Of a DNA stretch of 64,000 bases, positions 1-64,000 are shown piece by piece; within the stretch, counting starts at the first letter, position 1; every line of letters starts with the position of its first letter. The translations under genes and the position numbers were made by a program. The DNA comes from a candidate division FCPU426 bacterium (GTDB lineage Bacteria > Oederibacteriota > Muellerivitia > Muellerivitales > Muellerivitaceae), in assembly GCA_963847625.1 (NCBI GenBank), contig CAWKAR010000060.1, forward strand, positions 1 through 64,000. Reading direction: 5' to 3'. The notes under the pieces were generated by a model that saw only the letters and a list, made by a program, of their open reading frames with translations, ran no database searches and was not told where the DNA came from.

Positions 1-14
1 GTCTGGAGGATTTC

Positions 15-245
15 ATGAGAGGGATATGCGCGTCGGCCGTGCTTGTTTTTTTATTTGCCGCCTCCTCGGTTTTCTGCTGGGACCCGTCGACAAAAATTGC
101 CGTCCTTGGAATCGATTCAAGGGTCAAGGGTGAAGATATCGACCCTGCCAGTTTATCGGAGCTGATTGAGATGCAATCCTTCCAATACAACCGCCCAATA
201 TTATTACCGGCGCGTCCAAGCGCTTTTATCCAAGAATGGAAATAG
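15..245 (+). pseudogene. Short ORF with a signal peptide; probably a truncated exported protein (CsgG/TolB-N-like start)
   Basis: GGAGGA RBS at 5-10. Hydrophobic N-terminus, then KIAVLGID...ASLSELIE, then loss of protein-like character and a stop at 76 aa. Confidence 0.35.
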
Positions 246-367
246 ATAGGAACATAAAAATGTTCCACTTTATACCCGTTTCTTTTGAGAGATGAAATGG
301 GGTAGTTTTGATCGATCAATGCATATGTAGGATCAGAATTATTAAAATGCGCTCTTGGAGATTTAAG

Positions 368-2173
368 TTGGAGAAAGATAGGAAAATACAAATTAAAAGT
401 TTAAAAAATAACGCGGCATCATTTCCAGAAGGGCCTGGTGTTTATCTTTTCAAGAACGCCTACGGGGTCGTTTTGTACGTCGGGAAAGCCGTTTCTTTAA
501 GAAAAAGGGTGGCTTCTTATTTTAACGGCAAGGGGCAGCAAAGCCCCAAGGTCCGTTCGATGATGACACAGGTAGTGGATGCTGAATTCGTTCTGACCGT
601 GGGCGAGAACCAAGCTCTCCTTTTGGAAAGCAATTTGATCAAAAAAAACCGGCCCCGATATAACGTGTTGCTGCGGGACGATAAAAGTTACCCTTACCTA
701 AAATTAACCGTTCAAGAGGATTTCCCTAGGATTCTCGTGTCCCGGAAACCCTTGGAAGACGGATCCAGGTATTACGGGCCCTATCCCAACTTGAAAATCC
801 GGGAAACACTCAAGGTGATTTACCGGTTTTTCAACCTGCGTGACTGCGATATCGAAATCGACGGCAGGGCCGAACGCGCCTGTATGAACTATCAGATTAA
901 ACAGTGTCCGGGCCCCTGCATAGGGGCGATTCAAAAGGGTGAATACCGGAAATTGGTTAAAAAAGTTCAATGGTTCTTGGAGGGGCGTCACGAGGAACTG
1001 GTCGATTTTGTCCAAACCGAAATGAATATGGCTTCCAACCGCAGAGAATACGAGGAGGCAGCAAAGTACAGGGATCTTCTAACCACCCTCCGCCAGATGG
1101 AAAGCGGATACACGGTCATTTCCAGGGAAAAACAGGACGTGGACGTGATCGCCCTGGCCCAGGGCATGGGAAAGGTTTTCACTTCCTTGCTGCGGGTCCG
1201 GCAAGGCAAGGTCATCGACCATGTAAAGTTCGTCCTGGAAAACGAACTGGAACGTCCGCTCGATGAAGTCCTTCAAGTATTCATACGGCAGTATTACGTT
1301 CCGGGTATTTTTATACCGGATGAAATACTTGTTTCGGTTGAATTGAATGACTCGCCCCAGTTGGAAAACTATCTTTCGAGTGAAAAAGGTAGTGACACTC
1401 ACCTGATGTTGACAAAGGACGGTTGGCGTCGAAATCTCATGGACATTTCGGAAAAAAACGTTTTAGAGTCGTTAAAGGGCGATATACAGCGTATCGAGGT
1501 ATTAAAAGAACTTCAAAAAGTGCTAGGCTTAAAAACGATTCCCCGGAATATCGCTTGTTTCGATATCTCCACATTACAAGGGTCCTTCACGGTAGGATCG
1601 GCTGCTTTTTTCCGGGATGGAGTTCCGGAAAAAAACCGTTACCGGAAATTCAAGATCCGCGAGTTAGAGGGCCAGGATGATTATAAGGCGCACCAGGAAA
1701 TGTTGCGACGCTACCTTCATCTTCTCGAAAGGGAGGGAAATCCACTACCTGATCTCTTCCTAATCGATGGGGGAAAAGGCCAATTAAGGGCGGCGGAGGC
1801 GGTTCTTCAAGAAAGATTATCAGGGAATTTCGATTTGGCGTCTCTAGCGAAGCGGGAGGAGGAAGTCTTTGTCCCGAAGAAAAGTTCTCCTGTCGATTTT
1901 CGTGGACATCTCAAGGCGAGGTATTTACTCCAAAGAATAAGGGATGAATCGCACCGTTTCGCAGTCGGATATCATCGGATTCTGAGGGACCAACAAACAA
2001 TCACTTCAGTTCTCAAAAACATAAAAGGTGTTGGCCCCATTCGGCTTCGGGCCCTGTTCGACCGGTTTGAATCCATAAAAGAGATGAAAAACGCGTCCCT
2101 GAAGGAATTGAATAAAGTGCCTGGAATTTCATCGGATTTAGCAGGTAAACTTTACAAAGCTTTTCATATGTAA
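368..2173 (+). CDS. uvrC: Excinuclease ABC subunit C
   Basis: GIY-YIG (PGVYLFK..VLYVGKAVSLRKRVASYF), Cys cluster, FDIS, LIDGGKGQL, RIRDESHRFA and C-terminal HhH. Probable TTG start at 368 after GGAG; the ORF is open from 308. Confidence 0.97.
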   Translation: MEKDRKIQIKSLKNNAASFPEGPGVYLFKNAYGVVLYVGKAVSLRKRVASYFNGKGQQSPKVRSMMTQVVDAEFVLTVGENQALLLESNLIKKNRPRYNVLLRDDKSYPYLKLTVQEDFPRILVSRKPLEDGSRYYGPYPNLKIRETLKVIYRFFNLRDCDIEIDGRAERACMNYQIKQCPGPCIGAIQKGEYRKLVKKVQWFLEGRHEELVDFVQTEMNMASNRREYEEAAKYRDLLTTLRQMESGYTVISREKQDVDVIALAQGMGKVFTSLLRVRQGKVIDHVKFVLENELERPLDEVLQVFIRQYYVPGIFIPDEILVSVELNDSPQLENYLSSEKGSDTHLMLTKDGWRRNLMDISEKNVLESLKGDIQRIEVLKELQKVLGLKTIPRNIACFDISTLQGSFTVGSAAFFRDGVPEKNRYRKFKIRELEGQDDYKAHQEMLRRYLHLLEREGNPLPDLFLIDGGKGQLRAAEAVLQERLSGNFDLASLAKREEEVFVPKKSSPVDFRGHLKARYLLQRIRDESHRFAVGYHRILRDQQTITSVLKNIKGVGPIRLRALFDRFESIKEMKNASLKELNKVPGISSDLAGKLYKAFHM

Positions 2174-2519
2174 ATTAATATTCGTACGACATATCGATTT
2201 TCTTTTCAGTCTTATGGGAAAAGACACATATCAACCTTATATTCATTTAGTAAAAAACTATTCCAGCACCATGGAATCTGCCTACAAAAATCCGTGCATT
2301 TTTCTCTTCGGCATAAAAAGTGGTTTTTCCGTAAGCTCAGATGAAAGACAAATGAATTTTTGGATTTTATATTGGTTTTAAAATAAATCGTGCTTTTAAA
2401 TGGGAAAAAGCCCTAATCAGCGGAAAAAGCCCAAAAAATCACAAAACATTTTTTTAAAATGTTATTATTTAACCACCGCGTCAGTAAAATGACATATTTT
2501 TATTTTTGCCTTCGAATTC

Positions 2520-4427
2520 ATGAATCCACAAACCAGAGCCACCGGAATGAAAAAAAAAGCACCCTTTCTAAGGGAAAACATCTTGGCCGAGCTGATCAGC
2601 CGTTCGCTTTTTGTCGGCATCATCATTCTATTTGTTTATGGGGGTTTTGCTTATTACGTTTCTAAAAAAACATTTGACGCCGCCATGGGAGACCGTCTTT
2701 TGGCCATTGCCCGTTTAACAGCCGGCCAGACCCAACCCGAATGGCTTCCTTACTTGGAAGGGAAAGGCGAGCTTTATGAAAAATACCGCTCATTTCTTTT
2801 GCAAAAAAAATCCGAGAGTCAGGCTAAAAATATATTCCTTATGGATTCCGCTGGACGGGTTCTGGTGGACGCTAACGGGCTATATAACTTTAAGGAAACC
2901 AATTGGCTGAGGGATTTGGACTCCGCCCCTTTCCAAGCAGCACTTCAAGGTATTTCGGGCACATCCATCCTTTTCCGGGAAAGTGATGGTGGAATTTACA
3001 AAATTGGCTATGCCCCAATTTATGATAAGAATAAAAAAATAACAGCTTTGCTCGGGGTTGAAGCAAGCGCCACCTTCATTGAAGGCCTTAACCAATTCGC
3101 GGAAATATTGTTTTATTTCGGATTGATATGTCTTTTACTGATGGGTGGATTGGTTTACGCGTTCGGAAGGAAATTCATTTCTCCGATAAAGGAAATGGCG
3201 GGTGCATCCCTAAAAATTGCGGAGGGAGACTTCAGCCCACGTGTAAAGGTTACTTCTTCCAACGAACTCGGGGCTCTTGCACATGCTTTTAATGAAATGG
3301 CTAAAGGACTTCAAAGCCATAATGAATACATTTTAGAAAGCATGTCAAACGGACTTTTGGTCGTGGATTTAGAGGGCAACATCATCACCTATAACCGGGC
3401 TGCTTCCCACATCCTCGGCAAAGCCCAAAAAGAAGTGTTGGGTTTTCCTTATGAAAAAGTTTTTTCGGACCAACCCGTATTTCAAGACGCAATCCGTGTC
3501 GCCCACCGGGAACATCGCCACCACGTGGATCATGAAATCATCCTTTCGGATGAATCACCTAAAATTCTACGGCTTCGAAGCGCGCCATTGTTGGGTTCCG
3601 ATGGCCAGGAGTTGGGTACTGAGGTCTTGTTCACAGACGAAACACAACTTTGGAAATTACGGACCGAAATTAAGAACTCCGAAAAAATGGCGACGATCGG
3701 CGAACTGGCGGCTGGAATCGCCCATGAAATCCGCAATCCGCTCGGGGCGATGAAAGGTTTCGCGGAAATCCTCCAACGAAAGCTGGAGCATCAACCTGAT
3801 GCACGGGAAATGGTTGCGGATATTGCCTCGGAGATCGAAATCCTTAATAAAATCGTGACCAATTTCCTGACATTCGCCAAGCCTATGAACTTGGAGATTC
3901 AGGAGGCCGATTTGGGGGAAGTCGTGCGAAGTGTTCTCCCGATCATTCGAAAAGAGGGCCAGCAGAAAAAGGTGGATATTTCATTTAACCCTTCTGGAGA
4001 AATACCGGTCCGGGTGGATGTGGAACAGTTTCGGAGGGCTATATTGAACCTTGCGCTTAATGCGGTCCAAGCCTCTTTCCGCAGCGGAAAAGTTGCTATC
4101 TCAACGATGAAATTTATCCTCCCGGAACTGTTGAATTATTTGGAAAAAAGAGGACTTCGGGAAATGGTTCCGAAAACCGCCGAGGGCGTCTGGTGCTGTG
4201 TTTGCGTTGAGGATAACGGACCCGGAATCGCGAGCGAGCATCTTCGGAAATTATTCACCCCTTTTTTCACCACTAAATCGGAAGGGTTCGGTTTGGGACT
4301 TTCTATAACCCGTAAAATCATCGAGCCCATGGGTGGAACCGTTGCGGGAAACAACAAATTGGAAGGCGGCGCGTTATTTCTGATTCTTTTGCCGGTGTTT
4401 GAAAAAATGAAGGAGGTTATGTCATGA
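2520..4427 (+). CDS. Membrane sensor histidine kinase (HAMP-PAS-HisKA-HATPase, NtrB/AtoS-like)
   Basis: Two TM segments, HAMP (SSNELGALAHAFNEM), PAS, H-box AHEIRNPL, N-box NLALNA, G-boxes DNGPGI and GFGLGL. Confidence 0.95.
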   Translation: MNPQTRATGMKKKAPFLRENILAELISRSLFVGIIILFVYGGFAYYVSKKTFDAAMGDRLLAIARLTAGQTQPEWLPYLEGKGELYEKYRSFLLQKKSESQAKNIFLMDSAGRVLVDANGLYNFKETNWLRDLDSAPFQAALQGISGTSILFRESDGGIYKIGYAPIYDKNKKITALLGVEASATFIEGLNQFAEILFYFGLICLLLMGGLVYAFGRKFISPIKEMAGASLKIAEGDFSPRVKVTSSNELGALAHAFNEMAKGLQSHNEYILESMSNGLLVVDLEGNIITYNRAASHILGKAQKEVLGFPYEKVFSDQPVFQDAIRVAHREHRHHVDHEIILSDESPKILRLRSAPLLGSDGQELGTEVLFTDETQLWKLRTEIKNSEKMATIGELAAGIAHEIRNPLGAMKGFAEILQRKLEHQPDAREMVADIASEIEILNKIVTNFLTFAKPMNLEIQEADLGEVVRSVLPIIRKEGQQKKVDISFNPSGEIPVRVDVEQFRRAILNLALNAVQASFRSGKVAISTMKFILPELLNYLEKRGLREMVPKTAEGVWCCVCVEDNGPGIASEHLRKLFTPFFTTKSEGFGLGLSITRKIIEPMGGTVAGNNKLEGGALFLILLPVFEKMKEVMS

Positions 4428-5818
4428 GTACCCTTTTATTGGTGGATGATAAATCCAGCATGAGGAAAGTCTTACGCCAGACACTGGAAACGGAACAAAC
4501 CATGATCCTTGAAGCGGAAGACGGCGAAAAAGCGGTTGAAATCATCAAGTCCAAGCATGTGGACCTGGTAATCACGGATATCAAGATGCCCCGTATGGAT
4601 GGAATGACGCTTCTGAAAATGATCAAGGAAACGGACGCCGAAATAGTCGTGATCATTATGACCGCATACGGAACCATTGAAACAGCAGTTGAGGCCATGA
4701 AATTAGGAGCCTATGACTACATCACGAAACCGTTCTCGACGGAACAAGTCAAACTGACGGTTGATAAAGCCATCGAGAGGCAGAAACTTCTTTATGAGAA
4801 CAAGTATCTTCGTGAAAAATTGAATGACCAATACAATTACAAACGCATCGTTGGCAACAGCCCTAATATGAAACCAGTTTATGAGCTGATCGACAAGGTT
4901 GCCCCGACGGATACCGCCGTGCTGATCCGGGGGGAATCGGGCACCGGAAAGGAATTAGTGGCCCATGCGATTCATTTCAACAGCCGTCGAAAGGACGGGC
5001 CGTTCATCAAAGTCAACTGCGCCGTTTTGGCGGAAGGGGTGTTGGAAAGTGAACTGTTTGGACACGAAAAGGGGTCTTTCACCGGAGCGGCGGGGAAGCG
5101 AATCGGCAGGTTCGAGCTGGCCAATGGCGGTTCCATTTTTCTCGATGAAATAGGGGACATCAGCCTTTCCACCCAAGTCAAACTGCTAAGGGTGCTCCAA
5201 GAAAAGGAATTTGAACGGGTAGGCGGCATGGAGAGCATCCGGACGGATGTCCGGGTCATTACGGCCACCAACAAAAATTTGGAGGAGGGTATCAAAAAAG
5301 GGCAATTCAGGGAGGATTTGTTCTTCCGTTTGAACGTCGTTCCGATATATGTTCCTCCATTGCGGGAACGCAAGGAAGATATCGAGAGATTGAGCTACCA
5401 TTTCTTGAGCCGATACAGCCTCGAAGCGAATAAAAAAATTTCCAAATTGGATAAACGGGCGCTTGAAATGATGACGCGTTATAACTGGCCCGGAAATGTT
5501 CGTGAGCTGGAAAACACAATACAACGGGCGGTCGTTTTATCGGATTCGGACACTATTTATCCCTCAAACCTTCCGTTAGATGTACAAACATATCAAAAAG
5601 ACGAGTACTTGCATTATTTAAATGAAAATGCAAGCTTGACTGAAAAGGTCGAGAATTATGAGAAAGAACTCATCTTGAGAGCCATGGAAAAAACAAACCA
5701 TGTCCAAACGAAAGCGGCAAAATTGTTGAACATCAACCGAACCGCTTTGATTTACAAATTAAAAAAATATGGTTTATTCTCGGATTCGTCGGTCGAGGGC
5801 GAGGATACGGCTGAATGA
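4424..5818 (+). CDS. Sigma-54-dependent response regulator (NtrC family)
   Basis: REC domain (LVDD, TDIKMP), Walker A GESGTGKE, ESELFGHEKGSFTGA, WPGNVRELEN and a Fis-type HTH. ATGA overlap with the kinase. Confidence 0.97.
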   Translation: MSTLLLVDDKSSMRKVLRQTLETEQTMILEAEDGEKAVEIIKSKHVDLVITDIKMPRMDGMTLLKMIKETDAEIVVIIMTAYGTIETAVEAMKLGAYDYITKPFSTEQVKLTVDKAIERQKLLYENKYLREKLNDQYNYKRIVGNSPNMKPVYELIDKVAPTDTAVLIRGESGTGKELVAHAIHFNSRRKDGPFIKVNCAVLAEGVLESELFGHEKGSFTGAAGKRIGRFELANGGSIFLDEIGDISLSTQVKLLRVLQEKEFERVGGMESIRTDVRVITATNKNLEEGIKKGQFREDLFFRLNVVPIYVPPLRERKEDIERLSYHFLSRYSLEANKKISKLDKRALEMMTRYNWPGNVRELENTIQRAVVLSDSDTIYPSNLPLDVQTYQKDEYLHYLNENASLTEKVENYEKELILRAMEKTNHVQTKAAKLLNINRTALIYKLKKYGLFSDSSVEGEDTAE

Positions 5819-6789
5819 CTAAAAGATTTGTTATATTTATTCTTTTCCTCTTCCTTTGGGGTACGGCTTCCTCTCATGCTGGATCCCAGGCCCCCCCCGC
5901 CCGCACGGAATCAGGCTTTGATTTCACCGAATCACATTGGAAAAAAGTATTTTCCGAATTCGAGGATTCTGTTTATAGCCTTGCCCAGGAATTAGAAAAA
6001 CTTCAAACCCAAAAAAAAGAACTGCAAACAGACATTACCGTGTTGGAATCCAAAATAACGGATTTGCGAAACGCTGAAAAAAAAGGATCGAATGTTTTTG
6101 AGGAAATCAGGTTAAAAGGGTTGCTGAACGATCTGAAACAAAAGCTGGAGGAAAATTCAGAGTTGGAACGCCAATGGGGGGTCGAACAAAAATCATTTGA
6201 ACAAAAGGCCTTATCGCTGCAGGAACTTTATAACGAACGAATTGAAGCCGATTTGAACAGCACACCGCCTAACGCTTCAGCGGACATTCTCGATTCTCGG
6301 CTGAGCGACTTGGCCGCTATCGCGCAGAAATGGAACCGGGCCGACGCTCTTTTAAGGAAATATCAAAGGCCCGAAGACGAACAAAAAATACCACCCCTTT
6401 CCTTTTTGAAAAACTTTAACTCCCACGATTGGGAAAATCTCCAATCGGTATTGGACCTGCTTTTGGACCGGAAAAAATCATTGGACATAAAAATGGAAAA
6501 ATGGTCACAGGAAGAAGATGAACTCGTCAATGAATTAAAATTACAAGGAAAGATGCAGGAATTTTTGGATGATATACAACGGTCCAATGAAGATTCGGGT
6601 TTGCCCCATGGAAATTTAAAAAGAAATGATTTGGAAGGGATGCTGGGAAAAACAAAGAGGGCCGGTTTGGAAGAACGCCTCAACGATGTTCGTAAAAACG
6701 AGGCGCAAAGCCGGACCATGTTGACCCAAATCGGAAAAATTATTGATAAGATCCATGGCCAAATGAACCTCTTAAAGAAGGGGAAATAA
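5815..6789 (+). CDS. Hypothetical exported coiled-coil protein
   Basis: Signal peptide (ASSHA) and heptad-rich helical sequence. ATGA overlap with the regulator. Confidence 0.8.
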   Translation: MTKRFVIFILFLFLWGTASSHAGSQAPPARTESGFDFTESHWKKVFSEFEDSVYSLAQELEKLQTQKKELQTDITVLESKITDLRNAEKKGSNVFEEIRLKGLLNDLKQKLEENSELERQWGVEQKSFEQKALSLQELYNERIEADLNSTPPNASADILDSRLSDLAAIAQKWNRADALLRKYQRPEDEQKIPPLSFLKNFNSHDWENLQSVLDLLLDRKKSLDIKMEKWSQEEDELVNELKLQGKMQEFLDDIQRSNEDSGLPHGNLKRNDLEGMLGKTKRAGLEERLNDVRKNEAQSRTMLTQIGKIIDKIHGQMNLLKKGK

Positions 6790-6790
6790 A

Positions 6791-7873
6791 ATGAAAGCGA
6801 AACGAATATCGTTTTTCATCTTTTGTTTAATACCCGTCTTCAGCTTATGGGGAGTGGGAAGGACGAATGATAATACCCTAAATTTAAGTGGGAAGGTTCT
6901 TCCTGCTGTTTTCGGATTTCGCTTCGATGACAATATCGAGGGCCCTTTTGATCTTGGAACTCGTTTATCGGATGAAATTTACTCTTTGAACGTGGGGGCG
7001 CAATTGAAGGTCGGTTACAAGAGTTTAAACGGAAAAGTCGAATATCATTTGGGAGGGGATCAATACCAAAACTTTCTTTATCTAGACAACTTGAAAAACG
7101 ACGTTGTCTTATTGCTGTCAGAGAATAGCGGCGACTTCACCCTTTATGCTCTCAAAGAATATTTCTTTCGGGCAAGCTCTTATGATTATTTCAACTATGT
7201 CGATGACGATTTCACCGGCGGAGTAGAATGGAATCCGCAGGGCTACTGGAATTTCGAGTTGAAATACAAGGACTTTACCCGGAAATATTACAGTGACGCA
7301 GATTATATCCGAAACATGAATTTCGTTGATCAGGCGTTTTTTGTCAGCATTACAAGGGAAATAAATGAAAAATTATCGTTCAAAACGGGCGGTGGTTACA
7401 ACAACCGGCAATACAACCGTCTGGCATTGGATTCCTCCCTCAATCCATTGACGGACATTCAAACTGACGGAACCTGGACCGTGCTTCTAAACGCTCGAAT
7501 ATACTTCGATGAAATTCTCCACGAAATCACGCTGGAGCACGATCAGACTCATTCCAATTGTTCCGGTTTTTCGTATGCCGTTGACAGTATTTCCTGGGCG
7601 GCGGTTGTACGGCCGGTTTCAACCCTCTATCTGGAATTGTTCTTCCGCCTATATAGCAAATCCTATGATGAGAAACCGTTATCCGACCTGCCGGATTATA
7701 AGATTGTTGTGGATGAGGACAGCCAAGATTTGCTATCCGTGAAAACGAGTTGGGAATGGAACCCGGGGTGGTCCACCAGCATTAGTTTGAACCGGGAAAG
7801 ATCAGAAACTATATTTGCCGATCAATATTACATCAAGAATGTCGCTGCAATTCAAATCAAAAGATCTTTTTAA
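6791..7873 (+). CDS. Hypothetical outer-membrane beta-barrel-like protein
   Basis: Signal peptide, alternating aromatic/hydrophobic strands and a C-terminal Phe (IQIKRSF). Confidence 0.7.
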   Translation: MKAKRISFFIFCLIPVFSLWGVGRTNDNTLNLSGKVLPAVFGFRFDDNIEGPFDLGTRLSDEIYSLNVGAQLKVGYKSLNGKVEYHLGGDQYQNFLYLDNLKNDVVLLLSENSGDFTLYALKEYFFRASSYDYFNYVDDDFTGGVEWNPQGYWNFELKYKDFTRKYYSDADYIRNMNFVDQAFFVSITREINEKLSFKTGGGYNNRQYNRLALDSSLNPLTDIQTDGTWTVLLNARIYFDEILHEITLEHDQTHSNCSGFSYAVDSISWAAVVRPVSTLYLELFFRLYSKSYDEKPLSDLPDYKIVVDEDSQDLLSVKTSWEWNPGWSTSISLNRERSETIFADQYYIKNVAAIQIKRSF

Positions 7874-7939
7874 TCGGAAAAACGGTGAAAATCATGAAAG
7901 GCCCATCTTCAACCTTTCTGTAGAGTGCCGAAGGGTTGA

Positions 7940-7969
7940 TTGACAGGCTAACAAATCGACGAATATGAT
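7940..7969 (+). promoter_or_regulatory. Sigma-70-type promoter
   Basis: TTGACA-N18-TATGAT. Confidence 0.55.
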
Positions 7970-8000
7970 GTTTTGCTTCAAATGAGAAGAGGTGCACGTT

Positions 8001-8924
8001 TTGAAAAAGCCGGATGATGACTTGAAAATCGACATATCAGAGATTTTCGGAGGAGACATCTCCGAAATATCTTCTGAAAACGGTGAACGAAGTGTGATGG
8101 AAACCCCGAGTCAAGCAGATTCCACCGAGTTAACTGGGGAAATGAGCGCGCAATACAAGGAATGGTTCGCGGCGCGTGAGAAGGAACTGGAAAACAAGGC
8201 AAAAGACTTAGAAAAACGCCTCCAAGAACTTCAAAATCAAATTTCGCGCGCAACTAGTGAAAACAAAACATCGGAAGCTGCATCGCTAACGCTTCCTAGC
8301 GAAATTGGTGCTACTTCAGGATCGGATCAAAGCCCAGTGGATTTTAACGCTCCCATCCGCCCTCCTTTTTTCGGTTCGATTAAATCCCCCGCTCTAAAAC
8401 CCGATTCGAATACAGAACATCCAACTGATCGGCCTAAATCCAAACCGGGCACAACAACATCCCTGGATTTAGATGGATTGCAATCTGATATGAAACTTCT
8501 CATGTTCTATGATGAATTCCGGGCCATTATCGCCCATGAAATATCAGATTTAGTTGGCGAACGTAAAACCACCACCATGTTGGAGCGAACCTTCGAAATC
8601 GCGAGAGGTAAATACCCTGCGATATTTAAAAACGCCAATTGGGATTCCTCAGGAAACCTGCTCAACGACGGTTCGTTGAACAGCCAAAAAATCGTTGAAA
8701 ACAAATCCTTATTATGGGCGGATGAAGCTGGACTTCTGCTGGACTCAGCCCTCGCCACCTTGTTAAATTTGCGTCTTCAATCTATCGAAAAAGGATTAGG
8801 AATAGGGTTGAAAAATAAAGTGCGGGCTCATTTATTTCATTGGTTAAATGAAAAAATAGAGAATGAAAAAAAATTAGGCAATGACATTTCGATGTTAAAA
8901 AGATTGTCGGGTTATATCCCTTAG
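8001..8924 (+). CDS. Hypothetical protein (acidic N-terminus, coiled coil, Pro/Ser linker, helical C-domain)
   Basis: 310-codon ORF from 7992. Likely TTG start at 8001 after GAGGTG. Confidence 0.75.
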   Translation: MKKPDDDLKIDISEIFGGDISEISSENGERSVMETPSQADSTELTGEMSAQYKEWFAAREKELENKAKDLEKRLQELQNQISRATSENKTSEAASLTLPSEIGATSGSDQSPVDFNAPIRPPFFGSIKSPALKPDSNTEHPTDRPKSKPGTTTSLDLDGLQSDMKLLMFYDEFRAIIAHEISDLVGERKTTTMLERTFEIARGKYPAIFKNANWDSSGNLLNDGSLNSQKIVENKSLLWADEAGLLLDSALATLLNLRLQSIEKGLGIGLKNKVRAHLFHWLNEKIENEKKLGNDISMLKRLSGYIP

Positions 8925-8942
8925 GACCGAGAAACCGACTCA

Positions 8943-8971
8943 TTGACAAGCCAATAAGCGGAAGATAAAAT
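8943..8971 (+). promoter_or_regulatory. Sigma-70-type promoter, possibly giving a leaderless transcript
   Basis: TTGACA-N17-TAAAAT, 7 nt before the ATG at 8979. Confidence 0.6.
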
Positions 8972-8978
8972 CGCCCGC

Positions 8979-9191
8979 ATGATGGATGGTCATGTGATGA
9001 CGGTTGACAGTCTATGTCTAAAACGATGGAACCTGGACGTTCTGGAAGAGATTAACCGCCACAAGTGGATTGAAAGTGAAAAAGCCGGTCACGATATCGG
9101 CGTTGAAAATGCCGCGTTCGATTGGCTTGAAAAGTATTATGAAAACTGGTGTCGAAGCAAGGATTATTTAAAACCTTACTTCCAGTCATGA
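8979..9191 (+). CDS. Small DUF4032-like protein
   Basis: EEINRHKWIESEKAGHDIGVENAAFDW resembles the DUF4032 motif. Confidence 0.75.
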   Translation: MMDGHVMTVDSLCLKRWNLDVLEEINRHKWIESEKAGHDIGVENAAFDWLEKYYENWCRSKDYLKPYFQS

Positions 9192-9223
9192 ATCCTTATA
9201 ACGCTAAAATGAAAAACCAGAGG

Positions 9224-9267
9224 AACCCCATCTAACGTTTTAGTATAGGTGGGGTTTTTTCTTTTTT
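9224..9267 (+). terminator. Putative intrinsic terminator
   Basis: AACCCCATCTA...TAGGTGGGGTT followed by T-runs. Confidence 0.5.
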
Positions 9268-9284
9268 GTTGTTTCGAGGTGAAA

Positions 9285-9983
9285 ATGAAATCCGCCATTC
9301 GCCCTATCCGTTTTACGCGATCCTATACCAAGTTCGCGGAAGGATCGGTCTTGATTTCCATGGGAGATACCCGTGTCCTTTGTACCGCCTCCGTATCGGA
9401 GGACGTCCCTGTTTTTTTAAAAGGAAAGGGAAAGGGATGGATAACGGCTGAATATTCCATGCTTCCCAGGAGCACGTCCGTGCGCACTTCCAGGGACTCG
9501 GTTAAGGGAAAAATCAACGGCCGAGCCCACGAAATACAAAGATTAATAGGTCGTTCATTGAGGGCGATTTTAAATCCTGAAATTCTTGGAGAACGCCAAA
9601 TTATCTTGGATTGCGACGTTCTCCAGGCGGACGGCGGGACAAGAACGGCTTCCATAAACGGCGCATACGTGGCTTTGTCGGATGCCCTCCAAAAGTTAAG
9701 ACGGAAAGGGATCATTTCCTTGAATCCACTGAAAGAACCCGTGGCGGCCATTAGTGTTGGGATCGTTTCCGGCAAGCCTGTTTTGGATCTTTGCTATGAG
9801 CAAGATTCCATATCGGATGTAGATTTCAACGTTGTCATGACTAGATCAGGCCGTTTTGTTGAAATTCAAGGGACTGCAGAAAAAGAACCATTTTCACGGA
9901 AACAATTGGATATCCTACTAGACTTGGCCAAAATGGGGATCCATCAGGTTATTGCCGCGCAAACAAAGGCCCTCCGCTCGTGA
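9285..9983 (+). CDS. rph: Ribonuclease PH
   Basis: [39 protein letters not shown] and EIQGTAE. Confidence 0.97.
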
Positions 9984-10567
9984 AGAAAATCATCATCGCG
10001 ACACAAAACCGCGATAAATTCACAGAAATGAACGCGTTTTTGGGAGGTTTGGACTGGGAAATATTGCCCGCCTATGATTTCCCTGGTATTCCGGAAGTTA
10101 CAGAAGACGGCCAATCGCTGGAAGATAATTCTCTTAAAAAAGCAAAAACCGTTTCGGATTTTACTGGTTATCCGTCGATGGCGGATGATACAGGCCTTTT
10201 TGTGGAAGCACTGAATGGAGAACCTGGTATTTACTCCGGTCGATTTGCGGGCAAAGGTTGTTCTTACCAGGACAACGTCCGAAAACTTTTGGCTTTGATG
10301 AAAGGGATTCCCCTCCAGCAACGAGGCGCCATTTTTCGAACGATAATAACTCTTTTTTTCCCAAGGAGGGCTTATCAGCAAGCCGTAGGGGAGGTGAAAG
10401 GGATCATCACTGAGGCGGCCCGAGGCCATGGCGATTTTGGATATGATCCGATATTTCAACCATTGGGTTATGAAAAAGTTTTTTCAGAAATGACGTTGGA
10501 AGAAAAAAATAAAATCAGCCACAGGGGAAAAGCCCTTTTTACCGTGAGAAGATTATTGAGTCTTTAA
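9980..10567 (+). CDS. rdgB: Non-canonical purine NTP pyrophosphatase (RdgB/HAM1)
   Basis: ATQNRDK, ADDTGL, FGYDPIF and KNKISHR. Conserved rph-rdgB pair. Confidence 0.95.
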
Positions 10568-10673
10568 AACGCCAATGAACCACGCCTTTTTAAGCTTTTG
10601 TCTTTCTAGGCATGGGCTTAACATACTTTTTATTGCGGTAACCTACTAATAACTGTTGATTTATGTCTTGAGT

Positions 10674-10745
<72 letters not shown>

Positions 10746-10866
10746 CTGAAGGCATAATAAATTTCTTTGATAAAACCCCTTGCGAAAGCCATGTTTTATG
10801 ACCCGTTTGAAATGTTTCGAAAAAAGGGGCTGAACAGTTACAATTTAAAGATGTTTTATTTATTGT

Positions 10867-10943
10867 GCGCCTGTAGCTCAGGTGGATAGAGCAACTGCCT
10901 TCTAAGCAGTAGGCCGACGGTTCGAATCCGTCCAGGCGCACCA
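10867..10943 (+). tRNA. tRNA-Arg(TCT)
   Basis: Cloverleaf; ACTGC-CT-TCT-AA-GCAGT; ends in CCA. Confidence 0.95.
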
Positions 10944-11089
10944 TTTATCCCTGAAAACGGCGTTAGAATTGTAAATTTATCCACCGATTTTAGAAGGCGC
11001 GGCAGGGCAGCGTTATCCGCGGGATTATCGGCCACGGGAACAGCTATGCATCTTATTTTTAAGAGATTTTTTCCCTAAACGAGTCTTAA

Positions 11090-12523
11090 TTGAGGGCGAT
11101 CTTGTCGAACGTAAATCCTGAAATTTTAAAAGCCTGCGACATTCGTGGTGTTTATCCTCGCCCCTTGGGAAATTCACAAGCGAAAATAATCGGGTTGGCG
11201 GTTGGAACCCTAATCAAGGATGAATCCCACCGTAACATTAAAGTGGTAGTGGGACATGACATCCGCCACTCGAGCGAAAAGTTGAGCCAATCCTTGATAC
11301 AAGGCCTGCACAAGACTGGTTTGAAAATTGTTGACGCCGGCCTGGTTTCCACACCCCTCTTGGCTTTCGCAACAAGGTTTAGCGGCGCTTCCATAGGAGT
11401 CATGGTTACAGCTTCCCATAATCCTCCACAATACAATGGTTTCAAGTTCTTCACACAAGGGTTTCCAGCATCCATATTCTGGATCAATAAATTTTACGAA
11501 CTAATAAAAAAAGGCAATTTCCGTAAAGGCGCGGGCGTATTGGAAAAAAAGGATTTTTTTCCAGATTATCGAAACGCGTTAGTGAACGAACTTGCCATTA
11601 ATTTCAATGGTTTCCGATTAGTCCTGGATACCGGAAACGGAATGGCTGCCCTTACGGCGCCATTGGTTTTAACTGCCCTTCATTGCGATTTAAGAATCAT
11701 GAATGGAACACCCAATGGAGTTTTTCCGGGGCGAGGAGCGGACAGTTCTTCACCTCAGGCTTTGGCCGCCATCGGGACAAAGGTTAAAAGGTCAAAGGCC
11801 CATCTTGGTGTCGCCTTTGACGGTGACGCTGATCGGGTGAGTTTCGTGGATGAGAAGGGAGTGGTTGTCCCAAACGATCTTATTCTTTGTCTATTTGCCA
11901 AGTCGTTCCTGAAGGGGAACAAGGTTGATGGAGTGGTTTTTGACGTCAAATGTTCCGATATCGTCGAAAAAACCGTCTTGGAAGCGGGTGGAAAACCCCT
12001 TCTGGAACGATCCGGCCATTCCTTTATTTTCAACCGTATCCTTCATGAAAAAGCTCTCATGGGCGGGGAAGCAAGCGGTCATTTTTTCCTGCCCGGCGCC
12101 TTCCCAGGAGACGCGCTTTTCGCCTGTCTCAAACTTATGGAAATCATGAAGGAATCGAACCAAAGTTTATCCCAGCTTTCCCAACCCTATCCTGCCAGGG
12201 TTTCAAGCCATGACATAAAAGTAGAATTTCCTTCCGAGAAACTTCACCATTTATACGATTCCTTAAAATCCAGGGCGATCCAAATGGGTGGAACCGTGTC
12301 GAATGTTGACGGAGTAAGGGCGGTTTTCAGTGATGGATGGGGCATCATCCGAATGTCGGTAACGGAATCCGTCCTATCCTTCCGCTTCGAGGGCCCTTCG
12401 GCAAAACAGTTGACGTCCCTGGCCGAGATGTGGCTGCAAGACTTGCCCGAACTACAAGCGGAAGTCATATCAGGGCTGACGGCAAACCTTTCCAGTGTGA
12501 CCGCACCGAAAGGGAAAAAATGA
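11090..12523 (+). CDS. Phosphomannomutase/phosphoglucomutase
   Basis: DIRG, TASHNP phosphoserine motif, FDGDADR metal site and GGEASGH. Confidence 0.93.
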   Translation: MRAILSNVNPEILKACDIRGVYPRPLGNSQAKIIGLAVGTLIKDESHRNIKVVVGHDIRHSSEKLSQSLIQGLHKTGLKIVDAGLVSTPLLAFATRFSGASIGVMVTASHNPPQYNGFKFFTQGFPASIFWINKFYELIKKGNFRKGAGVLEKKDFFPDYRNALVNELAINFNGFRLVLDTGNGMAALTAPLVLTALHCDLRIMNGTPNGVFPGRGADSSSPQALAAIGTKVKRSKAHLGVAFDGDADRVSFVDEKGVVVPNDLILCLFAKSFLKGNKVDGVVFDVKCSDIVEKTVLEAGGKPLLERSGHSFIFNRILHEKALMGGEASGHFFLPGAFPGDALFACLKLMEIMKESNQSLSQLSQPYPARVSSHDIKVEFPSEKLHHLYDSLKSRAIQMGGTVSNVDGVRAVFSDGWGIIRMSVTESVLSFRFEGPSAKQLTSLAEMWLQDLPELQAEVISGLTANLSSVTAPKGKK

Positions 12524-12939
12524 TTTATTGCCTTTGGTGCGGCTCCATCAGGGATAAACGTCTCATGGACTTGATGGCGGATTACCAACGAAGGCTTTCA
12601 CGGATCTGGCCAGTGACTCTTGTGGAAATACACGATTCATCCAAAGACATCAAAAAGTGGGCGGATGGGAAAAAAAGCCGTGGATTATTCGTCTCATTGG
12701 ATGCGAAGGGGGAAAAAATGGATTCCCCGGGATTTGGACGTTGGGTGACACAATCCGCAAGAGATATTTATTTTTTTGCCTGGAGTGCGGACGGGCCGCC
12801 GGCAGGTTTGGATATTCCCTGGGATAAAAAACTAAGCCTGTCCCCGATGACCTATTCCCATGGATTAGCACGGGTTCTCCTGATGGAACAACTTTACCGG
12901 GCTGGGGCAGTTTTGAAGGGACATCCATATCCACATTGA
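12520..12939 (+). CDS. rlmH: 23S rRNA pseudouridine-1915 N3-methyltransferase (divergent)
   Basis: LDAKG, LSLSPMTYSHGLARVLLMEQLYRA..GHPY. ATG at 12520 overlaps the PMM stop. Confidence 0.85.
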   Translation: MIYCLWCGSIRDKRLMDLMADYQRRLSRIWPVTLVEIHDSSKDIKKWADGKKSRGLFVSLDAKGEKMDSPGFGRWVTQSARDIYFFAWSADGPPAGLDIPWDKKLSLSPMTYSHGLARVLLMEQLYRAGAVLKGHPYPH

Positions 12940-13061
12940 GGATAGGCAAAAGCGGGGTAATAATTTTAAATCCTTGAAATAAACACTGAAACTGTCATGG
13001 CGTTTAAATCGTCAAATGATAGAAAATGTCTTTTTTTAAATTTAAGTGTCGGAGGTGGCAA

Positions 13062-13853
13062 ATGCCCGAAAAAACGAGTTATCAGTACGTTTTTATCGCA
13101 TTCTTATACCTTTTGATTGTTTTTTGCTTTCCTCTTAAGTCTTTTTCTCAAACCGCTAAAAGTAATGCACCCACCGAATATATTATTGAAGATATTCATG
13201 GCACCAACGTCCAAGTGCTAGATGAGGGAACAAAAATTTGGGAACCGGCCCAGGAAGGGCAGGTCTTGGAAACTGGGGATGAAATCAAGGCGGGTGATGA
13301 AAGCGAAGCCACGTTGATGCTTCAATCAGAAACTTCCGTGCACTTGGATCCCGGATGCGACTTGAAAATTGGACAAGTGGCGCCAAACAATGAAGAGGGT
13401 TTTGTCAGCCGGCTTGAGCTAATTTTCGGGCGAATTCTCGCGGACGTGAAAAAAAACCTCCAGGACAGCCATTCCACATTCGAGGTGGATTCCAATGGGG
13501 TGGTTTGCGGTGTCCGGGGCACGGCCTTTGAGGTTGAGACGAAAGGGGACAATGTCCTGACCTCAACCCACGAAGGCAACGTGGAAGTGACTGGAAGTAA
13601 TGGCGAATTCCATACTGTCGGGGCAGGCACCGCCTCCGCATTCCATGGCGGTAAATTCAGGCTTGAGCGGCGGTTGGGCCGAAAGGAAGTGGAACGTTTT
13701 GAGAAATGGCGAGAATTCCGAAAAATAGTTTTCAAAAAACGCATGAGGCGGATTGAGGCCATTCGACATCATCTTAGGAAAACATGGAAACGCCGCCATC
13801 CCCATTCCGGGAATGTGAATAATTTGCGAAAGACTTGGCAGAATCGGAACTAA
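13062..13853 (+). CDS. Exported FecR-domain protein with basic C-terminal tail
   Basis: GGAGG RBS, signal peptide, LETGDEI, GVRGTAFEV and EGNVEV. Confidence 0.8.
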   Translation: MPEKTSYQYVFIAFLYLLIVFCFPLKSFSQTAKSNAPTEYIIEDIHGTNVQVLDEGTKIWEPAQEGQVLETGDEIKAGDESEATLMLQSETSVHLDPGCDLKIGQVAPNNEEGFVSRLELIFGRILADVKKNLQDSHSTFEVDSNGVVCGVRGTAFEVETKGDNVLTSTHEGNVEVTGSNGEFHTVGAGTASAFHGGKFRLERRLGRKEVERFEKWREFRKIVFKKRMRRIEAIRHHLRKTWKRRHPHSGNVNNLRKTWQNRN

Positions 13854-14068
13854 CGTGTCCGCCCCGACCATATCTAATGTTTCCCATCCCGGTTCGGTTT
13901 GAATTTATTCTCAATTACTTTTAAGAACCTTAAATGCGCATATCCAACAGCTAACCCACGGTTAAAACCCCATGCTTCCTCGATGGATCGCAACCCAGCG
14001 ATGAAGCTCCCATATTTTTTTTCCTTCATCCCCTAGCCGAAAAGGTTTTAAACGGTTAGTCTAGCTCC

Positions 14069-16123
14069 ATGAATGTTTCAAAAAGGCTCTCCACAATTTT
14101 CAAAAATACCCAGTTGGAAGACCGGCCCCAGCAAAACCAGATGGCAGAGGCAGTTAAAAATACCCTGAAAACCGGTGGTTTTCTAATGGTTGAAGCCGGG
14201 ACCGGTGTCGGAAAAAGCTTCGCTTATCTTCTGCCGGCCTTGGACTACGCCCTGGATGAAGGTGGACCGGTTGTCGTTTCCACCCATACCTTGACGCTTC
14301 AGGAACAGCTTTTTCAAAAAGACCTCCCAATGGTTCTAAAGGCCTTGGAAGGGGAAGGAAGAGGCCGGGTTCAGGCGGTTTTATTCAAAGGAAGGGGCAA
14401 TTACCTATCGAAAAGACGTTTAAAACTGGCGTTGGAAAACAAGTCCCAGATGGACTTCATTGTGGAATCCGATACGTTTTATAAAATCCAGGAGTGGACG
14501 GAAAGAACCCTGGAAGGGACGCTTTCCGCTGTTGATTTTCCGGTTCCGACAGAGATTTGGAACGAAGTGAAAAGCGATCCCTTCCACTGTTTGGGCTCGG
14601 CCTGTCCCACCTATGAAACCTGTTTTTATCAACAAGCCCGGCGAAAGGCTTATTCCTCGAGATTGTTACTAGTCAATCACGCCCTGTTGCTGGCCGATCT
14701 AGCCCTCAAGATGGACTCGGAACAGGGAGTTCTTCCTCCCTATGAAGCTCTTATCGTGGACGAAGCCCATCATTTACCCTCCATGGCTTCAGAGCATTTG
14801 GCGACTTCCGTATCCCTGTCGGAATGTTACGGATTGGCCCGCCGTCTTCTCCATTCCGACGATTCCGAAGGGACAAAAGGGAAGGGCTTGTTCGCCCTTA
14901 TTCCCACCCAAGGCGCGGGTGAGGCGGTATCGGTGTTTTTATCGGCCGCCGGGGATTTTTTCAAGGGTTTCAATATCGGCCTGAAGGAACCAACGGCAAA
15001 CCTGCGCGCCTACCGGCTGCCGGATTCCTACCCCTCCCCGGAACCGCTTGTACGGTCCATGAGAATGATGGAGACGTTGTTAGAAAGAGCTGCAGAATCA
15101 GCTTCCTCCGAGGAATTGAGAATGGAAGCCTTAGGAACCCGGGAAGAGTGCCGGTCCTTGGTAAAACGCCTTTCATTTATCTTAGAGAGAGGATGGGGTG
15201 AGGAAGCCTGTTATGTCGTGGAACCGGACCTCCAGGCTCTAAAAAAAGGGGAATCGAAGGCGGCGCAAATTAAGGCCATCCCTTTAGATTCCTCCGAACT
15301 GATACGGGAGCACCTGCTTTCCTCGGTGAAAGCTGGGGTTTTTACCAGTGCCACTCTTTCAGTGGGGAAGGATTTCAGCTATTTCAAGCATGCACTGGGA
15401 TTAGACGATCCGGACGAATCACCACGCGTAAATACCCTTCAGGTGGGTTCGCCCTTTGATTTCAAAAAACAGGTGACACTTCTTCTACCCCGGTCAATGC
15501 CCCACCCGCGCAGGGAGGAAGAGCGCTATCAGCAGGAAGTCGTACGTTACGTGCGGGCCTCCATCAAAAATTCGCACGGGAAAGCATTTGTGCTTTTCAC
15601 GAGTTTCAAAATGCTCCGCCAAGTGGCTGAAGCTATCCGATCCGACCTTGAGGAATGGGGCATCACCCTTTTGATCCAGGGGGAGGAAGGCTGGGACCGC
15701 ACCAAGCTTTTAAAGACTTTCCGGGACGATATCCATTCGGTGCTTTTAGGCGTGAACAGCTTTTGGGAGGGCGTTGACGTTCCCGGGGAGTCGCTTTCTA
15801 ATTTGATCATCACCAAAATACCCTTCCAAGTCCCCGAGGGGCCGTTGGTAGAAGCCCGTCATGCCCGTTTGAAGGAGCAGGGCTTGGATCCCTTCCGCGC
15901 GGAAAGCCTTCCCGAGGCCGTTCTTCGCTTAAAACAAGGCTTTGGACGGTTGATTCGGAATTCCACTGATGTGGGCACGGTTACCCTATTGGATCCACGC
16001 TTGACTACTGAATCTTGGGGAAAGATTTTTCTGGAATCCATTCCCGAATGCCGGTTGGTTTACCTGGACAAAAACGGTCTTCCTGAAAAAAAGGCTTCTT
16101 CGGGACACAAACGGTCAATTTGA
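14069..16123 (+). CDS. dinG: ATP-dependent DNA helicase, DinG/YoaA family
   Basis: Q-motif RPQQ, EAGTGVGKS, DEAH, TSATL, FWEGVD and QGFGRLIR. Confidence 0.92.
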   Translation: MNVSKRLSTIFKNTQLEDRPQQNQMAEAVKNTLKTGGFLMVEAGTGVGKSFAYLLPALDYALDEGGPVVVSTHTLTLQEQLFQKDLPMVLKALEGEGRGRVQAVLFKGRGNYLSKRRLKLALENKSQMDFIVESDTFYKIQEWTERTLEGTLSAVDFPVPTEIWNEVKSDPFHCLGSACPTYETCFYQQARRKAYSSRLLLVNHALLLADLALKMDSEQGVLPPYEALIVDEAHHLPSMASEHLATSVSLSECYGLARRLLHSDDSEGTKGKGLFALIPTQGAGEAVSVFLSAAGDFFKGFNIGLKEPTANLRAYRLPDSYPSPEPLVRSMRMMETLLERAAESASSEELRMEALGTREECRSLVKRLSFILERGWGEEACYVVEPDLQALKKGESKAAQIKAIPLDSSELIREHLLSSVKAGVFTSATLSVGKDFSYFKHALGLDDPDESPRVNTLQVGSPFDFKKQVTLLLPRSMPHPRREEERYQQEVVRYVRASIKNSHGKAFVLFTSFKMLRQVAEAIRSDLEEWGITLLIQGEEGWDRTKLLKTFRDDIHSVLLGVNSFWEGVDVPGESLSNLIITKIPFQVPEGPLVEARHARLKEQGLDPFRAESLPEAVLRLKQGFGRLIRNSTDVGTVTLLDPRLTTESWGKIFLESIPECRLVYLDKNGLPEKKASSGHKRSI

Positions 16124-16244
16124 GGTGAAAATAATTATCCGAAACCGGTGATTATCCAAGCTGAACTGTTCCTTTTCATAAAAAGAATCCGGTCTTTTAT
16201 TTAAATTCCAGGATGACCACGGTTTTTTCCTGTAAAATGAATCC

Positions 16245-17312
16245 ATGCCCCGACAAAAAACATCTCCTTCCCCCCAAGCGGTCGCGGGGCCTCTAGAAGA
16301 GGAAATCCGCGTCATGAATCCCGAGAAATCAGGAGAGGATGAGGAAGCCACCCTTCGGCCCCGGCACTTGGATGAATATGTGGGACAGACATCCCTTAAG
16401 GAGTCTCTCACCATCGCACTGAAGGCCGCCCAGAACCGGAAGGAAGCCCTCGAACATTTGCTCCTATCCGGTCCACCGGGTTTGGGAAAGACCACCCTTG
16501 CCGCTATCATCGCCAGGGAAATGGGAGTCAACATCAAGGCTACTTCCGGCCCCATCATCGAAAGAGCGGGGGACTTGGCCGCCATCCTCACCAACCTGCA
16601 ACCCCAGGACCTGCTTTTTATCGACGAGATCCACCGCCTGCCCCGCGTGGTGGAAGAGGTTCTTTACCCCGCTATGGAGGACTTTCAGCTTGATATCATG
16701 ATCGGTAAAGGGCCCACCGCACGGGCGATCCGGCTCCAGCTGCCTCCCTTCACCCTTGTTGGGGCTACCACACGAGCGGGAAAAGTAAGCGCCCCCTTAC
16801 GGGACCGTTTCGGATTGGCTTTCCGCTTGGAATTTTACCAACCCGAGGAATTGATGGAAATTGTGAAAAGGTCAGCCCAGGTCTTGAAGGTTTCCATAAC
16901 CGTTGACGGCGCCATCGAGATCGCCAAACGCTCCAGGGGAACCCCACGTCTAGCAAACCGTCTTTTGAAAAGAGTCCGGGATTTCGCCGATGTCCGGCGT
17001 AAAGGGGTGGTGGACAGGGAAGTCGCCGATTCAGCGCTGAAATTATTAGAGGTGGACCAATTGGGCCTGGACCGAATGGACCGTCGGGTTCTTTCCTGTA
17101 TCGTGGAAAAATTCGCGGGCGGTCCCGTCGGGATCGACACTCTCGCCATGGCGGTCGGAGAAGAGGCGGAAACATTGGAGGATCTGTATGAACCTTTCTT
17201 GGTCCAAATCGGCTTTTTACAAAGGACTTCCAGCGGAAGGAAAGCCACCGCGTTGGCGTACGGACATTTGGGCTTGACACCTCCTGCCGGGGCGCAAGGG
17301 AGCCTCTTATGA
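16245..17312 (+). CDS. ruvB: Holliday junction branch migration ATPase RuvB
   Basis: [36 protein letters not shown] and RGTPR. Confidence 0.98.
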
Positions 17313-18577
17313 ACAACCTCAGATCTGGGCTGAAACGTTCGGAATTGTTCCTGTACGGGATCGTCGGCTTGATGGGGGCGGTTGTCGGGCTGGTCTTCCC
17401 GCTTTTAACTAAGATCAAAGCTCCCAACCCGAACTGGGTTTACGCCATCGGTATCTTTTACGGCATATTCGCCGCCGGCCTGATCCTATGGGTGATCCAA
17501 AGGATCGTATTGAGCCCCCTTGAGGAATTTTTAAATTCCATGGAGGAAGTCGCCGCTGGAAATCTCCACGCCGCCATTCAGGGAAAATACAGCGGTGATT
17601 TCCAGGACCTGGCCCGTCATTTCAACACCATGCTTGAATCCTTGCGTACTTCCATCGCCCAACTCAAAAAAAGCTCGGGGGATACCCTGCAATTGGCCCA
17701 ACACCTCACCCGGACCGTACAACAGATGCATGGGGCCACAGAGGAAGTCTCCTCCACCATCCAGAACATTTCCCGCGGGGCCGAAGAACAGGCCCAGAAG
17801 GTTCAGGAAACGTTCAATATCATCGATAAGATGGCGGGCAACATCCAAACCTCCGCCGAATTGCTTAACAGCTCCGGTAAGGTCGTCGCCCGGTCCAAGA
17901 AAGCGTCCGAGGCGGGAAGCCTGGCCGTGCAAAAAGCCATCACGCAAATGCAGGCTATCCATGAGGTGGTCCAGAATTCCGCACGGGAGGTGACGGAATT
18001 GGGAAACCGATCCAAAGCCATAGGAAAGGTGGTGGAGGTCATCACCAGCATTGCGGACCAAACCAACCTTTTAGCTTTGAACGCGGCCATTGAGGCGGCA
18101 CGCGCCGGCGAATCCGGGCGGGGTTTCGCAGTCGTGGCGGAAGAAGTGAAAAAACTTGCCGACGGGTCGGCGGAAGCCGCCAGCCAGATCGGTCTTCGGG
18201 TTCGTGAAATCCAGAAGGAAATTTCCGCCGTTGTAACCAGCATGAGCGCGGGTGCGGAAAAAGTAACCGATGGATTGAGAGTCGTGTCGGAGGGCGGGGC
18301 CGCTCTTCAGGAAATCCAATCAGCCTCCGACGAGGTAGTCAAACATACCCAGGAGATTTCAAAATCTTTTGAAAACCAGGCTGACCAGGCTTCCAACGTG
18401 GTGGAAGCCATCACCAATATCGTGGCGGTATCCGAACAAAACGCGTCCGCAACGGAGGAAATTTCCGCCTCCACCCAGGAACTGACTGCCTCTATGGAAT
18501 CCATGGTGGCGGCGGCACGCCAACTAGAGGGTGTCGCGCAGGGATTGAAAGAGGCTTCCGCTAATTTCAAGGATTAA
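17309..18577 (+). CDS. Methyl-accepting chemotaxis protein with very short sensing region
   Basis: Two TMs, HAMP and [33 protein letters not shown]. Confidence 0.95.
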
Positions 18578-18820
18578 CCTAACCTTTTGATCGCTGGACG
18601 GCCTTGAACGATTCAGCCTAGCCCTCCCACGAACTCCAAAAAATGTTGATTTCAATATGATTTCAATCTTGAAAAATGAAAATTTTTTCTTAATTTATTT
18701 AACCCAAGAAGAGGGGTAAGGACGGACAAACTCTAAAAAAGATGCTTGAAAAATTGAATAAAATGGTTATAAATCTTTCTCGCTCAGTGTTGAAACTAGA
18801 GATGTGGCAAGGCTATCGGA

Positions 18821-19765
18821 ATGATTGAAGTCAAAGACCTGGTAAAAATGTATGGCACCTTGGCGGCGGTGGACCACGTGTCCTTTTCCGTCCCTAAGGG
18901 AACAATTTTAGGACTCTTGGGGCCCAACGGCGCCGGGAAAACGACCACCATGAGGGTTCTTACCACCTCGCTCCCCCTGAATTCCGGAAAAGTCACCGTC
19001 GGCGGTCATGATGTCGTGGAAGACCCCCAAGAAGTGCGTAAGCGCATCGGCTATCTTCCCGAGATCCCGCCTCTTTACGGAGATATGACGGTCATTTCCT
19101 ATTTAAAATTTGTTTCTTCCATCAAAGAAATTCCCATGAAAAAGAGGGCAGACCGGATCGGCGAAATCATGGAAATGCTGGCCTTAACCGATGTGGGCCG
19201 ACGCATGATCGGCCATTTATCCCTGGGTTACCGTCAAAGGGTTGGACTGGCCCAGGCTTTGATTCATGACCCGGATGTCTTGATTTTGGATGAACCCACC
19301 CGCGGATTGGATCCCAAACAAATCCAGGAAATTCGCAAGCTGATCAAGTCCCTGAGCGGTCAAAAGACCATCATTCTTTCAACCCACATCCTGCCGGAGG
19401 TCTCTACCACCTGCGACGATGTCGTAATCATCGACCAAGGGCGGGTGGTTGCGGCCGATTCGGTAGAAAACCTTTCACAACGGATGGCCGGCGGGAACCT
19501 GCTGGAAGTGGAAATCAAAGGGCCATCCTTGGATGTGGAAAAAGCGTTCGGGAAACTTTCAGGTGTTACAGCCGTCAAGCCGCTCGGCAAAGAAGCCCAC
19601 GGAGTCTGCAAATTCCAGGTCACCACAGACGGATCCAACGATGTGCGCGAGGCTCTTTTCCATTCCGTGGTCCGGAATAAATGGGTTCTTTACCAACTCA
19701 ACCCGGTCGGCATGAGCCTGGAAGACGTATTTTTGAAACTCACGACGAAGGAAAGCGCGGCATGA
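18821..19765 (+). CDS. ABC transporter ATP-binding protein (GldA-like)
   Basis: GPNGAGKTT, LSLGYRQR and LDEPT. Confidence 0.93.
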   Translation: MIEVKDLVKMYGTLAAVDHVSFSVPKGTILGLLGPNGAGKTTTMRVLTTSLPLNSGKVTVGGHDVVEDPQEVRKRIGYLPEIPPLYGDMTVISYLKFVSSIKEIPMKKRADRIGEIMEMLALTDVGRRMIGHLSLGYRQRVGLAQALIHDPDVLILDEPTRGLDPKQIQEIRKLIKSLSGQKTIILSTHILPEVSTTCDDVVIIDQGRVVAADSVENLSQRMAGGNLLEVEIKGPSLDVEKAFGKLSGVTAVKPLGKEAHGVCKFQVTTDGSNDVREALFHSVVRNKWVLYQLNPVGMSLEDVFLKLTTKESAA

Positions 19766-20475
19766 ACCTTGAAAAAATAACGGCGATCATCCGTAAGGAT
19801 TTGGCCTATTATTTCGTTTCGCCCATTGGTTACATCGTCCTCGCAATGTACTACTTGGTGACCGGTTTTTTCTTCTGGCTCATTGCGGCGGGAGGCAAGA
19901 GCGCCAACATGGCCCCGGTTTTCCAGAACACCACGGTGATTTTCCTTTTTCTCACCCCCATCGTCACCATGCGGCTTTGGTCCGAGGAGGAGAAAACCGG
20001 GACCGCCGAGCTTTTGCGCACATCCCCGCTCACGCTTTGGGAAATCGTCCTTGGAAAATACCTCGCAGCTTGTTGTTTTTTCCTGGTAATGCTGGCCGTG
20101 AATCTGGTCTATCTATTGATTATGGTTGTTAACGGCAACCCCGATCCAGGACCCACTTTTGCCAATTTCTTCGGGTATACCCTGGCCGGAATGGCCTTTT
20201 TTTCCCTAGGTCTTCTCGCCTCGACTTTGACTGAAAACCAAATCGTTTCCGCGGTCATCACATTCGGAACGCTTTTGATGCTGTACGTGATCGGAGCCGC
20301 CAGCAGCAACGTCCCGGACACTCTCGGGGACTTTTTAAAATATGTCTCCATCTTTGAACACTTGAATGATTTCTTCATCGGAGTCATCGACTTAACCCAT
20401 GTCTTTTATTTCCTGAGCGTCATCTTCCTGGGCCTTTTCTTCTCGGTCAAGGTCATGGAAAGCAAGAGGAGTTGA
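19762..20475 (+). CDS. ABC-2 permease (GldF-like)
   Basis: YFVSPIGY, TMRLWSEE..GTAELL, S.LTENQIVS and six TMs. Confidence 0.9.
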   Translation: MNLEKITAIIRKDLAYYFVSPIGYIVLAMYYLVTGFFFWLIAAGGKSANMAPVFQNTTVIFLFLTPIVTMRLWSEEEKTGTAELLRTSPLTLWEIVLGKYLAACCFFLVMLAVNLVYLLIMVVNGNPDPGPTFANFFGYTLAGMAFFSLGLLASTLTENQIVSAVITFGTLLMLYVIGAASSNVPDTLGDFLKYVSIFEHLNDFFIGVIDLTHVFYFLSVIFLGLFFSVKVMESKRS

Positions 20476-22106
20476 AATTGGACTTTAATAGTTTTCTGGC
20501 CCAGTTGAGGGCCTACAACCAATACGTTCTGGCTGGCGGCCTGGGGTTTATTTTGGTCGGGATCTTTGCCATGCTCATCATGAACACGACGAATTGGTGG
20601 AATCTCCTGATTTTGGCGGTCGGGGTGGTCGTGTTGGTATTTTTCCTCGCGGCCAATTTGGCCGAGGTCAAGGAAGTGGGCAAGAAGCACTCCACGCTGG
20701 TGAGGGCCAACCTGGCTCTGGTGGCGGTGGCCATGTTGGGACTAACGGGCGCTGTCAACTATATCATTTCCCGGCATCCAGTCCGGATTGACCTCACTTC
20801 CAACAAGCTCTACACCCTCTCGGAGCAAACCCAGGACATCCTTCATAAAATCGGCCAGGACGTCAACGTCACTTTCTTTTCCTCCTCCAAGCGCTCCTCA
20901 AATGAGATCCTAAAAGCCCAACAGCTCTTGGAGGAATACGGAAAATTAACCTCCAAGTTTCATTTTAAGGTCATCGATATCGACAAGAGCCCGACCGAGG
21001 CCAAACGCCTGGGTATCCACGAATATAACACCGTGGTGTTCGAAAGCGGCGACAACCGTAAAGACGTCCTCCAAAGAGACTACGTGACCTACGCCCTCCA
21101 AGGCCGTCAGCCCATCCCCAAGTTCCAGGGCGAGGGCGCCTTCACGGCCGCCCTTATCAAGATGAACAACACTACCCGCCTCACTTTTTATTTTACCGAA
21201 GGCCATGGGGAAAGGGAAATGAACAGCCCCGAACCGGATGGTCTCAACACATTCAAGGACATGCTGGATAAGGAAAACTACAATGTCAAATCCCTGAACC
21301 TGATGACTGCGAAGGGAATAATGCCGACCGATGCCGCAGTTTTGGCCATCGTCGGGCCCACCAAACCCTTCCAGCCTTCCGAAGTCTTACTACTCGAGGA
21401 TTACCTGAAGAACGGAGGAAAGGTTGTTGTTTGCTTAGATCCGATCATGAAGACCGGAATATTGGCGAAGTCCGGTTTGGAGCCGCTTTTGAAACAGTAC
21501 GGGGTGAAACTCGGCAACGACATCGTATACGACACAACGAGCTTTGCCTTTCCTGATGTCCGACAGGTCATTCCCCAATACGGCCCCTCGCCCATCGTCG
21601 AGAAACTTTCCAGTGGACATATCGCAACCATCATGCCGTTTAGCCGGAGCGTGCAGAAGGTCGATCCCGAGTTGAAAAACGTCAACCAGTCCGTGTTCAT
21701 GCAATCCAGCGATAGTGGATGGGGGGAAACCAACTTCAAGCAAAAACCGCCGAAATACGACGCGGGGGTGGACACCAAGGCACCCGTGCCCATGGCCATG
21801 ACTTGCGAGGTGTCCCCGACGGACAATACGTCAAAGAAAACACGCCTGGTCGTGTACGGAAACTCCAATTTCTTCACCAACCAGTTCCTGCAGGGCCCTG
21901 GTAACCTCGACGTCGGATTGAACAGCTTCAGTTGGGCGGCGGAAGAGGAGGACAAGGTCACCATCCACCCGAAGGAGGATACCCTCCGCGTGATGAACCT
22001 CTCCAACGTGGCGGCCCAGTTCATCAAGTACCTAACCGTCATCATCATGCCCATCGGTGTTTTGGTGGCCGGCGGGATCATCTGGTACCGTCGCCGCTCC
22101 CTATGA
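20472..22106 (+). CDS. GldG-family ABC auxiliary component
   Basis: DLTSNKLYTLSEQT, YFTEGHGE and a C-terminal TM followed by WYRRR. Confidence 0.9.
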   Translation: MKLDFNSFLAQLRAYNQYVLAGGLGFILVGIFAMLIMNTTNWWNLLILAVGVVVLVFFLAANLAEVKEVGKKHSTLVRANLALVAVAMLGLTGAVNYIISRHPVRIDLTSNKLYTLSEQTQDILHKIGQDVNVTFFSSSKRSSNEILKAQQLLEEYGKLTSKFHFKVIDIDKSPTEAKRLGIHEYNTVVFESGDNRKDVLQRDYVTYALQGRQPIPKFQGEGAFTAALIKMNNTTRLTFYFTEGHGEREMNSPEPDGLNTFKDMLDKENYNVKSLNLMTAKGIMPTDAAVLAIVGPTKPFQPSEVLLLEDYLKNGGKVVVCLDPIMKTGILAKSGLEPLLKQYGVKLGNDIVYDTTSFAFPDVRQVIPQYGPSPIVEKLSSGHIATIMPFSRSVQKVDPELKNVNQSVFMQSSDSGWGETNFKQKPPKYDAGVDTKAPVPMAMTCEVSPTDNTSKKTRLVVYGNSNFFTNQFLQGPGNLDVGLNSFSWAAEEEDKVTIHPKEDTLRVMNLSNVAAQFIKYLTVIIMPIGVLVAGGIIWYRRRSL

Positions 22107-23482
22107 AATCCTTCCGCACCACGCTCATTTTTTTCGGAATTTTGGCCCTGTTGGCCGGTTACATTTATTTCTTCGAACGCGGACCGGTCAAAAAGGCGGA
22201 GGAAAAGAAAGACAAGGTTTTCGAGAATTTCGTGGCCGACGACATCCAGGAAATCCGCGTGGAGAACCCGGGGAACTCCTTGACCCCCGCCAGCCCGGCC
22301 ATCGACATGAAGAAGGATGAAAAGGATGTCTGGCAGATCCTTTCCCCGCAAAAATACCAGGCCGATGAGAACACCATCCGGGTTTTTTTACAGTCCATTG
22401 GCGAACTCAATCCCGACGCGACCATATCGAACCCCGCCAACCTTGCCGATTACGGTTTGAACAGCCCCACTGCGCGTTGCGTTCTTATCAGCAAGAAGGG
22501 AGTTTCAAACACCCTGATCGTGGGGGATAAGGGCGCAACTGGCTCAGACTCCTACATAAAAACCTCGGACAAAGCCACGGTTTACCTCATCCCGGCCTAT
22601 ACCACGGACAATATCAAGAAAACGGTCAACGACTACAGAAACAAGGTTCTTTTCAAAACGGATCTTGTCGCCGCGCAGAAGGTGGAGGTTGAATACGAGG
22701 GCAAGACGCTGGTTCTCGAAAAAGACACGCAAAATGTCTGGAACATCACGACGCCAATAGTGGAAAGAGCCGACAGCACGAAAGTCCGTGACCTTTTAAA
22801 CCGGTTGAACGACATGAAAATTATCGAGTTTGTGGACGAACATCCTACTGACTTAAAGATTTATGGACTCTCCAAGCCTCGGGGGAAGGTCTCCCTTTGG
22901 CCGAGCGACAAAGGGCCCGTGCGGACGGTTTTAATCGGCCGCCAAAAGCTCAAATCCACGGACTATTTCGTCAAAATGGCGGACCAGCCCTCCGTTTATC
23001 AGGTGGGTGAATATTTTGTCACTAACATGAAATTCAAACTATCGGATTTTAGGGATAAGCTGGTCATGCAGTTCCCGGCGGATTCAGCCCAAACCCTGGC
23101 GATCAAGTCGCCCCGTACCACCGCCACCTACCAAAAAGACGGTAAGGGGCAGTGGTCCTGCCCGGGACGGGTGAAAGCCCAGGATGAAGCTTCCAACCTC
23201 ATTTCACAGTTGTCGGAAACCGTCATCGTGGATTTCGCTTCCAACACAGTCAACACGGGGGTTGAGAACCCCTCCTTCGAGGCGGATGTGACCCTGAAGG
23301 ACGGAACCACACGTAAATACCGATTCGGCCGGACGGAAAAAGGACAGGTTTATCTCGCCTCCGATAAAAGTAAAGACACCTACCTGACTTACATCAACGT
23401 GGTCTCCCAAATGGAATCCTACTTCAGCGCCATTCTGACCCCCATTCCGGTCATTTCCCCCTCCACTTTGCCGAAAAAATAG
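22103..23482 (+). CDS. DUF4340-domain protein
   Basis: N-terminal TM and repeated LADYGL..P / LKIYGL..P motifs. Usual fourth gene of Gld-like ABC operons. Confidence 0.82.
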   Translation: MKSFRTTLIFFGILALLAGYIYFFERGPVKKAEEKKDKVFENFVADDIQEIRVENPGNSLTPASPAIDMKKDEKDVWQILSPQKYQADENTIRVFLQSIGELNPDATISNPANLADYGLNSPTARCVLISKKGVSNTLIVGDKGATGSDSYIKTSDKATVYLIPAYTTDNIKKTVNDYRNKVLFKTDLVAAQKVEVEYEGKTLVLEKDTQNVWNITTPIVERADSTKVRDLLNRLNDMKIIEFVDEHPTDLKIYGLSKPRGKVSLWPSDKGPVRTVLIGRQKLKSTDYFVKMADQPSVYQVGEYFVTNMKFKLSDFRDKLVMQFPADSAQTLAIKSPRTTATYQKDGKGQWSCPGRVKAQDEASNLISQLSETVIVDFASNTVNTGVENPSFEADVTLKDGTTRKYRFGRTEKGQVYLASDKSKDTYLTYINVVSQMESYFSAILTPIPVISPSTLPKK

Positions 23483-23550
23483 AACCTCCTAGGTAACGCT
23501 GAATTGCCTGCCTGTTTTCCAGAACACCACGGATGACACTTTTGGCCGCG

Positions 23551-23579
23551 TTGACTTTCGATGGGTGGGAGCCCATAAT
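23551..23579 (+). promoter_or_regulatory. Sigma-70-type promoter of tal
   Basis: TTGACT-N17-CATAAT. Confidence 0.5.
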
Positions 23580-23627
23580 TCCATTCGATAAGATTGAGTT
23601 TAAAATAGGGAAGTACCGGAGGTATCC

Positions 23628-24287
23628 ATGAAGTTTTTCCTAGACACCGCCAGCCTGGATGAGATTAAGCAGGGTGTGGCCTGGGGTATCGTCGATGGAG
23701 TGACCACCAATCCCTCTCTAGTCGCCAAAGAGGGCGTGGATTTCTTCACCCGAATTAAGGAGATCTGTTCCATCGTCAACGGCTCGGTCTCAGCCGAAGT
23801 CACCGCCACGGATTACGACGGTATGGTCCGAGAAGGTCATGTCCTGGCCAAGATCCATAAAAACGTAACCATAAAAATCCCCTTGATACCGGCTGGTATC
23901 CAGGCCTGCAAGACCCTCAGTTCCGAGGGCCACGCGGTTAACGTGACCCTTTGTTTCTCGGCCTCCCAGGCTCTTTTGGCCGCCAAAGCCGGAGCCACCT
24001 ATGTCAGCCCCTTTGTGGGCCGGTTGGATGACGTTTCCCAGGATGGCATGCAGTTGATCCGGGACATTGTTAAAATCTACGGGAATTACGGTTATAAAAC
24101 CCAAGTCCTGGCGGCCTCCCTGCGCCATCCCATTCACGTGGTGGAATCGGCCCTTGCGGGAGCCCACGTCGGAACAATGCCTTTTTCCGTCATGAAAATG
24201 CTGTTTAACCATCCCTTGACTGATATCGGTCTCAAGCGGTTTCTTGAAGATTGGGAGAAAGTCAAGGACAAGGTGATGAAAAAATAA
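23628..24287 (+). CDS. tal: Transaldolase / fructose-6-phosphate aldolase (TalC/MipB family)
   Basis: [29 protein letters not shown] and HPLTDIGL. Confidence 0.93.
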
Positions 24288-24359
24288 ACAGTTAAAACTT
24301 CCGTCCTTCGCGCCGGATTTTATAAGTGATACCTCATTCGAATTCGGAGTATTGGACCA

Positions 24360-24587
24360 ATGACCGATTTTTCTTCCATGGGAAAATGGTTGATGCTGGC
24401 CGGGGCTATCCTGTTGGGCTTCGGAGCCTTGGTTGCGCTTTCAGGAAAGATCCCCTTTTTAGGCCGCCTCCCGGGCGATATCCGGGTGGAAAAAGAAAAT
24501 TTTTCTTTTTATTTTCCCTTCATGACCTGTCTTTTGCTTTCCGCACTTGTTTCACTCATCCTTTGGTTGGTTTCCAGGTTTAAATGA
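24360..24587 (+). CDS. DUF2905 small membrane protein
   Basis: LGRLPGDI..ENFSFYFP motif. Confidence 0.9.
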   Translation: MTDFSSMGKWLMLAGAILLGFGALVALSGKIPFLGRLPGDIRVEKENFSFYFPFMTCLLLSALVSLILWLVSRFK

Positions 24588-25801
24588 CCCGAACATCGTA
24601 TTTAAATCCTTTTTTACCGGTGAATTTGTTTCTCACGGCCTTGGTCGTGGCCCTGATGGCCGGTTGCGCCACCGCGCCGATACCCGTTTATAGCCCCCCT
24701 CCGGAGCCTGCTATCCAGAAATCGGTGCAGGAGAGCCGACCGCCGGGCCAACGTATCCGCGTTGCCATCGCGGTTCGAAGACCCTCAGTCACAGTGGCAG
24801 CGCCTGAAACCTACACTTGGTCCGGCTTGCCGAGCGGGAGCAATCCGGTGGTTGTCTCCGGCCCAAAGCGCTTCCGGGAGGTTTTCCTGACCTCCAACCG
24901 GCTCTTGCGCGGAACCGTCGCCGTCGAGCCCGCAGGGGTTTCGGGTGAAATTCTGGTAGGCGGCCGAAGTTACCGTGGAACAATGGAGGTAACGAAGGAT
25001 TCCGGCGGGACCCTGACGGTGATCAACGACGTGCCGCTGGAAGACTACGTGATGGGCGTCCTGGCGGGTGAAGTCTCACCCCAATGGCCATTGGAGGCCT
25101 TAAAGGCCCAGGCCATAGCGGCTAGGACTTTTGCCTTGTTGAAGAGAGTGTCAAAGCCGAAGGGGGAGCCCTATGACTTGGATAACTCCCAGTCTTACCA
25201 GATGTACCAGGGATCGGGAATGGTGAACGCAAATATTCAACGGGCCGTATTACAGACCCGCGGGCAAGTGCTGATTTACAAGAACACCCCCGTGGAAGCT
25301 TTTTTCCATTCCAATTGCGGTGGACGCACTTCAAGGGCCCGGGACGTCTGGGGCCGGGACTTGCCTTACCTCCAGTCGGTCTCCTGCCCCTTTTGCCGCA
25401 AGGGTTCCCATTTCCGCTGGGCCACCAAGGTCCCGATCCGGGATTTGGTGCGAAATCTACGCAAATCCGGTATGGCTGTCGGGGACGTGGTCCGATTGAA
25501 TGGAGTGGACCGGGATGAAAGCGACCGCTTTCGCCGTGTCGAGATCATGGACGACGACGGGCGCTATAAGAGCCTCAAAGGGATTGATTTCCGGAAGGCC
25601 GTAGGGTCTGACCTCATCCGAAGCACCAATTTCAATGCGATCGTGGAAGGGGATGCAGTGGTCTTTAACGGGAAAGGATGCGGCCATGGGGTCGGCCTTT
25701 GCCAGGAAGGCGCCTACGGGATGGCTATCCGGGGCTACACTGCTTTCGAAATCCTTCGGCATTATTACCGGGGCATCATGATCGAAAAATTGAAGGATTG
25801 A
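24584..25801 (+). CDS. SpoIID/LytB-family lytic transglycosylase, lipoprotein
   Basis: Lipobox MAGC, LEDYVMGV..E, EALKAQAIAART, FHSNCGG and GHGVGLCQ. Confidence 0.92.
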   Translation: MTRTSYLNPFLPVNLFLTALVVALMAGCATAPIPVYSPPPEPAIQKSVQESRPPGQRIRVAIAVRRPSVTVAAPETYTWSGLPSGSNPVVVSGPKRFREVFLTSNRLLRGTVAVEPAGVSGEILVGGRSYRGTMEVTKDSGGTLTVINDVPLEDYVMGVLAGEVSPQWPLEALKAQAIAARTFALLKRVSKPKGEPYDLDNSQSYQMYQGSGMVNANIQRAVLQTRGQVLIYKNTPVEAFFHSNCGGRTSRARDVWGRDLPYLQSVSCPFCRKGSHFRWATKVPIRDLVRNLRKSGMAVGDVVRLNGVDRDESDRFRRVEIMDDDGRYKSLKGIDFRKAVGSDLIRSTNFNAIVEGDAVVFNGKGCGHGVGLCQEGAYGMAIRGYTAFEILRHYYRGIMIEKLKD

Positions 25802-25852
25802 ACCGGCAAATGGCCGGTAAGTGATTTTTGCACGGTTGGAAACAGGGCCACC

Positions 25853-26890
25853 ATGAAAACAAACCTTTTTGATTACTATTTACCTTCGGCACGAATAGCC
25901 CAAAGACCTCTTTCCCAAAGGGACGCCTCACGCATGCTGGTCCTGGACCGGAAAACCGGCCGCATCGAGCACAGCCGGGTCAGCAACCTGCCCCGATGGC
26001 TCCTGTCGGGAGACCTGATGGTTGTGAACCAAACCAAGGTTATTCCCGCCCGCTTATTCGCCCGAAAGGCCGATACCGGTGCCAAACTTGAAATATTCCT
26101 TCTTCGCCCGTCCATGGAAGCCTCAGGCTGTGAGTGGGAGGTCCTTATCAACCCCGCCAAACGCATCAAGGGATTTCCAAACCTTCAACTCATCCCAAAA
26201 GGGGAAGCCGCAGTCTTGGAAACATTAGGGGAAGGGCATTACCTGGTCCGATTCTTGAAAACCGGACCCTGGAAATCCTTTTTGAAACATTTCGGCCATA
26301 TACCCCTCCCTCCTTATATCAAGAGGAAAGACGACTCCACCGACCGGGACCGATACCAGACAATTTTCGCAAAAAAAGAAGGATCGGTGGCCGCCCCCAC
26401 GGCAGGACTGCATTTCACGAAACACCTTCTGGAGAACTGTAAAAAAAGAGGGGTCCGCCAGGCCCAGGTTTTACTGCACGTGGGCCTTGGCACATTCTTG
26501 CCCGTTTCCTCCGAAGAGATTGAGGGGCACGTCATGCATCCTGAGAGATTCGAAATTCCAGTCCAAACCGCCTCAAAAATCCAGGAAACAAGGCGCCGGG
26601 GAAACCGCGTCGTCGCGGTGGGAACCACGGTCGTTCGGGCCTTGGAGGCTTCAGCAGGGGAAGATGGTGTCCCGGTTGCGACGGCCGATGAAACCCGATT
26701 GTTCATTACACCTGGATACTCCTTTAAAACCGTGGATATTCTTTTCACGAATTTCCACCAACCCAAATCGACCCTTCTGATGCTGGTTTGCGCCTTCGCT
26801 GGAAGAGAAAGGGTCTTAGCCGCCTATGAGGAAGCCCTTCAGGAAGGATACCGGTTTTTATCCTATGGAGACTCAATGTTGGTGTTGTAA
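25853..26890 (+). CDS. queA: S-adenosylmethionine:tRNA ribosyltransferase-isomerase
   Basis: PLPPYI, YQTIFA, AAPTAGLHF, TNFHQP and YRFLSYGD. Confidence 0.97.
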   Translation: MKTNLFDYYLPSARIAQRPLSQRDASRMLVLDRKTGRIEHSRVSNLPRWLLSGDLMVVNQTKVIPARLFARKADTGAKLEIFLLRPSMEASGCEWEVLINPAKRIKGFPNLQLIPKGEAAVLETLGEGHYLVRFLKTGPWKSFLKHFGHIPLPPYIKRKDDSTDRDRYQTIFAKKEGSVAAPTAGLHFTKHLLENCKKRGVRQAQVLLHVGLGTFLPVSSEEIEGHVMHPERFEIPVQTASKIQETRRRGNRVVAVGTTVVRALEASAGEDGVPVATADETRLFITPGYSFKTVDILFTNFHQPKSTLLMLVCAFAGRERVLAAYEEALQEGYRFLSYGDSMLVL

Positions 26891-27160
26891 TGATGTTGGA
26901 AAATATTTAGTTTTGATCAGTTATTCATTCGAATATTTTTTTAAATGGCCGTTTAAAAATATGTCACCTAACTTGTGAAAAACTTATATAAAACAAAGCC
27001 GAATTGCTCAAATAAATCTTTACAATTAACAGGCCTACTTTTAAACTTTTAGGGCTTTTCTCCTGGAATTTGGAGAAGACGGTTTTGCGTGAAGGATAGG
27101 CCATTTTCAACTGGAATATGGTTTTCTGACCCCTGGATGATTTGCGGTGCGAAAGAAAAT

Positions 27161-27238
27161 GGTGGGAGTAGCTCAATTGGTTAGAGCACCAGATTGTGGA
27201 TCTGGGGGTTGCGGGTTCGATTCCCGTCTCTCACCCCA
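27161..27238 (+). tRNA. tRNA-His(GTG) including G-1
   Basis: CCAGA-TT-GTG-GA-TCTGG; G-1:C73; CCA. Confidence 0.95.
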
Positions 27239-27344
27239 TTTCACGTTTCGGGTCGTGTTTCCGAATGAAAAGCGGGTTTATCACTGGCCTTGGGAATAGC
27301 GGGTAAAGGTAAACCGGAAAATCGGTGAATCAGGACCGGAGGAT

Positions 27345-27421
27345 GCGCCTGTAGCTCAGTTGGATAGAGCGACAGATTCCGGATCTGTAGGTCAGAGGTT
27401 CGAGCCCTCTCAGGCGTACCA
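27345..27421 (+). tRNA. tRNA-Arg(CCG)
   Basis: ACAGA-TT-CCG-GA-TCTGT; CCA. Confidence 0.95.
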
Positions 27422-27650
27422 TTTTAAGAATGATCCGGTAAATCGGATTTTGGCAGGAAATGGGAGATATCACAGTTCCCATACCCTAGTTTTTCCAAAT
27501 AAAACCAATTTGGATTTCATGACTTGAAACTTAAGGGCTATGAGGGAGTGTTGGTGATGGGAATTACCTGGTTAGACCAGGTATGTAGTGAAGGTTTTAG
27601 CATTTAAAGGGATTAAGAGCCTTTTCGGTATTTTTAGAGCCGCGTTTTGT

Positions 27651-27726
<76 letters not shown>

Positions 27727-27779
27727 TTTATAACGCCCGAAGAAGATTGGCATTACACACGGTATGCCATATTTAATTT

Positions 27780-27899
27780 GGGCGAGAACCTGTGGGAAGA
27801 GGTGCAGAGAAATGGGAGTTTCTCCGGTTGATGGGGGTAACGCAGGGGGAAGTTCCCCTGCGAGCGCGTAAGCGCGTTCGATCCCCGCATCGCCCGCCA
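27780..27899 (+). mobile_element. tRNA-associated multi-hairpin element ending in a decayed copy of the tRNA-Lys 3' end
   Basis: 27876-27899 matches 27703-27726 at 21/24. Three internal hairpins. Homologous to 32103-32221. Confidence 0.65.
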
Positions 27900-27987
27900 A
27901 TTTGTTTCGTTCTAAAATTAATCGAAACGGCCGGTAATGTTTTACCTTTTAAAGAATTCTAAGAACTTTTGAAGGAGATGGTTAAGA

Positions 27988-29184
27988 ATGGCGCAAAACT
28001 CCAAAAACACTTCGACGAAAAAGCCTTGCGTTTCAATCATCATTCCGGTTCGAAACGCCGGAAGGACCATGGATGAAACCTTCGTATATCTTTTCGGGGG
28101 AACTTCCATGAAAGGCAGCAAGATAACCGGCATCGATTATCCCTTGGATAAGATGGAAGTGATCGTAGCGGACGGTGACAGCACCGACAATACGGTGGAA
28201 ATCATTAAAAATTGGCAAAAAAAATACTCGTGCATCCAATTCACACAGATCCCTCAATGTAAATCTCCTGGCCACGCCCGGAACGCAGCAATGAAGTTGG
28301 TGAAGGGCGAATACATCCTCTTCACTGACGGTGATTGCGCTCCCAACCCAGATTGGCTGGACCGGCTTCTGGAACCATTCATGAATGATCCTCAAATCGG
28401 AATGGTGGGTGGGGAGGTGTACACGCTTCAATTCGATCCTAATAATAAAGTCGAACACTATTGCGAACAGGTGGGCTTTCTTTCCGTCGGGGACCGGGTT
28501 GGAATGAAAAATGGGGGGTATTACCCGCCCGTTAAATACAATTACCCCCGGGAAGTCAACGGCAGCCAAACGTGCCCCTTTTTCGCGACCGCCAATGTCG
28601 CCGTCAGTAAAAAAGCGGCCTTGGCCGTCGACAATCATTTTTGGGACGAAATCACGGCCGAAGACGTGGATTTCTCCCTTCGTATTTCCAAAGCGGGATT
28701 CAAGCTTTTCTTCCAGCCCTCCGCGGTCGTGAAACACATGCACCGTGCCAGCCTGAATCAATTTTGCCGGCAGGTCTGGGGTTACGGTTTTGGTCATCCC
28801 CTGGCCATCAAGACCCACGCCAAAAGGGTTTTTGAATTCCGCCTCCAGTTATGGGGTGAACATTCACTGATTATTCCATTCCCGTTCCAGACCATGTTTT
28901 ATTGGGGGGATTTTCATTTCATGCATCTGTTCTTTGTTTGGGCGCTGGTCAAAACATTAATGGGGATCCACACCGGGATGGTATGGGAGAAAGATGTACT
29001 GCTTTTATGGGGTTTATTTATTTTTTTCTTTTTGAAATATTTTCTTCCAGTCCTTAAAATCCAGCCCGCCTCGGATTTCCTACTTTGGGCCTGGATCCGT
29101 TACCGTTCCAACCTGGCCATGTTCATGGGGGGCTTAAAGGGCACCCTGAAGTTCAAAAGACTTTACATCGAGTTGAGCTGGTAA
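27988..29184 (+). CDS. Glycosyltransferase family 2 with C-terminal membrane helices
   Basis: VSIIIPVRN, DGDSTD, FTDGDC and EDVDFSLR. Confidence 0.92.
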   Translation: MAQNSKNTSTKKPCVSIIIPVRNAGRTMDETFVYLFGGTSMKGSKITGIDYPLDKMEVIVADGDSTDNTVEIIKNWQKKYSCIQFTQIPQCKSPGHARNAAMKLVKGEYILFTDGDCAPNPDWLDRLLEPFMNDPQIGMVGGEVYTLQFDPNNKVEHYCEQVGFLSVGDRVGMKNGGYYPPVKYNYPREVNGSQTCPFFATANVAVSKKAALAVDNHFWDEITAEDVDFSLRISKAGFKLFFQPSAVVKHMHRASLNQFCRQVWGYGFGHPLAIKTHAKRVFEFRLQLWGEHSLIIPFPFQTMFYWGDFHFMHLFFVWALVKTLMGIHTGMVWEKDVLLLWGLFIFFFLKYFLPVLKIQPASDFLLWAWIRYRSNLAMFMGGLKGTLKFKRLYIELSW

Positions 29185-29212
29185 GCCGTTATTCCACATG
29201 AAAAGAGGATCC

Positions 29213-31552
29213 ATGCGTTACGGTTTTTTTGACGTGGAAAACAAGGAATATGTCATCGAGCGGCCTGATACTCCCGTGCCCTGGATGAACTACCTGCATA
29301 ATGACGAATACTGCGCCTTGATCTCCAACAACGCCGGGGGATACAGTTTCCATCATTCGGCCCGCGATAAAAGAATCCTGCGTTACCGGCTCAACAATAT
29401 CCCGATGGACCGCCCGGGCCGTTATATTTACATCCGCGACGGGAAAACCGGGGATTACTGGTCCAACACATGGCAGCCTGTTTTGAAGGACTTGTCCGAA
29501 TATAAAACGGAAACCCGTCACGGTTTCGGCTATACCCGGGTCGCCACTTCCTACAAGGGAATCTCCTCTGAGACCCTTTACGTGGTTCCCGTTTCCGACA
29601 ACCTGGAGCTTTGGAAAATCACCCTCACGAACCGAAGCTCGAGTACCCGGAATTTGGCCCTATTTTCCTACGCCGAATTGTGCCTTTTTTACGCTCAAAA
29701 CGACATGATGAATTTCCAATACACCTTCAATATCGCTAAGGCCTACGCGAAGGATGGAATAATCCACCACACGACCATGATCGAAAACGCGGGCCATTAC
29801 GCCTTTTTCACGGCGGATAAAAAGTTCACATCCTTTGATTGTGACCGGGAAAAATTCCTAGGTCTCTATCATTCCGAGGCTAATCCAGAAGCCGTTATGG
29901 AAGGCAAATGTTCCGGGTCGATCGCCGACGGGGGAAATCCCATTGCCGCTACGGCTATTCCTGTGACCTTGAAACCGGGTGAAACCAAGTCAGTAACTTA
30001 TATTTTGGGGGTGGCTCCTTCCATCCCGGCTGGGGCCAAGCTGGCCGCCAAGTATCGCAAGGCCGGTGTGGTGGATAAGGTCATGAAAGACCTGGAGCAA
30101 CATTGGAAGGAAAAGCTCGGGTCTTTGCAGGTTAAGACGCCCGATAAGGACGTCAACCTCTGTCTCAACCAGTGGAACGCCTATCAGGTCCATACAACGT
30201 TCAGCATGTCCCGTGGCCCCTCCATCTACGAGGGTGGAATCGGTCGGGGAATGGGTTTCCGCGACAGCAACCAAGATGTTCTGAGCGTCATCCACAGCGT
30301 ACCCCAAAAGGCCAAGAAACTCATAACCGATCTAGCCAAGAACATGTTCAAGGACGGAACCGCCTACCACCAGTTCTTCCGCTTGACCGGGGAAGGGGAT
30401 GGAAAGGGCTATTCGGACGATCCCCTTTGGATCATTCTCTCCACGACGGCTTATGTGAAAGAAACCGGGGATATCCAATTCCTGCGTGAAAAAGTGAAAT
30501 GGGCGGATGGCGGGTCGGCCACGATGTATGAGCACCTTCGCGCCCCATTGGATTACACCTACAAGAACGTGGGCACCCATAAAATCCCCTGCATGGGTTT
30601 CGCCGATTGGAATGACACCCTTCATATCAACGGGCCTAAGCCCGGTGAAAGCGTCTGGGTCGCGGAGTTCCTCGTGAAATGCGCAAGGGATTTCGTGGAA
30701 TTGGCGGAATTCCTCGGGAAAACAGCGGACGCCAAGAAATACCGGTTGATGGCCGAGGACATGGCTCAGCGCACCAACAAAGTTTGTTGGGACGGTGGTT
30801 GGTACGCCATGGCTTTCGATGGATGGGGGACCATGTTGGGATCCAAGAAGCAGCCCGACGGAAAGATTTACCTGAACACCCAAACCTGGGCGGTCATCTC
30901 GGGCGTGGCGGACTCCAAGAGGGGACCTGCCTGCATGGACGCCGTCACAAAGCTCCTGGATTCGAAATACGGCATCGCCTTGATGTACCCCGGTTACAAA
31001 CATTTCAGTCCGCGCCTGGGTGGAGTCAGCACTTTTCCGCCAGGCCTCAAGGAAAACGGCGGTATTTTCTCCCACTGTAATCCCTGGGCTGTGATCGCCG
31101 AGACACTTTTAGGGCGGGCGGATAAGGCCATGAAATACTACAAACAACTATTGCCGACGGCGAAGGACAAGATCCAGGACGTCCATAAGGCCGAACCTTA
31201 CATATACGCGCAGTCCATAGCGTCCCAGGAACACCGGGATTTCGGCTTTGCGCGCAATTCCTGGTTGACGGGGGCGGCCAGTTGGAACTTCGTCGCCGCG
31301 ACGCAGTACCTGTTGGGAATGCGCCCGCATTATAAGGGTTTAATGATCGACCCTTGCGTCCCGAAGGGATGGGATAAGTTCGAGGTCAACCGGCGGTTCC
31401 GCGGAGCGAATTACCATATAGTCGTGAAAAATCCGAAGAATGTGAGCAAGGGAGTCACTTCGATTAAAGTGAACGGCAAAAAAATTCCGGGTAATATCGT
31501 GCCTCCCCAATCTTCAACAAAAGTGGTTGAAGTTGAGGCGATACTCGGGTAG
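29213..31552 (+). CDS. GH94 glycoside phosphorylase (cellobiose phosphorylase-like)
   Basis: MRYGFFD..EYVI, GIGRGMGFRDSNQD, ADWND, KENGGIF and NSWLTG. Start after GAGGA. Confidence 0.92.
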   Translation: MRYGFFDVENKEYVIERPDTPVPWMNYLHNDEYCALISNNAGGYSFHHSARDKRILRYRLNNIPMDRPGRYIYIRDGKTGDYWSNTWQPVLKDLSEYKTETRHGFGYTRVATSYKGISSETLYVVPVSDNLELWKITLTNRSSSTRNLALFSYAELCLFYAQNDMMNFQYTFNIAKAYAKDGIIHHTTMIENAGHYAFFTADKKFTSFDCDREKFLGLYHSEANPEAVMEGKCSGSIADGGNPIAATAIPVTLKPGETKSVTYILGVAPSIPAGAKLAAKYRKAGVVDKVMKDLEQHWKEKLGSLQVKTPDKDVNLCLNQWNAYQVHTTFSMSRGPSIYEGGIGRGMGFRDSNQDVLSVIHSVPQKAKKLITDLAKNMFKDGTAYHQFFRLTGEGDGKGYSDDPLWIILSTTAYVKETGDIQFLREKVKWADGGSATMYEHLRAPLDYTYKNVGTHKIPCMGFADWNDTLHINGPKPGESVWVAEFLVKCARDFVELAEFLGKTADAKKYRLMAEDMAQRTNKVCWDGGWYAMAFDGWGTMLGSKKQPDGKIYLNTQTWAVISGVADSKRGPACMDAVTKLLDSKYGIALMYPGYKHFSPRLGGVSTFPPGLKENGGIFSHCNPWAVIAETLLGRADKAMKYYKQLLPTAKDKIQDVHKAEPYIYAQSIASQEHRDFGFARNSWLTGAASWNFVAATQYLLGMRPHYKGLMIDPCVPKGWDKFEVNRRFRGANYHIVVKNPKNVSKGVTSIKVNGKKIPGNIVPPQSSTKVVEVEAILG

Positions 31553-31581
31553 GAACCGCCTGACGGGACTGGGCGGTTTTG

Positions 31582-31610
31582 TTGACAGCCCCTGGAACCC
31601 ATGATATAAA
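31582..31610 (+). promoter_or_regulatory. Sigma-70-type promoter
   Basis: TTGACA-N17-TATAAA with extended -10 TG. Confidence 0.55.
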
Positions 31611-31653
31611 AAGCCTGGTAAGTTTGAGGGTTGGGGAAAAGAAGGAGCCACGC

Positions 31654-31935
31654 TTGGTTGGGATAATGACCCTTAAAGTAGCCGCCAAAAGCAATCCCTC
31701 AACCGTAGCGGGAGCGATCGCCAATAACGTTCGCGACGGCAAGAGCGTTGAAATCGTTGCGATGGGACCGGAAAGTATCAATAACACGGTTAAAGCCATC
31801 GCGATCGCCCGCGGTTTCTTAAAGGGCGACGGCATGGACGCAAATTTCAAGCCGGAATTCATCCACCTGACCATTGATGGTGAAAAGAAAAGCGCCATAA
31901 AGTTTCTTTTGTACATAGAGAAAAATTCCAAATAA
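31654..31935 (+). CDS. spoVS: SpoVS-family protein
   Basis: LKVAAKSNPSTVAGAIA...VKAIAIARGFL...KPEF. Start is TTG 31654 after AAGGAG, or ATG 31666. Confidence 0.9.
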   Translation: MVGIMTLKVAAKSNPSTVAGAIANNVRDGKSVEIVAMGPESINNTVKAIAIARGFLKGDGMDANFKPEFIHLTIDGEKKSAIKFLLYIEKNSK

Positions 31936-31953
31936 GTTTCTTGCCCTTTTACG

Positions 31954-31989
31954 AACCTCAGCCGACCTTTGGCTGGGGTTTCTTTTTTT
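31954..31989 (+). terminator. Intrinsic terminator
   Basis: AACCTCAGCC/GGCTGGGGTT stem followed by a T-tract. Confidence 0.65.
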
Positions 31990-32011
31990 ATCCCTATTGC
32001 GGGGAAAAGGC

Positions 32012-32088
32012 GGGCGAATAGCTCAGCTGGTTAGAGCACCTGCTTTACACGCAGGGGGTCACAGGTTCGAGTCCTGTTTCGCCCACCA
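32012..32088 (+). tRNA. tRNA-Val(TAC)
   Basis: CCTGC-TT-TAC-AC-GCAGG; CCA. Confidence 0.95.
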
Positions 32089-32102
32089 AAATTAAATACC
32101 AA

Positions 32103-32221
32103 GGACGAGAACCTTGGGAAAGGGTCGGGGGAAACGCGAGTTTCCCCGCTTTTATGACGGGTCCATAGGGGAATCCCCCTATGAACGCGAAAGCGTGGTT
32201 CGATGTCCTATTCGCCTACTA
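32103..32221 (+). mobile_element. tRNA-associated multi-hairpin element ending in a decayed copy of the tRNA-Val 3' end
   Basis: GGTTCGATGTCCTATTCGCCTACTA (32197-32221) versus tRNA GGTTCGAGTCCTGTTTCGCCCACCA (32064-32088). Same hairpin order as 27780-27899. Confidence 0.65.
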
Positions 32222-32338
32222 AAATTAATTACCAAGGGCGAGAGCCTTGAGAATGGCTCGGAAGATTGGCTTGTTTTTTTAAGGGTTTTAGTTAGAATTG
32301 CCTTCCCTGCAACAAAATTCTTCTGGCGATCAATAACT

Positions 32339-32414
32339 GGGGGCGTAGCTCAGCTGGGAGAGCACTTCCATGGCATGGAAGGGGTCGTGGGTTCGATCCC
32401 CATCGCCTCCACCA
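32339..32414 (+). tRNA. tRNA-Ala(GGC)
   Basis: CTTCC-AT-GGC-AT-GGAAG; G3-U70; CCA. Confidence 0.95.
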
Positions 32415-32507
32415 GTTTTATTTTCTAAAGACCAAACAACAACAGTAGAGATACCAGAAAGAATTAAAAAGAATGGGTTTGGACTGCGAAAATCGAAAAG
32501 GTTTCCC

Positions 32508-33653
32508 ATGCGCACTCGCGAACAGCTTGAAAAAATAGAACAAGAAACCTTGGTGCCATGCGCCCAAAAATCGATGGAAAGCCGGGGACGTGAACATCCC
32601 GAGCCAGAACATCCTTACCGCACGGCTTTCCAAAGGGACAGGGACCGAATCATCCATTCATCCGCTTTCAGGCGCCTTCAATATAAAACCCAGGTTTTCG
32701 TCAACCACGAGGGGGATTATTACCGGACCCGGATCACCCACACCCTCGAGGTGGCCCAAATCGCTCGTTCCATCGCCAGGCCCCTGGGATTGAACCAGGA
32801 CTTGACGGAAGCGGTGGCATTATCCCACGACCTGGGCCATACGCCTTTCGGCCATTCCGGTGAAAAAGTTTTGAACGATATCATGAAAAACGACGGTGGT
32901 TTCGAACATAACGCCCAAAGTTACAGGGTCGTAACGCATTTAGAGGACAAATATCCCTCATTCCGGGGCTTGAACCTTTCCTTTGAGGTTCTGGAAGGAA
33001 TCGACAAGCACCGAACCCGTTATGACCGGCAGGCGGACACCGGAGAACAATACACACTTGAGGCCCAGATCGTGGACCTTTCCGATGAAATCGCCTACAC
33101 CTCCCATGACGTTGACGATGGGTTGTATTCCGGACTTCTTGATCTCGAAGCTTTGGATGAAATACCACTCTGGAAACGAAACTTGGAAAAAGTAAAATCC
33201 GCGGACCCGGACATGAACAAGGAAAAATTGAAATATCAGGCTGTCCGGGAGCTTATCAATGAACAAGTGACCGACCTTTTGAATGAAACCGACCGCCGAC
33301 TCGCGTCCTTTGGCATCCAGACCTCTCAGGATGTGCGTAAATGCCCCGAGGAACTTGCGGCTTTTTCGGCTGATTTCCTACACCAACACTCAGAGCTGAA
33401 GCGTTACTTGTTCCAACATATGTACCGGCATCACAAGGTGACCCGCATGGAATCGAAAGCCACCCGGATCCTTCAGGAATTATTCCGGCTTTACGAGGGA
33501 AGCCCCGAAATCCTCCCGGCCAATACCCGCGAAAAAATCCGCAACCAACAGGAGCCGATCCGCCGGATTATCTGTGACTACATCGCCGGAATGACGGACC
33601 GATACGCCATTGAGGAATACGCGAAACTGACGGAACCATCCATGCGGGTCTAA
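32508..33653 (+). CDS. dgt: Deoxyguanosinetriphosphate triphosphohydrolase (HD domain)
   Basis: RTAFQRDRDRIIHS..FRRL.YKTQV, RTRITHT, HDLGHTPFGHSGE and DYIAGMTD. Confidence 0.95.
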   Translation: MRTREQLEKIEQETLVPCAQKSMESRGREHPEPEHPYRTAFQRDRDRIIHSSAFRRLQYKTQVFVNHEGDYYRTRITHTLEVAQIARSIARPLGLNQDLTEAVALSHDLGHTPFGHSGEKVLNDIMKNDGGFEHNAQSYRVVTHLEDKYPSFRGLNLSFEVLEGIDKHRTRYDRQADTGEQYTLEAQIVDLSDEIAYTSHDVDDGLYSGLLDLEALDEIPLWKRNLEKVKSADPDMNKEKLKYQAVRELINEQVTDLLNETDRRLASFGIQTSQDVRKCPEELAAFSADFLHQHSELKRYLFQHMYRHHKVTRMESKATRILQELFRLYEGSPEILPANTREKIRNQQEPIRRIICDYIAGMTDRYAIEEYAKLTEPSMRV

Positions 33654-33733
33654 GCCTGGAAGTGACTCCTTTTCAAGCGAAATCCCTTTTGATAGGTAAA
33701 TGGCCCCTTAATTCCCAGCCCGTTCACCCCAGG

Positions 33734-33820
33734 TTGACAGCATTCTTCCTTTAACTTAAGATGACTTTGTTAAAAGTCCCCGTAAGTGCGCCTCAAGCGT
33801 TTTGCTTACGGGGGCTTTTT
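33734..33820 (+). promoter_or_regulatory. arg operon promoter followed by a terminator-like leader hairpin
   Basis: TTGACA-N17-TAAGAT, then a 15-bp stem (33772-33786/33805-33819) ending in a T-run before the argD RBS. Confidence 0.5.
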
Positions 33821-33838
33821 CATTTTGAGGAGAAAAAA

Positions 33839-35041
33839 ATGGAAACATACCAGATCATCCAGCAGGGCGACGATTATCTTTTGCCGGTTTATAACCGGAA
33901 AAAGATCGTGCTGATGCGCGGGGAAGGTGTCCATGTTTATGACTCCGAAAGGATCGTATACCTCGACTTTTTCTCCGGAATCGCGGTGAACGGATTGGGG
34001 CAGGCCCATCCGGACGTGGTGAACGCCATCATCGAGGAGACGAAAAAACTCGGGCATGTTTCCAACTATTACTACAACGAACCCAACGTGAGGCTCGCCA
34101 AGCTGCTTTGCGACATATCCTTCGCGCAAAAGGTTTTTTTCTGCAATTCCGGCACGGAGGCGGTCGAAGCCGCCATCAAATTGACGAGAAAGTATTTCCG
34201 CGGGAAGGGGCAGGAAAAATTCGAGATCATCAGTTTTTACAATTCCTTCCATGGCAGGACTCTGGGGGCCCTTTCGGCCACCGGACAGGTCAAGTTCCAG
34301 GAAGGATTGGAACCCCTCTTGCCGGGTTTCAAGCACGCGACTTTTAACAACATTGAAAGCGTGAAAAAACTGGCCGGAGACAAAACGGCCGCCATTCTGG
34401 TTGAGCCCATCCAATGCGAGGGGGGAATCCGCATCGCTGCGCCGTCATTTTTAAAGGAATTAAGGGATTTGTGCACCGAAAAGGGAATTTTCCTCATTCT
34501 GGACGAAGTGCAATGCGGAATGGGGCGCACCGGAAAGATGTGGGCCTACGAGCATTACGGAATCGAGCCGGACATGATGACCGCGGCGAAGGCACTCGGG
34601 GGAGGTTTGCCCATGGGCGCCCTTTTGGTCAACAACCAGGCGGCGCAAGGCTTCAAACCGGGTGACCACGCCTCCACCTTCGGGGGAAATCCCATCGTGA
34701 GCGCGGCGTCCATCGCCACGATTGAAGTCATCATCGGAAAGGACCTTTTGCAGCACGCCACCCACGAAGGGGAATACCTGAAGCAGGGGCTCCAATCCGT
34801 CCTGAAGGAATTCCCGAAACTGTTCACCGAATGGAGAGGGATGGGCCTCATCCAGGGGCTTGAAATGACGGAAAAAGCCTCTTCATTGGTGGATTTCTGC
34901 GCCCGCCAGGGCTTGTTGGTGGGAAGCGCCAACGAAAACGTCCTACGGTTCCTGCCGCCCCTGGTGATCAAGCATCCGGATATCGACCAGGCGATTGAAA
35001 AACTTAAAAAAGCTATCGCTGAAGAACTTAAACCTGCCTGA
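33839..35041 (+). CDS. argD: Acetylornithine aminotransferase
   Basis: FCNSGTEA, SFHGRT, EPIQCEGG, DEVQ and AKALGGG. ATG after GAGGAG. Confidence 0.93.
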   Translation: METYQIIQQGDDYLLPVYNRKKIVLMRGEGVHVYDSERIVYLDFFSGIAVNGLGQAHPDVVNAIIEETKKLGHVSNYYYNEPNVRLAKLLCDISFAQKVFFCNSGTEAVEAAIKLTRKYFRGKGQEKFEIISFYNSFHGRTLGALSATGQVKFQEGLEPLLPGFKHATFNNIESVKKLAGDKTAAILVEPIQCEGGIRIAAPSFLKELRDLCTEKGIFLILDEVQCGMGRTGKMWAYEHYGIEPDMMTAAKALGGGLPMGALLVNNQAAQGFKPGDHASTFGGNPIVSAASIATIEVIIGKDLLQHATHEGEYLKQGLQSVLKEFPKLFTEWRGMGLIQGLEMTEKASSLVDFCARQGLLVGSANENVLRFLPPLVIKHPDIDQAIEKLKKAIAEELKPA

Positions 35042-35050
35042 GGTTATTCC

Positions 35051-35992
35051 ATGCAAAAGAAACCGAGACATTTATTGACGCTACAGGAATTTTCCACCAG
35101 GGAAATCCTGGATTTTTTGAACCTGGCCCGGGCGATGAAGAAAAATCCCCTCAAGTACCAATATGCCTTGAATGGACAATGCCTGGCCATGATTTTCGAT
35201 AAGAGTTCCACCCGGACGAGGGTTTCTTTCGAGGTCGGAATAACCCAATTGGGGGGACACGCCCTTTTCATGAACGGAACCGACCTGCAGTTGGGCAGGG
35301 GGGAAACCATTTCCGACACGGCCAAAGTCCTGTCCCGCTACGTCCAGGGGATCATGGTCCGGACCTTCGCCCACCGGATTGTCGAGGAACTCGCCGCGAA
35401 CTCGGCCATCCCCGTCATCAACGGACTGACCGACAGCCACCATCCCTGCCAGATCCTGGCCGACATGCAGACCATCCTGGAGGCTTTCAAGAAATTGAAT
35501 GGAATCCAGGTGGTCTTTGTAGGCGATGGCAACAACGTGGCCCACAGCCTTCTGATTGGCGCTGCAAAAACGGGCATGCATCTCAGGCTGGTTTGCCCCG
35601 AAGGATACCAACCGGATTCTTCCATCCTGGATTACGCGCAAAAAGAAGCCAAAAAAACCGGCAGCCGGATCGAGGTGACCTCGAAGGTCAAAGGCTCGGC
35701 CGCTGGCGCCCAGGTGGTTTATACGGATGTTTGGGCCAGCATGGGACAGGAAAAGGAAAAATCCAAACGTCATGAGGATTTCCAAGGCTTCCAAGTCGAT
35801 CAGAGACTCATGTCGGAATCCCCGCGCGCCATATTCCTCCATTGCCTGCCTGCCCACCGGGGGGAGGAAGTGTCCGCTGACGTGATCGACGGGCCCAGGT
35901 CCCGGGTTTGGGACGAGGCGGAAAACCGGTTGCACGCCCAAAAGGCGGTGCTCGCGACCCTGATGGGCAAAACAACAAGGAGCAAACCATGA
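35051..35992 (+). CDS. argF: Ornithine carbamoyltransferase
   Basis: SSTRTR, HPCQ, DVWASMG and HCLP. Confidence 0.97.
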   Translation: MQKKPRHLLTLQEFSTREILDFLNLARAMKKNPLKYQYALNGQCLAMIFDKSSTRTRVSFEVGITQLGGHALFMNGTDLQLGRGETISDTAKVLSRYVQGIMVRTFAHRIVEELAANSAIPVINGLTDSHHPCQILADMQTILEAFKKLNGIQVVFVGDGNNVAHSLLIGAAKTGMHLRLVCPEGYQPDSSILDYAQKEAKKTGSRIEVTSKVKGSAAGAQVVYTDVWASMGQEKEKSKRHEDFQGFQVDQRLMSESPRAIFLHCLPAHRGEEVSADVIDGPRSRVWDEAENRLHAQKAVLATLMGKTTRSKP

Positions 35993-37200
35993 AAAACATA
36001 AAAAAAGTGGTCCTGGCCTATTCCGGGGGCTTGGATACATCCATCATCATTCCGTGGCTCAAGGAAAATTACGGCTGTGAAGTGATTGCCTATATCGCCG
36101 ATGTGGGCCAAGGGGATGACCTGAATGACGTACAAAACAAGGCATTGAGTACCGGCGCGAAAAAAGCGTTTGTGCAAAACCTTCAAAAGGACTTCATCGA
36201 AAACTATTGTTTTCTGGCTTTAAGGGCGCAGGCCAAGTATGAGGGCGTTTATCTTTTGGGAACTTCCCTGGCAAGACCGGTCATCGCCAAGGGCATGGTT
36301 GAAACGGCCCTGAGGGAGGGAGCGGATGCGGTTGCCCACGGCTGTACAGGCAAAGGCAACGACCAAGTCCGATTCGAGTTGACAACCATGGCCATGGCTC
36401 CCCACCTGAAGGTTATCGCCCCATGGAGGGAATGGAAAATCAGGTCCCGGGAAGACGCCATCGATTACGCGAAAAAACACGGCGTGGAAGTACCGGTCAC
36501 TAAAAAACGGCCCTATTCCATGGACGGAAACCTCTGGCACTTAAGCCACGAGGGCGGGGAACTGGAAGATCCCTGGAACGCGCCTTCCAAGCACGTATTC
36601 CTGACGACCCAGGACCCCGCAAAGGCACCGTCCAAATCCAGGAGTATGGCGGTTTCGTTTATAAACGGGAAGCCGACCGGCATCAACGGGAAAAAAATGG
36701 ACGGGCCTGCTTTGGTGAAGGCTCTGAACCAAGCAGCTGCGCTTTACGGAATCGGCCGGGTGGATATGGTGGAAAACCGGCTGATTGGCATGAAAAGCCG
36801 GGGCGTTTATGAGTCGCCCGGGGCTACGGTGCTATACGAGGCGCACCGGGCACTGCAAAGCTTGACGGTCGAGAGGGAACTTCTGCATTTCGGGCAGGTT
36901 CTCTCGGTAAAATACGCCGAACTGGTTTATTACGGCCAATGGTTTTCACCCCTTCGGGATGGGTTGGAGGCCTTTTTCAATGAAATGCAAAAAACCGTGA
37001 CCGGAGAAGTGCGGGTGTCCCTGCATCCGGGCCGGGTGGTGGCCAACGGCGTGAAATCGCCTTATTCGCTCTACCAGGAAGCCTTGGCGACTTTTGGCCG
37101 GGACGCGGTGTATAACCAGAAGGATGCGGAAGGGTTCATCAAGCTTTTCGGTTTGCCGATGAAAGTCGTCGGAATGGTAAAAAGAAAGAAGAAATTTTAA
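35989..37200 (+). CDS. argG: Argininosuccinate synthase
   Basis: AYSGGLDTS, HGCTGKGNDQVRF and ENRLIGMKSRGVYE. Confidence 0.97.
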   Translation: MKNIKKVVLAYSGGLDTSIIIPWLKENYGCEVIAYIADVGQGDDLNDVQNKALSTGAKKAFVQNLQKDFIENYCFLALRAQAKYEGVYLLGTSLARPVIAKGMVETALREGADAVAHGCTGKGNDQVRFELTTMAMAPHLKVIAPWREWKIRSREDAIDYAKKHGVEVPVTKKRPYSMDGNLWHLSHEGGELEDPWNAPSKHVFLTTQDPAKAPSKSRSMAVSFINGKPTGINGKKMDGPALVKALNQAAALYGIGRVDMVENRLIGMKSRGVYESPGATVLYEAHRALQSLTVERELLHFGQVLSVKYAELVYYGQWFSPLRDGLEAFFNEMQKTVTGEVRVSLHPGRVVANGVKSPYSLYQEALATFGRDAVYNQKDAEGFIKLFGLPMKVVGMVKRKKKF

Positions 37201-37214
37201 ATTCGAGGTCGTTC

Positions 37215-38618
37215 ATGAAAAAAACATGGGGCGGGAGATTCAAAAAAAACACCGATCCTCAAGTCGAGGCCTTTACCGAGTCTATCTCCTTCGACCATCG
37301 GTTGGGGCTTTTCGATATCGAGGCCAGCCTGGCCCATGTCCAAGCCCTGGCAAAGGCCAAGCTTTTAAAACCGGATGAAGGGAAAAAACTTACCGCCGGT
37401 CTTCAAAAGGTGAAAAGGCTTTATTCGGCGGGGAAGTTGCCGGTGGATTCAAGTCTGGAGGATATCCATACCGCCGTGGAAAACGCCCTGACGCGCATCG
37501 TCGGCCCTCTGGGGGGAAAGCTTCATACGGGAAGGTCCCGGAACGACCAGGTCGCCACCGATTTCAGGCTCTATTTGCGCCACGCGGTTAAAAACGTGGT
37601 TCTGGCGGGCTGCGGCCTGATTGAAGTCATTCAAAAACGCTCGCTCCGGGAAAAAGAAACCATCCTTCCGGGTTACACCCACCTTCAAAGGGCGATGCCG
37701 GTGACCTTAGGACACCATTTGGCTGCCTATGCCTACATGTTCTGCAGGGACATGGACCGGTTCTTATCCGCTTGGGCAAGAGCTGACGCCCTACCCCTGG
37801 GATCAGGCGCCCTGGCCGGAACCAACCACCCCCTTGACCGGAACGCAACGGCCCGGAATCTTGGGTTTAAGGCCATCCTGGAGAACAGCCTGGATGCGGT
37901 TTCGGACAGGGACGTCTTCGTGGATTTCCTTTCCGCCGCCGCGGTCACCCAAATGCACCTCTCCAGGCTTTCCGAGGACCTGATCCTCTGGTCCAGTGCG
38001 GAGTTCGGTTTCGCCGAAATGGACGACTCCTTCGCCACGGGCTCCAGCCTCATGCCCCAGAAAAAGAACCCGGACGTGGCCGAACTGGTCCGGGGAAAAA
38101 CGGGAAGGGTTTACGGGAATCTTTTGGGCCTTTTCACGGTATTAAAAGGCCTGCCGATGGCCTACAACCGGGACCTGCAGGAGGACAAACATTTCGTTTT
38201 CGATTCGGCGGACACGGTCCTTTCGTCCCTTCAAGTCATGACCGGCTTTTTAAGAACATTGAAATTCAACCGGGTTAGGATGAAGGATGCTGCTGACCGG
38301 GATTTGACCCTCTTGGCCACCGACTTGGCGGATCTATTGGTTAAAAAGGGGGTCCCGTTCAGGGAATCCCATGAAATCGTCGGCCGGGTCGTCCAATACG
38401 CGTTAAAACAAGGGAAACGGATCCAAGACTTGAGCGACAGCGAGTTGGGAAAATTCTCTGAATTCTTCCCGAAAAAGGCCACGAAAAACCTTTCCGTCAA
38501 GCTGTCCGTCTTACAAAAGAAAACACCGGGAGGGACCTCTCCTCGTAACGTCGAGCGGCAGGCCCTGATGCTTATAAAAATCGTTGGCCGGCTCCAAAAA
38601 ACCGCCCACGCCTTGTAA
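37215..38618 (+). CDS. argH: Argininosuccinate lyase
   Basis: WGGRF, HTGRSRNDQ, GYTHLQ and GSSLMPQKKNPD. Confidence 0.97.
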   Translation: MKKTWGGRFKKNTDPQVEAFTESISFDHRLGLFDIEASLAHVQALAKAKLLKPDEGKKLTAGLQKVKRLYSAGKLPVDSSLEDIHTAVENALTRIVGPLGGKLHTGRSRNDQVATDFRLYLRHAVKNVVLAGCGLIEVIQKRSLREKETILPGYTHLQRAMPVTLGHHLAAYAYMFCRDMDRFLSAWARADALPLGSGALAGTNHPLDRNATARNLGFKAILENSLDAVSDRDVFVDFLSAAAVTQMHLSRLSEDLILWSSAEFGFAEMDDSFATGSSLMPQKKNPDVAELVRGKTGRVYGNLLGLFTVLKGLPMAYNRDLQEDKHFVFDSADTVLSSLQVMTGFLRTLKFNRVRMKDAADRDLTLLATDLADLLVKKGVPFRESHEIVGRVVQYALKQGKRIQDLSDSELGKFSEFFPKKATKNLSVKLSVLQKKTPGGTSPRNVERQALMLIKIVGRLQKTAHAL

Positions 38619-38630
38619 TAAGAGGAAATC

Positions 38631-39878
38631 ATGCAAGGTTTCCATTTAAAGAAAAACCGTTGGTACGCTGAAGGAACCGAGCTTTCAAAGATTGCTCAAA
38701 AAGCCGGAACGCCTTGCTACGTTTATTGCCTGTCTTCCTTCGAGGAAAAATGGAAGGAAATGGATCGGGCTTTCAAATCCGTCCCCCATCTAGAGGCCTA
38801 CTCCATTAAAGTCAATTCAAACCTTTCGGTTGTCCACGCCCTCGCCCGGATAGGGGCCGGGGCGGATGTCGTCTCGGGCGGGGAGATCCATATCGCCCTC
38901 CGAGCAGGAATTCCTGCGGATCGGATCATTTACGCCGGAGTTGGAAAAACCGACCGGGAAATCGCCTACGCGCTCGGGAAAGGCATCCGGTATTTCAACG
39001 TGGAATCCATCCCGGAAATGCTGGTTATCAACGAGATCGCCAAAAAACTCAGGAAAACCGCCCCCATCGCGGTTCGTTTCAATCCAGATGTGGATGCCAA
39101 AACCCATCACCACATTACCACCGGTAAAAAGGAAACGAAATTCGGTGTTGACCCAAAAGACCTTGTGGAGGTCATGAGGATCGCCCGAGAGTGCCGCAAT
39201 CTCAACTGGACCGGTATCCACATGCACATTGGGAGCCAGATGACTCAAACCAACTCCATCGGCCAAGCCGTGAAAGTCATGGAAAAACTGGTTTTAAAGC
39301 TCCGGCGCGAGGGTTTCCCAATTTATACCCTTAATATCGGAGGGGGCTACGGGATTGAATACCATGGAGAGAACCCCCCAAAACCTTCCCAATACGCCGC
39401 GCGTGTCCTGCCGGTGGTAAAAAAACTAAATGCCGATTTAATCCTGGAACCGGGGAGGTATATCGCGGGTAATTCGGGAGTGCTTCTAACCCGCGTGACT
39501 TACGTGAAAAGGGCTGGTTCCAAGACCTTTTATATCGTGGACGCAGGCATGGGGGAATTGATCCGCCCGGCGCTTTACGACGCCTACCACCGGATTGCGC
39601 CCGCCTCAGGAACCCAAAAACCGGTACTGAAAGCCGACGTGGTCGGGCCCATCTGCGAATCCACCGACTTTTTCGCGAAAAACCGTTCCCTTCCGAGTGT
39701 AAAAAGAGGGGATCTGTTGGTCGTTTTCTCGGCGGGAGCTTATGGAAGCGTCATGGGAAGCACCTACAACGCCCGCCCTTTGGCCCCCGAGGTCGTCGTG
39801 AGGGGGAACCGGTTCGCAGTTGCCCGCCGGCGTCAGAGTTGGCGGGACCTGATCCGCTTGGAAAGAATCACTCTTTAA
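38631..39878 (+). CDS. lysA: Diaminopimelate decarboxylase
   Basis: YSIKVN, HMHIGSQ, EPGR, GPICES and GAYG...YN. Confidence 0.95.
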   Translation: MQGFHLKKNRWYAEGTELSKIAQKAGTPCYVYCLSSFEEKWKEMDRAFKSVPHLEAYSIKVNSNLSVVHALARIGAGADVVSGGEIHIALRAGIPADRIIYAGVGKTDREIAYALGKGIRYFNVESIPEMLVINEIAKKLRKTAPIAVRFNPDVDAKTHHHITTGKKETKFGVDPKDLVEVMRIARECRNLNWTGIHMHIGSQMTQTNSIGQAVKVMEKLVLKLRREGFPIYTLNIGGGYGIEYHGENPPKPSQYAARVLPVVKKLNADLILEPGRYIAGNSGVLLTRVTYVKRAGSKTFYIVDAGMGELIRPALYDAYHRIAPASGTQKPVLKADVVGPICESTDFFAKNRSLPSVKRGDLLVVFSAGAYGSVMGSTYNARPLAPEVVVRGNRFAVARRRQSWRDLIRLERITL

Positions 39879-40087
39879 TCCCACCCTCATGATTCAAGAA
39901 CCACCCAAACCTGATTTCCGAAAATATTTTTCAAAATCGCCCGGTTTCCTCCCAGGCCCGAACCAGGTCGGGAGACTAGCCTCTGCAAAGTTTACTTGCG
40001 ATAGGATGTTAAATTTCCTAATATGAACTCTCATCGGCGTCAAAGCGGAAATAGTTTTTTATCATCGGTGAGAAAGAGGGAGAAAAA

Positions 40088-40984
40088 ATGTTTCGCGGTG
40101 CCTTTACAGCCCTGGTCACCCCTTTTAAAAACGGGGAAGTGGATTATTCCGCCCTGGAAGGCTTGATCGAGAACCAAATTACCGGGGGGATTGACGGCCT
40201 AGTCCCCTGCGGAACGACCGGCGAGTCACCCACCCTCAGCGAGAAGGAGCACGAGGACATCATCGCCTTCACGGTGAAAAAAGCGCGCAAACGGGTTCCC
40301 GTCATCGCCGGTACCGGCTCTAATTCCACCGCCGAAGCCGTTTTATACACCCAGTTCGCCAAGGAAGCAGGCGCGGATGCAGTCCTATTGGTTTGTCCTT
40401 ATTACAACAAACCCAGCCAGAGGGGCCTGCTCGCCCATTTCAAAGCCATCGCCGACAAAGTTCAAATTCCCCAGATCCTCTATAACATTCCGGGACGCAC
40501 AGGCATCAACCTGCTTCCTGAAACCCTCGCGGAACTCTCCCGCCACCGCAACATCGTGGGAGTGAAGGAAGCCAGCGGCAGCCTGGAACAGATGGCCAAA
40601 ATCAAATCTCTTTGCGGCGAGGATTTTGACCTGCTCTCGGGGGATGATCCACTCACCTTTTTCGTGCTCGAACTCGGGGGAGTGGGCGTCATTTCCGTCA
40701 CCTCGAACATTCTTCCCGGGGAAACCTCGAGAATGGTCCATAGTTATCTTGACGGAAAATCAGAGGAAAGCCGGCAGTTGTTCGATAAATACAACGACCT
40801 GGTCAAAGCGATCATGTCGGCGGACGTCAATCCCACCGGGATCAAGGCCGCGATGGCCCTTCGGGGCCAAATCGCGGAGGAATTAAGGCTCCCCCTCGTC
40901 CCCGTCACCAGCGAAGCCCGTGAAACCATCCGCAAACAAATGGACCGACTTGGTTTATTGAGCGCGGTCGGCCAAAAACGATGA
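40088..40984 (+). CDS. dapA: 4-hydroxy-tetrahydrodipicolinate synthase
   Basis: GTTGE, PYYNKP, YNIPGRT and GVKEA. Confidence 0.97.
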   Translation: MFRGAFTALVTPFKNGEVDYSALEGLIENQITGGIDGLVPCGTTGESPTLSEKEHEDIIAFTVKKARKRVPVIAGTGSNSTAEAVLYTQFAKEAGADAVLLVCPYYNKPSQRGLLAHFKAIADKVQIPQILYNIPGRTGINLLPETLAELSRHRNIVGVKEASGSLEQMAKIKSLCGEDFDLLSGDDPLTFFVLELGGVGVISVTSNILPGETSRMVHSYLDGKSEESRQLFDKYNDLVKAIMSADVNPTGIKAAMALRGQIAEELRLPLVPVTSEARETIRKQMDRLGLLSAVGQKR

Positions 40985-41802
40985 CTTTGAGAATAGCGGT
41001 CTCGGGCGCGGGTGGAAGGATGGGCTCCCACATCCTGGGCTTGGCGGCCAGGGACAAGCGCTTTGAAATCGCAGGGGCCCTGGAAATTCCAACCCACCCG
41101 TTCCAAAGGAAGCCCTTGGCCGCCCTCTGGCCCGGTTTTGGAATCAGGAATAACTCGGCTCTCCAACCGTCCCTCAAGACCTTCCCCGTCATGCCCCAGG
41201 TCTTGATCGATTTCACCCAGCCGCCTGCCACCCTTCAGTATTTAAAGGATGCGCTGTCCCTGGGGGTCAAAATGGTGATCGGAACCACCGGGTTTTCCGC
41301 GTCTGAGAAAAAAAGCATAAAGAACGCCTCTAAAAAAATCCCCATTGTCATGGCCCCCAATATGGGAATCGGAATGAACCTTCTTTTCTCCCTGGTGGAG
41401 GAAACGGCCCGCAGACTGGGCACGGACTATGACGTCGAAATCTCGGAAACACACCATAACCTGAAAAAAGACGCGCCTTCGGGTTCCGCCTTTGCCTTGG
41501 GGGAAGCCGTGGCCCGGGCCTGGAAAGTGGACCTCAGTAAAGTTTCCAGCCATGGCCGGAAGGGCAAGACGGGGGAAAGGGTCAAGGGAACCATCGGGTT
41601 TCACGCCATTCGGGGCGGGGACATCGTCGGGGACCATACGGTTCTTTTCGCCGGCGCGGGGGAGCGATTGGAATTGACCCACCGGGCCCATAGCCGGGTG
41701 GCATTAGCCCAGGGCGCCCTGAAAGCCGCCCTGTTCCTCGAAAAAAGGAAGAACGGGTTCTTCAACATGGGGGATGTCCTGGGTCTTCATTCGAAGCGTT
41801 AA
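40981..41802 (+). CDS. dapB: 4-hydroxy-tetrahydrodipicolinate reductase
   Basis: GAGGRMG, IGTTG and ETHHNLKKDAPSG. Confidence 0.96.
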   Translation: MTLRIAVSGAGGRMGSHILGLAARDKRFEIAGALEIPTHPFQRKPLAALWPGFGIRNNSALQPSLKTFPVMPQVLIDFTQPPATLQYLKDALSLGVKMVIGTTGFSASEKKSIKNASKKIPIVMAPNMGIGMNLLFSLVEETARRLGTDYDVEISETHHNLKKDAPSGSAFALGEAVARAWKVDLSKVSSHGRKGKTGERVKGTIGFHAIRGGDIVGDHTVLFAGAGERLELTHRAHSRVALAQGALKAALFLEKRKNGFFNMGDVLGLHSKR

Positions 41803-41877
41803 AAAAACCGCTTATCTGAAACTTTTCTTTTTTTCCCTGCGAAGTTTTTCCTTGTTCATTACTTTTTTTATTTCGAG

Positions 41878-42648
41878 GTGGCTTTGAGAATCGCCCGGCT
41901 TCTTCATAACGGCAAACCCCGCTGGGCCATCCTTTTGGAATCGGTGGAAACTTACCGGGTCTTCGAATCGGATGAGCCGTGGAACGACACGACTTTGGAT
42001 ACGAAATCCCACCCGTTCAAGGAAGCACAGCTACTCGCCCCTTCGGAGCCGTCGAAAATCATCGCGGTCGGGTTAAATTACCTCGATCACATGAAGGAAA
42101 TGGGACTTGAAAAACCAAAGAATCCGATCCTGTTCCTGAAACCCCCTTCCTCCCTGTTGAAGCCGGAGGGGCTGATCCCTTATCCTCCTTCCTCCAACCG
42201 CGTGGATCACGAGGCTGAATTGGCGGTCGTCCTGAAAAACCGGTTGAAAAACGCCGAGCCCCAAGAAGCCTTGAAAGCGGTCTGGGGTTTTACCTGCTGC
42301 AATGACGTGACAGCCCGTGACTTGCAAAATACCGATGGGCAATGGACCCGCGCCAAGGGTTTCGATGGTTTTTGCCCCCTGGGTCCCTGGCTTGTGACGG
42401 ACTTCATTGAAAAAGACCAGAAGATCACCTGCCGGTTGAATGGGGAAATCCGGCAAGCTTCTAAAATATCCCAGCGGATTTGGAACACTGCCGAATTGCT
42501 TTCCTTTACCTCCCGGGTGATGACGCTGGAGCCCTTGGACGTGTTGACGACCGGCACATCCTCCGGGATTGGTCCCATGAAGCCGGGGGACCAGGTCGAG
42601 GTGGAGATTGAAGGGATCGGAATCCTTCGGAATACTATTGGAAAATAA
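41878..42648 (+). CDS. Fumarylacetoacetate hydrolase family protein
   Basis: KIIAVGLNY, DHEAEL, NDVTARD and KGFDGFCPLGP. Confidence 0.93.
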   Translation: MALRIARLLHNGKPRWAILLESVETYRVFESDEPWNDTTLDTKSHPFKEAQLLAPSEPSKIIAVGLNYLDHMKEMGLEKPKNPILFLKPPSSLLKPEGLIPYPPSSNRVDHEAELAVVLKNRLKNAEPQEALKAVWGFTCCNDVTARDLQNTDGQWTRAKGFDGFCPLGPWLVTDFIEKDQKITCRLNGEIRQASKISQRIWNTAELLSFTSRVMTLEPLDVLTTGTSSGIGPMKPGDQVEVEIEGIGILRNTIGK

Positions 42649-42685
42649 GTCTTCGATTTGAAACCTTGTGGAGTTTTGGCGGAAC

Positions 42686-43171
42686 ATGACAACAGTTTAT
42701 CTTTCACTCGGATCGAATTTTGGGAATCGGGAAAACTATCTGGCGGAAGCCCGGCTGGCCCTGATGCAGGCTTTTACCGGTGTCAGGTTCTCCGGGGTCT
42801 ATGAAACCGAACCAGTGGAATACAGGGAACAGCCCTGGTTTTTGAACCAAGTAGCCGAAGTTCAGACCGAAATGGATCCCGAAACTTTGCTAGAATGGGC
42901 GCGTCAGTTGGAAAGCCGGCAGGGCCGGCAAAGGACAATTCCCAAAGGACCCCGGAGCTTGGACGTGGACTTATTGCTTTACGGGGACCTGGTTCTCCTG
43001 GGAAAGGAATTGGTCTTGCCCCACCCGGCGATCCGGTTCCGCAGGCACGTGTTGGTTCCATTGGCCGAGTTGGCCGGCGGGAAACTGTTGCCGGATGCCC
43101 GGTTGACGGTGGGGGAAGCGCTTCAAAACACGCAGGATTTCTCAAAGGTGAATCCATATGCTTCGTCATAA
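42686..43171 (+). CDS. folK: 6-hydroxymethyl-7,8-dihydropterin pyrophosphokinase
   Basis: YLSLGSN, YETEP, GPRSLDVDLL and LPHP. Confidence 0.95.
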   Translation: MTTVYLSLGSNFGNRENYLAEARLALMQAFTGVRFSGVYETEPVEYREQPWFLNQVAEVQTEMDPETLLEWARQLESRQGRQRTIPKGPRSLDVDLLLYGDLVLLGKELVLPHPAIRFRRHVLVPLAELAGGKLLPDARLTVGEALQNTQDFSKVNPYASS

Positions 43172-43802
43172 ATACATCGCCATCGAGGGCCCGATCGGCG
43201 TCGGGAAAACCAGCTTGGCCGAAATCCTGGCTAAAAAGCTCAACACCCGCCTGGTTTTGGAAGGCGCGGAAAATAACCCCTTCATACACCATTTTTACAG
43301 CAACATGGAAAAGCACGCGTTCCAGACCCAGTTGTTCTTCCTTCTCACCCGGTACAAGCAACAGCAGGACATGGCCCAGAGCGACCTTTTCCAGCAGGGG
43401 CTGATCAGCGATTACCTCTTCGCCAAGGACCGGATCTTCGCCAACCTTACCCTCGACGATAATGAGCTTAAACTTTACGAACAGATCCATTCCATTCTCA
43501 ACGGGAGGGTACTGAAGCCGGACTTCGTGATCTATCTCCAGGCCTCCACGGAAGTCCTGCTGAAACGCATCGCCTTACGGGGCCGGAAATTCGAGAACCA
43601 GATCAACTCGGATTACCTCGCGGAGTTGAACCAGGCTTATAACTACTATTTCTTCCACTACGAGGAAACGCCACTGATGGTCGTGAACACCAGCGAGATC
43701 GACTTCGTCCACCGCGACGCGGATTTGGACGACCTCCTGACCCATTTGGGAAAGGTCACCAAAGGGACGGTTTATTACCAGCCCGTCAGTCTGAAAAAAT
43801 AA
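43158..43802 (+). CDS. Deoxynucleoside kinase
   Basis: IAIEGPIGVGKTS, TQLFFL and RI..RGR.FE. Confidence 0.93.
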   Translation: MLRHKYIAIEGPIGVGKTSLAEILAKKLNTRLVLEGAENNPFIHHFYSNMEKHAFQTQLFFLLTRYKQQQDMAQSDLFQQGLISDYLFAKDRIFANLTLDDNELKLYEQIHSILNGRVLKPDFVIYLQASTEVLLKRIALRGRKFENQINSDYLAELNQAYNYYFFHYEETPLMVVNTSEIDFVHRDADLDDLLTHLGKVTKGTVYYQPVSLKK

Positions 43803-43841
43803 ATTAAAACCTTTTGGATAAAGGCAGGCACTTAAACTCTT

Positions 43842-44627
43842 ATGTTAAAAAGAACGAATACAACAGACTTCATCAAAAAATGCGACGCGGGGGAGAAACT
43901 TGTCCTCTGCACCGCCTATGACTATTCCATGGCCCTGGCCGTGGACGCGGCGGGCGTGGATGCCATCCTCGTGGGAGATACCCTGAACATGACCATGCTG
44001 GGCCGGGAAAACACCCTAACGGCCACGATGGATGAGATGATCCACCATTGCAAGGCCGTGGTGAGGGGCACCCAACAGGCGATGGTGATCGCGGACATGC
44101 CTTTTCTTTCCTACCAGCTGGGCTTGGAGGAAGCCCTTGAAAACGCCGGCTTGTTCCTGACAGAGGGGGGAGCGCAAGCCGTGAAATTGGAATGGTGCCC
44201 CCAAGCGGGGGAAGTAACGGAATTCCTCGTCCAAAACGGCATCCCGGTCATGGGTCACGTAGGATGCACGCCCCAACATATCCACCAAATGGGCGGTTAT
44301 CACAAGCAGGGCAAAGATTCGGTCTCCGCGGGCCGGATCTTAAAAGAAGCCAAAGCCTTGGAATACGCCGGGGCCTTCTCGATCGTGTTGGAATTGGTTT
44401 CCGCCGAAATCGCCCGAAAAATCACCCAAAGACTTCAAATTCCGACCATTGGGATTGGTTCGGGTCCCCATTGTGACGGCCAGGTCCAGGTGCTGCACGA
44501 CTTATTGGGGTTGCTACCTGATTTCCATCCCAAGCACGCCAAGGCTTATTTGAAGCTCCATGAGGAAATCCAAAAGGCGATCAAACTCTACGCCAACGAG
44601 GTTCGTTCCGGAAAATTCCCCGCGTAA
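43842..44627 (+). CDS. panB: 3-methyl-2-oxobutanoate hydroxymethyltransferase
   Basis: TAYD, LVGD, DMPF, VKLE and GIGSG..DGQ. Confidence 0.96.
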   Translation: MLKRTNTTDFIKKCDAGEKLVLCTAYDYSMALAVDAAGVDAILVGDTLNMTMLGRENTLTATMDEMIHHCKAVVRGTQQAMVIADMPFLSYQLGLEEALENAGLFLTEGGAQAVKLEWCPQAGEVTEFLVQNGIPVMGHVGCTPQHIHQMGGYHKQGKDSVSAGRILKEAKALEYAGAFSIVLELVSAEIARKITQRLQIPTIGIGSGPHCDGQVQVLHDLLGLLPDFHPKHAKAYLKLHEEIQKAIKLYANEVRSGKFPA

Positions 44628-44808
44628 AATCCCGATCTAAAATAAATAATTGATTTCACGTGGGAAAAACCGCTTCCAAAACCTTCACGCCCGAAGAAAT
44701 GGATTTCGCGAAAAACCAAAACAAAATTGACGTAAAAACACGACGTCCTCGTATTGAAAGTGGTAATCTGTTTAAACGATTTTGAGAAATCATTTACTAG
44801 AGGTCGCG

Positions 44809-46300
44809 ATGCGCTGTTCCTTTTATCTTCCGTGTTTCGTTTTATTTCTTCTGTTTTGGTCGTTTTTTTTTTATCGCATGCAAAAAAGAATTCTCGACCG
44901 CGCCAAAATCAACCCCTACCTCAACTCCTACCAGCAGTTTTACCCCCATCTCCGACCCCGGAACCTTAACGCCGACCTGGTCATTAACGCCCACCTCCAT
45001 GACTTTTAGCCCAACGCCGACCCTATCTCCGATGGGCATCCCCACCAACACTTATACCGTTACCCCGACCTCGACACTAACGGCGACCCAGACTCCGTCT
45101 TGCGGGGTGATGGGCTCAGCTTTTGTTCACCCGGGCGCCTGGTCGTCTTGTGCGGAACTGAACTTCGTAAAGGCGCAGATCCTGGCGGGGAACCAGCCTT
45201 GGACCCAACAGTTAGCCAATTTGGAGGGGCAAACAGGGGGATCTGCCTCAGGACTGAATGTGAATGGGAAACTATTCGATTCTTGCAATGACGAGAGCGA
45301 CGGCCAAACCGACTCGGCGCTTTGCTACGCGAACGCCCTTGCCTGGTATTTGACGGGCACCCAATCCTATTACACCAAGGCCATGGGCATTCTCGCCAAC
45401 TACGCGACCATGACCGGCATGACTTCTTCCTGCGGATGGAACCAGCAGTACACGTTGGACGCGGGGTGGTTCGGCGGTCTTTTCGCCAACGCGTGCGAAC
45501 TCTTGCGGATGAATCCCAGCTGGACCACCGCGGACACCACGACCTATGTCAACATGTTCAAGACCGGTTGGTACCCGGGCGTGACCACCATGAGCAACGG
45601 AAACGGGAATGTCGACCTGACCCAGATCGACGCCATGATGTCCATGGCGGTCTTTTGCGACGACCAAACCACTTTCGGCAACGCCGTCACCCGATACCAA
45701 GCCCGGATACCCGCCTACATCTACAGCTCCACCTGGCCTCAAATTCCCAATAGCACCAACCCGGACACCGGCAACAACATGCCCGCAACGATCAACGGGG
45801 ACCTTTACAACGGCCCCGCGACTTCGTGCAGTCCCCAGTTCCCGAACAACTTCTGGATGTGTCCCAACGAATGGATTGCGGGTTTGATGCAGGAGACTTG
45901 CCGGGACAACGGCCACCACGCCCAGTTCGGCCTGGACGCGGCGGTCCAATGCGCCGAGATCGACTACCACCAGGGAAGCACGTACGCTTTATACGCGACC
46001 TACGAGACATTCTTGGTGCCGGCTTTGGAATTGCTCGCCCAGGAGTTGTACAACGACAACGCTTCTCCCTGTAACGGGCTCGAGAATACCCAGGATGGCG
46101 GCCAGGCCTTCGACACCTTCGAGATCGGATACAATGAGTACGTCAACCGCCTTGGATTGGGAACAGCCCAGGGAACGGGATTGTATTACACGAATTTATA
46201 CCTTCCCGAACTGCGGAATAACGCGACTTATTACGGAAACACCCTATGGGCCCTGTTCAATATTTCCTGGGAGACCCTGACTCACGCCGGGGTGAATTAA
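44809..46300 (+). pseudogene. Alginate-lyase-family lipoprotein, frameshifted in a T10 tract within the signal peptide (in-frame remnant ORF 44999-46300)
   Basis: FVHPG, NGNVD and QETCRD.GHHAQFGL motifs. ATG 44809 after GAGGT. Removing one T from 44863-44872 gives ...WSFFFIAC-KKEF, then a Thr/Pro linker in frame with 44999. Confidence 0.7.
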
Positions 46301-46349
46301 ACCGGGTCTATTCGATAAGCCAAGTTTTAATCCCTTAAAGGAGAAAACG

Positions 46350-48470
46350 ATGAAGAAAATTCTGTGTCTAACAACGGTTCTCTTGTTCCTCGCGCCCGTA
46401 GCCTTCGCGGCCGTGGTTGAGGATTGGACCAATGTGCAAGGTGCGAACACCGGAACCTATATGGACAGCAACGGCTCCAAGATCGACTTTGCGGTCGATG
46501 CGGGCCCCAAGGGCGGGCAGAAGGCGTTGAAGTTGACCTCCAGCCTCGTGCAAGGGGGTTATTGCGGCATCTGGCACAATTTCATGGCCGACCTGTCGAA
46601 GTCCGGAAACTTGAAGTTCATGGCCAAATCCACCCTTCCCGGGGAGATCCAGGTCGCTTTGAAGGACGCCTATAACGTGCAATACATCGCCAAGGCGCAG
46701 GTCGCCGCGGATTGGGCGGAAGTTTCCATCCCCCTTTCCAGTTTCCGCAAAGACCCCTATTACACCCAACCTGACGCCATCACGGGCCATTTGATGGACC
46801 TCAGCAAGACCTCCGGGATGAACCTGGCCCCCACGATGGTAGGCTCCGCGGTGCTATTGTTCGGGCAGGTCGAGAGCGACGGGAACGTGGCCGCCGCGCC
46901 AAGCGCCCAAGCGCCCGTGACGGAGGCCAAGGATCTTCAGTTCGTCGTGATGCCCGACGAGGTTATCGGGCCCATCAGCCCCTACATCTATGGCCTGAGC
47001 GACCAGGACCCTTCCGGCATGAACGCGACCGTCCGCCGCCTGGGCGGTAACCGCATGACGGGATACAATTGGACGAACAACTACTCCAACGCCGGCACCG
47101 ATTGGAAGAATTCCAGCGACGATTGGCTCTGCGTTTCCCCCATCAAATACAACGATTGCGACCAGCCCGGCGCTCTATACCGTCATTTCGCGGAGGAAAA
47201 CCAGAAGGCGGGGCTGAAATCGCTCGTCACGATTCAGATGGCGGGTTACGTGGCCGCCGATAAAAAGGGCGAGGTCTTGAAGGAGGAGACGGCCCCGAGT
47301 CCCCGTTGGGCCAAGGTGGAGTTCGAGAAAAAAGGCCCCTACACCCTGACGCCCAAGCCGGACAGCCCGGTCGTTTACGACGACGAGTTCGTCAACTTCC
47401 TGGTTCAAACCTTCAAGCCGGCGTCGAAGGGCGGCATCAAGTTTTACAACCTCGACAACGAGCCCGCTCTTTGGTGCGGCAAGCATCCCCGCATCCACCC
47501 GGACAAGCTCACCTATCCCGAGATCTTGGATAAATCCCTCCAACTGGCTCATGCCATCCTCAAGGTGGATCCTTCCGCCATGATCCTCGGGCCGGTGGCC
47601 TACGGCTGGCAGGAATTCATCACCCTCCAGGAATCGGCGGACTACGTGGAAATGAACAAGACCTACGGTTCCTACCTCGATTACTATCTGGCCCAGTTCC
47701 AGGCGCAGGAAAAGAAGGAAGGCCAGAGGCTTCTGCACGTGCTAGACCTTCATTGGTACCCGGAGGCCCAGGGCGGGGGAATGCGCATTACCGAGAACGA
47801 CGTCTCGCCCGATTCCATCGATGCCCGCGTCCAGGCGCCCCGCAGTCTGTGGGACCCCGATTACATTGAAAAAAGCTGGATCACCCAGTGGTCCACCCAT
47901 AACAAGCCCATCTGCCTCATCCCCTGGGTCAAGGAAAAGATCGACAAGCATTATCCCGGGACAAAGCTTTCCTTCTCGGAGTACGACTACGGCGGCGGCA
48001 ACCACATCTCTGGTGGGATCGCCCAGGCGGACGTGTTGGGGATCTTCGGGAAAACCGGCGTTTATATGTCAAACTACTGGGGGGACCTGAACCCCTATAA
48101 CAAGGCAGCATTTAAGCTCTACCGCAATTACGACGGGAACAACGCGGCCATCGGGGGAACATCGGTATCCGCTTCGGCAGGGGACATCACATTGGCATCC
48201 ATCTACGCCGCGACCGACCCCTCTCAGCCAGGGACCCTATGGCTGGTGGTCTTGAACAAGAGCCAGAAGGTCGCTATCCATGGCAAGTTCAAGTTCCAGG
48301 GAAAAGAAACCTATAAGAAATATGTTTGTTACGGGTTCGACGGGAAATCGCCGGAAATCCAGAAAATCAAGGAGGGCGGGATCGACAAGGATCACTTCAA
48401 CTATTCCTTGGCACCCCTCTCTGCCACCCTCTTCGTCTGCCGGGGGAATGATCAACAACAGAAGAAATGA
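46350..48470 (+). CDS. GH44 endoglucanase/xyloglucanase with N-terminal CBM11/CIA30-like domain
   Basis: Signal peptide, ISPYIYG, RLGGNRMTGYNW..N.SNAG.DW, LDNEP.LW, LDLHWYPE and SEYDYGG. Confidence 0.9.
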   Translation: MKKILCLTTVLLFLAPVAFAAVVEDWTNVQGANTGTYMDSNGSKIDFAVDAGPKGGQKALKLTSSLVQGGYCGIWHNFMADLSKSGNLKFMAKSTLPGEIQVALKDAYNVQYIAKAQVAADWAEVSIPLSSFRKDPYYTQPDAITGHLMDLSKTSGMNLAPTMVGSAVLLFGQVESDGNVAAAPSAQAPVTEAKDLQFVVMPDEVIGPISPYIYGLSDQDPSGMNATVRRLGGNRMTGYNWTNNYSNAGTDWKNSSDDWLCVSPIKYNDCDQPGALYRHFAEENQKAGLKSLVTIQMAGYVAADKKGEVLKEETAPSPRWAKVEFEKKGPYTLTPKPDSPVVYDDEFVNFLVQTFKPASKGGIKFYNLDNEPALWCGKHPRIHPDKLTYPEILDKSLQLAHAILKVDPSAMILGPVAYGWQEFITLQESADYVEMNKTYGSYLDYYLAQFQAQEKKEGQRLLHVLDLHWYPEAQGGGMRITENDVSPDSIDARVQAPRSLWDPDYIEKSWITQWSTHNKPICLIPWVKEKIDKHYPGTKLSFSEYDYGGGNHISGGIAQADVLGIFGKTGVYMSNYWGDLNPYNKAAFKLYRNYDGNNAAIGGTSVSASAGDITLASIYAATDPSQPGTLWLVVLNKSQKVAIHGKFKFQGKETYKKYVCYGFDGKSPEIQKIKEGGIDKDHFNYSLAPLSATLFVCRGNDQQQKK

Positions 48471-48521
48471 ACCACATGTGACGTAAATCAAATCCACGAA
48501 TAAATGGGGCAATGGAAAAAC

Positions 48522-49220
48522 ATGGTTAATATAAAAAACAAATGGGTTTTGCTAACCGGCGCCAGTCGGGGTGTCGGGATGAGAGTCGCTAAAGGGTTAG
48601 CCGACCATGGTTGCAAGTTAATTTTGCAAAGCAGGAATTTAGAGGGCACCAAAATATTGGTCGAAGAGCTGAAAGCCAAGGGCGTTGAAGCTTACGGTGT
48701 TGCCGCGGAGTTATCCGATATAAAACAAGTCGAGCATTTGATTGCCGACGCCAAGCGCATATCGGAAGATCACATCGACATTCTTTATAACAACGCCGCG
48801 GTCATGACTAAATTCCATGAGGATAAATACGGCGCGACAGCCGATGAATATACCTTGAGTTTTTTGGTGAACGCGACTGTTCCTTCTGTAATCTGCAACG
48901 CGTTCATACCTCAAATGGTTAAAAGAGGCTGGAGACGAATCGTGAACGTGACTTCGGGCATTGCCGATCAGCCGCAATTAATGCCCTATAGTTGCTCCAA
49001 GGCCGCTTTGGACCGTTATGTGCGCGACCTGATCACCACCCTCGCCGGAACCGGCGTTCTTATTAATTTGATGGACCCGGGATGGCTGAGAACCGATTTA
49101 GGCGGGCCCCAAGCGCCGAACGATCCTGATCGTGTTTTGCCCGGAGCCCTGGTGCCTGTGCTGTTAGAGGAGAAAGAGGGAAGTGGTAAGCTTTACCATG
49201 CCATGGATTATTGTAAGTAA
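48522..49220 (+). CDS. Short-chain dehydrogenase/reductase
   Basis: TGASRGVG, NNAA, YSCSK and PGWLRTD. Start is 48504 or 48522. Confidence 0.92.
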   Translation: MVNIKNKWVLLTGASRGVGMRVAKGLADHGCKLILQSRNLEGTKILVEELKAKGVEAYGVAAELSDIKQVEHLIADAKRISEDHIDILYNNAAVMTKFHEDKYGATADEYTLSFLVNATVPSVICNAFIPQMVKRGWRRIVNVTSGIADQPQLMPYSCSKAALDRYVRDLITTLAGTGVLINLMDPGWLRTDLGGPQAPNDPDRVLPGALVPVLLEEKEGSGKLYHAMDYCK

Positions 49221-49283
49221 TATAAAGACGATAATCCGTAAATCACTTTACCGTTTTTCAAATAAAGGATTTAACGAAACATC

Positions 49284-50129
49284 ATGAAAGTCATTTCTAA
49301 AACACAAGCGATGCAGGACCTTTGCCGAAAATGGCGGATGGCGAAAAAAACCATAGGTTTCGTGCCCACCATGGGAGCCCTCCACGAGGGGCATTTGGAG
49401 TTGGTCAAGACCTCCAAGAAAGAAAACCAAGTCACGGTCGTTTCGATTTTCGTGAATCCCACCCAATTCGGCCCTTCCGAGGATTTTCTCCGGTACCCCC
49501 GCACCCTGGAAAAAGACAAGGCGCTCCTCAAACCCTTGGAAATCAACGCGGTTTTTGCCCCGAATAAAAGGGAAATGTATCCCCATGGATTTTCATCCCA
49601 AGTCAAGGTATCCGGAAAACTGGTGGAAACCCTCTGCGGTCCCCTCCGCCCCGGCCATTTTGACGGTGTTGCGACCGTCGTGGTGAAACTCCTCGAAATT
49701 ACACAGCCCACCCGCCTTTACCTGGGACAGAAAGACGCCCAGCAAGCGGCCGTGCTCAAGCATGTCATCAAGGACCTCAATATCGGCGTCAAGCCCGTTA
49801 TCTGCCCTACCGTCCGGGAACACGACGGCCTGGCCATGAGTTCCCGCAACTTGAACCTGACCCTAAATGGCCGCAAGACCGCGCCTATTCTTTACAGGGC
49901 CCTCAAAGTGGGGAAGAGCATCGTGGATTTGGGGGAGAATGACACGTCAAAGGTCCTGAAAGAGATCAAGAAAGTGATCCTGAATGAGAAGAAGTTCAAG
50001 CTCCAATACCTGGAGGCGGTCGAATCTGAAACCCTGGAATCCTTGAAACATGTTAAACGTGGCCGAACCCTTGTCGCATTGGCGGCCTACCTTGACAACG
50101 TTCGGTTGATTGACAATATATTGATTTAG
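49284..50129 (+). CDS. panC: Pantoate-beta-alanine ligase
   Basis: PTMGALHEGH, RPGHF, GQKDAQQ, AMSSRN and RLIDN. Confidence 0.97.
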   Translation: MKVISKTQAMQDLCRKWRMAKKTIGFVPTMGALHEGHLELVKTSKKENQVTVVSIFVNPTQFGPSEDFLRYPRTLEKDKALLKPLEINAVFAPNKREMYPHGFSSQVKVSGKLVETLCGPLRPGHFDGVATVVVKLLEITQPTRLYLGQKDAQQAAVLKHVIKDLNIGVKPVICPTVREHDGLAMSSRNLNLTLNGRKTAPILYRALKVGKSIVDLGENDTSKVLKEIKKVILNEKKFKLQYLEAVESETLESLKHVKRGRTLVALAAYLDNVRLIDNILI

Positions 50130-50300
50130 CGGTTCCTCTTCTTCAATTCATCCGTCCCTTGAACCCTCCTGTTGGCGTCTTACACCAGCCGGGCAAGGTG
50201 AAACAAAGGCAAAATGCGCCGGGGGGGTTTTATTCGTGTTATCGTTCCGCTAAACTATCTGCCATTCTTGACTGGTTTTTTCAGTAAAAGAAAGGGAAAA

Positions 50301-50666
50301 ATGGCCAGGACATTCGTTAAATCCAAGATCCAAAAAGCGACCGTGACCCAAACCGACCTCCATTACGAGGGAAGCATCACGCTCGATCCCAAGATCATGC
50401 GCGCCGCGGATATCGCGCCCTACGAGCAGGTCCACGTGCTCAACCTGAACAACGGCAACCGCCTGGAAACCTACGCCATCGGGGGTAAACCCAATTCCGG
50501 GACTGTTTGCATGAACGGTGCGGCCGCCCGCCACGCCGAGAAAGGGGATTTGGTCATCGTGTTGACCTACGAGTCTTTTCCCCAGGAACCGCCGGTGGGC
50601 TACAAACCCAAGGTGGTTTTATTGGACTCGAAAAACAGGATCAAAAAAGTGAAAAAAGGGAGCTAA
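50301..50666 (+). CDS. panD: Aspartate 1-decarboxylase proenzyme
   Basis: YEG/SITLD cleavage site, NGNRLETY and NGAAAR. Confidence 0.94.
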   Translation: MARTFVKSKIQKATVTQTDLHYEGSITLDPKIMRAADIAPYEQVHVLNLNNGNRLETYAIGGKPNSGTVCMNGAAARHAEKGDLVIVLTYESFPQEPPVGYKPKVVLLDSKNRIKKVKKGS

Positions 50667-50668
50667 CC

Positions 50669-51604
50669 ATGTCCTTGGACCTATTCCCGAATGATGAAAA
50701 GCTTTGCGCCTTGATTCGGGACCTGAAAAAAGAAAGAAAGGCGGTGATCCTGGCCCACAGCTACGAGCGGCCCGAGGTGCAGGATATCGCGGACCACGTG
50801 GGGGATTCCCTGGAATTGTCCCGCCTGGCGGCTAAAACCGACGCGGACGTCATCGTATTCTGCAGTGTGATGTTCATGGCCGAGACGGCCAAGATCCTCT
50901 CCCCCCAAAAAATGGTTCTTATTCCCGTGCCCGAAGCCGGCTGTCCCTTGGCCGACATGATCACCCCCGCCCAGTTGGCGGAGGAAAAAGCCAAGCATCC
51001 CAATGCGGCGGTCGTGGCCTACGTCAACTGCTCCGCCGAAATCAAGTCCATGGCCGACGTCTGCTGTACCTCGGCCAACGCCCTGCAGGTGGTCAACTCC
51101 GTTCCCGCGGAGGAAATCCTCTTCGTCCCGGACCAGCACCTGGGCCGGTGGGTCCAGGCCCATACGGACAAGAAAATGCTCCTTTGGGCGGGCTGCTGCC
51201 CCACCCACCAGCGCATGAAGGCCAAGGACATCCTGGACATGAAACGCGACCATCCCGGCGCGCTCGTGGTGGTGCATCCCGAGGCCAATGAGGACATCTG
51301 TAATATGGCCGACGAGGTCCTATCCACCTCCCAAATGCTCCGTTTTTGCCAGGCTTCCAGCGCGGAAACCTTCATCATCGGGACTGAGATGGGGCTGCTG
51401 CACCGCTTGCGCAAGACCATGCCCGGCAAGGTATTCCTCCAGCCCAGCAAGGGGCTGATCTGCCCCAACATGAAGATGACCCAGCTGGAGGACTTGTATG
51501 AATCCTTGAAGGCGCTCCAGACTCCCATCGAGATCCCCGAACCCATCCGCGTCAAGGCCCTGAAGGCGATCGATGGCATGTTAGCGGCGGTTCCGTCCAA
51601 GTGA
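50669..51604 (+). CDS. nadA: Quinolinate synthase A
   Basis: ILAH.Y, GDSL, AGCPLA, CCTSANA, HPE and CPNMK. Confidence 0.95.
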   Translation: MSLDLFPNDEKLCALIRDLKKERKAVILAHSYERPEVQDIADHVGDSLELSRLAAKTDADVIVFCSVMFMAETAKILSPQKMVLIPVPEAGCPLADMITPAQLAEEKAKHPNAAVVAYVNCSAEIKSMADVCCTSANALQVVNSVPAEEILFVPDQHLGRWVQAHTDKKMLLWAGCCPTHQRMKAKDILDMKRDHPGALVVVHPEANEDICNMADEVLSTSQMLRFCQASSAETFIIGTEMGLLHRLRKTMPGKVFLQPSKGLICPNMKMTQLEDLYESLKALQTPIEIPEPIRVKALKAIDGMLAAVPSK

Positions 51605-52434
51605 GGGCACGGGTTCCCAAACGCAGGCTGGGCATCGTCGGCTGCGGGGCCATTGGCTCGGTTGTGGCGGCCTCCCTGGAAAAACGCAAATCCTCTTTCC
51701 AAGTCACAGCGGTTTATGACGTAGCGCCCGCCGCGGCCCGAATACTTTCAAACCGGTTGAAATCCAAACCCGCCGTCTGCCGAAACCTCGTTTCTTTATT
51801 CCCGAAATGCGATTGGGTCCTGGAAGCGGCCTCCGTCAAGGCGGTCCCCGGGATCGCGGTGGAATGCTTGAAACGCCGTAAAAACATCGTGCTCATGAGT
51901 ACCGGGGGTTTCCTTCTCAACCGGGAACGCCTGACAGCCCTGGCCCGCCGGTTCCGCACCAAGATTTACCTGCCCTCCGGCGCTCTCTGCGGCTTGGACG
52001 GGCTCAAGGCGGCCCGGCAGGTCGGGAAACTGGATTCCTTCCAAATCACCTCTACAAAGCCCCCGGCCGGCTTTCTGGGCGCTCCCGGCCTGACCCCGGG
52101 GCAAAAAAGAAAACTCTTAACGGCAAAAAAGCCTTTTTACCTGTACCAAGGGGATGTCTGGGGCGCCATCCGCCGTTTTCCCGCCAATGTGAACGTGGCC
52201 GCGACCATGGCCTTGGCCTCCGGCGCCCCGAAACGGCTAAAGGTCCGTGTCGTGGCGGATCCCCGTGTTAAACTCAACCAACACGAGATCCGCGCCACTG
52301 GTGACTTCGGGGAGTTGGAGGCTGTGACCCGGAACCGGCCCTCCTCCCTGAACCCCAAAACCAGCGCCCTCGCGATCCAGGCGGCCTTGGCGCTTTTCGA
52401 GCGGTTGGAAAGTTACGTTGAAGTGGGAACTTGA
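51601..52434 (+). CDS. nadX: L-aspartate dehydrogenase
   Basis: GCGAIG, EAAS, PSGALCGLD, FPANVNVAA and NPKTS. Adjacent to nadA. Confidence 0.9.
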   Translation: MRARVPKRRLGIVGCGAIGSVVAASLEKRKSSFQVTAVYDVAPAAARILSNRLKSKPAVCRNLVSLFPKCDWVLEAASVKAVPGIAVECLKRRKNIVLMSTGGFLLNRERLTALARRFRTKIYLPSGALCGLDGLKAARQVGKLDSFQITSTKPPAGFLGAPGLTPGQKRKLLTAKKPFYLYQGDVWGAIRRFPANVNVAATMALASGAPKRLKVRVVADPRVKLNQHEIRATGDFGELEAVTRNRPSSLNPKTSALAIQAALALFERLESYVEVGT

Positions 52435-53398
52435 CGAGGAAGGGAACTACTCTGTGCCCAGCGCCATAATCATCAAGGGACTTTCCAAGACCTATAAGAC
52501 CGGATTTTGGCTTAAGCCAAAAGTCACCCATGCCCTGAAATCCCTTACCCTCGAGATCCGTGAGAGGGAAGCTTTCGGGCTTTTGGGGTTGAATGGGGCC
52601 GGAAAAACGACCGCCATCAAGCTGGTCCTGGGCCTTTTAAAACCTACCACGGGTGACATCACGGTCTTGGGCGGGCGTATCTCGGACCGGGCGATCCGGG
52701 AGAAGGTCGGTTACCTGCCCGAGATGCCTTATTTCTCGAAACAACACACCGGGCGTGAAATCCTCAAGTACTTCGGTTCCCTCTACGGTCTTTCCGGAAA
52801 AGCCTTGTCCTACCGGGTGGACGAGGTGTTGGACCTAGTCCGGATGACGAATGCCGCCAACCAAAGGGTATCCGGATATTCCAAGGGAATGCAGCAGCGC
52901 ATCGGGATCGGCCAGGCCCTGATCGGAAAACCCCTCCTGTTGATATGCGACGAGCCTATGAGCGGCCTGGACCCTGTGGGTTACAAGGAAATGCGCGACA
53001 TCTTCCTGGACCTGAAAAAAACCGGAACAACCATTTTCCTGAATACCCATATCCTGGACGAAGTCGAGAGGATTTGTGACCGCGTCGGGGTCCTGCACGA
53101 GGGGGTCCTCGCGGATATGACCCCAGTCGCCAGCATCATGGAATCCTCGATCCCGGTTGATTACTGGGTGGACGTTCCTCCCACGGAGGCGGCCAAGCTC
53201 ATCGGAATGCCGTTCCAGGAATCCATCGCCAAGGCCGGTGGAATCCAGGTGGCGGGTTTGGTCCTCCCGGAAACACTCACCTTACTGACCGCCCGAAGGG
53301 CCGTCATCAAGGGTATCCGGCCCCTTTCCTCCCTGGTGGAGGCCTATTTCCTGAAAACCATCGGCGCCGTTTCATCCACGGCACCGGGGAGGCGCTGA
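52418..53398 (+). CDS. ABC transporter ATP-binding protein (PilH/XapD-like)
   Basis: GLNGAGKTT, YSKGMQQR and DEPMSGLDP. The start may be GTG 52454. Confidence 0.9.
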   Translation: MKWELDEEGNYSVPSAIIIKGLSKTYKTGFWLKPKVTHALKSLTLEIREREAFGLLGLNGAGKTTAIKLVLGLLKPTTGDITVLGGRISDRAIREKVGYLPEMPYFSKQHTGREILKYFGSLYGLSGKALSYRVDEVLDLVRMTNAANQRVSGYSKGMQQRIGIGQALIGKPLLLICDEPMSGLDPVGYKEMRDIFLDLKKTGTTIFLNTHILDEVERICDRVGVLHEGVLADMTPVASIMESSIPVDYWVDVPPTEAAKLIGMPFQESIAKAGGIQVAGLVLPETLTLLTARRAVIKGIRPLSSLVEAYFLKTIGAVSSTAPGRR

Positions 53399-53399
53399 A

Positions 53400-54176
53400 A
53401 TGAACCGAATCCTCAGGGTTTGCGGTTATACCTTCCGGGAACTGGTCCGAAGCAAGATGCTATACGTCTGGATCATCAGCGTGGTGGTGCTTTCCGGGCT
53501 GGCTTTCCTTCTTTCCCTTTTGAGTTTCGGGGAAGTCCATAAGATCTTCATGGACCTGGGGTTGGTGGGCATGGAGGTGACCGGTTTGATCGTGCTTTTA
53601 TTGAGCCTGGCCGTGACCTACTCGACCGACATGGACCAGAAGGCTATTTATCTCCAAATGGCCAAGCCGATCACCCGGGGTGAATACCTGATGGGCCGGG
53701 TCCTGGGCTTTTTCCTCGTGAACACCCTGGTGGTAGTTGGAATGGGCGCGATGGTCGTGTGCCTGGTTGTTTTTGTCGGGGGAGGCCAGGTTCCCCCTCT
53801 TTTTTACGCCTGCGCGGCCTTCACCCTCCTTGAATTATTTCTCCTGACGGTGCTGGGCCTGACCTTCCAGATGATCGCCACTTCCATGGTGGGTGTTTTT
53901 CTTTACACCTTTTTCGCTATTTTCCTGGGTCACTTGATCGGGGAGGTCCAATGGCTTCTCCAACAGCAATTGGCCCCGTTCCTGAGGCACCTTCTCCAGG
54001 TCATCTATTATTGCCTGCCAAACCTGGAAATTTTCAACCTCAAGGACCGGCTTTATGACCCCGCCCTCATCCTGGGCTGGCCGCAGTGGAGGGAAGTCCT
54101 CCTCTACACCTTCGCCTATTCCTTCGTGGTCTTCCTCATCGGATGGATCAACCTGGAAAAAAGGGAATTCCGTTGA
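53400..54176 (+). CDS. ABC-2 permease (PilI/XapB-like)
   Basis: TFRELVR, KPITR.EY..GR, YCLPNLE and multiple TMs. Confidence 0.88.
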   Translation: MNRILRVCGYTFRELVRSKMLYVWIISVVVLSGLAFLLSLLSFGEVHKIFMDLGLVGMEVTGLIVLLLSLAVTYSTDMDQKAIYLQMAKPITRGEYLMGRVLGFFLVNTLVVVGMGAMVVCLVVFVGGGQVPPLFYACAAFTLLELFLLTVLGLTFQMIATSMVGVFLYTFFAIFLGHLIGEVQWLLQQQLAPFLRHLLQVIYYCLPNLEIFNLKDRLYDPALILGWPQWREVLLYTFAYSFVVFLIGWINLEKREFR

Positions 54177-54202
54177 GGACCCAGCCGGTCTATAACCGGT
54201 TC

Positions 54203-54910
54203 ATGCGGTGGGCTCCGGTATTCCTCGTCGCCGCCTTTCTCGTCCAGGCGGTGCTCTCCCAACGCCTGCAATCCTGGGTCCACCCGGTCGCCTTTGATGC
54301 GGGGCAGGTCCAGCATATGGACAAAAAAACCGCCTCCACGGTCCGTGCGCTGGCGTTCCTGGGGGGCTTCAAGGTCCTGGTGGGTCACCTTTTTTGGATC
54401 CAGGTCATCCAGTATTACGGGGATATCGATAACTCCTTGGACCGGTACTCGAAATTATTCGATTACTGCAACTTGGCGTCGGATTTGAACCCGCAGTTCG
54501 TTCCCATCTACACCTACGGCGCGGCCGCCCTGGCCTTCCACCTGAAACGAATCGGCCAAGCCGAGGAACTTCTCCAGAAAGGAGTGACCAATAATCCGAA
54601 AGAAAACCGTTTGAAATTCATGATGGCGGCCATCCTTTACCAGCACGCGGAAAATTACGAGAAGGTGATCCCTTTCCTGGAAGCCCAGATTGAAAGGGGG
54701 GACGCGCCTGACATGCTGGTGAATATCCTGGCCAATACCTACATGAAAGCGAGCAAGTACGGCGACGCTATCCGCCTCTGGAAAAAAATTCTCCGGAATT
54801 CGGATACGGACCAGCAGAAGATTGAGGCTGGTGAAAAACTCCAGGAACTCTATATCACCATAAAAAAATTACAGCAAAATGTAACGACACAGGGGGATAC
54901 CGTTCCCTAA
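54203..54910 (+). CDS. TPR-like membrane-associated protein (PilG/XapA-like)
   Basis: N-terminal TM, LFWIQVIQYYG..LNPQF motif and helical repeats. The start is uncertain (TTG 54173 or ATG 54203). Confidence 0.7.
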   Translation: MRWAPVFLVAAFLVQAVLSQRLQSWVHPVAFDAGQVQHMDKKTASTVRALAFLGGFKVLVGHLFWIQVIQYYGDIDNSLDRYSKLFDYCNLASDLNPQFVPIYTYGAAALAFHLKRIGQAEELLQKGVTNNPKENRLKFMMAAILYQHAENYEKVIPFLEAQIERGDAPDMLVNILANTYMKASKYGDAIRLWKKILRNSDTDQQKIEAGEKLQELYITIKKLQQNVTTQGDTVP

Positions 54911-54987
54911 GTCCCAAAATACAAATTCGAAAGGGCAATCCAAACACACCCCTGTCTTTCACCCGAGCTTATCCACGAGGACTTTCG

Positions 54988-55941
54988 ATGATTCACCTCC
55001 TGACCTTAAACCCCGCCTTAGACCTGTTCCTGGGCCTGAAAGAGCCTTCCCAAGGGAAGATTGGGGAAGCTGGCTCCCCCACGGTTACTGCCGGGGGAAA
55101 AGCCCTGAATATCGCCCGTTTTATGGGAAAATGGGGGGTAAGGCACCGCGTTTGGCTTGGGACTGGAGGGGGTTCTGATCCCACCCATGTTCTTTACCGT
55201 GCCCTTCTGAAAAGGGAGGGAATCCCCGTAAGTTTCTTGAGCAAAACCGCCCGCATCCGCTGGAATGTGGTGGTTCACCGGAATAACCGCTCACAAAAGT
55301 ACAACCACCCCGGATACCGGCTGGAATCCAGAATTTTTTCTAATCTTAAAAACCAGGTCAGAAAAAATGATTACCTTGTTTTAACCGGCCGGCTTCCCCA
55401 GGGAATGAATACCTCGCTTTATGCCCATTGGATCCGTTTCTTTAACCGGAAAGGTGTTAAAACAATCGTGGACACCTCGGGTAAAGCGTTACGTGAGGCT
55501 TTGAAGGCTACCCCCTGGTTCTTTAAGATTAATCTTTATGAGCTGTCGGAGGCCTTGGGCCGAAGGATTACCCAACTGGGTCCTGTACCAGCCCTGGTGA
55601 AAAAACAGTTCCTAAAAAGGGGCCTTACCCATGGATCTGTTACGGATGGACCCCGGGGAGCGGTTATTTGGAGAGGGAAAGAAATTCTCCGGGTTGAAAG
55701 CACACTGAAGGTGAAAAACAACCTGGTGGTCGGAGCGGGAGACGGATTCCTGGCAGGTTACTTGAAAGGTTTTGCCGGCGGAAAATCTTTTATGGATTGC
55801 GCCCGTCTGGCTTCCGCCTCGGGGACAGCAGTAGCCTCGAAGGGAATTGATGGTTTCGATTCAAAAGGAGTTGTCTGGCAAATGAAGTTTGTTCACGTTA
55901 GTAAATTAAGAACTTTTAACAAAACTAAAGCTCTACTATGA
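54988..55941 (+). CDS. 1-phosphofructokinase family hexose kinase (PfkB)
   Basis: TLNPALD, AGGKALN, VDTSG and VGAGDGFLAG. Confidence 0.92.
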   Translation: MIHLLTLNPALDLFLGLKEPSQGKIGEAGSPTVTAGGKALNIARFMGKWGVRHRVWLGTGGGSDPTHVLYRALLKREGIPVSFLSKTARIRWNVVVHRNNRSQKYNHPGYRLESRIFSNLKNQVRKNDYLVLTGRLPQGMNTSLYAHWIRFFNRKGVKTIVDTSGKALREALKATPWFFKINLYELSEALGRRITQLGPVPALVKKQFLKRGLTHGSVTDGPRGAVIWRGKEILRVESTLKVKNNLVVGAGDGFLAGYLKGFAGGKSFMDCARLASASGTAVASKGIDGFDSKGVVWQMKFVHVSKLRTFNKTKALL

Positions 55942-56004
55942 ACAACTATTAATAAAATCAGTAATTCTTAAGTCTAAAAGGCGTCAAGCAAAACCTAATC
56001 CTTT

Positions 56005-56179
56005 GCCACGGATTCAGGGGATGTGCCGATTCACCCCTAAAGCAGTCAAGGAAATCGTTACTATACCGAACTTTCATTGAAAGCTTTAATGAGGTTCGGC
56101 ATGCATTTAGATTGGGCTAAGAAAAAAGGCTTTAAATATTTATGTTTATTAAATCCCATGAATCCCATGCATCCGTGGC
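56005..56179. repeat. REP/MITE-like element with terminal inverted repeats
   Basis: GCCACGGATTCAGGGGAT ... AATCCCATGCATCCGTGGC around an AT-rich core. Confidence 0.5.
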
Positions 56180-56283
56180 TAGGTTTATTTTGAACAGGTT
56201 AGAATTTTGTTAGTGTCTCTAAGTTGATCTACATACAAACCATAATGTTTAGTTAAACCGAATTCTAGTACCGGGAATAACTC

Positions 56284-57570
56284 TTGAATCTCGAAAACAG
56301 GGTCATCTATTCAGTCGCGGAAATAATCCAGACAGCCCGGGCGCTCCTGGAAGCCAAGTTCCCCCATGTGTTGGTGGAAGGGGAAATCGGCGAATACACC
56401 CTCGCCCCCTCCGGCCACATGTACTTCAACCTTAAAGACCAGAAGTGCGCCCTCTCCTGCGCCTTTTTCAAGGGCAACAACCAGGCCCTGGCCTTCAAGC
56501 CGGAAGCCGGAATGAAAGTCATTGCGGGGGGAGTCCTTACCCTTTACGAGCGCAACAGCAAGTTCCAACTCAACGTCCGCACCTTGGAGCCCAAAGGCGT
56601 TGGAGCCCTTCAAATTGCCTTCGAACAGTTAAAGAAAAAGTTGATGGAGGAAGGCCTTTTCGAGGAGGAGAGGAAGAAACCCATCCCGGAATTTCCCCAA
56701 CGGATCGCTTTGATAACCTCCCCGAGCGGAGCGGCTATCCAGGATTTTATGAAAATTTTGGAAACCCGGGTCGGGATCGAGGAAGTGGAGCTTTTCCCTG
56801 TGAAAGTACAAGGAACTGAAGCTCCTGGCGAAATTAAAGCCGCCATCGAGGAAGTATCCCGCCAGGCCTCCCATGATGTCCTGATTCTCACCCGCGGCGG
56901 GGGCAGCTTGGAAGATCTTGCCGCCTTTAATGACGAGGGGGTCGTCCGCGCCCTGGCGGAATGCTCCATCCCCACCATCAGCGCCATTGGACATGAGGTG
57001 GATTTCACCCTCTGTGATTTCGTGGCCGACCGCCGGGAGCCGACTCCCACCGCCGCCGCGTCCCATTTAACCCCAGGCCGGGATGAGATAAAGGACCAAC
57101 TCGATAACCTGCGCCACAGGCTCCAGGAAGCTTTGGGAAACAATATTGAGTTGAAGAAGCGCGACTTAAGAGAATTGTTGAAAACCTTGAGGGAACGCCG
57201 CCCGGCTTTCTTATTGGACCAAGCCAGGCAGGATCTTGATTCCCGGGTGGAGGAGCTAAAACAGCTTCTTCAGGACAATCTCCAGGAAAAACAACAACGG
57301 CTCAACCGACTCAGCGACATTTTGGCCCGGACCACGCCCCTGCAGTTAATCAAGCCTTACCGGGAACGGCTTCTGGGACTCCAAGCCCAAATGGAGGCCT
57401 ACCATCCTTACGGCCCCTTGAAGCGGGGTTATGCCATCGTGACCCAAAAGAAAACGGGGAAGATTTTAAGATCGCCCAAGGGCTTGGAAGCGGGGGAGAG
57501 GCTTCGTATCCGCCTCGAAAAAGGCTCTTTAGAATCGGATGTGGTTTCAACCGACCCCAATTCCCAATAA
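56284..57570 (+). CDS. xseA: Exodeoxyribonuclease VII large subunit
   Basis: VEGEI..SGHMYFNLKD, ITSPSGAAIQD, RGGGSLEDL and SAIGHEVD. Confidence 0.96.
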   Translation: MNLENRVIYSVAEIIQTARALLEAKFPHVLVEGEIGEYTLAPSGHMYFNLKDQKCALSCAFFKGNNQALAFKPEAGMKVIAGGVLTLYERNSKFQLNVRTLEPKGVGALQIAFEQLKKKLMEEGLFEEERKKPIPEFPQRIALITSPSGAAIQDFMKILETRVGIEEVELFPVKVQGTEAPGEIKAAIEEVSRQASHDVLILTRGGGSLEDLAAFNDEGVVRALAECSIPTISAIGHEVDFTLCDFVADRREPTPTAAASHLTPGRDEIKDQLDNLRHRLQEALGNNIELKKRDLRELLKTLRERRPAFLLDQARQDLDSRVEELKQLLQDNLQEKQQRLNRLSDILARTTPLQLIKPYRERLLGLQAQMEAYHPYGPLKRGYAIVTQKKTGKILRSPKGLEAGERLRIRLEKGSLESDVVSTDPNSQ

Positions 57571-57657
57571 TTTTCTGTACCGAGTTTCCCACCAGCATTG
57601 GCAATAACCCATTAAACGGAGCGGAACCCAGTACGCAGGGCTGGCCGCCCGAGGCTA

Positions 57658-57831
57658 CATGCCGACCTACCATAAAACTGTTCAGGGGTCGGTATAGTAC
57701 CGATTTCCTCCATTTATCCCGGCTATAGCCGGGACCAAAAATAGATAAATCGGCACAAGCCGCGAGGGCGAAGCCTGCCAGTGCATGCCAGCCCACCATA
57801 AAGCATTTAAAGTGGCTGGTATAGCACCGAT
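57658..57831 (+). repeat. Two direct copies of a ~48-bp REP-like palindrome
   Basis: CATGCC(GA/AG)CC-N~17-GG(TC/CT)GGTATAG(T/C)ACCGAT at 57658-57704 and 57784-57831. Confidence 0.75.
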
Positions 57832-57885
57832 CTCAATATCTTTTTAAGGTAGATCAGCGCAGATTTAAATGAAATCTGTGCCACG

Positions 57886-58920
57886 AACCCAGTGCAGGAG
57901 GTCGTGAACCCAGTTCCGGGAGTGGGCTAACCCAGTTCCTGGGGAGATAACCCAGTTCCGAGAATTGAGCTAACCCAGTTCCAGGGTCAGCAACCCAGTT
58001 CCAGAGGAGATAAACTGCCCACATTCCCGGTGGCATCCGTCGGCAAGGGGGATAAACTGCCCACATTCCCGGGAACACCCGTCGGAAAGGGGAGATAAAC
58101 TGCCCACATTTCCGGTGTCATCTGCCGGAAGGGGAGATAAACTGCCCACATTTCCGTCGGTAACCCAGGATAACCTGGTGACACCTACTATATAAACGGC
58201 TTGGAATCCATTAAACGGGACGGAACCCATTAAACGGAGCCGGGCGAATCCATTAAACGGAGCCGGGCTAATCCGTTAAACGGGACGGAACCCAGTTCCC
58301 GGGGTCACGAACCCAATACGCAGGAGGATAAACCGCCCACATTTCCGGGAACATCCATCGGAAAGAGGAGATAAACTGCCCACATTCCCAGTGTCATCTG
58401 CTGGCAGGGGAAGATAAACTGCCCACATTTCCGGTTCCATCTGCCGGAAGGGAGGATAAACCGCCCACATTCCCAGTTCCAAGGGGCACGAACCCAGTTC
58501 ACGGAGGGGCGAACCCAGTTCCGGAAGTGTGCTAACCCAGTTCCAGAGGAGATAACCCGCCCACATTTCCGTCGGCACCCGTCGGAAAGGGGAGATAAAC
58601 TGCCCACATTTCCGGTTCTATCTGCCGGAAGGGAGGATAACCCGCCTACAAACCCAGTGTCATTTGCCGACAGGGGGGATAAACTGCCCACATTCCCGGT
58701 GTCATCTGCCGACAGTGGGAGATAAACCGCCCACATTTCCGGTCATCTACCGACAGGGGAGGATAACCCGCCCACATCCCTGCCCGCAGGCGTCGGAGTC
58801 CTGCCCGCAGACGTCAGGGGTCCTGCCCGCAGAAACCGGTAGCCCTGACCGCAGATGCTGGGGGTCCTGCCCGCCGAGGTCGGTAGCCCTGACCGCACGG
58901 GCTGGATTCACTGCCCGCAT
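57886..58920. repeat. Composite phased repeat array (four motif families, ~21 and ~42-43 bp periods)
   Basis: AACCCAGTTCC, GATAAACTGCCCACATTYCC (14 copies), CCATTAAACGG and CCTGCCCGCA (7 copies), all counted directly in the sequence. Confidence 0.95.
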
Positions 58921-59077
58921 AGGGGGGGTAACTTGCCGCTACCCCTGAAAATCCATTGAAGACTCCTAATTTTTGGATTAAATCGGCTTTTTACCGTCTA
59001 TAGGGTGTGAAAAGAAATACCCCTTGTATATAGAACGTGGGAAAATTAGCTATATCCGGCTAAACGTGGACGGTCAA

Positions 59078-62000
59078 ATGATTAAGAAGAACGTATTCCG
59101 CAATAGGTTGCGTTTTTTAAATGCAGGTCTATTTGCCTGCGTCATCTTAGTTTTTGGAATGGGTTTGGTTGCCACAACCCATAACAGTTCTTTCCCCGTA
59201 ACAAAAAAATCCAATGCTTCTTCCAAAGCCCAACTTGATGCAGGCACTCGCTTGAAACTCAATCAGAATTACGGCCACATCCCCCTTTATTTCGAACCCA
59301 ATGAGGGTCAAACCGATCCTCAAGTTAAGTTCATTTCCAGGGGAAGCGGCTATACCTTCTTTATTACGCCCGCCGAAGCGGTATTTGTCCTTAAACATGG
59401 AGGGCCTAAAGATTTATCGCAGAAAACCGGAAGACTTGGTCATAAATTCCCAATTCCTAATTCCTCATTCCAAATTGGTTCTCCAGATGTTTTACGCCTG
59501 AGGCTCGAAGGTGGTAACCGCATGGCCGAATTCGAAGGGATGGAAAAGGCGGAAGGGAAGAGTAATTACTTTATCGGAAACGACCGTTCCAAGTGGCATA
59601 CCAACATTGCTAACTACACTAAAGTGAAGATAAAGGAAGTCTATCCCGGCATCGACATGGTGTATTACGGCGCGCAGCGAAAGCTGGAGTACGACTTCGA
59701 GGTTAAACCTGGAGCGGACCCAAGTGTCATTGGTCTCAGTAACCAGGGTGCCAAAAATGCTGAGGTGGACAGCCAAGGGAATTTGATATTCCACATGGCC
59801 CAAGGAGATGTGGCCTTCAAGGCTCCGATTGTTTACCAAGAACAAGGCGCTGGAAAAACCAAGATTGATGGCGCCTACAAGATTAGGGCGGACGGAAAGA
59901 TCGGTTTTGAAACGGGGAACTATGATAAAACCCTTCCCCTGGTGATCGATCCCCAATTAGATTATTCGACTTATTTGGGTGGAAGCTCAAGTGATCAAGG
60001 CTCAGCCATCGCTGTGGATGGGTCGGGAGATGCTTATGTGACGGGTGATACATATTCAATGGATTTTCCCACATCCAGTGGCGCCTATCAGACGGCATTG
60101 GGTGGAACCGGAGTTTCAAACGCATTTATTTCGAAACTGAATGCCACAGGAAGCGCCTTAATCTATTCGACCTACCTTGGTGGGAATGGGGGGGAATCGG
60201 GTCACGGTATCGCGGTGAATGGATCGGGGAACGCTTATGTGACGGGTTATACGACTTCGACGAATTTCCCCACTACCACCGGGGCCTATCAGACGACATT
60301 GGGAAGCGCTGGAGTCACGAATGCTTTTGTTACGGAGATTAATTCCTCTGGGAACGCCCTGGTGTATTCGACTTATTTAGGTGGGAGTGAAAGCGATTAT
60401 GGATGTAGCATTGCGGTGGATGGGACGGGGAATGCATATGTGACGGGCGCATCGGGTTCAAATTTTCCCACGACCACTGGAGCCTTTCAAACGGTTTGTA
60501 GTGGTTCTGCTGCTTTTATCACGAAACTAAATCCTGCGGGAAATATGCTGGTCTATTCGACTTATCTTGGCGGAACCGGAGGGGATATCGGTTTTAGCAT
60601 TGCATTGGACGGGTCGGGGAACGCGTATGTGACGGGATGTACGGGTTCAACGGATTTTCCAACCAGCAGTGGGGCATATCAGACAACTAATAACAGTGCA
60701 CCTGGAAACGGAAACGGTTTTATTACGAAGCTCAATTCCTCGGGGACCAGCTTAATCTATTCGACATATTTGGGCGGGAGTGGGGGCCTACAGGCCCGTG
60801 GCATCGCAGTGGATGGGACAGGGAATGTATATGTGACGGGATTAACAAACGGAAATTTCTCGGTTGGAGGCCCCATTGTAAATTTTCCCACGACCAGCGG
60901 AGCCTTTCAGACGGTGTTTGGTGGTGGTATTTTTAACGCTTTTGTTACGAAGCTTAATTCTATAGGAAGCGCTTTAGTTTATTCTACTTATCTGGGCGGG
61001 AACTTGGAGGATATTGGTACCGGCATCGTTTTAGATGGGTTGGGAGACGCTTATGTGACGGGCGATGCTGAATCATCGAATTTTCCCACGACCAGTGGGG
61101 CCTATCTGACGGCTAAGACCGGCAATATGTCTTTTTTGACAGAGTTGAATACGACAGGAAGCAACCTGATCTATTCAACATTATTGAGCGGGTCACAATG
61201 GTTTATTGAAGGAGGTGTCGCTTTAGACGCACAAGGCAATGTTTATGTGACAGGATATACATCATCAACTAATTACCCTGCGACAGACGGGGCTTATCAG
61301 ACGACTTTTGGAGGTGTTGAGGATGCTTATGTGGTCAAACTTGATGCTTCGGATTTTTATACTGACACCCCTACTATCACATCCACTATGACCACCACCC
61401 CAACCCCGACGAATTCCAGTACATCAACCGAAACACCTACCGTTACCTATAGTCCGTCGCCGACTAGCACCGCAACCGACACATCTACTGCCACAAACTC
61501 ATCCACGGTTACAAATACCTCATCGTCAACGAATACACCCACAGTAACCAACACCTTTACTTCAACAAGTTCCCCGTCGCCGACCAACACTTTTACTATT
61601 ACCAATACCCCGACGATTACTTACAGCCAGACTCCTACAAACACCTCAAGTAACACACCTACATCCGCAAATACATCCACCCCAACGAGCACTTACACGA
61701 TGACGGATACCCCAACCCCTTCTTTCACTCCATCCAATACGTACACGACCACACCAACCGGCACTCCCATGGAAACGATGACCCCAACAGTTTCAAATAC
61801 CCCGACCTCGACATCGCTTCCCTCCTGCGATGAGTTCTCCATCTCGAAAAACGCGTTTTTCCCGTCCAACGGGTCAGTATCGATCATTGTTTCCTATTGC
61901 CAGTATCCAGGCGCCTATTTCCTGGCGATTTATAATTCCGCCGGGGAACACATCAAAACTCTGGATGCGCGACATTTGGAAGGCCCGATTGCCACTTCTT

Positions 62001-62113
62001 ACTTTTGGGACGGTAGAAATAAATACGGTGATCCCTGCGCCAGCGGGGTCTATATTCTCTACCTCGTCGAGCCCTATAACCGCCAAATCAAAAGAATCCT
62101 TCTTCTAAAGTAG
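59078..62113 (+). CDS. Exported SBBP beta-propeller repeat protein with Thr/Ser/Pro linker and FlgD-Ig-like C-terminal domain
   Basis: FEPNEGQ N-domain, LVIDP, about seven YSTYLGG..IAVDGSGNAYVTG repeats, TPT-rich stalk and IYNSAGEHIKTL..WDGRN..ASGVY. Confidence 0.92.
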   Translation: MIKKNVFRNRLRFLNAGLFACVILVFGMGLVATTHNSSFPVTKKSNASSKAQLDAGTRLKLNQNYGHIPLYFEPNEGQTDPQVKFISRGSGYTFFITPAEAVFVLKHGGPKDLSQKTGRLGHKFPIPNSSFQIGSPDVLRLRLEGGNRMAEFEGMEKAEGKSNYFIGNDRSKWHTNIANYTKVKIKEVYPGIDMVYYGAQRKLEYDFEVKPGADPSVIGLSNQGAKNAEVDSQGNLIFHMAQGDVAFKAPIVYQEQGAGKTKIDGAYKIRADGKIGFETGNYDKTLPLVIDPQLDYSTYLGGSSSDQGSAIAVDGSGDAYVTGDTYSMDFPTSSGAYQTALGGTGVSNAFISKLNATGSALIYSTYLGGNGGESGHGIAVNGSGNAYVTGYTTSTNFPTTTGAYQTTLGSAGVTNAFVTEINSSGNALVYSTYLGGSESDYGCSIAVDGTGNAYVTGASGSNFPTTTGAFQTVCSGSAAFITKLNPAGNMLVYSTYLGGTGGDIGFSIALDGSGNAYVTGCTGSTDFPTSSGAYQTTNNSAPGNGNGFITKLNSSGTSLIYSTYLGGSGGLQARGIAVDGTGNVYVTGLTNGNFSVGGPIVNFPTTSGAFQTVFGGGIFNAFVTKLNSIGSALVYSTYLGGNLEDIGTGIVLDGLGDAYVTGDAESSNFPTTSGAYLTAKTGNMSFLTELNTTGSNLIYSTLLSGSQWFIEGGVALDAQGNVYVTGYTSSTNYPATDGAYQTTFGGVEDAYVVKLDASDFYTDTPTITSTMTTTPTPTNSSTSTETPTVTYSPSPTSTATDTSTATNSSTVTNTSSSTNTPTVTNTFTSTSSPSPTNTFTITNTPTITYSQTPTNTSSNTPTSANTSTPTSTYTMTDTPTPSFTPSNTYTTTPTGTPMETMTPTVSNTPTSTSLPSCDEFSISKNAFFPSNGSVSIIVSYCQYPGAYFLAIYNSAGEHIKTLDARHLEGPIATSYFWDGRNKYGDPCASGVYILYLVEPYNRQIKRILLLK

Positions 62114-62326
62114 ACTTGTTACTTGGTGGTCGCGATACCCCAATAGCCATATTGTCACAACCCAATTGGCTTAACGGGCTCCAAACGAACCCGTTAAAAA
62201 GCCGTTCTTCTTCGAACCCGGTGTTAAACCGGTCAAGGGACGGCCCTCCGCACCGCAGCGTAGGGCAGGGCTTCGGGTCGCCACTTGGACGGGGCATGCG
62301 CCGATTCACCATAAGACTGTAAGGTA

Positions 62327-62492
62327 ATCGGTGCTATACCGACCACCTTATAAGATTAATAGAAGGTCGGCATGGAACCCCGCCCACCCATTGGCCAGTT
62401 GGCCAAGGGCAGTAAAATTCACGAGTACACGGCTAGGCACTCTGGCATGCCGACCTTCAATAAAATTCTAAAGAGGTCGGTATTGTGCCGAT
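62327..62492. repeat. Inverted pair of the same REP-like palindrome
   Basis: The reverse complement of 62327-62374 reads CATGCCGACC..GGTCGGTATAGCACCGAT. A forward copy lies at 62446-62492. Confidence 0.75.
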
Positions 62493-62545
62493 ATCTTTAT
62501 TGTCTTTTGGAAAATCGGCACAAACCCGAGGCCTTGGCAGCCGGT

Positions 62546-62586
62546 AAAAAAAATCCCCCATGCCTCGAAGGGAAGCATGGGGGATT
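62546..62586 (-). terminator. Intrinsic terminator of the minus-strand gene
   Basis: AATCCCCCATGC/GCATGGGGGATT stem with an adjacent A8 (U8 on the minus strand). Confidence 0.7.
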
Positions 62587-62607
62587 GAGTTCGGTTATAA
62601 AAAATAA

Positions 62608-63651
62608 TTACTTGATGGTGGCGATGCCCCACATGGCCGGATTGTCCCAGGCGTCGATGGTGGCGTTCCAAAATATCTTCTTTTCCCTCGCGCCGGCATC
62701 GCTGGCCTTGGCCACGGCCGCGTCGAACTTGTAGGATTTCCCGACGGCCCAGTCGTTTTCCAGGAGGTTGGACAAGGGGATGATCCCTGTCAAGATATAG
62801 CCCTTAGCCGTTGGAGTAACTTGAACCTTCCCGCCTTTCATGACCGTGCCGATGGGGAAAAGCCGGATGACAGGCTTGCCGGAATCACCGGTGGGAGCCA
62901 TAACAAACTGAAAGTCATAGTCCGACTTCTTCATACGGCTGGTCTGGGCCATGCTCGACTTCGAGGAGAAGTAGAGTTCCAGGCAGTCGGCGTTCCAGCA
63001 GTTGTCGAAGTTCTGCTTGTTGACCGGGCCGCGGCCCTGGGTCACTTCGCAGGCGACATAGATGTTCTTGAGGTCCGTGGCAATCCGCAAATCGGCCGAA
63101 AGGTCGGCGGCGCCGGTGACCTTGCCGATGCAGATATGGTCCTTGTTGGCCGGGGAAAGATGGATGGAGGGAACCGCAGCAAAGGGCGTCATCCCGGCAT
63201 CGATGGCCAGGGGCGCAGCGACATGTTGGATGACGGCCGGTCCGCCAGCTTCGACGGCTTTGGCGGCGGCTTTCTTGGCCCTTCTCACCCTTTTGACGGC
63301 CTTGGCCTTCGCCGGGGCCGGTTTCGCGGCGGCGGCAGCCGGAGCAACGGTGGCCACTGGAGCAACAGCGGCAGCCGGAGCAACGGCGGCTGGGGCAGCG
63401 GCGGCTGGCGAAGCGACAGCAGCAACAGGCGAAGCAACGGCGGCGGCAGTGGTATTAGTATCAGGCGGTATAACAGGCGGCTTAAGCCCGTCTTCAATCG
63501 GGGGCGGCATTGGCGGGGCGTCCGTATTAGCGGCTGGCGTAACGGCAGCCGGGGCATTCGCGGCCGGAGCAGCAACGTTATCCGCGGCCTTCACTAAGCC
63601 GTAAATCCCGACGAACAAAACACAGAACAACGCTGTCATAATGCGCTTCAT
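62608..63651 (-). CDS. Exported protein with Ala/Pro/Lys-rich linker and CBM9-like (DOMON-type) sugar-binding domain
   Basis: GGAGG RBS, signal peptide, DLSAD...NIYVACEV..WNADCLELYF..GYIL..IPLS..P.MWG. Confidence 0.78.
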   Translation of the reverse strand: MKRIMTALFCVLFVGIYGLVKAADNVAAPAANAPAAVTPAANTDAPPMPPPIEDGLKPPVIPPDTNTTAAAVASPVAAVASPAAAAPAAVAPAAAVAPVATVAPAAAAAKPAPAKAKAVKRVRRAKKAAAKAVEAGGPAVIQHVAAPLAIDAGMTPFAAVPSIHLSPANKDHICIGKVTGAADLSADLRIATDLKNIYVACEVTQGRGPVNKQNFDNCWNADCLELYFSSKSSMAQTSRMKKSDYDFQFVMAPTGDSGKPVIRLFPIGTVMKGGKVQVTPTAKGYILTGIIPLSNLLENDWAVGKSYKFDAAVAKASDAGAREKKIFWNATIDAWDNPAMWGIATIK

Positions 63652-63807
63652 CCAAAGCCTCCTTTATGTACATGGTTCTTTACTTCAATGGCCTGGATTC
63701 ACCTGACACTTGAGGACCGGGCCTTGAGGGAAAACATTGTATGCGGGGGATGAGTTTTGGGCAAATAATTTGAAAAGGGGTCAGGAGATATTTAAAACCC
63801 CAAATCT

Positions 63808-63946
63808 GTCATTGCGAGGAATACCCGTCGAATAGGCGGGTGTTTATGACGAAGCAACCTAAGTTAAAATAATGCTAAATCTTTATCCGGCAAAACCACC
63901 CATATACTGGGGTTGCTTCGCCGCACAATTCGCGGCTCGCAATGAC
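63808..63946. repeat. Palindromic MITE/RPE-like element
   Basis: GTCATTGCGAG...CGAAGCAACC ... GGTTGCTTCG...CTCGCAATGAC nested inverted repeats. Confidence 0.75.
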
Positions 63947-64000
63947 GAATAAAATTAAGGGAATTAAACCGAGTTCACACGAACCCCGAAAAATCGGTTA

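Follow-up and report, generated by a model that had tools for sequence, protein, structure and literature searches.

The tRNA-Lys(CTT) gene in the window (the whole stretch of 64,000 nucleotides analysed here) is followed by a 120-base unit that carries no gene. This unit belongs to a family of repeats of the kind known as tRNA-linked repeats (TLRs) in E. coli, with a different body and a wider range of targets. On balance, we favour the view that it is mobile but non-autonomous DNA, folding as a single strand and inserted by a nuclease supplied from elsewhere. One body fits more than 20 gene ends, the antisense arm of each copy reaches just past the duplication point, and E. coli repeats share the arm. 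The general layout is the gene end, a trailer, an inverted copy of that end, a body of three hairpins, a direct copy of the end and, often, the trailer again. Behind tRNA-Lys the parts are as follows:

27651–27726, + strand: host tRNA-Lys(CTT) (ARAGORN, Rfam, BLAST)
27703–27726, + strand: segment of tRNA-Lys(CTT) that is repeated downstream (BLAST)
27727–27779, + strand: trailer between tRNA-Lys and the arm, containing a hairpin at 27748–27769
27780–27792, + strand: antisense arm, the host T-arm in reverse complement (sequence comparison)
27805–27826, + strand: body hairpin 1, variable in sequence and with compensatory changes
27841–27862, + strand: body hairpin 2, preceded by a run of G, the most conserved part of the family
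27864–27875, + strand: body hairpin 3, immediately 5′ of the junction, with a GNRA-type loop in this copy and a GNA triloop in most members
27876–27899, + strand: direct copy, T-loop through CCA, of the 3′ end of tRNA-Lys (21/24)

The original prediction had noted that 27876–27899 repeats 27703–27726 and that three hairpins separate this tail from a 5′ segment. The repeat was confirmed at 21/24 positions (87.5%) with a period of 173 bp, and the hairpins were found at the positions claimed. The 5′ segment at 27780 is likewise in place; the prediction recognised it as an inverted T-arm but took it for one side of an acceptor-like stem, whereas it is an antisense copy of the host T-arm. This arm matches the reverse complement of the host T-arm at 10/13 positions and the T-loop form of most relatives at 11/13, the two mismatches being a TC-to-GA swap typical of the family, and it includes 2 bases upstream of the duplication point. 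The better fit to the T-loop form of other genera than to that of the present host suggests that the copy is old. The 24-base match is weak on its own (BLAST E = 0.37 genome-wide, and tRNA-Lys ties with tRNA-Gly(CCC) as the best match of the tail), so its significance rests on the family. Rfam searches gave nothing relevant, either with the window at gathering score or with 27727–27960 by E-value. In the sequencing-run contigs the best share was 0.21, and one DNA contig spans 27856–28025 with one mismatch. No RNA contig spans the element, and neither an excised circle nor a recent insertion appeared in these contigs, which are uninformative on transcription, termini and circles.

Iterated nhmmer searches of this genome yielded 28 matches at E < 1e-3, and a covariance model (R1) built from 25 copies yielded 28 as well; three of the 28 sit at a contig start duplicating the tRNA-Asn locus, and the copy number is put at about 28. 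The sequences at C12:1-450 and C4:10296-10750 are near-identical tRNA-Asn array sequence and probably represent an assembly duplicate. Units stand behind 10 of the 44 tRNA and tmRNA genes of this genome, and arrays of 2–3 occur at Val, Asn, Glu, Ser and Arg. nhmmer and the covariance model recovered many further tRNA-linked matches here and in relatives; together with the empty alleles described below, they support the original prediction in so far as it proposed a non-autonomous, tRNA-linked mini-element. The region 32103–32221, which had been put forward as a related element, proved to be a second full copy and is followed by what is probably a third unit:

32012–32088, + strand: host tRNA-Val(TAC) (ARAGORN)
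32102–32221, + strand: second full copy (covariance model E = 4e-19)
32102–32114, + strand: arm of the second copy
32126–32148, 32164–32183 and 32185–32196, + strand: hairpins of the second copy
32197–32221, + strand: tail of the second copy, a decayed Val end
32232–32309, + strand: probable third tandem unit, decayed (covariance model E = 0.05), in which the trailer and arm are repeated (arm-like segment at 32235–32247) and the body is lost

Fifteen copies of this genome have an upstream tRNA end, and in 13 of them the cognate tail ranked first among 45 (6 of the 13 with ties), the two failures being members of the Asn array. Tail identity is 16/16 in several copies and 21/24 at tRNA-Lys, that is, near-identical rather than identical. 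Behind the 33 tRNA genes parsed here that lack a unit, the best antisense 13-mer scored 7–9 in 31. Two arm-like segments without a body were also seen, at C24:111250-111300 behind tRNA-Ser(CGA) and at C26:23800-23860, possibly behind tRNA-Gly(CCC), and are likely decayed units. No tRNA-Phe was found in this genome, whose assembly is 94% complete, by ARAGORN or Rfam.

Partial bodies without tRNA ends occur in this genome, and the genes next to these non-tRNA partial copies have no neighbour in common. Some partial bodies lie within a longer repeat (C3:58001-59801 and C57:101299-101358), and two inverted copies bracket an apparent pair of antitoxin and PIN-like toxin plus one further gene, names that come from reading the translations. 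A core resembling hairpin 2 is nested in another palindromic repeat family at C40:5094, C26:68980, C5:23081 and C27:42508.

We then examined how tail and arm relate to the host gene in relatives. Loci were fetched for the best 90 of ~160 listed matches, and 72 copies were kept, namely those that come first after a parsed tRNA or tmRNA end and extend to the T-loop copy; they fall into 23 acceptor groups. Results showed that, among these 72 copies from the best 90 of ~160 matches, the tail best matched the upstream host in 23/23 groups, with a mean score of 12.5 for cognate and 5.4 for non-cognate hosts. The tail similarity on which the original prediction was built is therefore beyond chance at the level of the family (cognate first in 13/15 copies here and in all groups in relatives). 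The segment preceding the body reads as the host T-arm in reverse complement; over 11 bases, 15 copies are exact, and 22 carry the TC-to-GA swap. It follows the host at the variable loop positions (1.73 of 2, against 1.15 when permuted) and at acceptor-side positions (1.79 of 4, against 1.11). Over the two bases upstream of the junction the arm agrees with the real tRNA (1.36 of 2, against 0.67 permuted, with 0/20000 permutations as high), compared with 0.34 for the element's own downstream copy; identity is 0.82 at the first of these positions and weaker, 0.54, at the second, and beyond them the match ends (0.48 against 0.62). The inverted arm thus matches the real tRNA and reaches 1–2 bases past the duplication point. 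The swap is found almost exclusively where it results in tandem G-A pairs: 24/32 copies with a CGAG loop core carry it, and the same arm tetramer occurs in 1/40 copies without that core. As for the direct copy, its 11-base T-loop core is intact in 2/72, the usual damage being a 1–2-base insertion or else a substitution.

In the body, compensatory changes were found at 13/16 pairs in a MAFFT alignment and at 14/16 when 113 matches were placed in a model-fitted alignment, which is biased towards the model. For the loop of the last hairpin, 90 bodies were counted by pattern, with a GNA triloop in 55, AAA/TTT in 13 and GNRA in 3. According to the accessible text of PMC13037366, such mini-hairpins melt at 76.5 °C as DNA and at 39 °C as the RNA counterpart, so that loop type and stability as DNA, as far as that source goes, point to single-stranded DNA. 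The + strand of the tRNA-Lys element folds with z = −3.97 (0/200 shuffles equally stable) and the − strand with z = −4.48; as both strands fold, folding is no pointer to RNA. Overall, it is probable that the body acts as folded single-stranded DNA and has spread by insertion.

How such a unit might arise is suggested by its layout, in which both orientations of the host end start from nearly one point; to produce it, some step must copy the target both forwards and backwards. We tentatively propose the simplest scheme, a staggered cut, as possible rather than probable. The target would be cut near the gene end, leaving a 1–2-base 3′ overhang, and both strands of the downstream broken end would be joined through the body. 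Replication would open the joined end to give inverted copy, body and direct copy, and a working gene end would be restored by copying the sister chromosome, often with crossing over at the trailer hairpin. Where the trailer has a terminator-like hairpin, the host end, this hairpin and the arm form one long imperfect palindrome. The damaged downstream T-loop would then immobilise the unit, and unequal exchange between direct copies would generate arrays. The match of the arm to the tRNA need not date from insertion, as later template switching or selection could have maintained it, and template switching between arm and gene could yield both the fit of the arm to the gene and the tandem G-A swap.

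As the inserting enzyme, a small GIY-YIG nuclease is a conceivable, somewhat doubtful, candidate. The class is plausible because SsnA, in the accessible text of its description, cuts single-stranded DNA a few bases beside its own hairpin (PMC11893778). A 70-codon GIY-YIG gene with one internal stop (L021:867-1076, − strand, contig C3, no tRNA upstream) has an arm-like 11-mer on one side and, on the other, a hairpin with a tRNA-Asn tail. The same hairpin and Asn tail also precede two element copies (L012, L020), and the pattern of the arm-like 11-mer occurs 23 times in the genome, 8 times within elements. The layout of this pseudogene is that expected of an autonomous form, at a single locus and with a different hairpin. 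Intact homologs of the 70-residue protein show 77–80% identity, and this clade is present only in this genome among the 31 of the family. At one further locus, a GIY-YIG gene and the body both stand behind tRNA-Asn.

Other GIY-YIG genes were considered and rejected as partners. A group encoding 93 residues (L029, L032, L033, L039, L157-L264) stands behind tRNA-Asn, Gln, Leu, Met, Asp or tmRNA at 41/108 loci, a set that includes more distant matches, and has its own hairpin leaders, mostly without a tail repeat. The body was found at 0/108 of these loci, the arm at 0/39 and a tail repeat at 5/39; the group scores highly in only 6/31 family genomes, five of which are themselves rows of the alignment, and is also found in families that lack the body. 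Likewise, Ssn-like and housekeeping GIY-YIG genes had the body at 0/22 family loci, with other repeats or none at their flanks. None of the Y1 transposases and integrases of this genome is flanked by the body. Two further arrangements were noted: a GIY-YIG gene at L037:1274-1810 lies between two long partial tRNA-Ser(GGA) copies, its frame ending within the second, and a Y1 transposase gene at C24:99900-101500 is flanked by long inverted repeats, the same flank being found at a second Y1 gene (C39:22600).

The behaviour of the arm could be explained differently if it were a guide, with the excised single-stranded unit pairing across the insertion point and a strand-transfer enzyme of HUH or GIY-YIG type swapping in the unit together with a replacement end. 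An arm that spans the junction and fits the intact tRNA better than its own copy is what a guide would be, the near confinement of the swap to tandem G-A pairs looks like selection for pairing, and the scarcity of intact downstream T-loop cores points the same way. However, more than 20 unrelated targets would need rewriting of arm and tail, for which pairing alone is insufficient, the GIY-YIG loci surveyed above provided no enzyme, and the sequencing-run contigs showed no circles. We therefore regard a guide as unlikely.

The preferred reading, that of mobile DNA, was next set against the occupancy of sites among relatives. R1, which includes sequences from several of the 31 family genomes, found matches in 30/31 of them, with 1 to 28 copies each, and in 0/68 other genomes of the phylum, under stricter filters than in the family scan. 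A strict pattern scan of species-representative genomes gave one locus, in a family member, the pattern being too strict for mapping the range. The body was absent from viral contigs, by exact pattern, and from the plasmids searched. The tRNA-Lys(CTT) gene is occupied by a unit in 2 of the 23 genomes that have it; the remaining 21 carry empty alleles. In a genome of the same genus the gene is empty and has the same glycosyltransferase gene downstream. Such patchy occupancy can fit loss as well as gain.

These 21 unoccupied genes weigh against the idea that the unit is kept as a cis-acting RNA, whether one co-transcribed with the tRNA that acts on it as an antisense switch or aids its processing, or a small RNA of the type of RrA/B/F and RtT in E. 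coli. In its favour, units in the inspected loci are oriented as the host gene is, some G-U pairs appear on the + strand in the model-fitted alignment, and the E. coli TLRs are, in the accessible text of PMC8144298, transcribed, processed and bound by Hfq and CsrA. Yet many copies lie behind a terminator-like hairpin, the loops are of the DNA mini-hairpin type and both strands fold equally, which makes this a rather improbable account; RNA roles may be secondary.

Targets other than tRNA 3′ ends bear on the origin of the duplication. The body, together with direct and inverted host copies, was found at the 3′ end of a flavoprotein gene at 7 loci, which may represent one inherited insertion. 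This gene ends in an HPHPT motif and is presumably dihydrolipoamide-dehydrogenase-like; in the present genome it is an empty site. The same body occurs behind two protein genes, at their terminators, and at the 5′ end of a tRNA; the shorter forms at Asn and Glu have their junction further downstream. Among targets the junction takes several positions and is thus not fixed to the T-loop, and one body is reused at more than 20 different targets.

Duplication of a tRNA 3′ end is the usual signature of an integrase, and the original prediction had cited it as the attL/attR mark of tyrosine-integrase elements. A shrunken remnant of tyrosine-integrase islands would account for this duplication and for the two copies that follow a displaced tRNA-Arg fragment beside an integrase. 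A plain scar of this kind is not supported: one body is used at many targets, its junctions take several positions and extend to a protein gene and to terminators, and the inverted arm is specific to each target. Scars at att sites make no inverted host copy. No integrase was seen within the units inspected. Moreover, the copies without a tRNA stand behind displaced Arg, Asp, Gln or Asn tails, with integrases next to the Arg fragment and to the intact Asp and Gln(TTG) genes, which suggests that islands came later and pushed these tails away from tRNAs already bearing a unit. An origin as an integrase remnant is accordingly improbable.

The original prediction had also offered a tRNA-mimic RNA; it would bear CCA after an acceptor-like stem and be excised by tRNA-processing enzymes. 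The acceptor-like pairing does exist in the tRNA-Lys copy, which forms 6/7 acceptor pairs plus NCCA, and 55/72 copies end in CCA. As a trait of the family it fails: among these 55, 7 pairs are formed in 0, 6 pairs in 5 and 3–5 pairs in 50, and to this are added the damaged T-loop cores, the lack of an Rfam match, and the copies at protein genes and terminators without a tRNA end. The tRNA-Lys copy is among the few near-complete cases, which explains how the idea arose, and a mimic is very unlikely. The T-arm is a common integrase site, and the arm can pair with it, so the unit might shield tRNA genes from islands by masking the site or as a decoy; the copies on displaced Arg, Asp and Gln tails suggest that islands entered unit-bearing tRNAs, and we give this almost no credence.

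With non-autonomous mobile DNA as the preferred reading, several known systems invite comparison. Folded single-stranded att sites are known in integron attC and CTX-phi attP. In likeness to these sites and to tRNA islands, the inverted copy, the ~90 bases and the direct copy would fold into a target-site duplex with a bulged base; unlike tyrosine-recombinase elements, the present family has neither a fixed crossover site nor a linked recombinase, and its ends are fitted to each target. REP/BIME/REPIN-RAYT and IS200/IS605 are non-autonomous hairpin DNA moved in trans, with the target chosen by base pairing, in IS200/IS605 through a guide tetranucleotide. To our knowledge, neither REP/REPIN nor IS200/IS605 makes a 25–60-base target duplication or an inverted copy of the target. 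REPINs are also covered in the accessible part of a mobilome preprint (10.1101/2024.07.17.603846); the present family differs from REP/REPIN-RAYT in that the three Y1 transposase genes of this genome lack the body at their flanks. With the Ssn system, as set out in the accessible text of PMC11893778 (a GIY-YIG enzyme with NTS/SRM hairpin repeats), it shares dispersed hairpin repeats that act as single-stranded DNA, and small GIY-YIG genes are common in this bacterial family. In contrast, the Ssn-like genes of the family are flanked by other repeats and not by the present body, and the paper contains 0 mentions of tRNA, its accessible text describing no host-derived arms.

The closest likeness is to the TLRs of E. 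coli. In the accessible text of PMC8144298 these comprise 22 units at ten loci, ending in 18–19 bases of the 3′ end of the upstream RNA gene, known since 1978 and in 2021 still without a known function. Like the present family, the E. coli repeats (tyrT/tyrV with RtT (rttR), lysT-lysQ, rrA/B/F) have no gene, stand behind a stable-RNA gene, end in its 3′ end, and come as 1–5 units per locus, at several loci per genome and with a similar period. The bodies differ: no sequence match was found, R1 finds nothing in two E. coli loci at E ≤ 1, and there is no Rfam match. The direct copy here spans 24–25 bases from the T-loop and is usually damaged in the loop, against 18–19 bases in E. coli; the present repeats are also found at the end of a protein gene, at terminators and at the 5′ end of a tRNA, and are limited to one bacterial family. 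For the tyrT region, the accessible part of the mobilome preprint reports raised coverage and ascribes RNA-gene signals to RNA/DNA hybrids, not circles (10.1101/2024.07.17.603846). Neither the inverted arm nor the present family is described in the literature searched, outside which lay most subscription journals as well as Rudd 1999 and Egan and Landy 1978.

An antisense T-arm 13-mer is nonetheless present at the K-12 loci, behind tyrT (10/13), tyrV (10/13) and lysQ (12/13); the tyrT and tyrV arms bear the same TC-to-GA swap as the present family, and a mini-hairpin of that kind closes all three repeats. For the remaining four lys genes the same test gave 6–8/13, and a shorter arm was seen by eye in their units. 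It is a long shot, and one we would not expect to hold, that TLRs from E. coli to uncultured phyla are self-retargeting DNA, each element copying its landing site in antisense into its 5′ end and using this arm as a programmable guide towards the corresponding gene end of other genomes, with a GIY-YIG protein of ~70 residues as sole enzyme. If the arm does act as a guide, the unit would amount to a programmable insertion system of very small size, and one that spares essential genes. With the antisense T-arm copy and the terminal mini-hairpin shared by the tyr and lysQ units, the origin of TLRs becomes a question of DNA insertion that can be tested in E. coli.

Follow-up and report, generated by a model that had tools for sequence, protein, structure and literature searches.

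A structured unit without genes lies between two copies of the tRNA-Val end and recurs behind other gene ends in a candidate division FCPU426 bacterium

The window, meaning the whole stretch of DNA analyzed here (64,000 nt of contig CAWKAR010000060.1, assembly GCA_963847625.1, from a candidate division FCPU426 bacterium), contains tRNA-Val(TAC) at 32012–32088 and tRNA-Ala(GGC) at 32339–32414. A short unit sits between these two genes, and a dGTPase gene (NF002326, above the cut-off) is located downstream of the Val–Ala stretch. The parts of the Val locus and of a sister locus at tRNA-Lys were as follows.

32012..32088, + strand: tRNA-Val(TAC), the intact host gene (ARAGORN; Rfam RF00005, 74.2 bits)
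32064..32088, + strand: upstream target copy, T-loop to CCA, in the first arm of a 57-nt direct repeat
32089..32101, + strand: AT-rich spacer, the loop between target copy and anti-arm (from the sequence)
32102..32114, + strand: anti-arm, an inverted copy of the host T-arm 32063–32075 (11/13, central GA/GA mismatch)
32128..32147, + strand: HP1, 8-bp stem with a GCGA loop (RNA fold; 8/8 pairs with two-sided changes, helix 3)
32148..32163, + strand: linker closing with GGG(G)T, a conserved motif left unpaired at the HP2 foot (near-invariant alignment columns)
32164..32183, + strand: HP2, 8-bp stem, the most conserved helix (98.2% of cells paired)
32185..32196, + strand: HP3, DNA-type mini-hairpin, C-GAAA-G here and C-GNA-G in most copies, adjoining the fixed right junction
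32197..32221, + strand: tail, repeating the T-loop (with one base more) and the 3' strand of the acceptor (21 positions match the Val end)
32222..32253, + strand: repeated spacer and anti-arm of an older, truncated second unit (direct repeat)
27651..27726, + strand: tRNA-Lys(CTT), host of the sister copy (ARAGORN; Rfam)
27777..27899, + strand: sister unit behind tRNA-Lys, with anti-arm, HP1–HP3 and a Lys-type tail at 27876–27899 (model match 73.1 bits)

On the 5' side of tRNA-Val, at 31667–31935 of the window, a small ORF was SpoVS-like by eye, and a longer frame that was tested had no NCBIfam match.

The layout consists of a target-end copy, a spacer, an anti-arm formed by an inverted target copy, a core of three hairpins and a second target copy. 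A first-pass annotation had listed the motifs at the Val site, and all of them were present there in the order given. It had missed two features, namely that the left motif repeats the host T-arm in inverted form (11/13) and that a second, truncated unit follows at 32222–32253. An anti-arm remnant resembling this truncated unit occupies the same place in a same-genus relative. The Val–Ala interval of this relative (locus L017, C3:286866–287820) measures 952 nt, holds an integrase-like tail and a small two-gene pair that is toxin-antitoxin-like by eye, and ends in an anti-arm remnant. The spacer position of other copies holds a terminator-like hairpin.

The direct repeat at the Val locus (32064–32120 vs. 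32197–32253, 49/58 columns) has a period of 133 bp. It spans 57 nt, from the target copy through the trailer into the second anti-arm, and ends in the truncated unit, which ties the Val unit to the tRNA-Val locus. The tail had been claimed to resemble the Val end more than the Lys end. Lenient alignment reproduced the 21 matches with two gaps to Val, but it also gave 20 matches to Ala(GGC) and 18 to Lys, so the identity count alone leaves a thin margin for Val. Local scoring ranked Val(TAC) first among 44 gene ends (28 vs. 24). For the Lys sister unit, the whole tail ranked Lys best, and the acceptor part alone ranked Lys second.

When folded as DNA, the sense strand of the Val unit exceeded 200/200 shuffles (z −4.44), and as RNA it exceeded all shuffles except 1 of 200 (z −2.92). 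A single covariance model matched the Val copy with 89.2 bits and the Lys copy with 73.1 bits, both of which had helped to build it. In Rfam searches, only 7 tRNAs were matched over the window, with nothing on the unit, and over nine loci at E ≤ 1 the best match on a unit reached 24.5 bits against the 58.6 needed. The novelty that the first-pass annotation had made dependent on Rfam was thus upheld for the window and the nine loci.

To describe the family in this genome, two models were used. A profile built from nine seeds (one a duplicate) gave 25 matches at E < 1e-4, 3 of which lie on a contig end that repeats another contig end. The covariance model R1, built from 16 copies with the structure set by hand, gave 30 matches at E ≤ 0.001. 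The family size in this genome is therefore about 25–30 copies. Units lie within 70 nt of 10/44 tRNA and tmRNA genes called by ARAGORN (Val twice, Asn, Lys, Glu, Ser three times, Gln and tmRNA). Further copies were found behind displaced 3' fragments of tRNA-Arg, tRNA-Asp and probably tRNA-Gln, and behind decayed Asn-type ends distant from any tRNA. Several copies stand in tandem, with decay more advanced in the distal members of the array, and perfect tandem duplicates are also present. The proposal that one element family occurs behind different tRNAs was borne out by this survey of tRNA downstream regions and by the relatives described below.

Several loci of this genome displayed other arrangements. 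A tRNA-free cluster at C27:262600–263350 holds decayed Asn-like and Gln-like ends with one intact and one worn unit; it lies close to IS30-like transposase frames and may represent a displaced array or else an accumulation of old units. Two near-identical Asn-type units distant from tRNA-Asn (L009:100–260 on C60 and L011:80–240 on C13) both have the same REP-like hairpin and a decayed Asn end in front of them, and are apparently passengers of another repeat. In three places (C40:5093, C5:23108 and C26:69010), HP2 without the rest of the core lies inside a different, MITE-like repeat of some 200 nt that has terminal inverted repeats of its own. Three partial cores without an anti-arm (L013, L014 and L015, on C57 and C3) have in common long upstream mosaics of other repeats; on C3, two of them form an inverted pair with a 1.7-kb segment between them. 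A different palindromic repeat family was observed 3' of tRNA-Leu(CAG), tRNA-Leu(GAG) and tRNA-Ala(CGC) (C3:95530, C13:63046 and C4:3527), and in tandem on C57.

R1 matches were found in 29/30 other genomes of the family and in 2/68 other genomes of the phylum, the latter weak. The 88 better-scoring loci of relatives were taken from the listed matches, and 90 copies were kept at E ≤ 1e-9. Units range from about 110 to 190 bases (133 at Val, 108–144 bp at the lpd gene end described below) and always lie in the sense orientation of transcribed genes. Presence at a given site is patchy. Among 11 loci examined, the Val–Ala interval was without the core in 7/7 relatives with both tRNAs called, and one other relative (L087) carries a Val(TAC) unit. 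Outside these genomes, viral contigs gave 0 matches with two patterns, and a genome collection gave 4 with a strict pattern. Metagenomes gave 45 stretches, all with a model match, and no ORF was seen within 170 nt 5' of the match in them. Reads from four sequencing runs, sampled at shares of 0.15 or less, left the unit essentially uncovered.

The nearest neighbor of a core had the same target in 38/90 copies (5.5 expected) and the same genome in 8 (4.9 expected). The cores cluster by target across genomes and not by genome, which suggests that switching from tRNA to tRNA is rare and that spread is mostly homing to the same site. The copies are kin and not independent, so p-values are overstated.

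The core is a covarying three-hairpin structure. In the 90 copies, which come from other genomes and took no part in model building, 91.6% of cells pair and 26/29 pairs exhibit two-sided changes. The covariation score was 0.491, compared to 0.196 in shuffled alignments and at most 0.126 in slid ones, with the alignment fitted to the model, which favors covariation. Without such fitting, RNAalifold found just 10 pairs in the 16-copy alignment, since HP1 was out of register there. The claim that pairing is kept while stem sequences differ, under selection on structure, thus held well beyond the two copies for which it was made. Chance or local duplication alone is ruled out by the family size together with the covariation. 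The GGG(G)T motif closes the linker in at least 63/90 of these copies. The lpd-end unit of one relative (L137, G013; 108 bp) is without most of HP1, which may therefore be dispensable once the unit is inserted.

The HP3 loops of the 90 copies were C-GNA-G in 63, C-GNNA-G in 7, a T-rich triloop in 6 and others in 14. According to the available text of PMC13037366, GCGNAGC and GCGNNAGC are extraordinarily stable DNA mini-hairpins, the RNA form of one being much weaker, and such hairpins are found at single-stranded DNA origins and the N4 promoter. The C-GNA-G triloops are the main reason to favor DNA over RNA, and the folded molecule is probably single-stranded DNA.

In another explanation the unit works as RNA, either as a structured 3' trailer for processing or termination or as a target-primed reverse-transcription element with a long target duplication. 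Several features would suit it. The units are always in sense orientation, HP1 loops are often GNRA-like, G-T pairs exceed A-C pairs on the sense strand (121 vs. 54, a count biased by the model), and a fixed 3' junction with a variable duplication length fits target-primed insertion. We consider this explanation quite improbable, since the HP3 triloops are of DNA type, no Rfam family matches, and the patchy presence speaks against a needed signal. Furthermore, both reverse transcriptases of this genome are group II intron-like with no core beside them, and a duplication copied from the target predicts identical ends, not the synonymous variants found at lpd. The first-pass annotation had proposed a trans-acting recombinase or a retro-type mechanism; the trans-acting part agrees with the lack of an enzyme gene in cis around the 90 copies, while the retro option is weakened by the DNA-type loops.

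Tails and anti-arms were compared with the adjacent genes for the 56/90 copies that have an ARAGORN gene within 400 nt upstream. The tail best matched the adjacent gene among 26 distinct ends in 46/56 copies, as the targeting model of the first-pass annotation had predicted, and the left arm ranked the adjacent gene first, ties included, in 36/56. The inverted copy in the anti-arm amounts to 11/13 at Val and extends to about 21 nt in other copies. In the tRNA cases, the anti-arm fitted the intact upstream copy better than the tail by 63 to 3 with 4 ties, a preference that tail decay inflates. The base after the anti-arm complements the host base outside the junction in 38/54 copies and the base on its own side in 8; shuffles gave a mean of 14.2, and 0/2000 did as well. 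The second and third bases beyond the junction displayed little or no pairing (22 vs. 16.4 and 6 vs. 5.6).

One or two extra T-loop bases were present in 43/70 tails, so the unit is the likely source of the first tail bases. Arms of many different tRNAs have the same GA/GA mismatch, which suggests that arms are inherited and not made anew. Often, a single long imperfect palindrome is made up of the target copy, the spacer hairpin and the anti-arm. Most copies carry target repeats of at least 20 nt that lie within about 200 nt of each other, and the right junction at HP3 is fixed, also in unrelated targets, with a variable duplication length.

The same core also occurs at other kinds of target, namely the 5' ends of tRNAs, hairpins that resemble terminators, a REP-like repeat that it adjoins, and the final 14 codons of lpd. 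This gene is dihydrolipoyl dehydrogenase-like, with TIGR01350 as the best family on partial proteins. Targeting is therefore not tied to the T-loop, contrary to what had been supposed. The layout at these targets was alike by eye. In a score test of their anti-arms, 6/15 had at most 10% of cross-pairs scoring as well, and three of the terminator or repeat type failed. The arm rule can thus be relied on for tRNA and lpd targets but is unproven for terminators.

The lpd end was filled in 8/21 genomes with the site recovered and is empty in this genome; 3 further lpd loci without the motif were kept outside the 21. The filling corresponds to 6 changes on the lpd protein tree and was no more clustered than shuffled labels. 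End-copy pairs were compared in ten cases (8 genomes and 2 metagenome contigs, with two duplicates and one truncated copy left out). These 10 pairs exhibited 45 synonymous and 5 non-synonymous codon differences. Third positions accounted for 46/57 differences (p = 1.7e-6 against 50%, the value predicted for a functional copy beside one that merely decays). The two copies therefore have separate histories as functional gene ends in different lineages.

The direction of exchange was read from the same pairs. In 7 pairs GC3 was higher in the downstream copy, as it is in the gene body, with 2 against and 1 tie, which is a modest argument, and the anti-arm fitted the upstream copy better in 9/10. 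The lpd copies thus point to a unit that brings the upstream gene end along and pushes the resident end downstream, which is the reverse of the earlier proposal that the unit takes the 3' end of its host. By extension from these relatives, at least the 3' part of 32064–32088 at the Val locus would be the gene end brought by the unit, and the tail at 32197–32221 would be the displaced resident end. The analysis is strongest where the codons speak for a carried foreign end and where one core is retargeted. Comparative evidence indicates that the unit is real, structured and mobile, and it is very probably both mobile and end-carrying.

These observations also bear on an explanation with no dedicated enzyme, in which fold-back synthesis makes the anti-arm and host homologous recombination amplifies, excises and re-integrates DNA that has been taken up. 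The long imperfect palindromes of target copy, spacer hairpin and anti-arm would follow from it, and perfect tandem duplicates, locus-specific cores and the lack of an enzyme among the families tested agree with it. Four of the lpd pairs, however, carry synonymous differences at 7/9 codons with the peptide kept or nearly kept; such ends are poor recombination substrates, which makes plain homologous recombination unlikely. A fixed HP3 right junction in unrelated targets, the same GA/GA mismatch across many tRNA arms and a conserved core that needs a reader also speak against this explanation, which we judge improbable.

A partner enzyme was sought in the neighborhood of the copies. The 603 reading frames around the 90 copies were syntenic host genes and shadow frames with no recurrent partner (clusters judged by eye), and island integrases stood beside only 4 loci. 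Three copies in this genome were merely carried off with island-split tRNA ends. 

Candidate families were also compared with the unit. For the integron integrase, the best TIGR02249 match in this genome (94% complete) scored 45.3 bits against a cut-off of 265. GIY-YIG domains gave 3 matches, with the core beside neither stand-alone one, and neither of the 2 reverse transcriptases adjoins a core. None of the 14 PF01548 matches of IS110 occurred where a unit is listed. The Y2 transposase gave 0 matches, with the controls likewise blank. The 3 Y1 transposases of this genome are flanked by a different inverted repeat and have no core; in the phylum, Y1 flanked by the core was found at 0/29 loci. 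Y1_Tnp does not track the unit either, as 8/9 family genomes without a Y1 match carry the unit and Y1 is present in 50/68 outside genomes. Three Y1 proteins of 311–349 aa (L125, L126 and L127) are bounded by a short GGGGTCAGGCC inverted repeat, and at two of these loci an IS110 copy lies directly at the GGGGTCAGGCC repeat. None of the candidate families tested adjoins or tracks the core.

A tyrosine recombinase could instead move the unit as an att-flanked mini-element, either by reading an attC-like hairpin folded from anti-arm and target or by the action of island integrases in trans. The arm pairs with its own upstream end, like R'' of integrons, stem imperfections recur, with the extra base in 43/70 tails, and this genome has 18 PF00589 matches. 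Replacement of a tRNA 3' end from the T-loop is also the classic attP/attB outcome, as in mycobacteriophage Ms6 (PMC1762012, in its available text). Nevertheless, no integron integrase exceeded the cut-off in this genome, and island integrases adjoin only 4 loci, with three copies just carried off with island-split ends. The attC boxes appear to be absent from the non-T-arm copies. The targets (T-arm, lpd end, tRNA 5' end and terminators) have no common sequence, which rules out an ordinary sequence-specific integrase. We regard this explanation as a whole as unlikely.

The reading we prefer, with a probability of roughly 0.55, is that the unit is a gene-less insert between two gene-end copies that moves from one related genome to another as a folded single-stranded DNA circle, targeted by pairing and served by a predicted enzyme in trans. 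The mobile form would be a circle composed of gene end, spacer, anti-arm and core, and the folded molecule would be sense-strand DNA. The anti-arm would guide the circle by pairing with the target; its use in target choice is slightly favored over its being a bystander. The predicted nick-and-join enzyme would join the circle to the site, with strands exchanged at the 5' edge of the target or slightly within it. The carried end would restore the gene and the resident end would be displaced. Exchange of a circle at this edge would yield the observed layout, the arrays and an intact gene. A new target lineage would arise when a core, rarely, gains a new end together with its inverted copy. For the enzyme, an HUH type is somewhat favored over a structure-reading tyrosine recombinase, because the foot of a hairpin carries a conserved unpaired motif and the pairing of an internal arm reaches host bases immediately beyond the left junction, both of which recall IS200/IS605.

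If this reading is right, target choice is written in the DNA of the element itself and can be changed while the core stays constant. It would point to a programmable DNA-joining enzyme, for which the folded core could serve as bait. It would also provide a route for the exchange of essential-gene ends between genera, and it would account for short repeats of tRNA ends that island finders would take for scars of prophages. More tentatively, the units may represent a minimal class of mobile DNA, a protein-free single-stranded circle of about 130 nt whose own 10–25-nt arm programs its site in any conserved sequence, the gene-end swap keeping insertion harmless. The enzyme of such a class would be a natural DNA-guided, retargetable integrase.

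The unit was compared with known systems. Integron cassettes form arrays in which each unit is closed by a folded imperfect hairpin whose left arm (R'') complements the unit's own start. Arrays of units closed by such hairpins are common to both, as the cassette system is described. Unlike cassettes, the unit has no ORF cargo, no IntI above the cut-off and no attI, and its arms are copies of host genes. The attC boxes have the consensus RYYYAAC...GTTRRRY with extrahelical bases; AAC/GTT occurs in the units only because T-loops hold GTTC, and it is absent from lpd-type copies.

Islands and prophages with a tyrosine integrase are bounded on both sides by a direct repeat of the 3' end of the tRNA, and so is the unit, but the integrase gene between the repeats is absent, and 133 bp leave no room for one. 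CIMEs are integrase-less remnants of tyrosine-integrase elements at tRNA T-loops. Such islands and CIMEs use one att core per family, whereas the unit core serves T-arms, the lpd end, tRNA 5' ends and terminators. With Ms6-type tyrosine-integrase elements, as far as the available text of PMC1762012 describes them, the unit has in common insertion at the 3' end of a tRNA gene, restoration of that gene by some 25 nt carried along, a displaced copy and tandem arrays. It differs from them in having neither integrase nor cargo, in its size of about 130 bp and in carrying an inverted target copy. Ms6 needs a near-identical 26-bp core, as stated in the same text, whereas the unit tolerates divergent ends.

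Yeast WHO elements substitute the 3' end of FBA1 and accumulate in clusters, the most recent element lying closest to the gene (bioRxiv 10.1101/2020.01.20.913210, available text). In both systems a foreign allele repeatedly replaces the 3' end of an essential gene, and the fragments start at one position. By that account WHO elements have their own endonuclease and home by break repair at one gene, whereas the unit has no coding content, is structured and falls into many target lineages. Unlike MITEs, the unit has no constant terminal inverted repeats in common with an IS, its arms changing with the target. Unlike the non-coding ends of IS110 and bridge-RNA elements, the units listed for this genome do not coincide with a DEDD recombinase gene. 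The TRIP and tyrT/rtT repeats of E. coli lie behind tRNA genes and include the tRNA 3' end and palindromes; they are not known from protein-gene ends or with target-complementary arms.

Insertion of IS200/IS605 elements produces no target duplication, whereas copies of the unit mostly carry repeats of at least 20 nt. No Y1 gene is flanked by the core, either at the 29 phylum loci or in this genome. In the available text on REP sequences and TnpA-REP (bioRxiv 10.1101/279083), a GT(A/G)G tetranucleotide stands at the hairpin foot. The unit resembles IS200/IS605 derivatives and REP in its short hairpins, conserved foot motif, predicted single-stranded DNA substrate and internal sequence pairing with the target flank. 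In comparison with what that text describes, the HP2 foot of the unit is GGGTA(A), its guide has 10–25 nt and not 4, and the target end is duplicated and replaced.

No such element appears in the available text of a review of small bacterial repeats (PMC3184786), and searches of the open literature gave no description of such a unit. The unit fits no known family tested, failing a defining feature of each.

Follow-up and report, generated by a model that had tools for sequence, protein, structure and literature searches.

The window analysed here comprises 64,000 nucleotides of contig C60 of genome G000; G001 is a genome of the same genus. An array of short tandem repeats sits between xseA, the gene for the large subunit of exonuclease VII (56284..57570, + strand; Pfam PF02601, E 3e-93), which forms the left flank and lies outside the element, and a gene for a 1029-aa surface protein with DUF7948, SBBP beta-propeller and FlgD-Ig domains (59024..62113, +; hereafter the SBBP gene). 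A single-copy, terminator-like hairpin (62543..62587, no strand assigned) forms the right end of a segment that is missing from G001. All parts of the array are given on the + strand. It starts with a detached 5' piece (57606..57638), matching other arrays, that holds one C core at 57609 and one A-type core at 57625. Next comes a spacer of about 65 bp that recurs within other arrays and is split here, as alignment of filled and empty forms showed, by two elements (57639..57881). The main body consists of block A (57886..58003; six cores spaced 20-23 bp), block B1 (58006..58160; four units of 42-43 bp with two sub-cores each), a single unit of a fifth family, E (about 58149..58190), block C (58205..58283; four cores spaced 19, 23 and 23 bp), a stretch of two A cores, four B units and three A cores (58289..58545) with a half-period (32-bp) shift before 58491, block B3 (58548..58777; six units) and block D (58778..58920; seven cores spaced 21-22 bp), which starts 12 bp past the last B core. 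The 3' end of the array and the upstream region of the SBBP gene (58881..59023) are duplicated together with a paralogous gene on contig C28, to which a 77-bp exact match starts at 58881.

The original prediction had placed four motif families here, and all of them were recovered. For family A, each of the 11 listed positions is present (57886 as the variant AACCCAGTGC and 58310 as the variant AACCCAATAC), and further cores lie at 57625 and 58651. All 14 B positions are likewise present, 12 of them matching the full 20-mer, and the B unit does carry two sub-cores, as expected if the 42-mer is a dimer. The four C cores have an additional copy at 57609, and the seven D cores span 58778-58909. 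The family count nevertheless has to be raised to five by the E unit, and the extent also needed correction: the listed block stands, but the array starts near 57606 and is interrupted by the two elements. In all four families the cores are conserved while the linkers drift, and all cores share a common register, with an 11-bp core in each family and two cores per B unit. These cores are non-palindromic, direct 11-mers on one strand. As had been claimed, no frame is maintained through the array, there being 6-17 stops in each of the six frames and a longest open stretch of 145 codons on the minus strand. With at least four non-coding tandem units per family block, at 20-23 bp in A and D, 19/23 bp in C and a 42-43-bp dimer in B, the array has the structure of a bacterial satellite of 20-23 nt. 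It contains no regular inverted-repeat (hairpin) unit. Nor is it a CRISPR array, since its linkers of about 10 bp are homologous rather than unique spacers, and the junctions between blocks reuse shared linkers. It does not correspond to a known structured RNA, Rfam giving no match near threshold (best E 0.18, far below gathering scores).

The two elements that interrupt the 5' spacer are about 75-100 bp long, carry terminal inverted repeats and lie at about 57657-57756 and 57784-57859. Empty forms of the same spacer occur on contigs C24, C28 and C50, with variants on C13 and C34, so the elements look inserted as whole units. Because this spacer recurs inside other arrays, the array appears to have begun near 57606 originally. 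The genome holds 178 such elements, and they are not enriched at arrays (they occur in 3 of 29 intergenic regions with an array and in 78 of 788 others). Five copies lie in the window, at 56014-56106, 57657-57756, 57784-57859, 62290-62377 and 62442-62531.

Autocorrelation gave peaks at 21/22 bp (z 4.6/6.3), 42/43 bp (z 13/12), 63, 84-86, 105 and 127 bp (200 shuffles). The predicted lock to two helical turns of about 21 bp thus holds within blocks, but across the array the lock is to about 10.6 bp. For the 50 cores from 57887 to 58909, phase coherence was R=0.84 at 10.62 bp and at most 0.43 at 20.5-22.5 bp, the register having been set by alignment of the core sequences and being uncertain by about one base. 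Random shifts among the 11 blocks equalled the observed value in none of 2000 trials. The 21-bp register breaks twice by half a period, between 58459 and 58491 (32 bp) and between 58766 and 58778 (12 bp), and together with the 10.62-bp lock these half-period shifts mean that one face of the helix is kept for about 96 turns. Between the 5' cores and the rest of the array, the two inserted elements leave a distance of 261 bp, or 24.6 turns. Genome-wide, 109 inter-family junctions fall into 49 distinct types (R=0.74 at 10.65 bp) and 23 family pairs (R=0.87). Spacings of 42 and 43 bp in B (29 and 26 times) and of 22 and 21 bp in D (32 and 13 times) reveal no triplet constraint. However, in-register recombination between homologous units would give the junction phase automatically, so the phase is not in itself proof of selection.

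A search of this genome and its relatives for the cores and for co-occurring genes, as the original prediction had suggested, was productive. With 16 motif patterns we found 42 related arrays in G000, spread over many contigs, of which the window array is the longest. Eight are pieces in rows beside a specific gene and 34 are gene-less; 23 of the latter hold at least two families, so that the mosaic is not unique within its genome. A two-family, gene-less mosaic is also present in another genus, one with paralogues of the gene family described below. Array DNA itself matched two of the 25 genomes searched, G000 and G001, while the D dimer was found in two and the C dimer in three of 41 genomes. 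The genome has several lineage-specific families with conserved short cores. A periodicity scan that used no motifs found 50 non-coding arrays in G000 (4.5 per 400 kb), one array in 400 kb of a paralogue-bearing genome, away from any paralogue, and none in two family genomes without close paralogues (400 kb each, 800 kb in total); this co-occurrence sample is small and drawn from related genomes, its negatives being those two genomes. Mis-assembly is an unlikely source of the array, the longest exact repeat being 41 bp inside it and 77 bp elsewhere in the genome.

Genes of one protein family are repeatedly found next to the arrays, and in G000 seven copies carry its N-terminal domain. Nearly pure rows of a single repeat family lie just upstream of these genes: family A before the gene on C37, an A variant (A') before that on C13 and family B before that on C33, with four other repeat families in rows before the remaining G000 paralogues. 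The family profile matched 14 of 41 genomes, and 54 of 59 loci were examined, the five omitted being weak hits. All 37 high-scoring members, from seven genomes, have an upstream repeat row within 1.1 kb (one pairing required a manual skip over an inserted transposase gene), and the rows end 14-218 bp before the start codon; the row was absent in all 17 weak, distant members examined. Blocks A, A', B and E of the window array are identical to rows directly upstream of specific paralogue genes. The first core of block A is the variant found before the C13 paralogue, whereas its remaining cores match the rows before the C37 paralogue and the G001 paralogue L028. Block B1 belongs to the family found before the C33 paralogue and its G001 orthologue L014, and these two genes, 84% identical, show the pairing kept across genomes. 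The E unit matches the row before the G001 paralogue L038, a gene type found only in G001 and not in G000. Families C and D had no matching gene in G000 (94% complete) or at any paralogue locus examined, including those of G001 (96%). Overall, 12-mers taken from the rows, almost entirely those of G000 and G001, cover 55% of the window array on the same strand, compared to 0% on the opposite strand and 0.3% in shuffled sequences.

Row similarity tracked the recognition helix of the proteins across genera (partial rho 0.12-0.20, p 0.002-0.04, 31 gene-row pairs), with a sliding-window peak at columns 39-47 and no correlation with the rest of the domain beyond that helix. The covariation is weak, and L038 and L043 differ in their cores despite an identical helix. 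By eye and post hoc, cores with the ending GGCA accompany S-Q/H-I-T-type helices, and cores with the ending TAAAC accompany K-x-M-V-S-type ones. Such a pattern, read from the sequences, would assign D and C to cross-reacting paralogues. D-like satellites of 21-22 bp with the D core also occur on 16 unrelated metagenome contigs (L201-L216), and no gene of the family was found on the sequence of these contigs. Such repeats can therefore arise without the ParB-like family, and the sequences suggest that the D word recurs independently.

What kind of protein would read these rows? Pfam gave no match for the N-terminal domain, and sequence searches of the PDB with it gave none either. A whole-library profile search found 191 relatives. 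Among the distant hits tested, 20 of 21 have a ParB_N domain (E<=0.01) ahead of the matched region, but ParB_N (PF02195) was absent from all 13 close members (six own paralogues and seven close hits), and the only two PF02195 genes in G000 are not paralogues. Profile comparison aligned the close and distant groups over 131 columns with a probability of 99.4%. The domain model is all-helical (pLDDT 77), and its top 11 Foldseek rows were all ParB, Spo0J or Noc structures, SopB among them, at TM of about 0.5 and probability of at least 0.99, with E-values of only 0.13-0.33. Direct profile comparison with the ParB of G000 itself was not significant (probability 0.9%), although the alignment fell on the helix-turn-helix. 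On the whole the paralogues show homology to the ParB DNA-binding domain, with the helix-turn-helix fold predicted by the model. A hydrophobic 19-residue window (hydropathy >=1.7) was present in 33 of 37 members, from which a transmembrane helix is predicted. Many of the longer relatives (L020-L025, L058-L062, P0080-P0114) have ParB_N or a hydrophobic segment, and none has an upstream row where tested; they are possibly an ancestral, membrane-bound ParB family. A 7-bp repeat lies within the SBBP gene (59445-59476), and comparable heptamer runs lie next to some arrays; in the paralogues they are translated into S-S-I-Q-N-like repeats.

The position of the array differs between close relatives. 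In G001 the hairpin equivalent to 62543-62587 directly follows xseA, with no array behind this orthologue, and hence a segment of about 5 kb with the array and the SBBP gene was either gained in G000 or lost in G001. Gene lists place xseA in an ordinary gene context in most of nine other family genomes. In several family genomes other genes fill the slot between xseA and ispA, which marks it as a variable insertion site; here these two genes are separated by the array, the SBBP gene and a CBM9 gene (window 57570-64000; G000 C60:64273). Sliding 48-mers of the array find their best matches in different distant arrays (46/48 on C47, 47/48 on C50 and 48/48 on C28), and these often match better than the other segments of the array itself. 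The 3' end of the array, the upstream region and the SBBP gene are duplicated on C28 at 80% identity over 1.4 kb. With the array absent at the G001 locus and its segments matching different distant arrays, it probably arose as dispersed homologous arrays recombined in register.

Several well-known repeat systems share features with this one. In SopB/sopC of plasmid F, a protein with a ParB-type helix-turn-helix is encoded beside a row of direct repeats of about 43 bp. Here, however, no parA partner was seen, the cores are non-palindromic, and the sites are chromosomal, dispersed and multi-family, with a reader predicted to span the membrane. The REP/BIME sequences of enterobacteria are dispersed intergenic mosaics of a few motifs bound by nucleoid proteins; they differ in that the present units are direct, non-palindromic, helically phased and without stem-loops, and that there is a candidate reader per family. 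Plasmid-origin iterons are direct repeats of 17-22 bp with helical spacing, but here no rep gene or AT-rich stretch adjoins, and there are five families at 42 chromosomal sites.

The array DNA fits the published class of non-coding bacterial satellites of 20-23 nt (and 52 nt) described by Subirana and Messeguer, for which binding of a nucleoid protein has been proposed (PMC8161180). The main text of that paper describes species-specific families, several of them in each genome, whose short cores are conserved and which turn over from strain to strain, and it treats their role as an enigma (PMC8161180). The present array is alike in its non-coding, two-turn tandem repeats, its several families per genome, its cores and its turnover, being absent behind xseA in G001. 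The original prediction, which knew of no named element with a multi-family organisation, was therefore mistaken on this point, multi-family satellites of this length with conserved cores having been published in that main text (PMC8161180). In contrast, no partner protein is named there, and 'ParB', 'membrane' and 'mosaic' each occur 0 times in the main text (PMC8161180), whereas here families A, B and E have a candidate reader gene directly behind the row and the families are fused in one phased mosaic. Our literature search returned no paper linking 20-23-nt satellites to a reader, nor any on gene-row pairing or phased mosaics. This locus newly shows families joined into a mosaic and locked to one another at 10.6 bp, an insertion relative to G001, and some families that lack a candidate reader.

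Among protein systems the nearest is Noc of Bacillus subtilis, which recruits DNA to the membrane from dispersed chromosomal NBS sites (PMC4331003). Noc reads 16-bp sites (PMC8429893), and specificity in ParB and Noc is set by a few residues around the recognition helix (PMC7383237). Shared with Noc/NBS, as those papers describe it, are dispersed chromosomal sites and the ParB-family DNA-binding domain, here predicted. According to those papers Noc is a single protein that has a CTPase domain as well as an amphipathic helix. In the present system a genome can hold up to a dozen or more matches to the family, which lack a ParB_N match and have a predicted transmembrane helix and a distal C-terminal domain, and the sites are direct 11-bp cores in clusters. 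To judge from sequence, the system would resemble Noc/NBS in its working but is no member of the ParB/parS and Noc/NBS group: the ParB-type helix-turn-helix is there, albeit with weak Foldseek E-values, and both the CTPase domain (ParB_N) and the palindromic 16-bp site are lacking.

We propose that the array is a multi-reader membrane tether, bound in trans by several membrane-anchored ParB-type proteins, and we put the chances of this proposal being right at about even. The recognition helix of each paralogue would read the core found in that paralogue's row. Without a CTP clamp for sliding or spreading, the proteins would rely on many phased sites and gain avidity from the many direct repeats, and on the mosaic several paralogues could bind next to one another. 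Blocks C and D would be read by cross-reacting paralogues or would have lost their reader, and the locus would be kept at the inner membrane by the transmembrane helices, an outcome that Noc reaches by different means (PMC4331003). The idea of a one-face platform for a trans-acting DNA-binding protein, put forward in the original prediction, is borne out indirectly by the candidate readers on other contigs and by the phased cores across family junctions. Of the identities it proposed for the platform, that of a nucleoid organiser comes closest. The tether is weakened by two observations: of the 499 cores in gene-less arrays, only 274 are of a family that has a matching gene in G000, and the array position is not conserved even within the genus. 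More tentatively, and with the expectation that it may well go too far, one can imagine a combinatorial address code from chromosome to membrane, in which clamp-less, membrane-spanning ParB domains would each read their own 11-bp word and mosaics would load at least five readers. Such a code would be a CTP-independent analogue of Noc, rewritable by recombination and possibly tied to envelope signals through the distal PDZ-like domain.

The main rival, which we find doubtful, holds that only the gene-side rows matter, for example as autoregulatory operators, and that the gene-less mosaics are inert relics of gene-array modules gained and lost, spread and mixed by ectopic recombination, with any binding incidental. 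It draws on the 45% of gene-less-array cores without a matching gene in G000, the restriction of the family E gene to G001, the two of seven G000 paralogues broken by inserted transposase genes, the different paralogue and row at the G001 locus syntenic with the C33 gene, the array segments that best match different distant arrays at up to 48 of 48 bases, and the unconserved position. Yet plain copying would not favour cores that stay conserved while linkers drift, as they do even in C and D; the phase survives in 23 family pairs; and 42 arrays of this length are long and numerous for debris. It is unlikely that the arrays are operator blocks controlling the next gene, here SBBP, through membrane-spanning one-component regulators with the DNA-binding head inside and the PDZ-like domain outside. 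Array strand is independent of the downstream gene (19 same, 12 opposite, p=0.28), the adjoining genes are heterogeneous, promoter-like sites are not in excess (1 found, 1.2 expected), and fifty sites over 1 kb exceed the usual need of an operator, although the rows beside paralogue genes often abut the ribosome-binding site, the end of the array is duplicated on C28 with the upstream region and the SBBP gene, a weak PDZ_6 match below the cut-off occurs in two of six paralogues, and gene-less arrays are oriented like the majority of the surrounding genes in 21 of 28 cases (p=0.013).

Were the array instead a generic 20-23-nt satellite, with a role in nucleoid-protein polymerisation or as small RNA that is independent of the protein family, the genes beside the rows would be passengers. 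Satellites that are multi-family, species-specific, conserved in their cores and subject to strain turnover do occur in many bacterial groups, according to the main text of PMC8161180, and the D-like satellites elsewhere come without the gene. However, the pairing of row and gene (37/37 against 0/17), strand-specific and near the start codon, the covariation of helix and motif, and the absence of an Rfam match near threshold make this very unlikely in our view. Hardly credible, finally, is an iteron origin or centromere of an integrated element (iteron- and centromere-like identities were among those the original prediction offered) or an assembly artefact. Direct repeats with helical spacing and the segment of about 5 kb missing from the G001 locus would suit it, but that segment carries the SBBP gene alone, the same motifs lie at 42 sites on many contigs, the units differ (longest internal exact repeat 41 bp), and the B-to-E junction is also present in G001 loci. 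The flanks are xseA and the beta-propeller gene, with no adjacent rep or parAB (ORFs of 48000-64000 listed, four scanned), and GC skew has no inflection in the window at the array that would indicate an origin or terminus.

Non-coding satellites of 20-23 nt are common in bacteria, and for families A, B and E candidate readers can now be named. With five families in phase on one array, a single 1-kb probe would cover binding, specificity and membrane tethering. If the tether is real, chromosomal sites would be attached to the membrane independently of the CTP clamp on which ParB and Noc rely, and if the address code were also true, its proteins would be the first identified reader for two-turn bacterial satellites. 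The dozens of natural helix-motif pairs form a dataset on the evolution of helix-turn-helix specificity.

Rearrangement was also seen around other arrays. The slot of G000 C33:40738-42135 holds a different paralogue with its row (L038) in G001, the true orthologue lying elsewhere, and gene-plus-row modules appear to swap places. For several G001 arrays (L119, L080, L043) the two flanks map to different places in G000, so arrays may mark rearrangement breakpoints. While two of the G000 paralogues are themselves broken by transposase genes, others have split rows, and at the C13 pairing a transposase gene intervenes. Many arrays in G000, or the paralogue genes behind them, are disrupted by transposase genes (C13:5139-5504, C34:107443-109366, C45:74523-76458, C35:6274-8976 and C3:149359-151175), and the arrays may be insertion targets.
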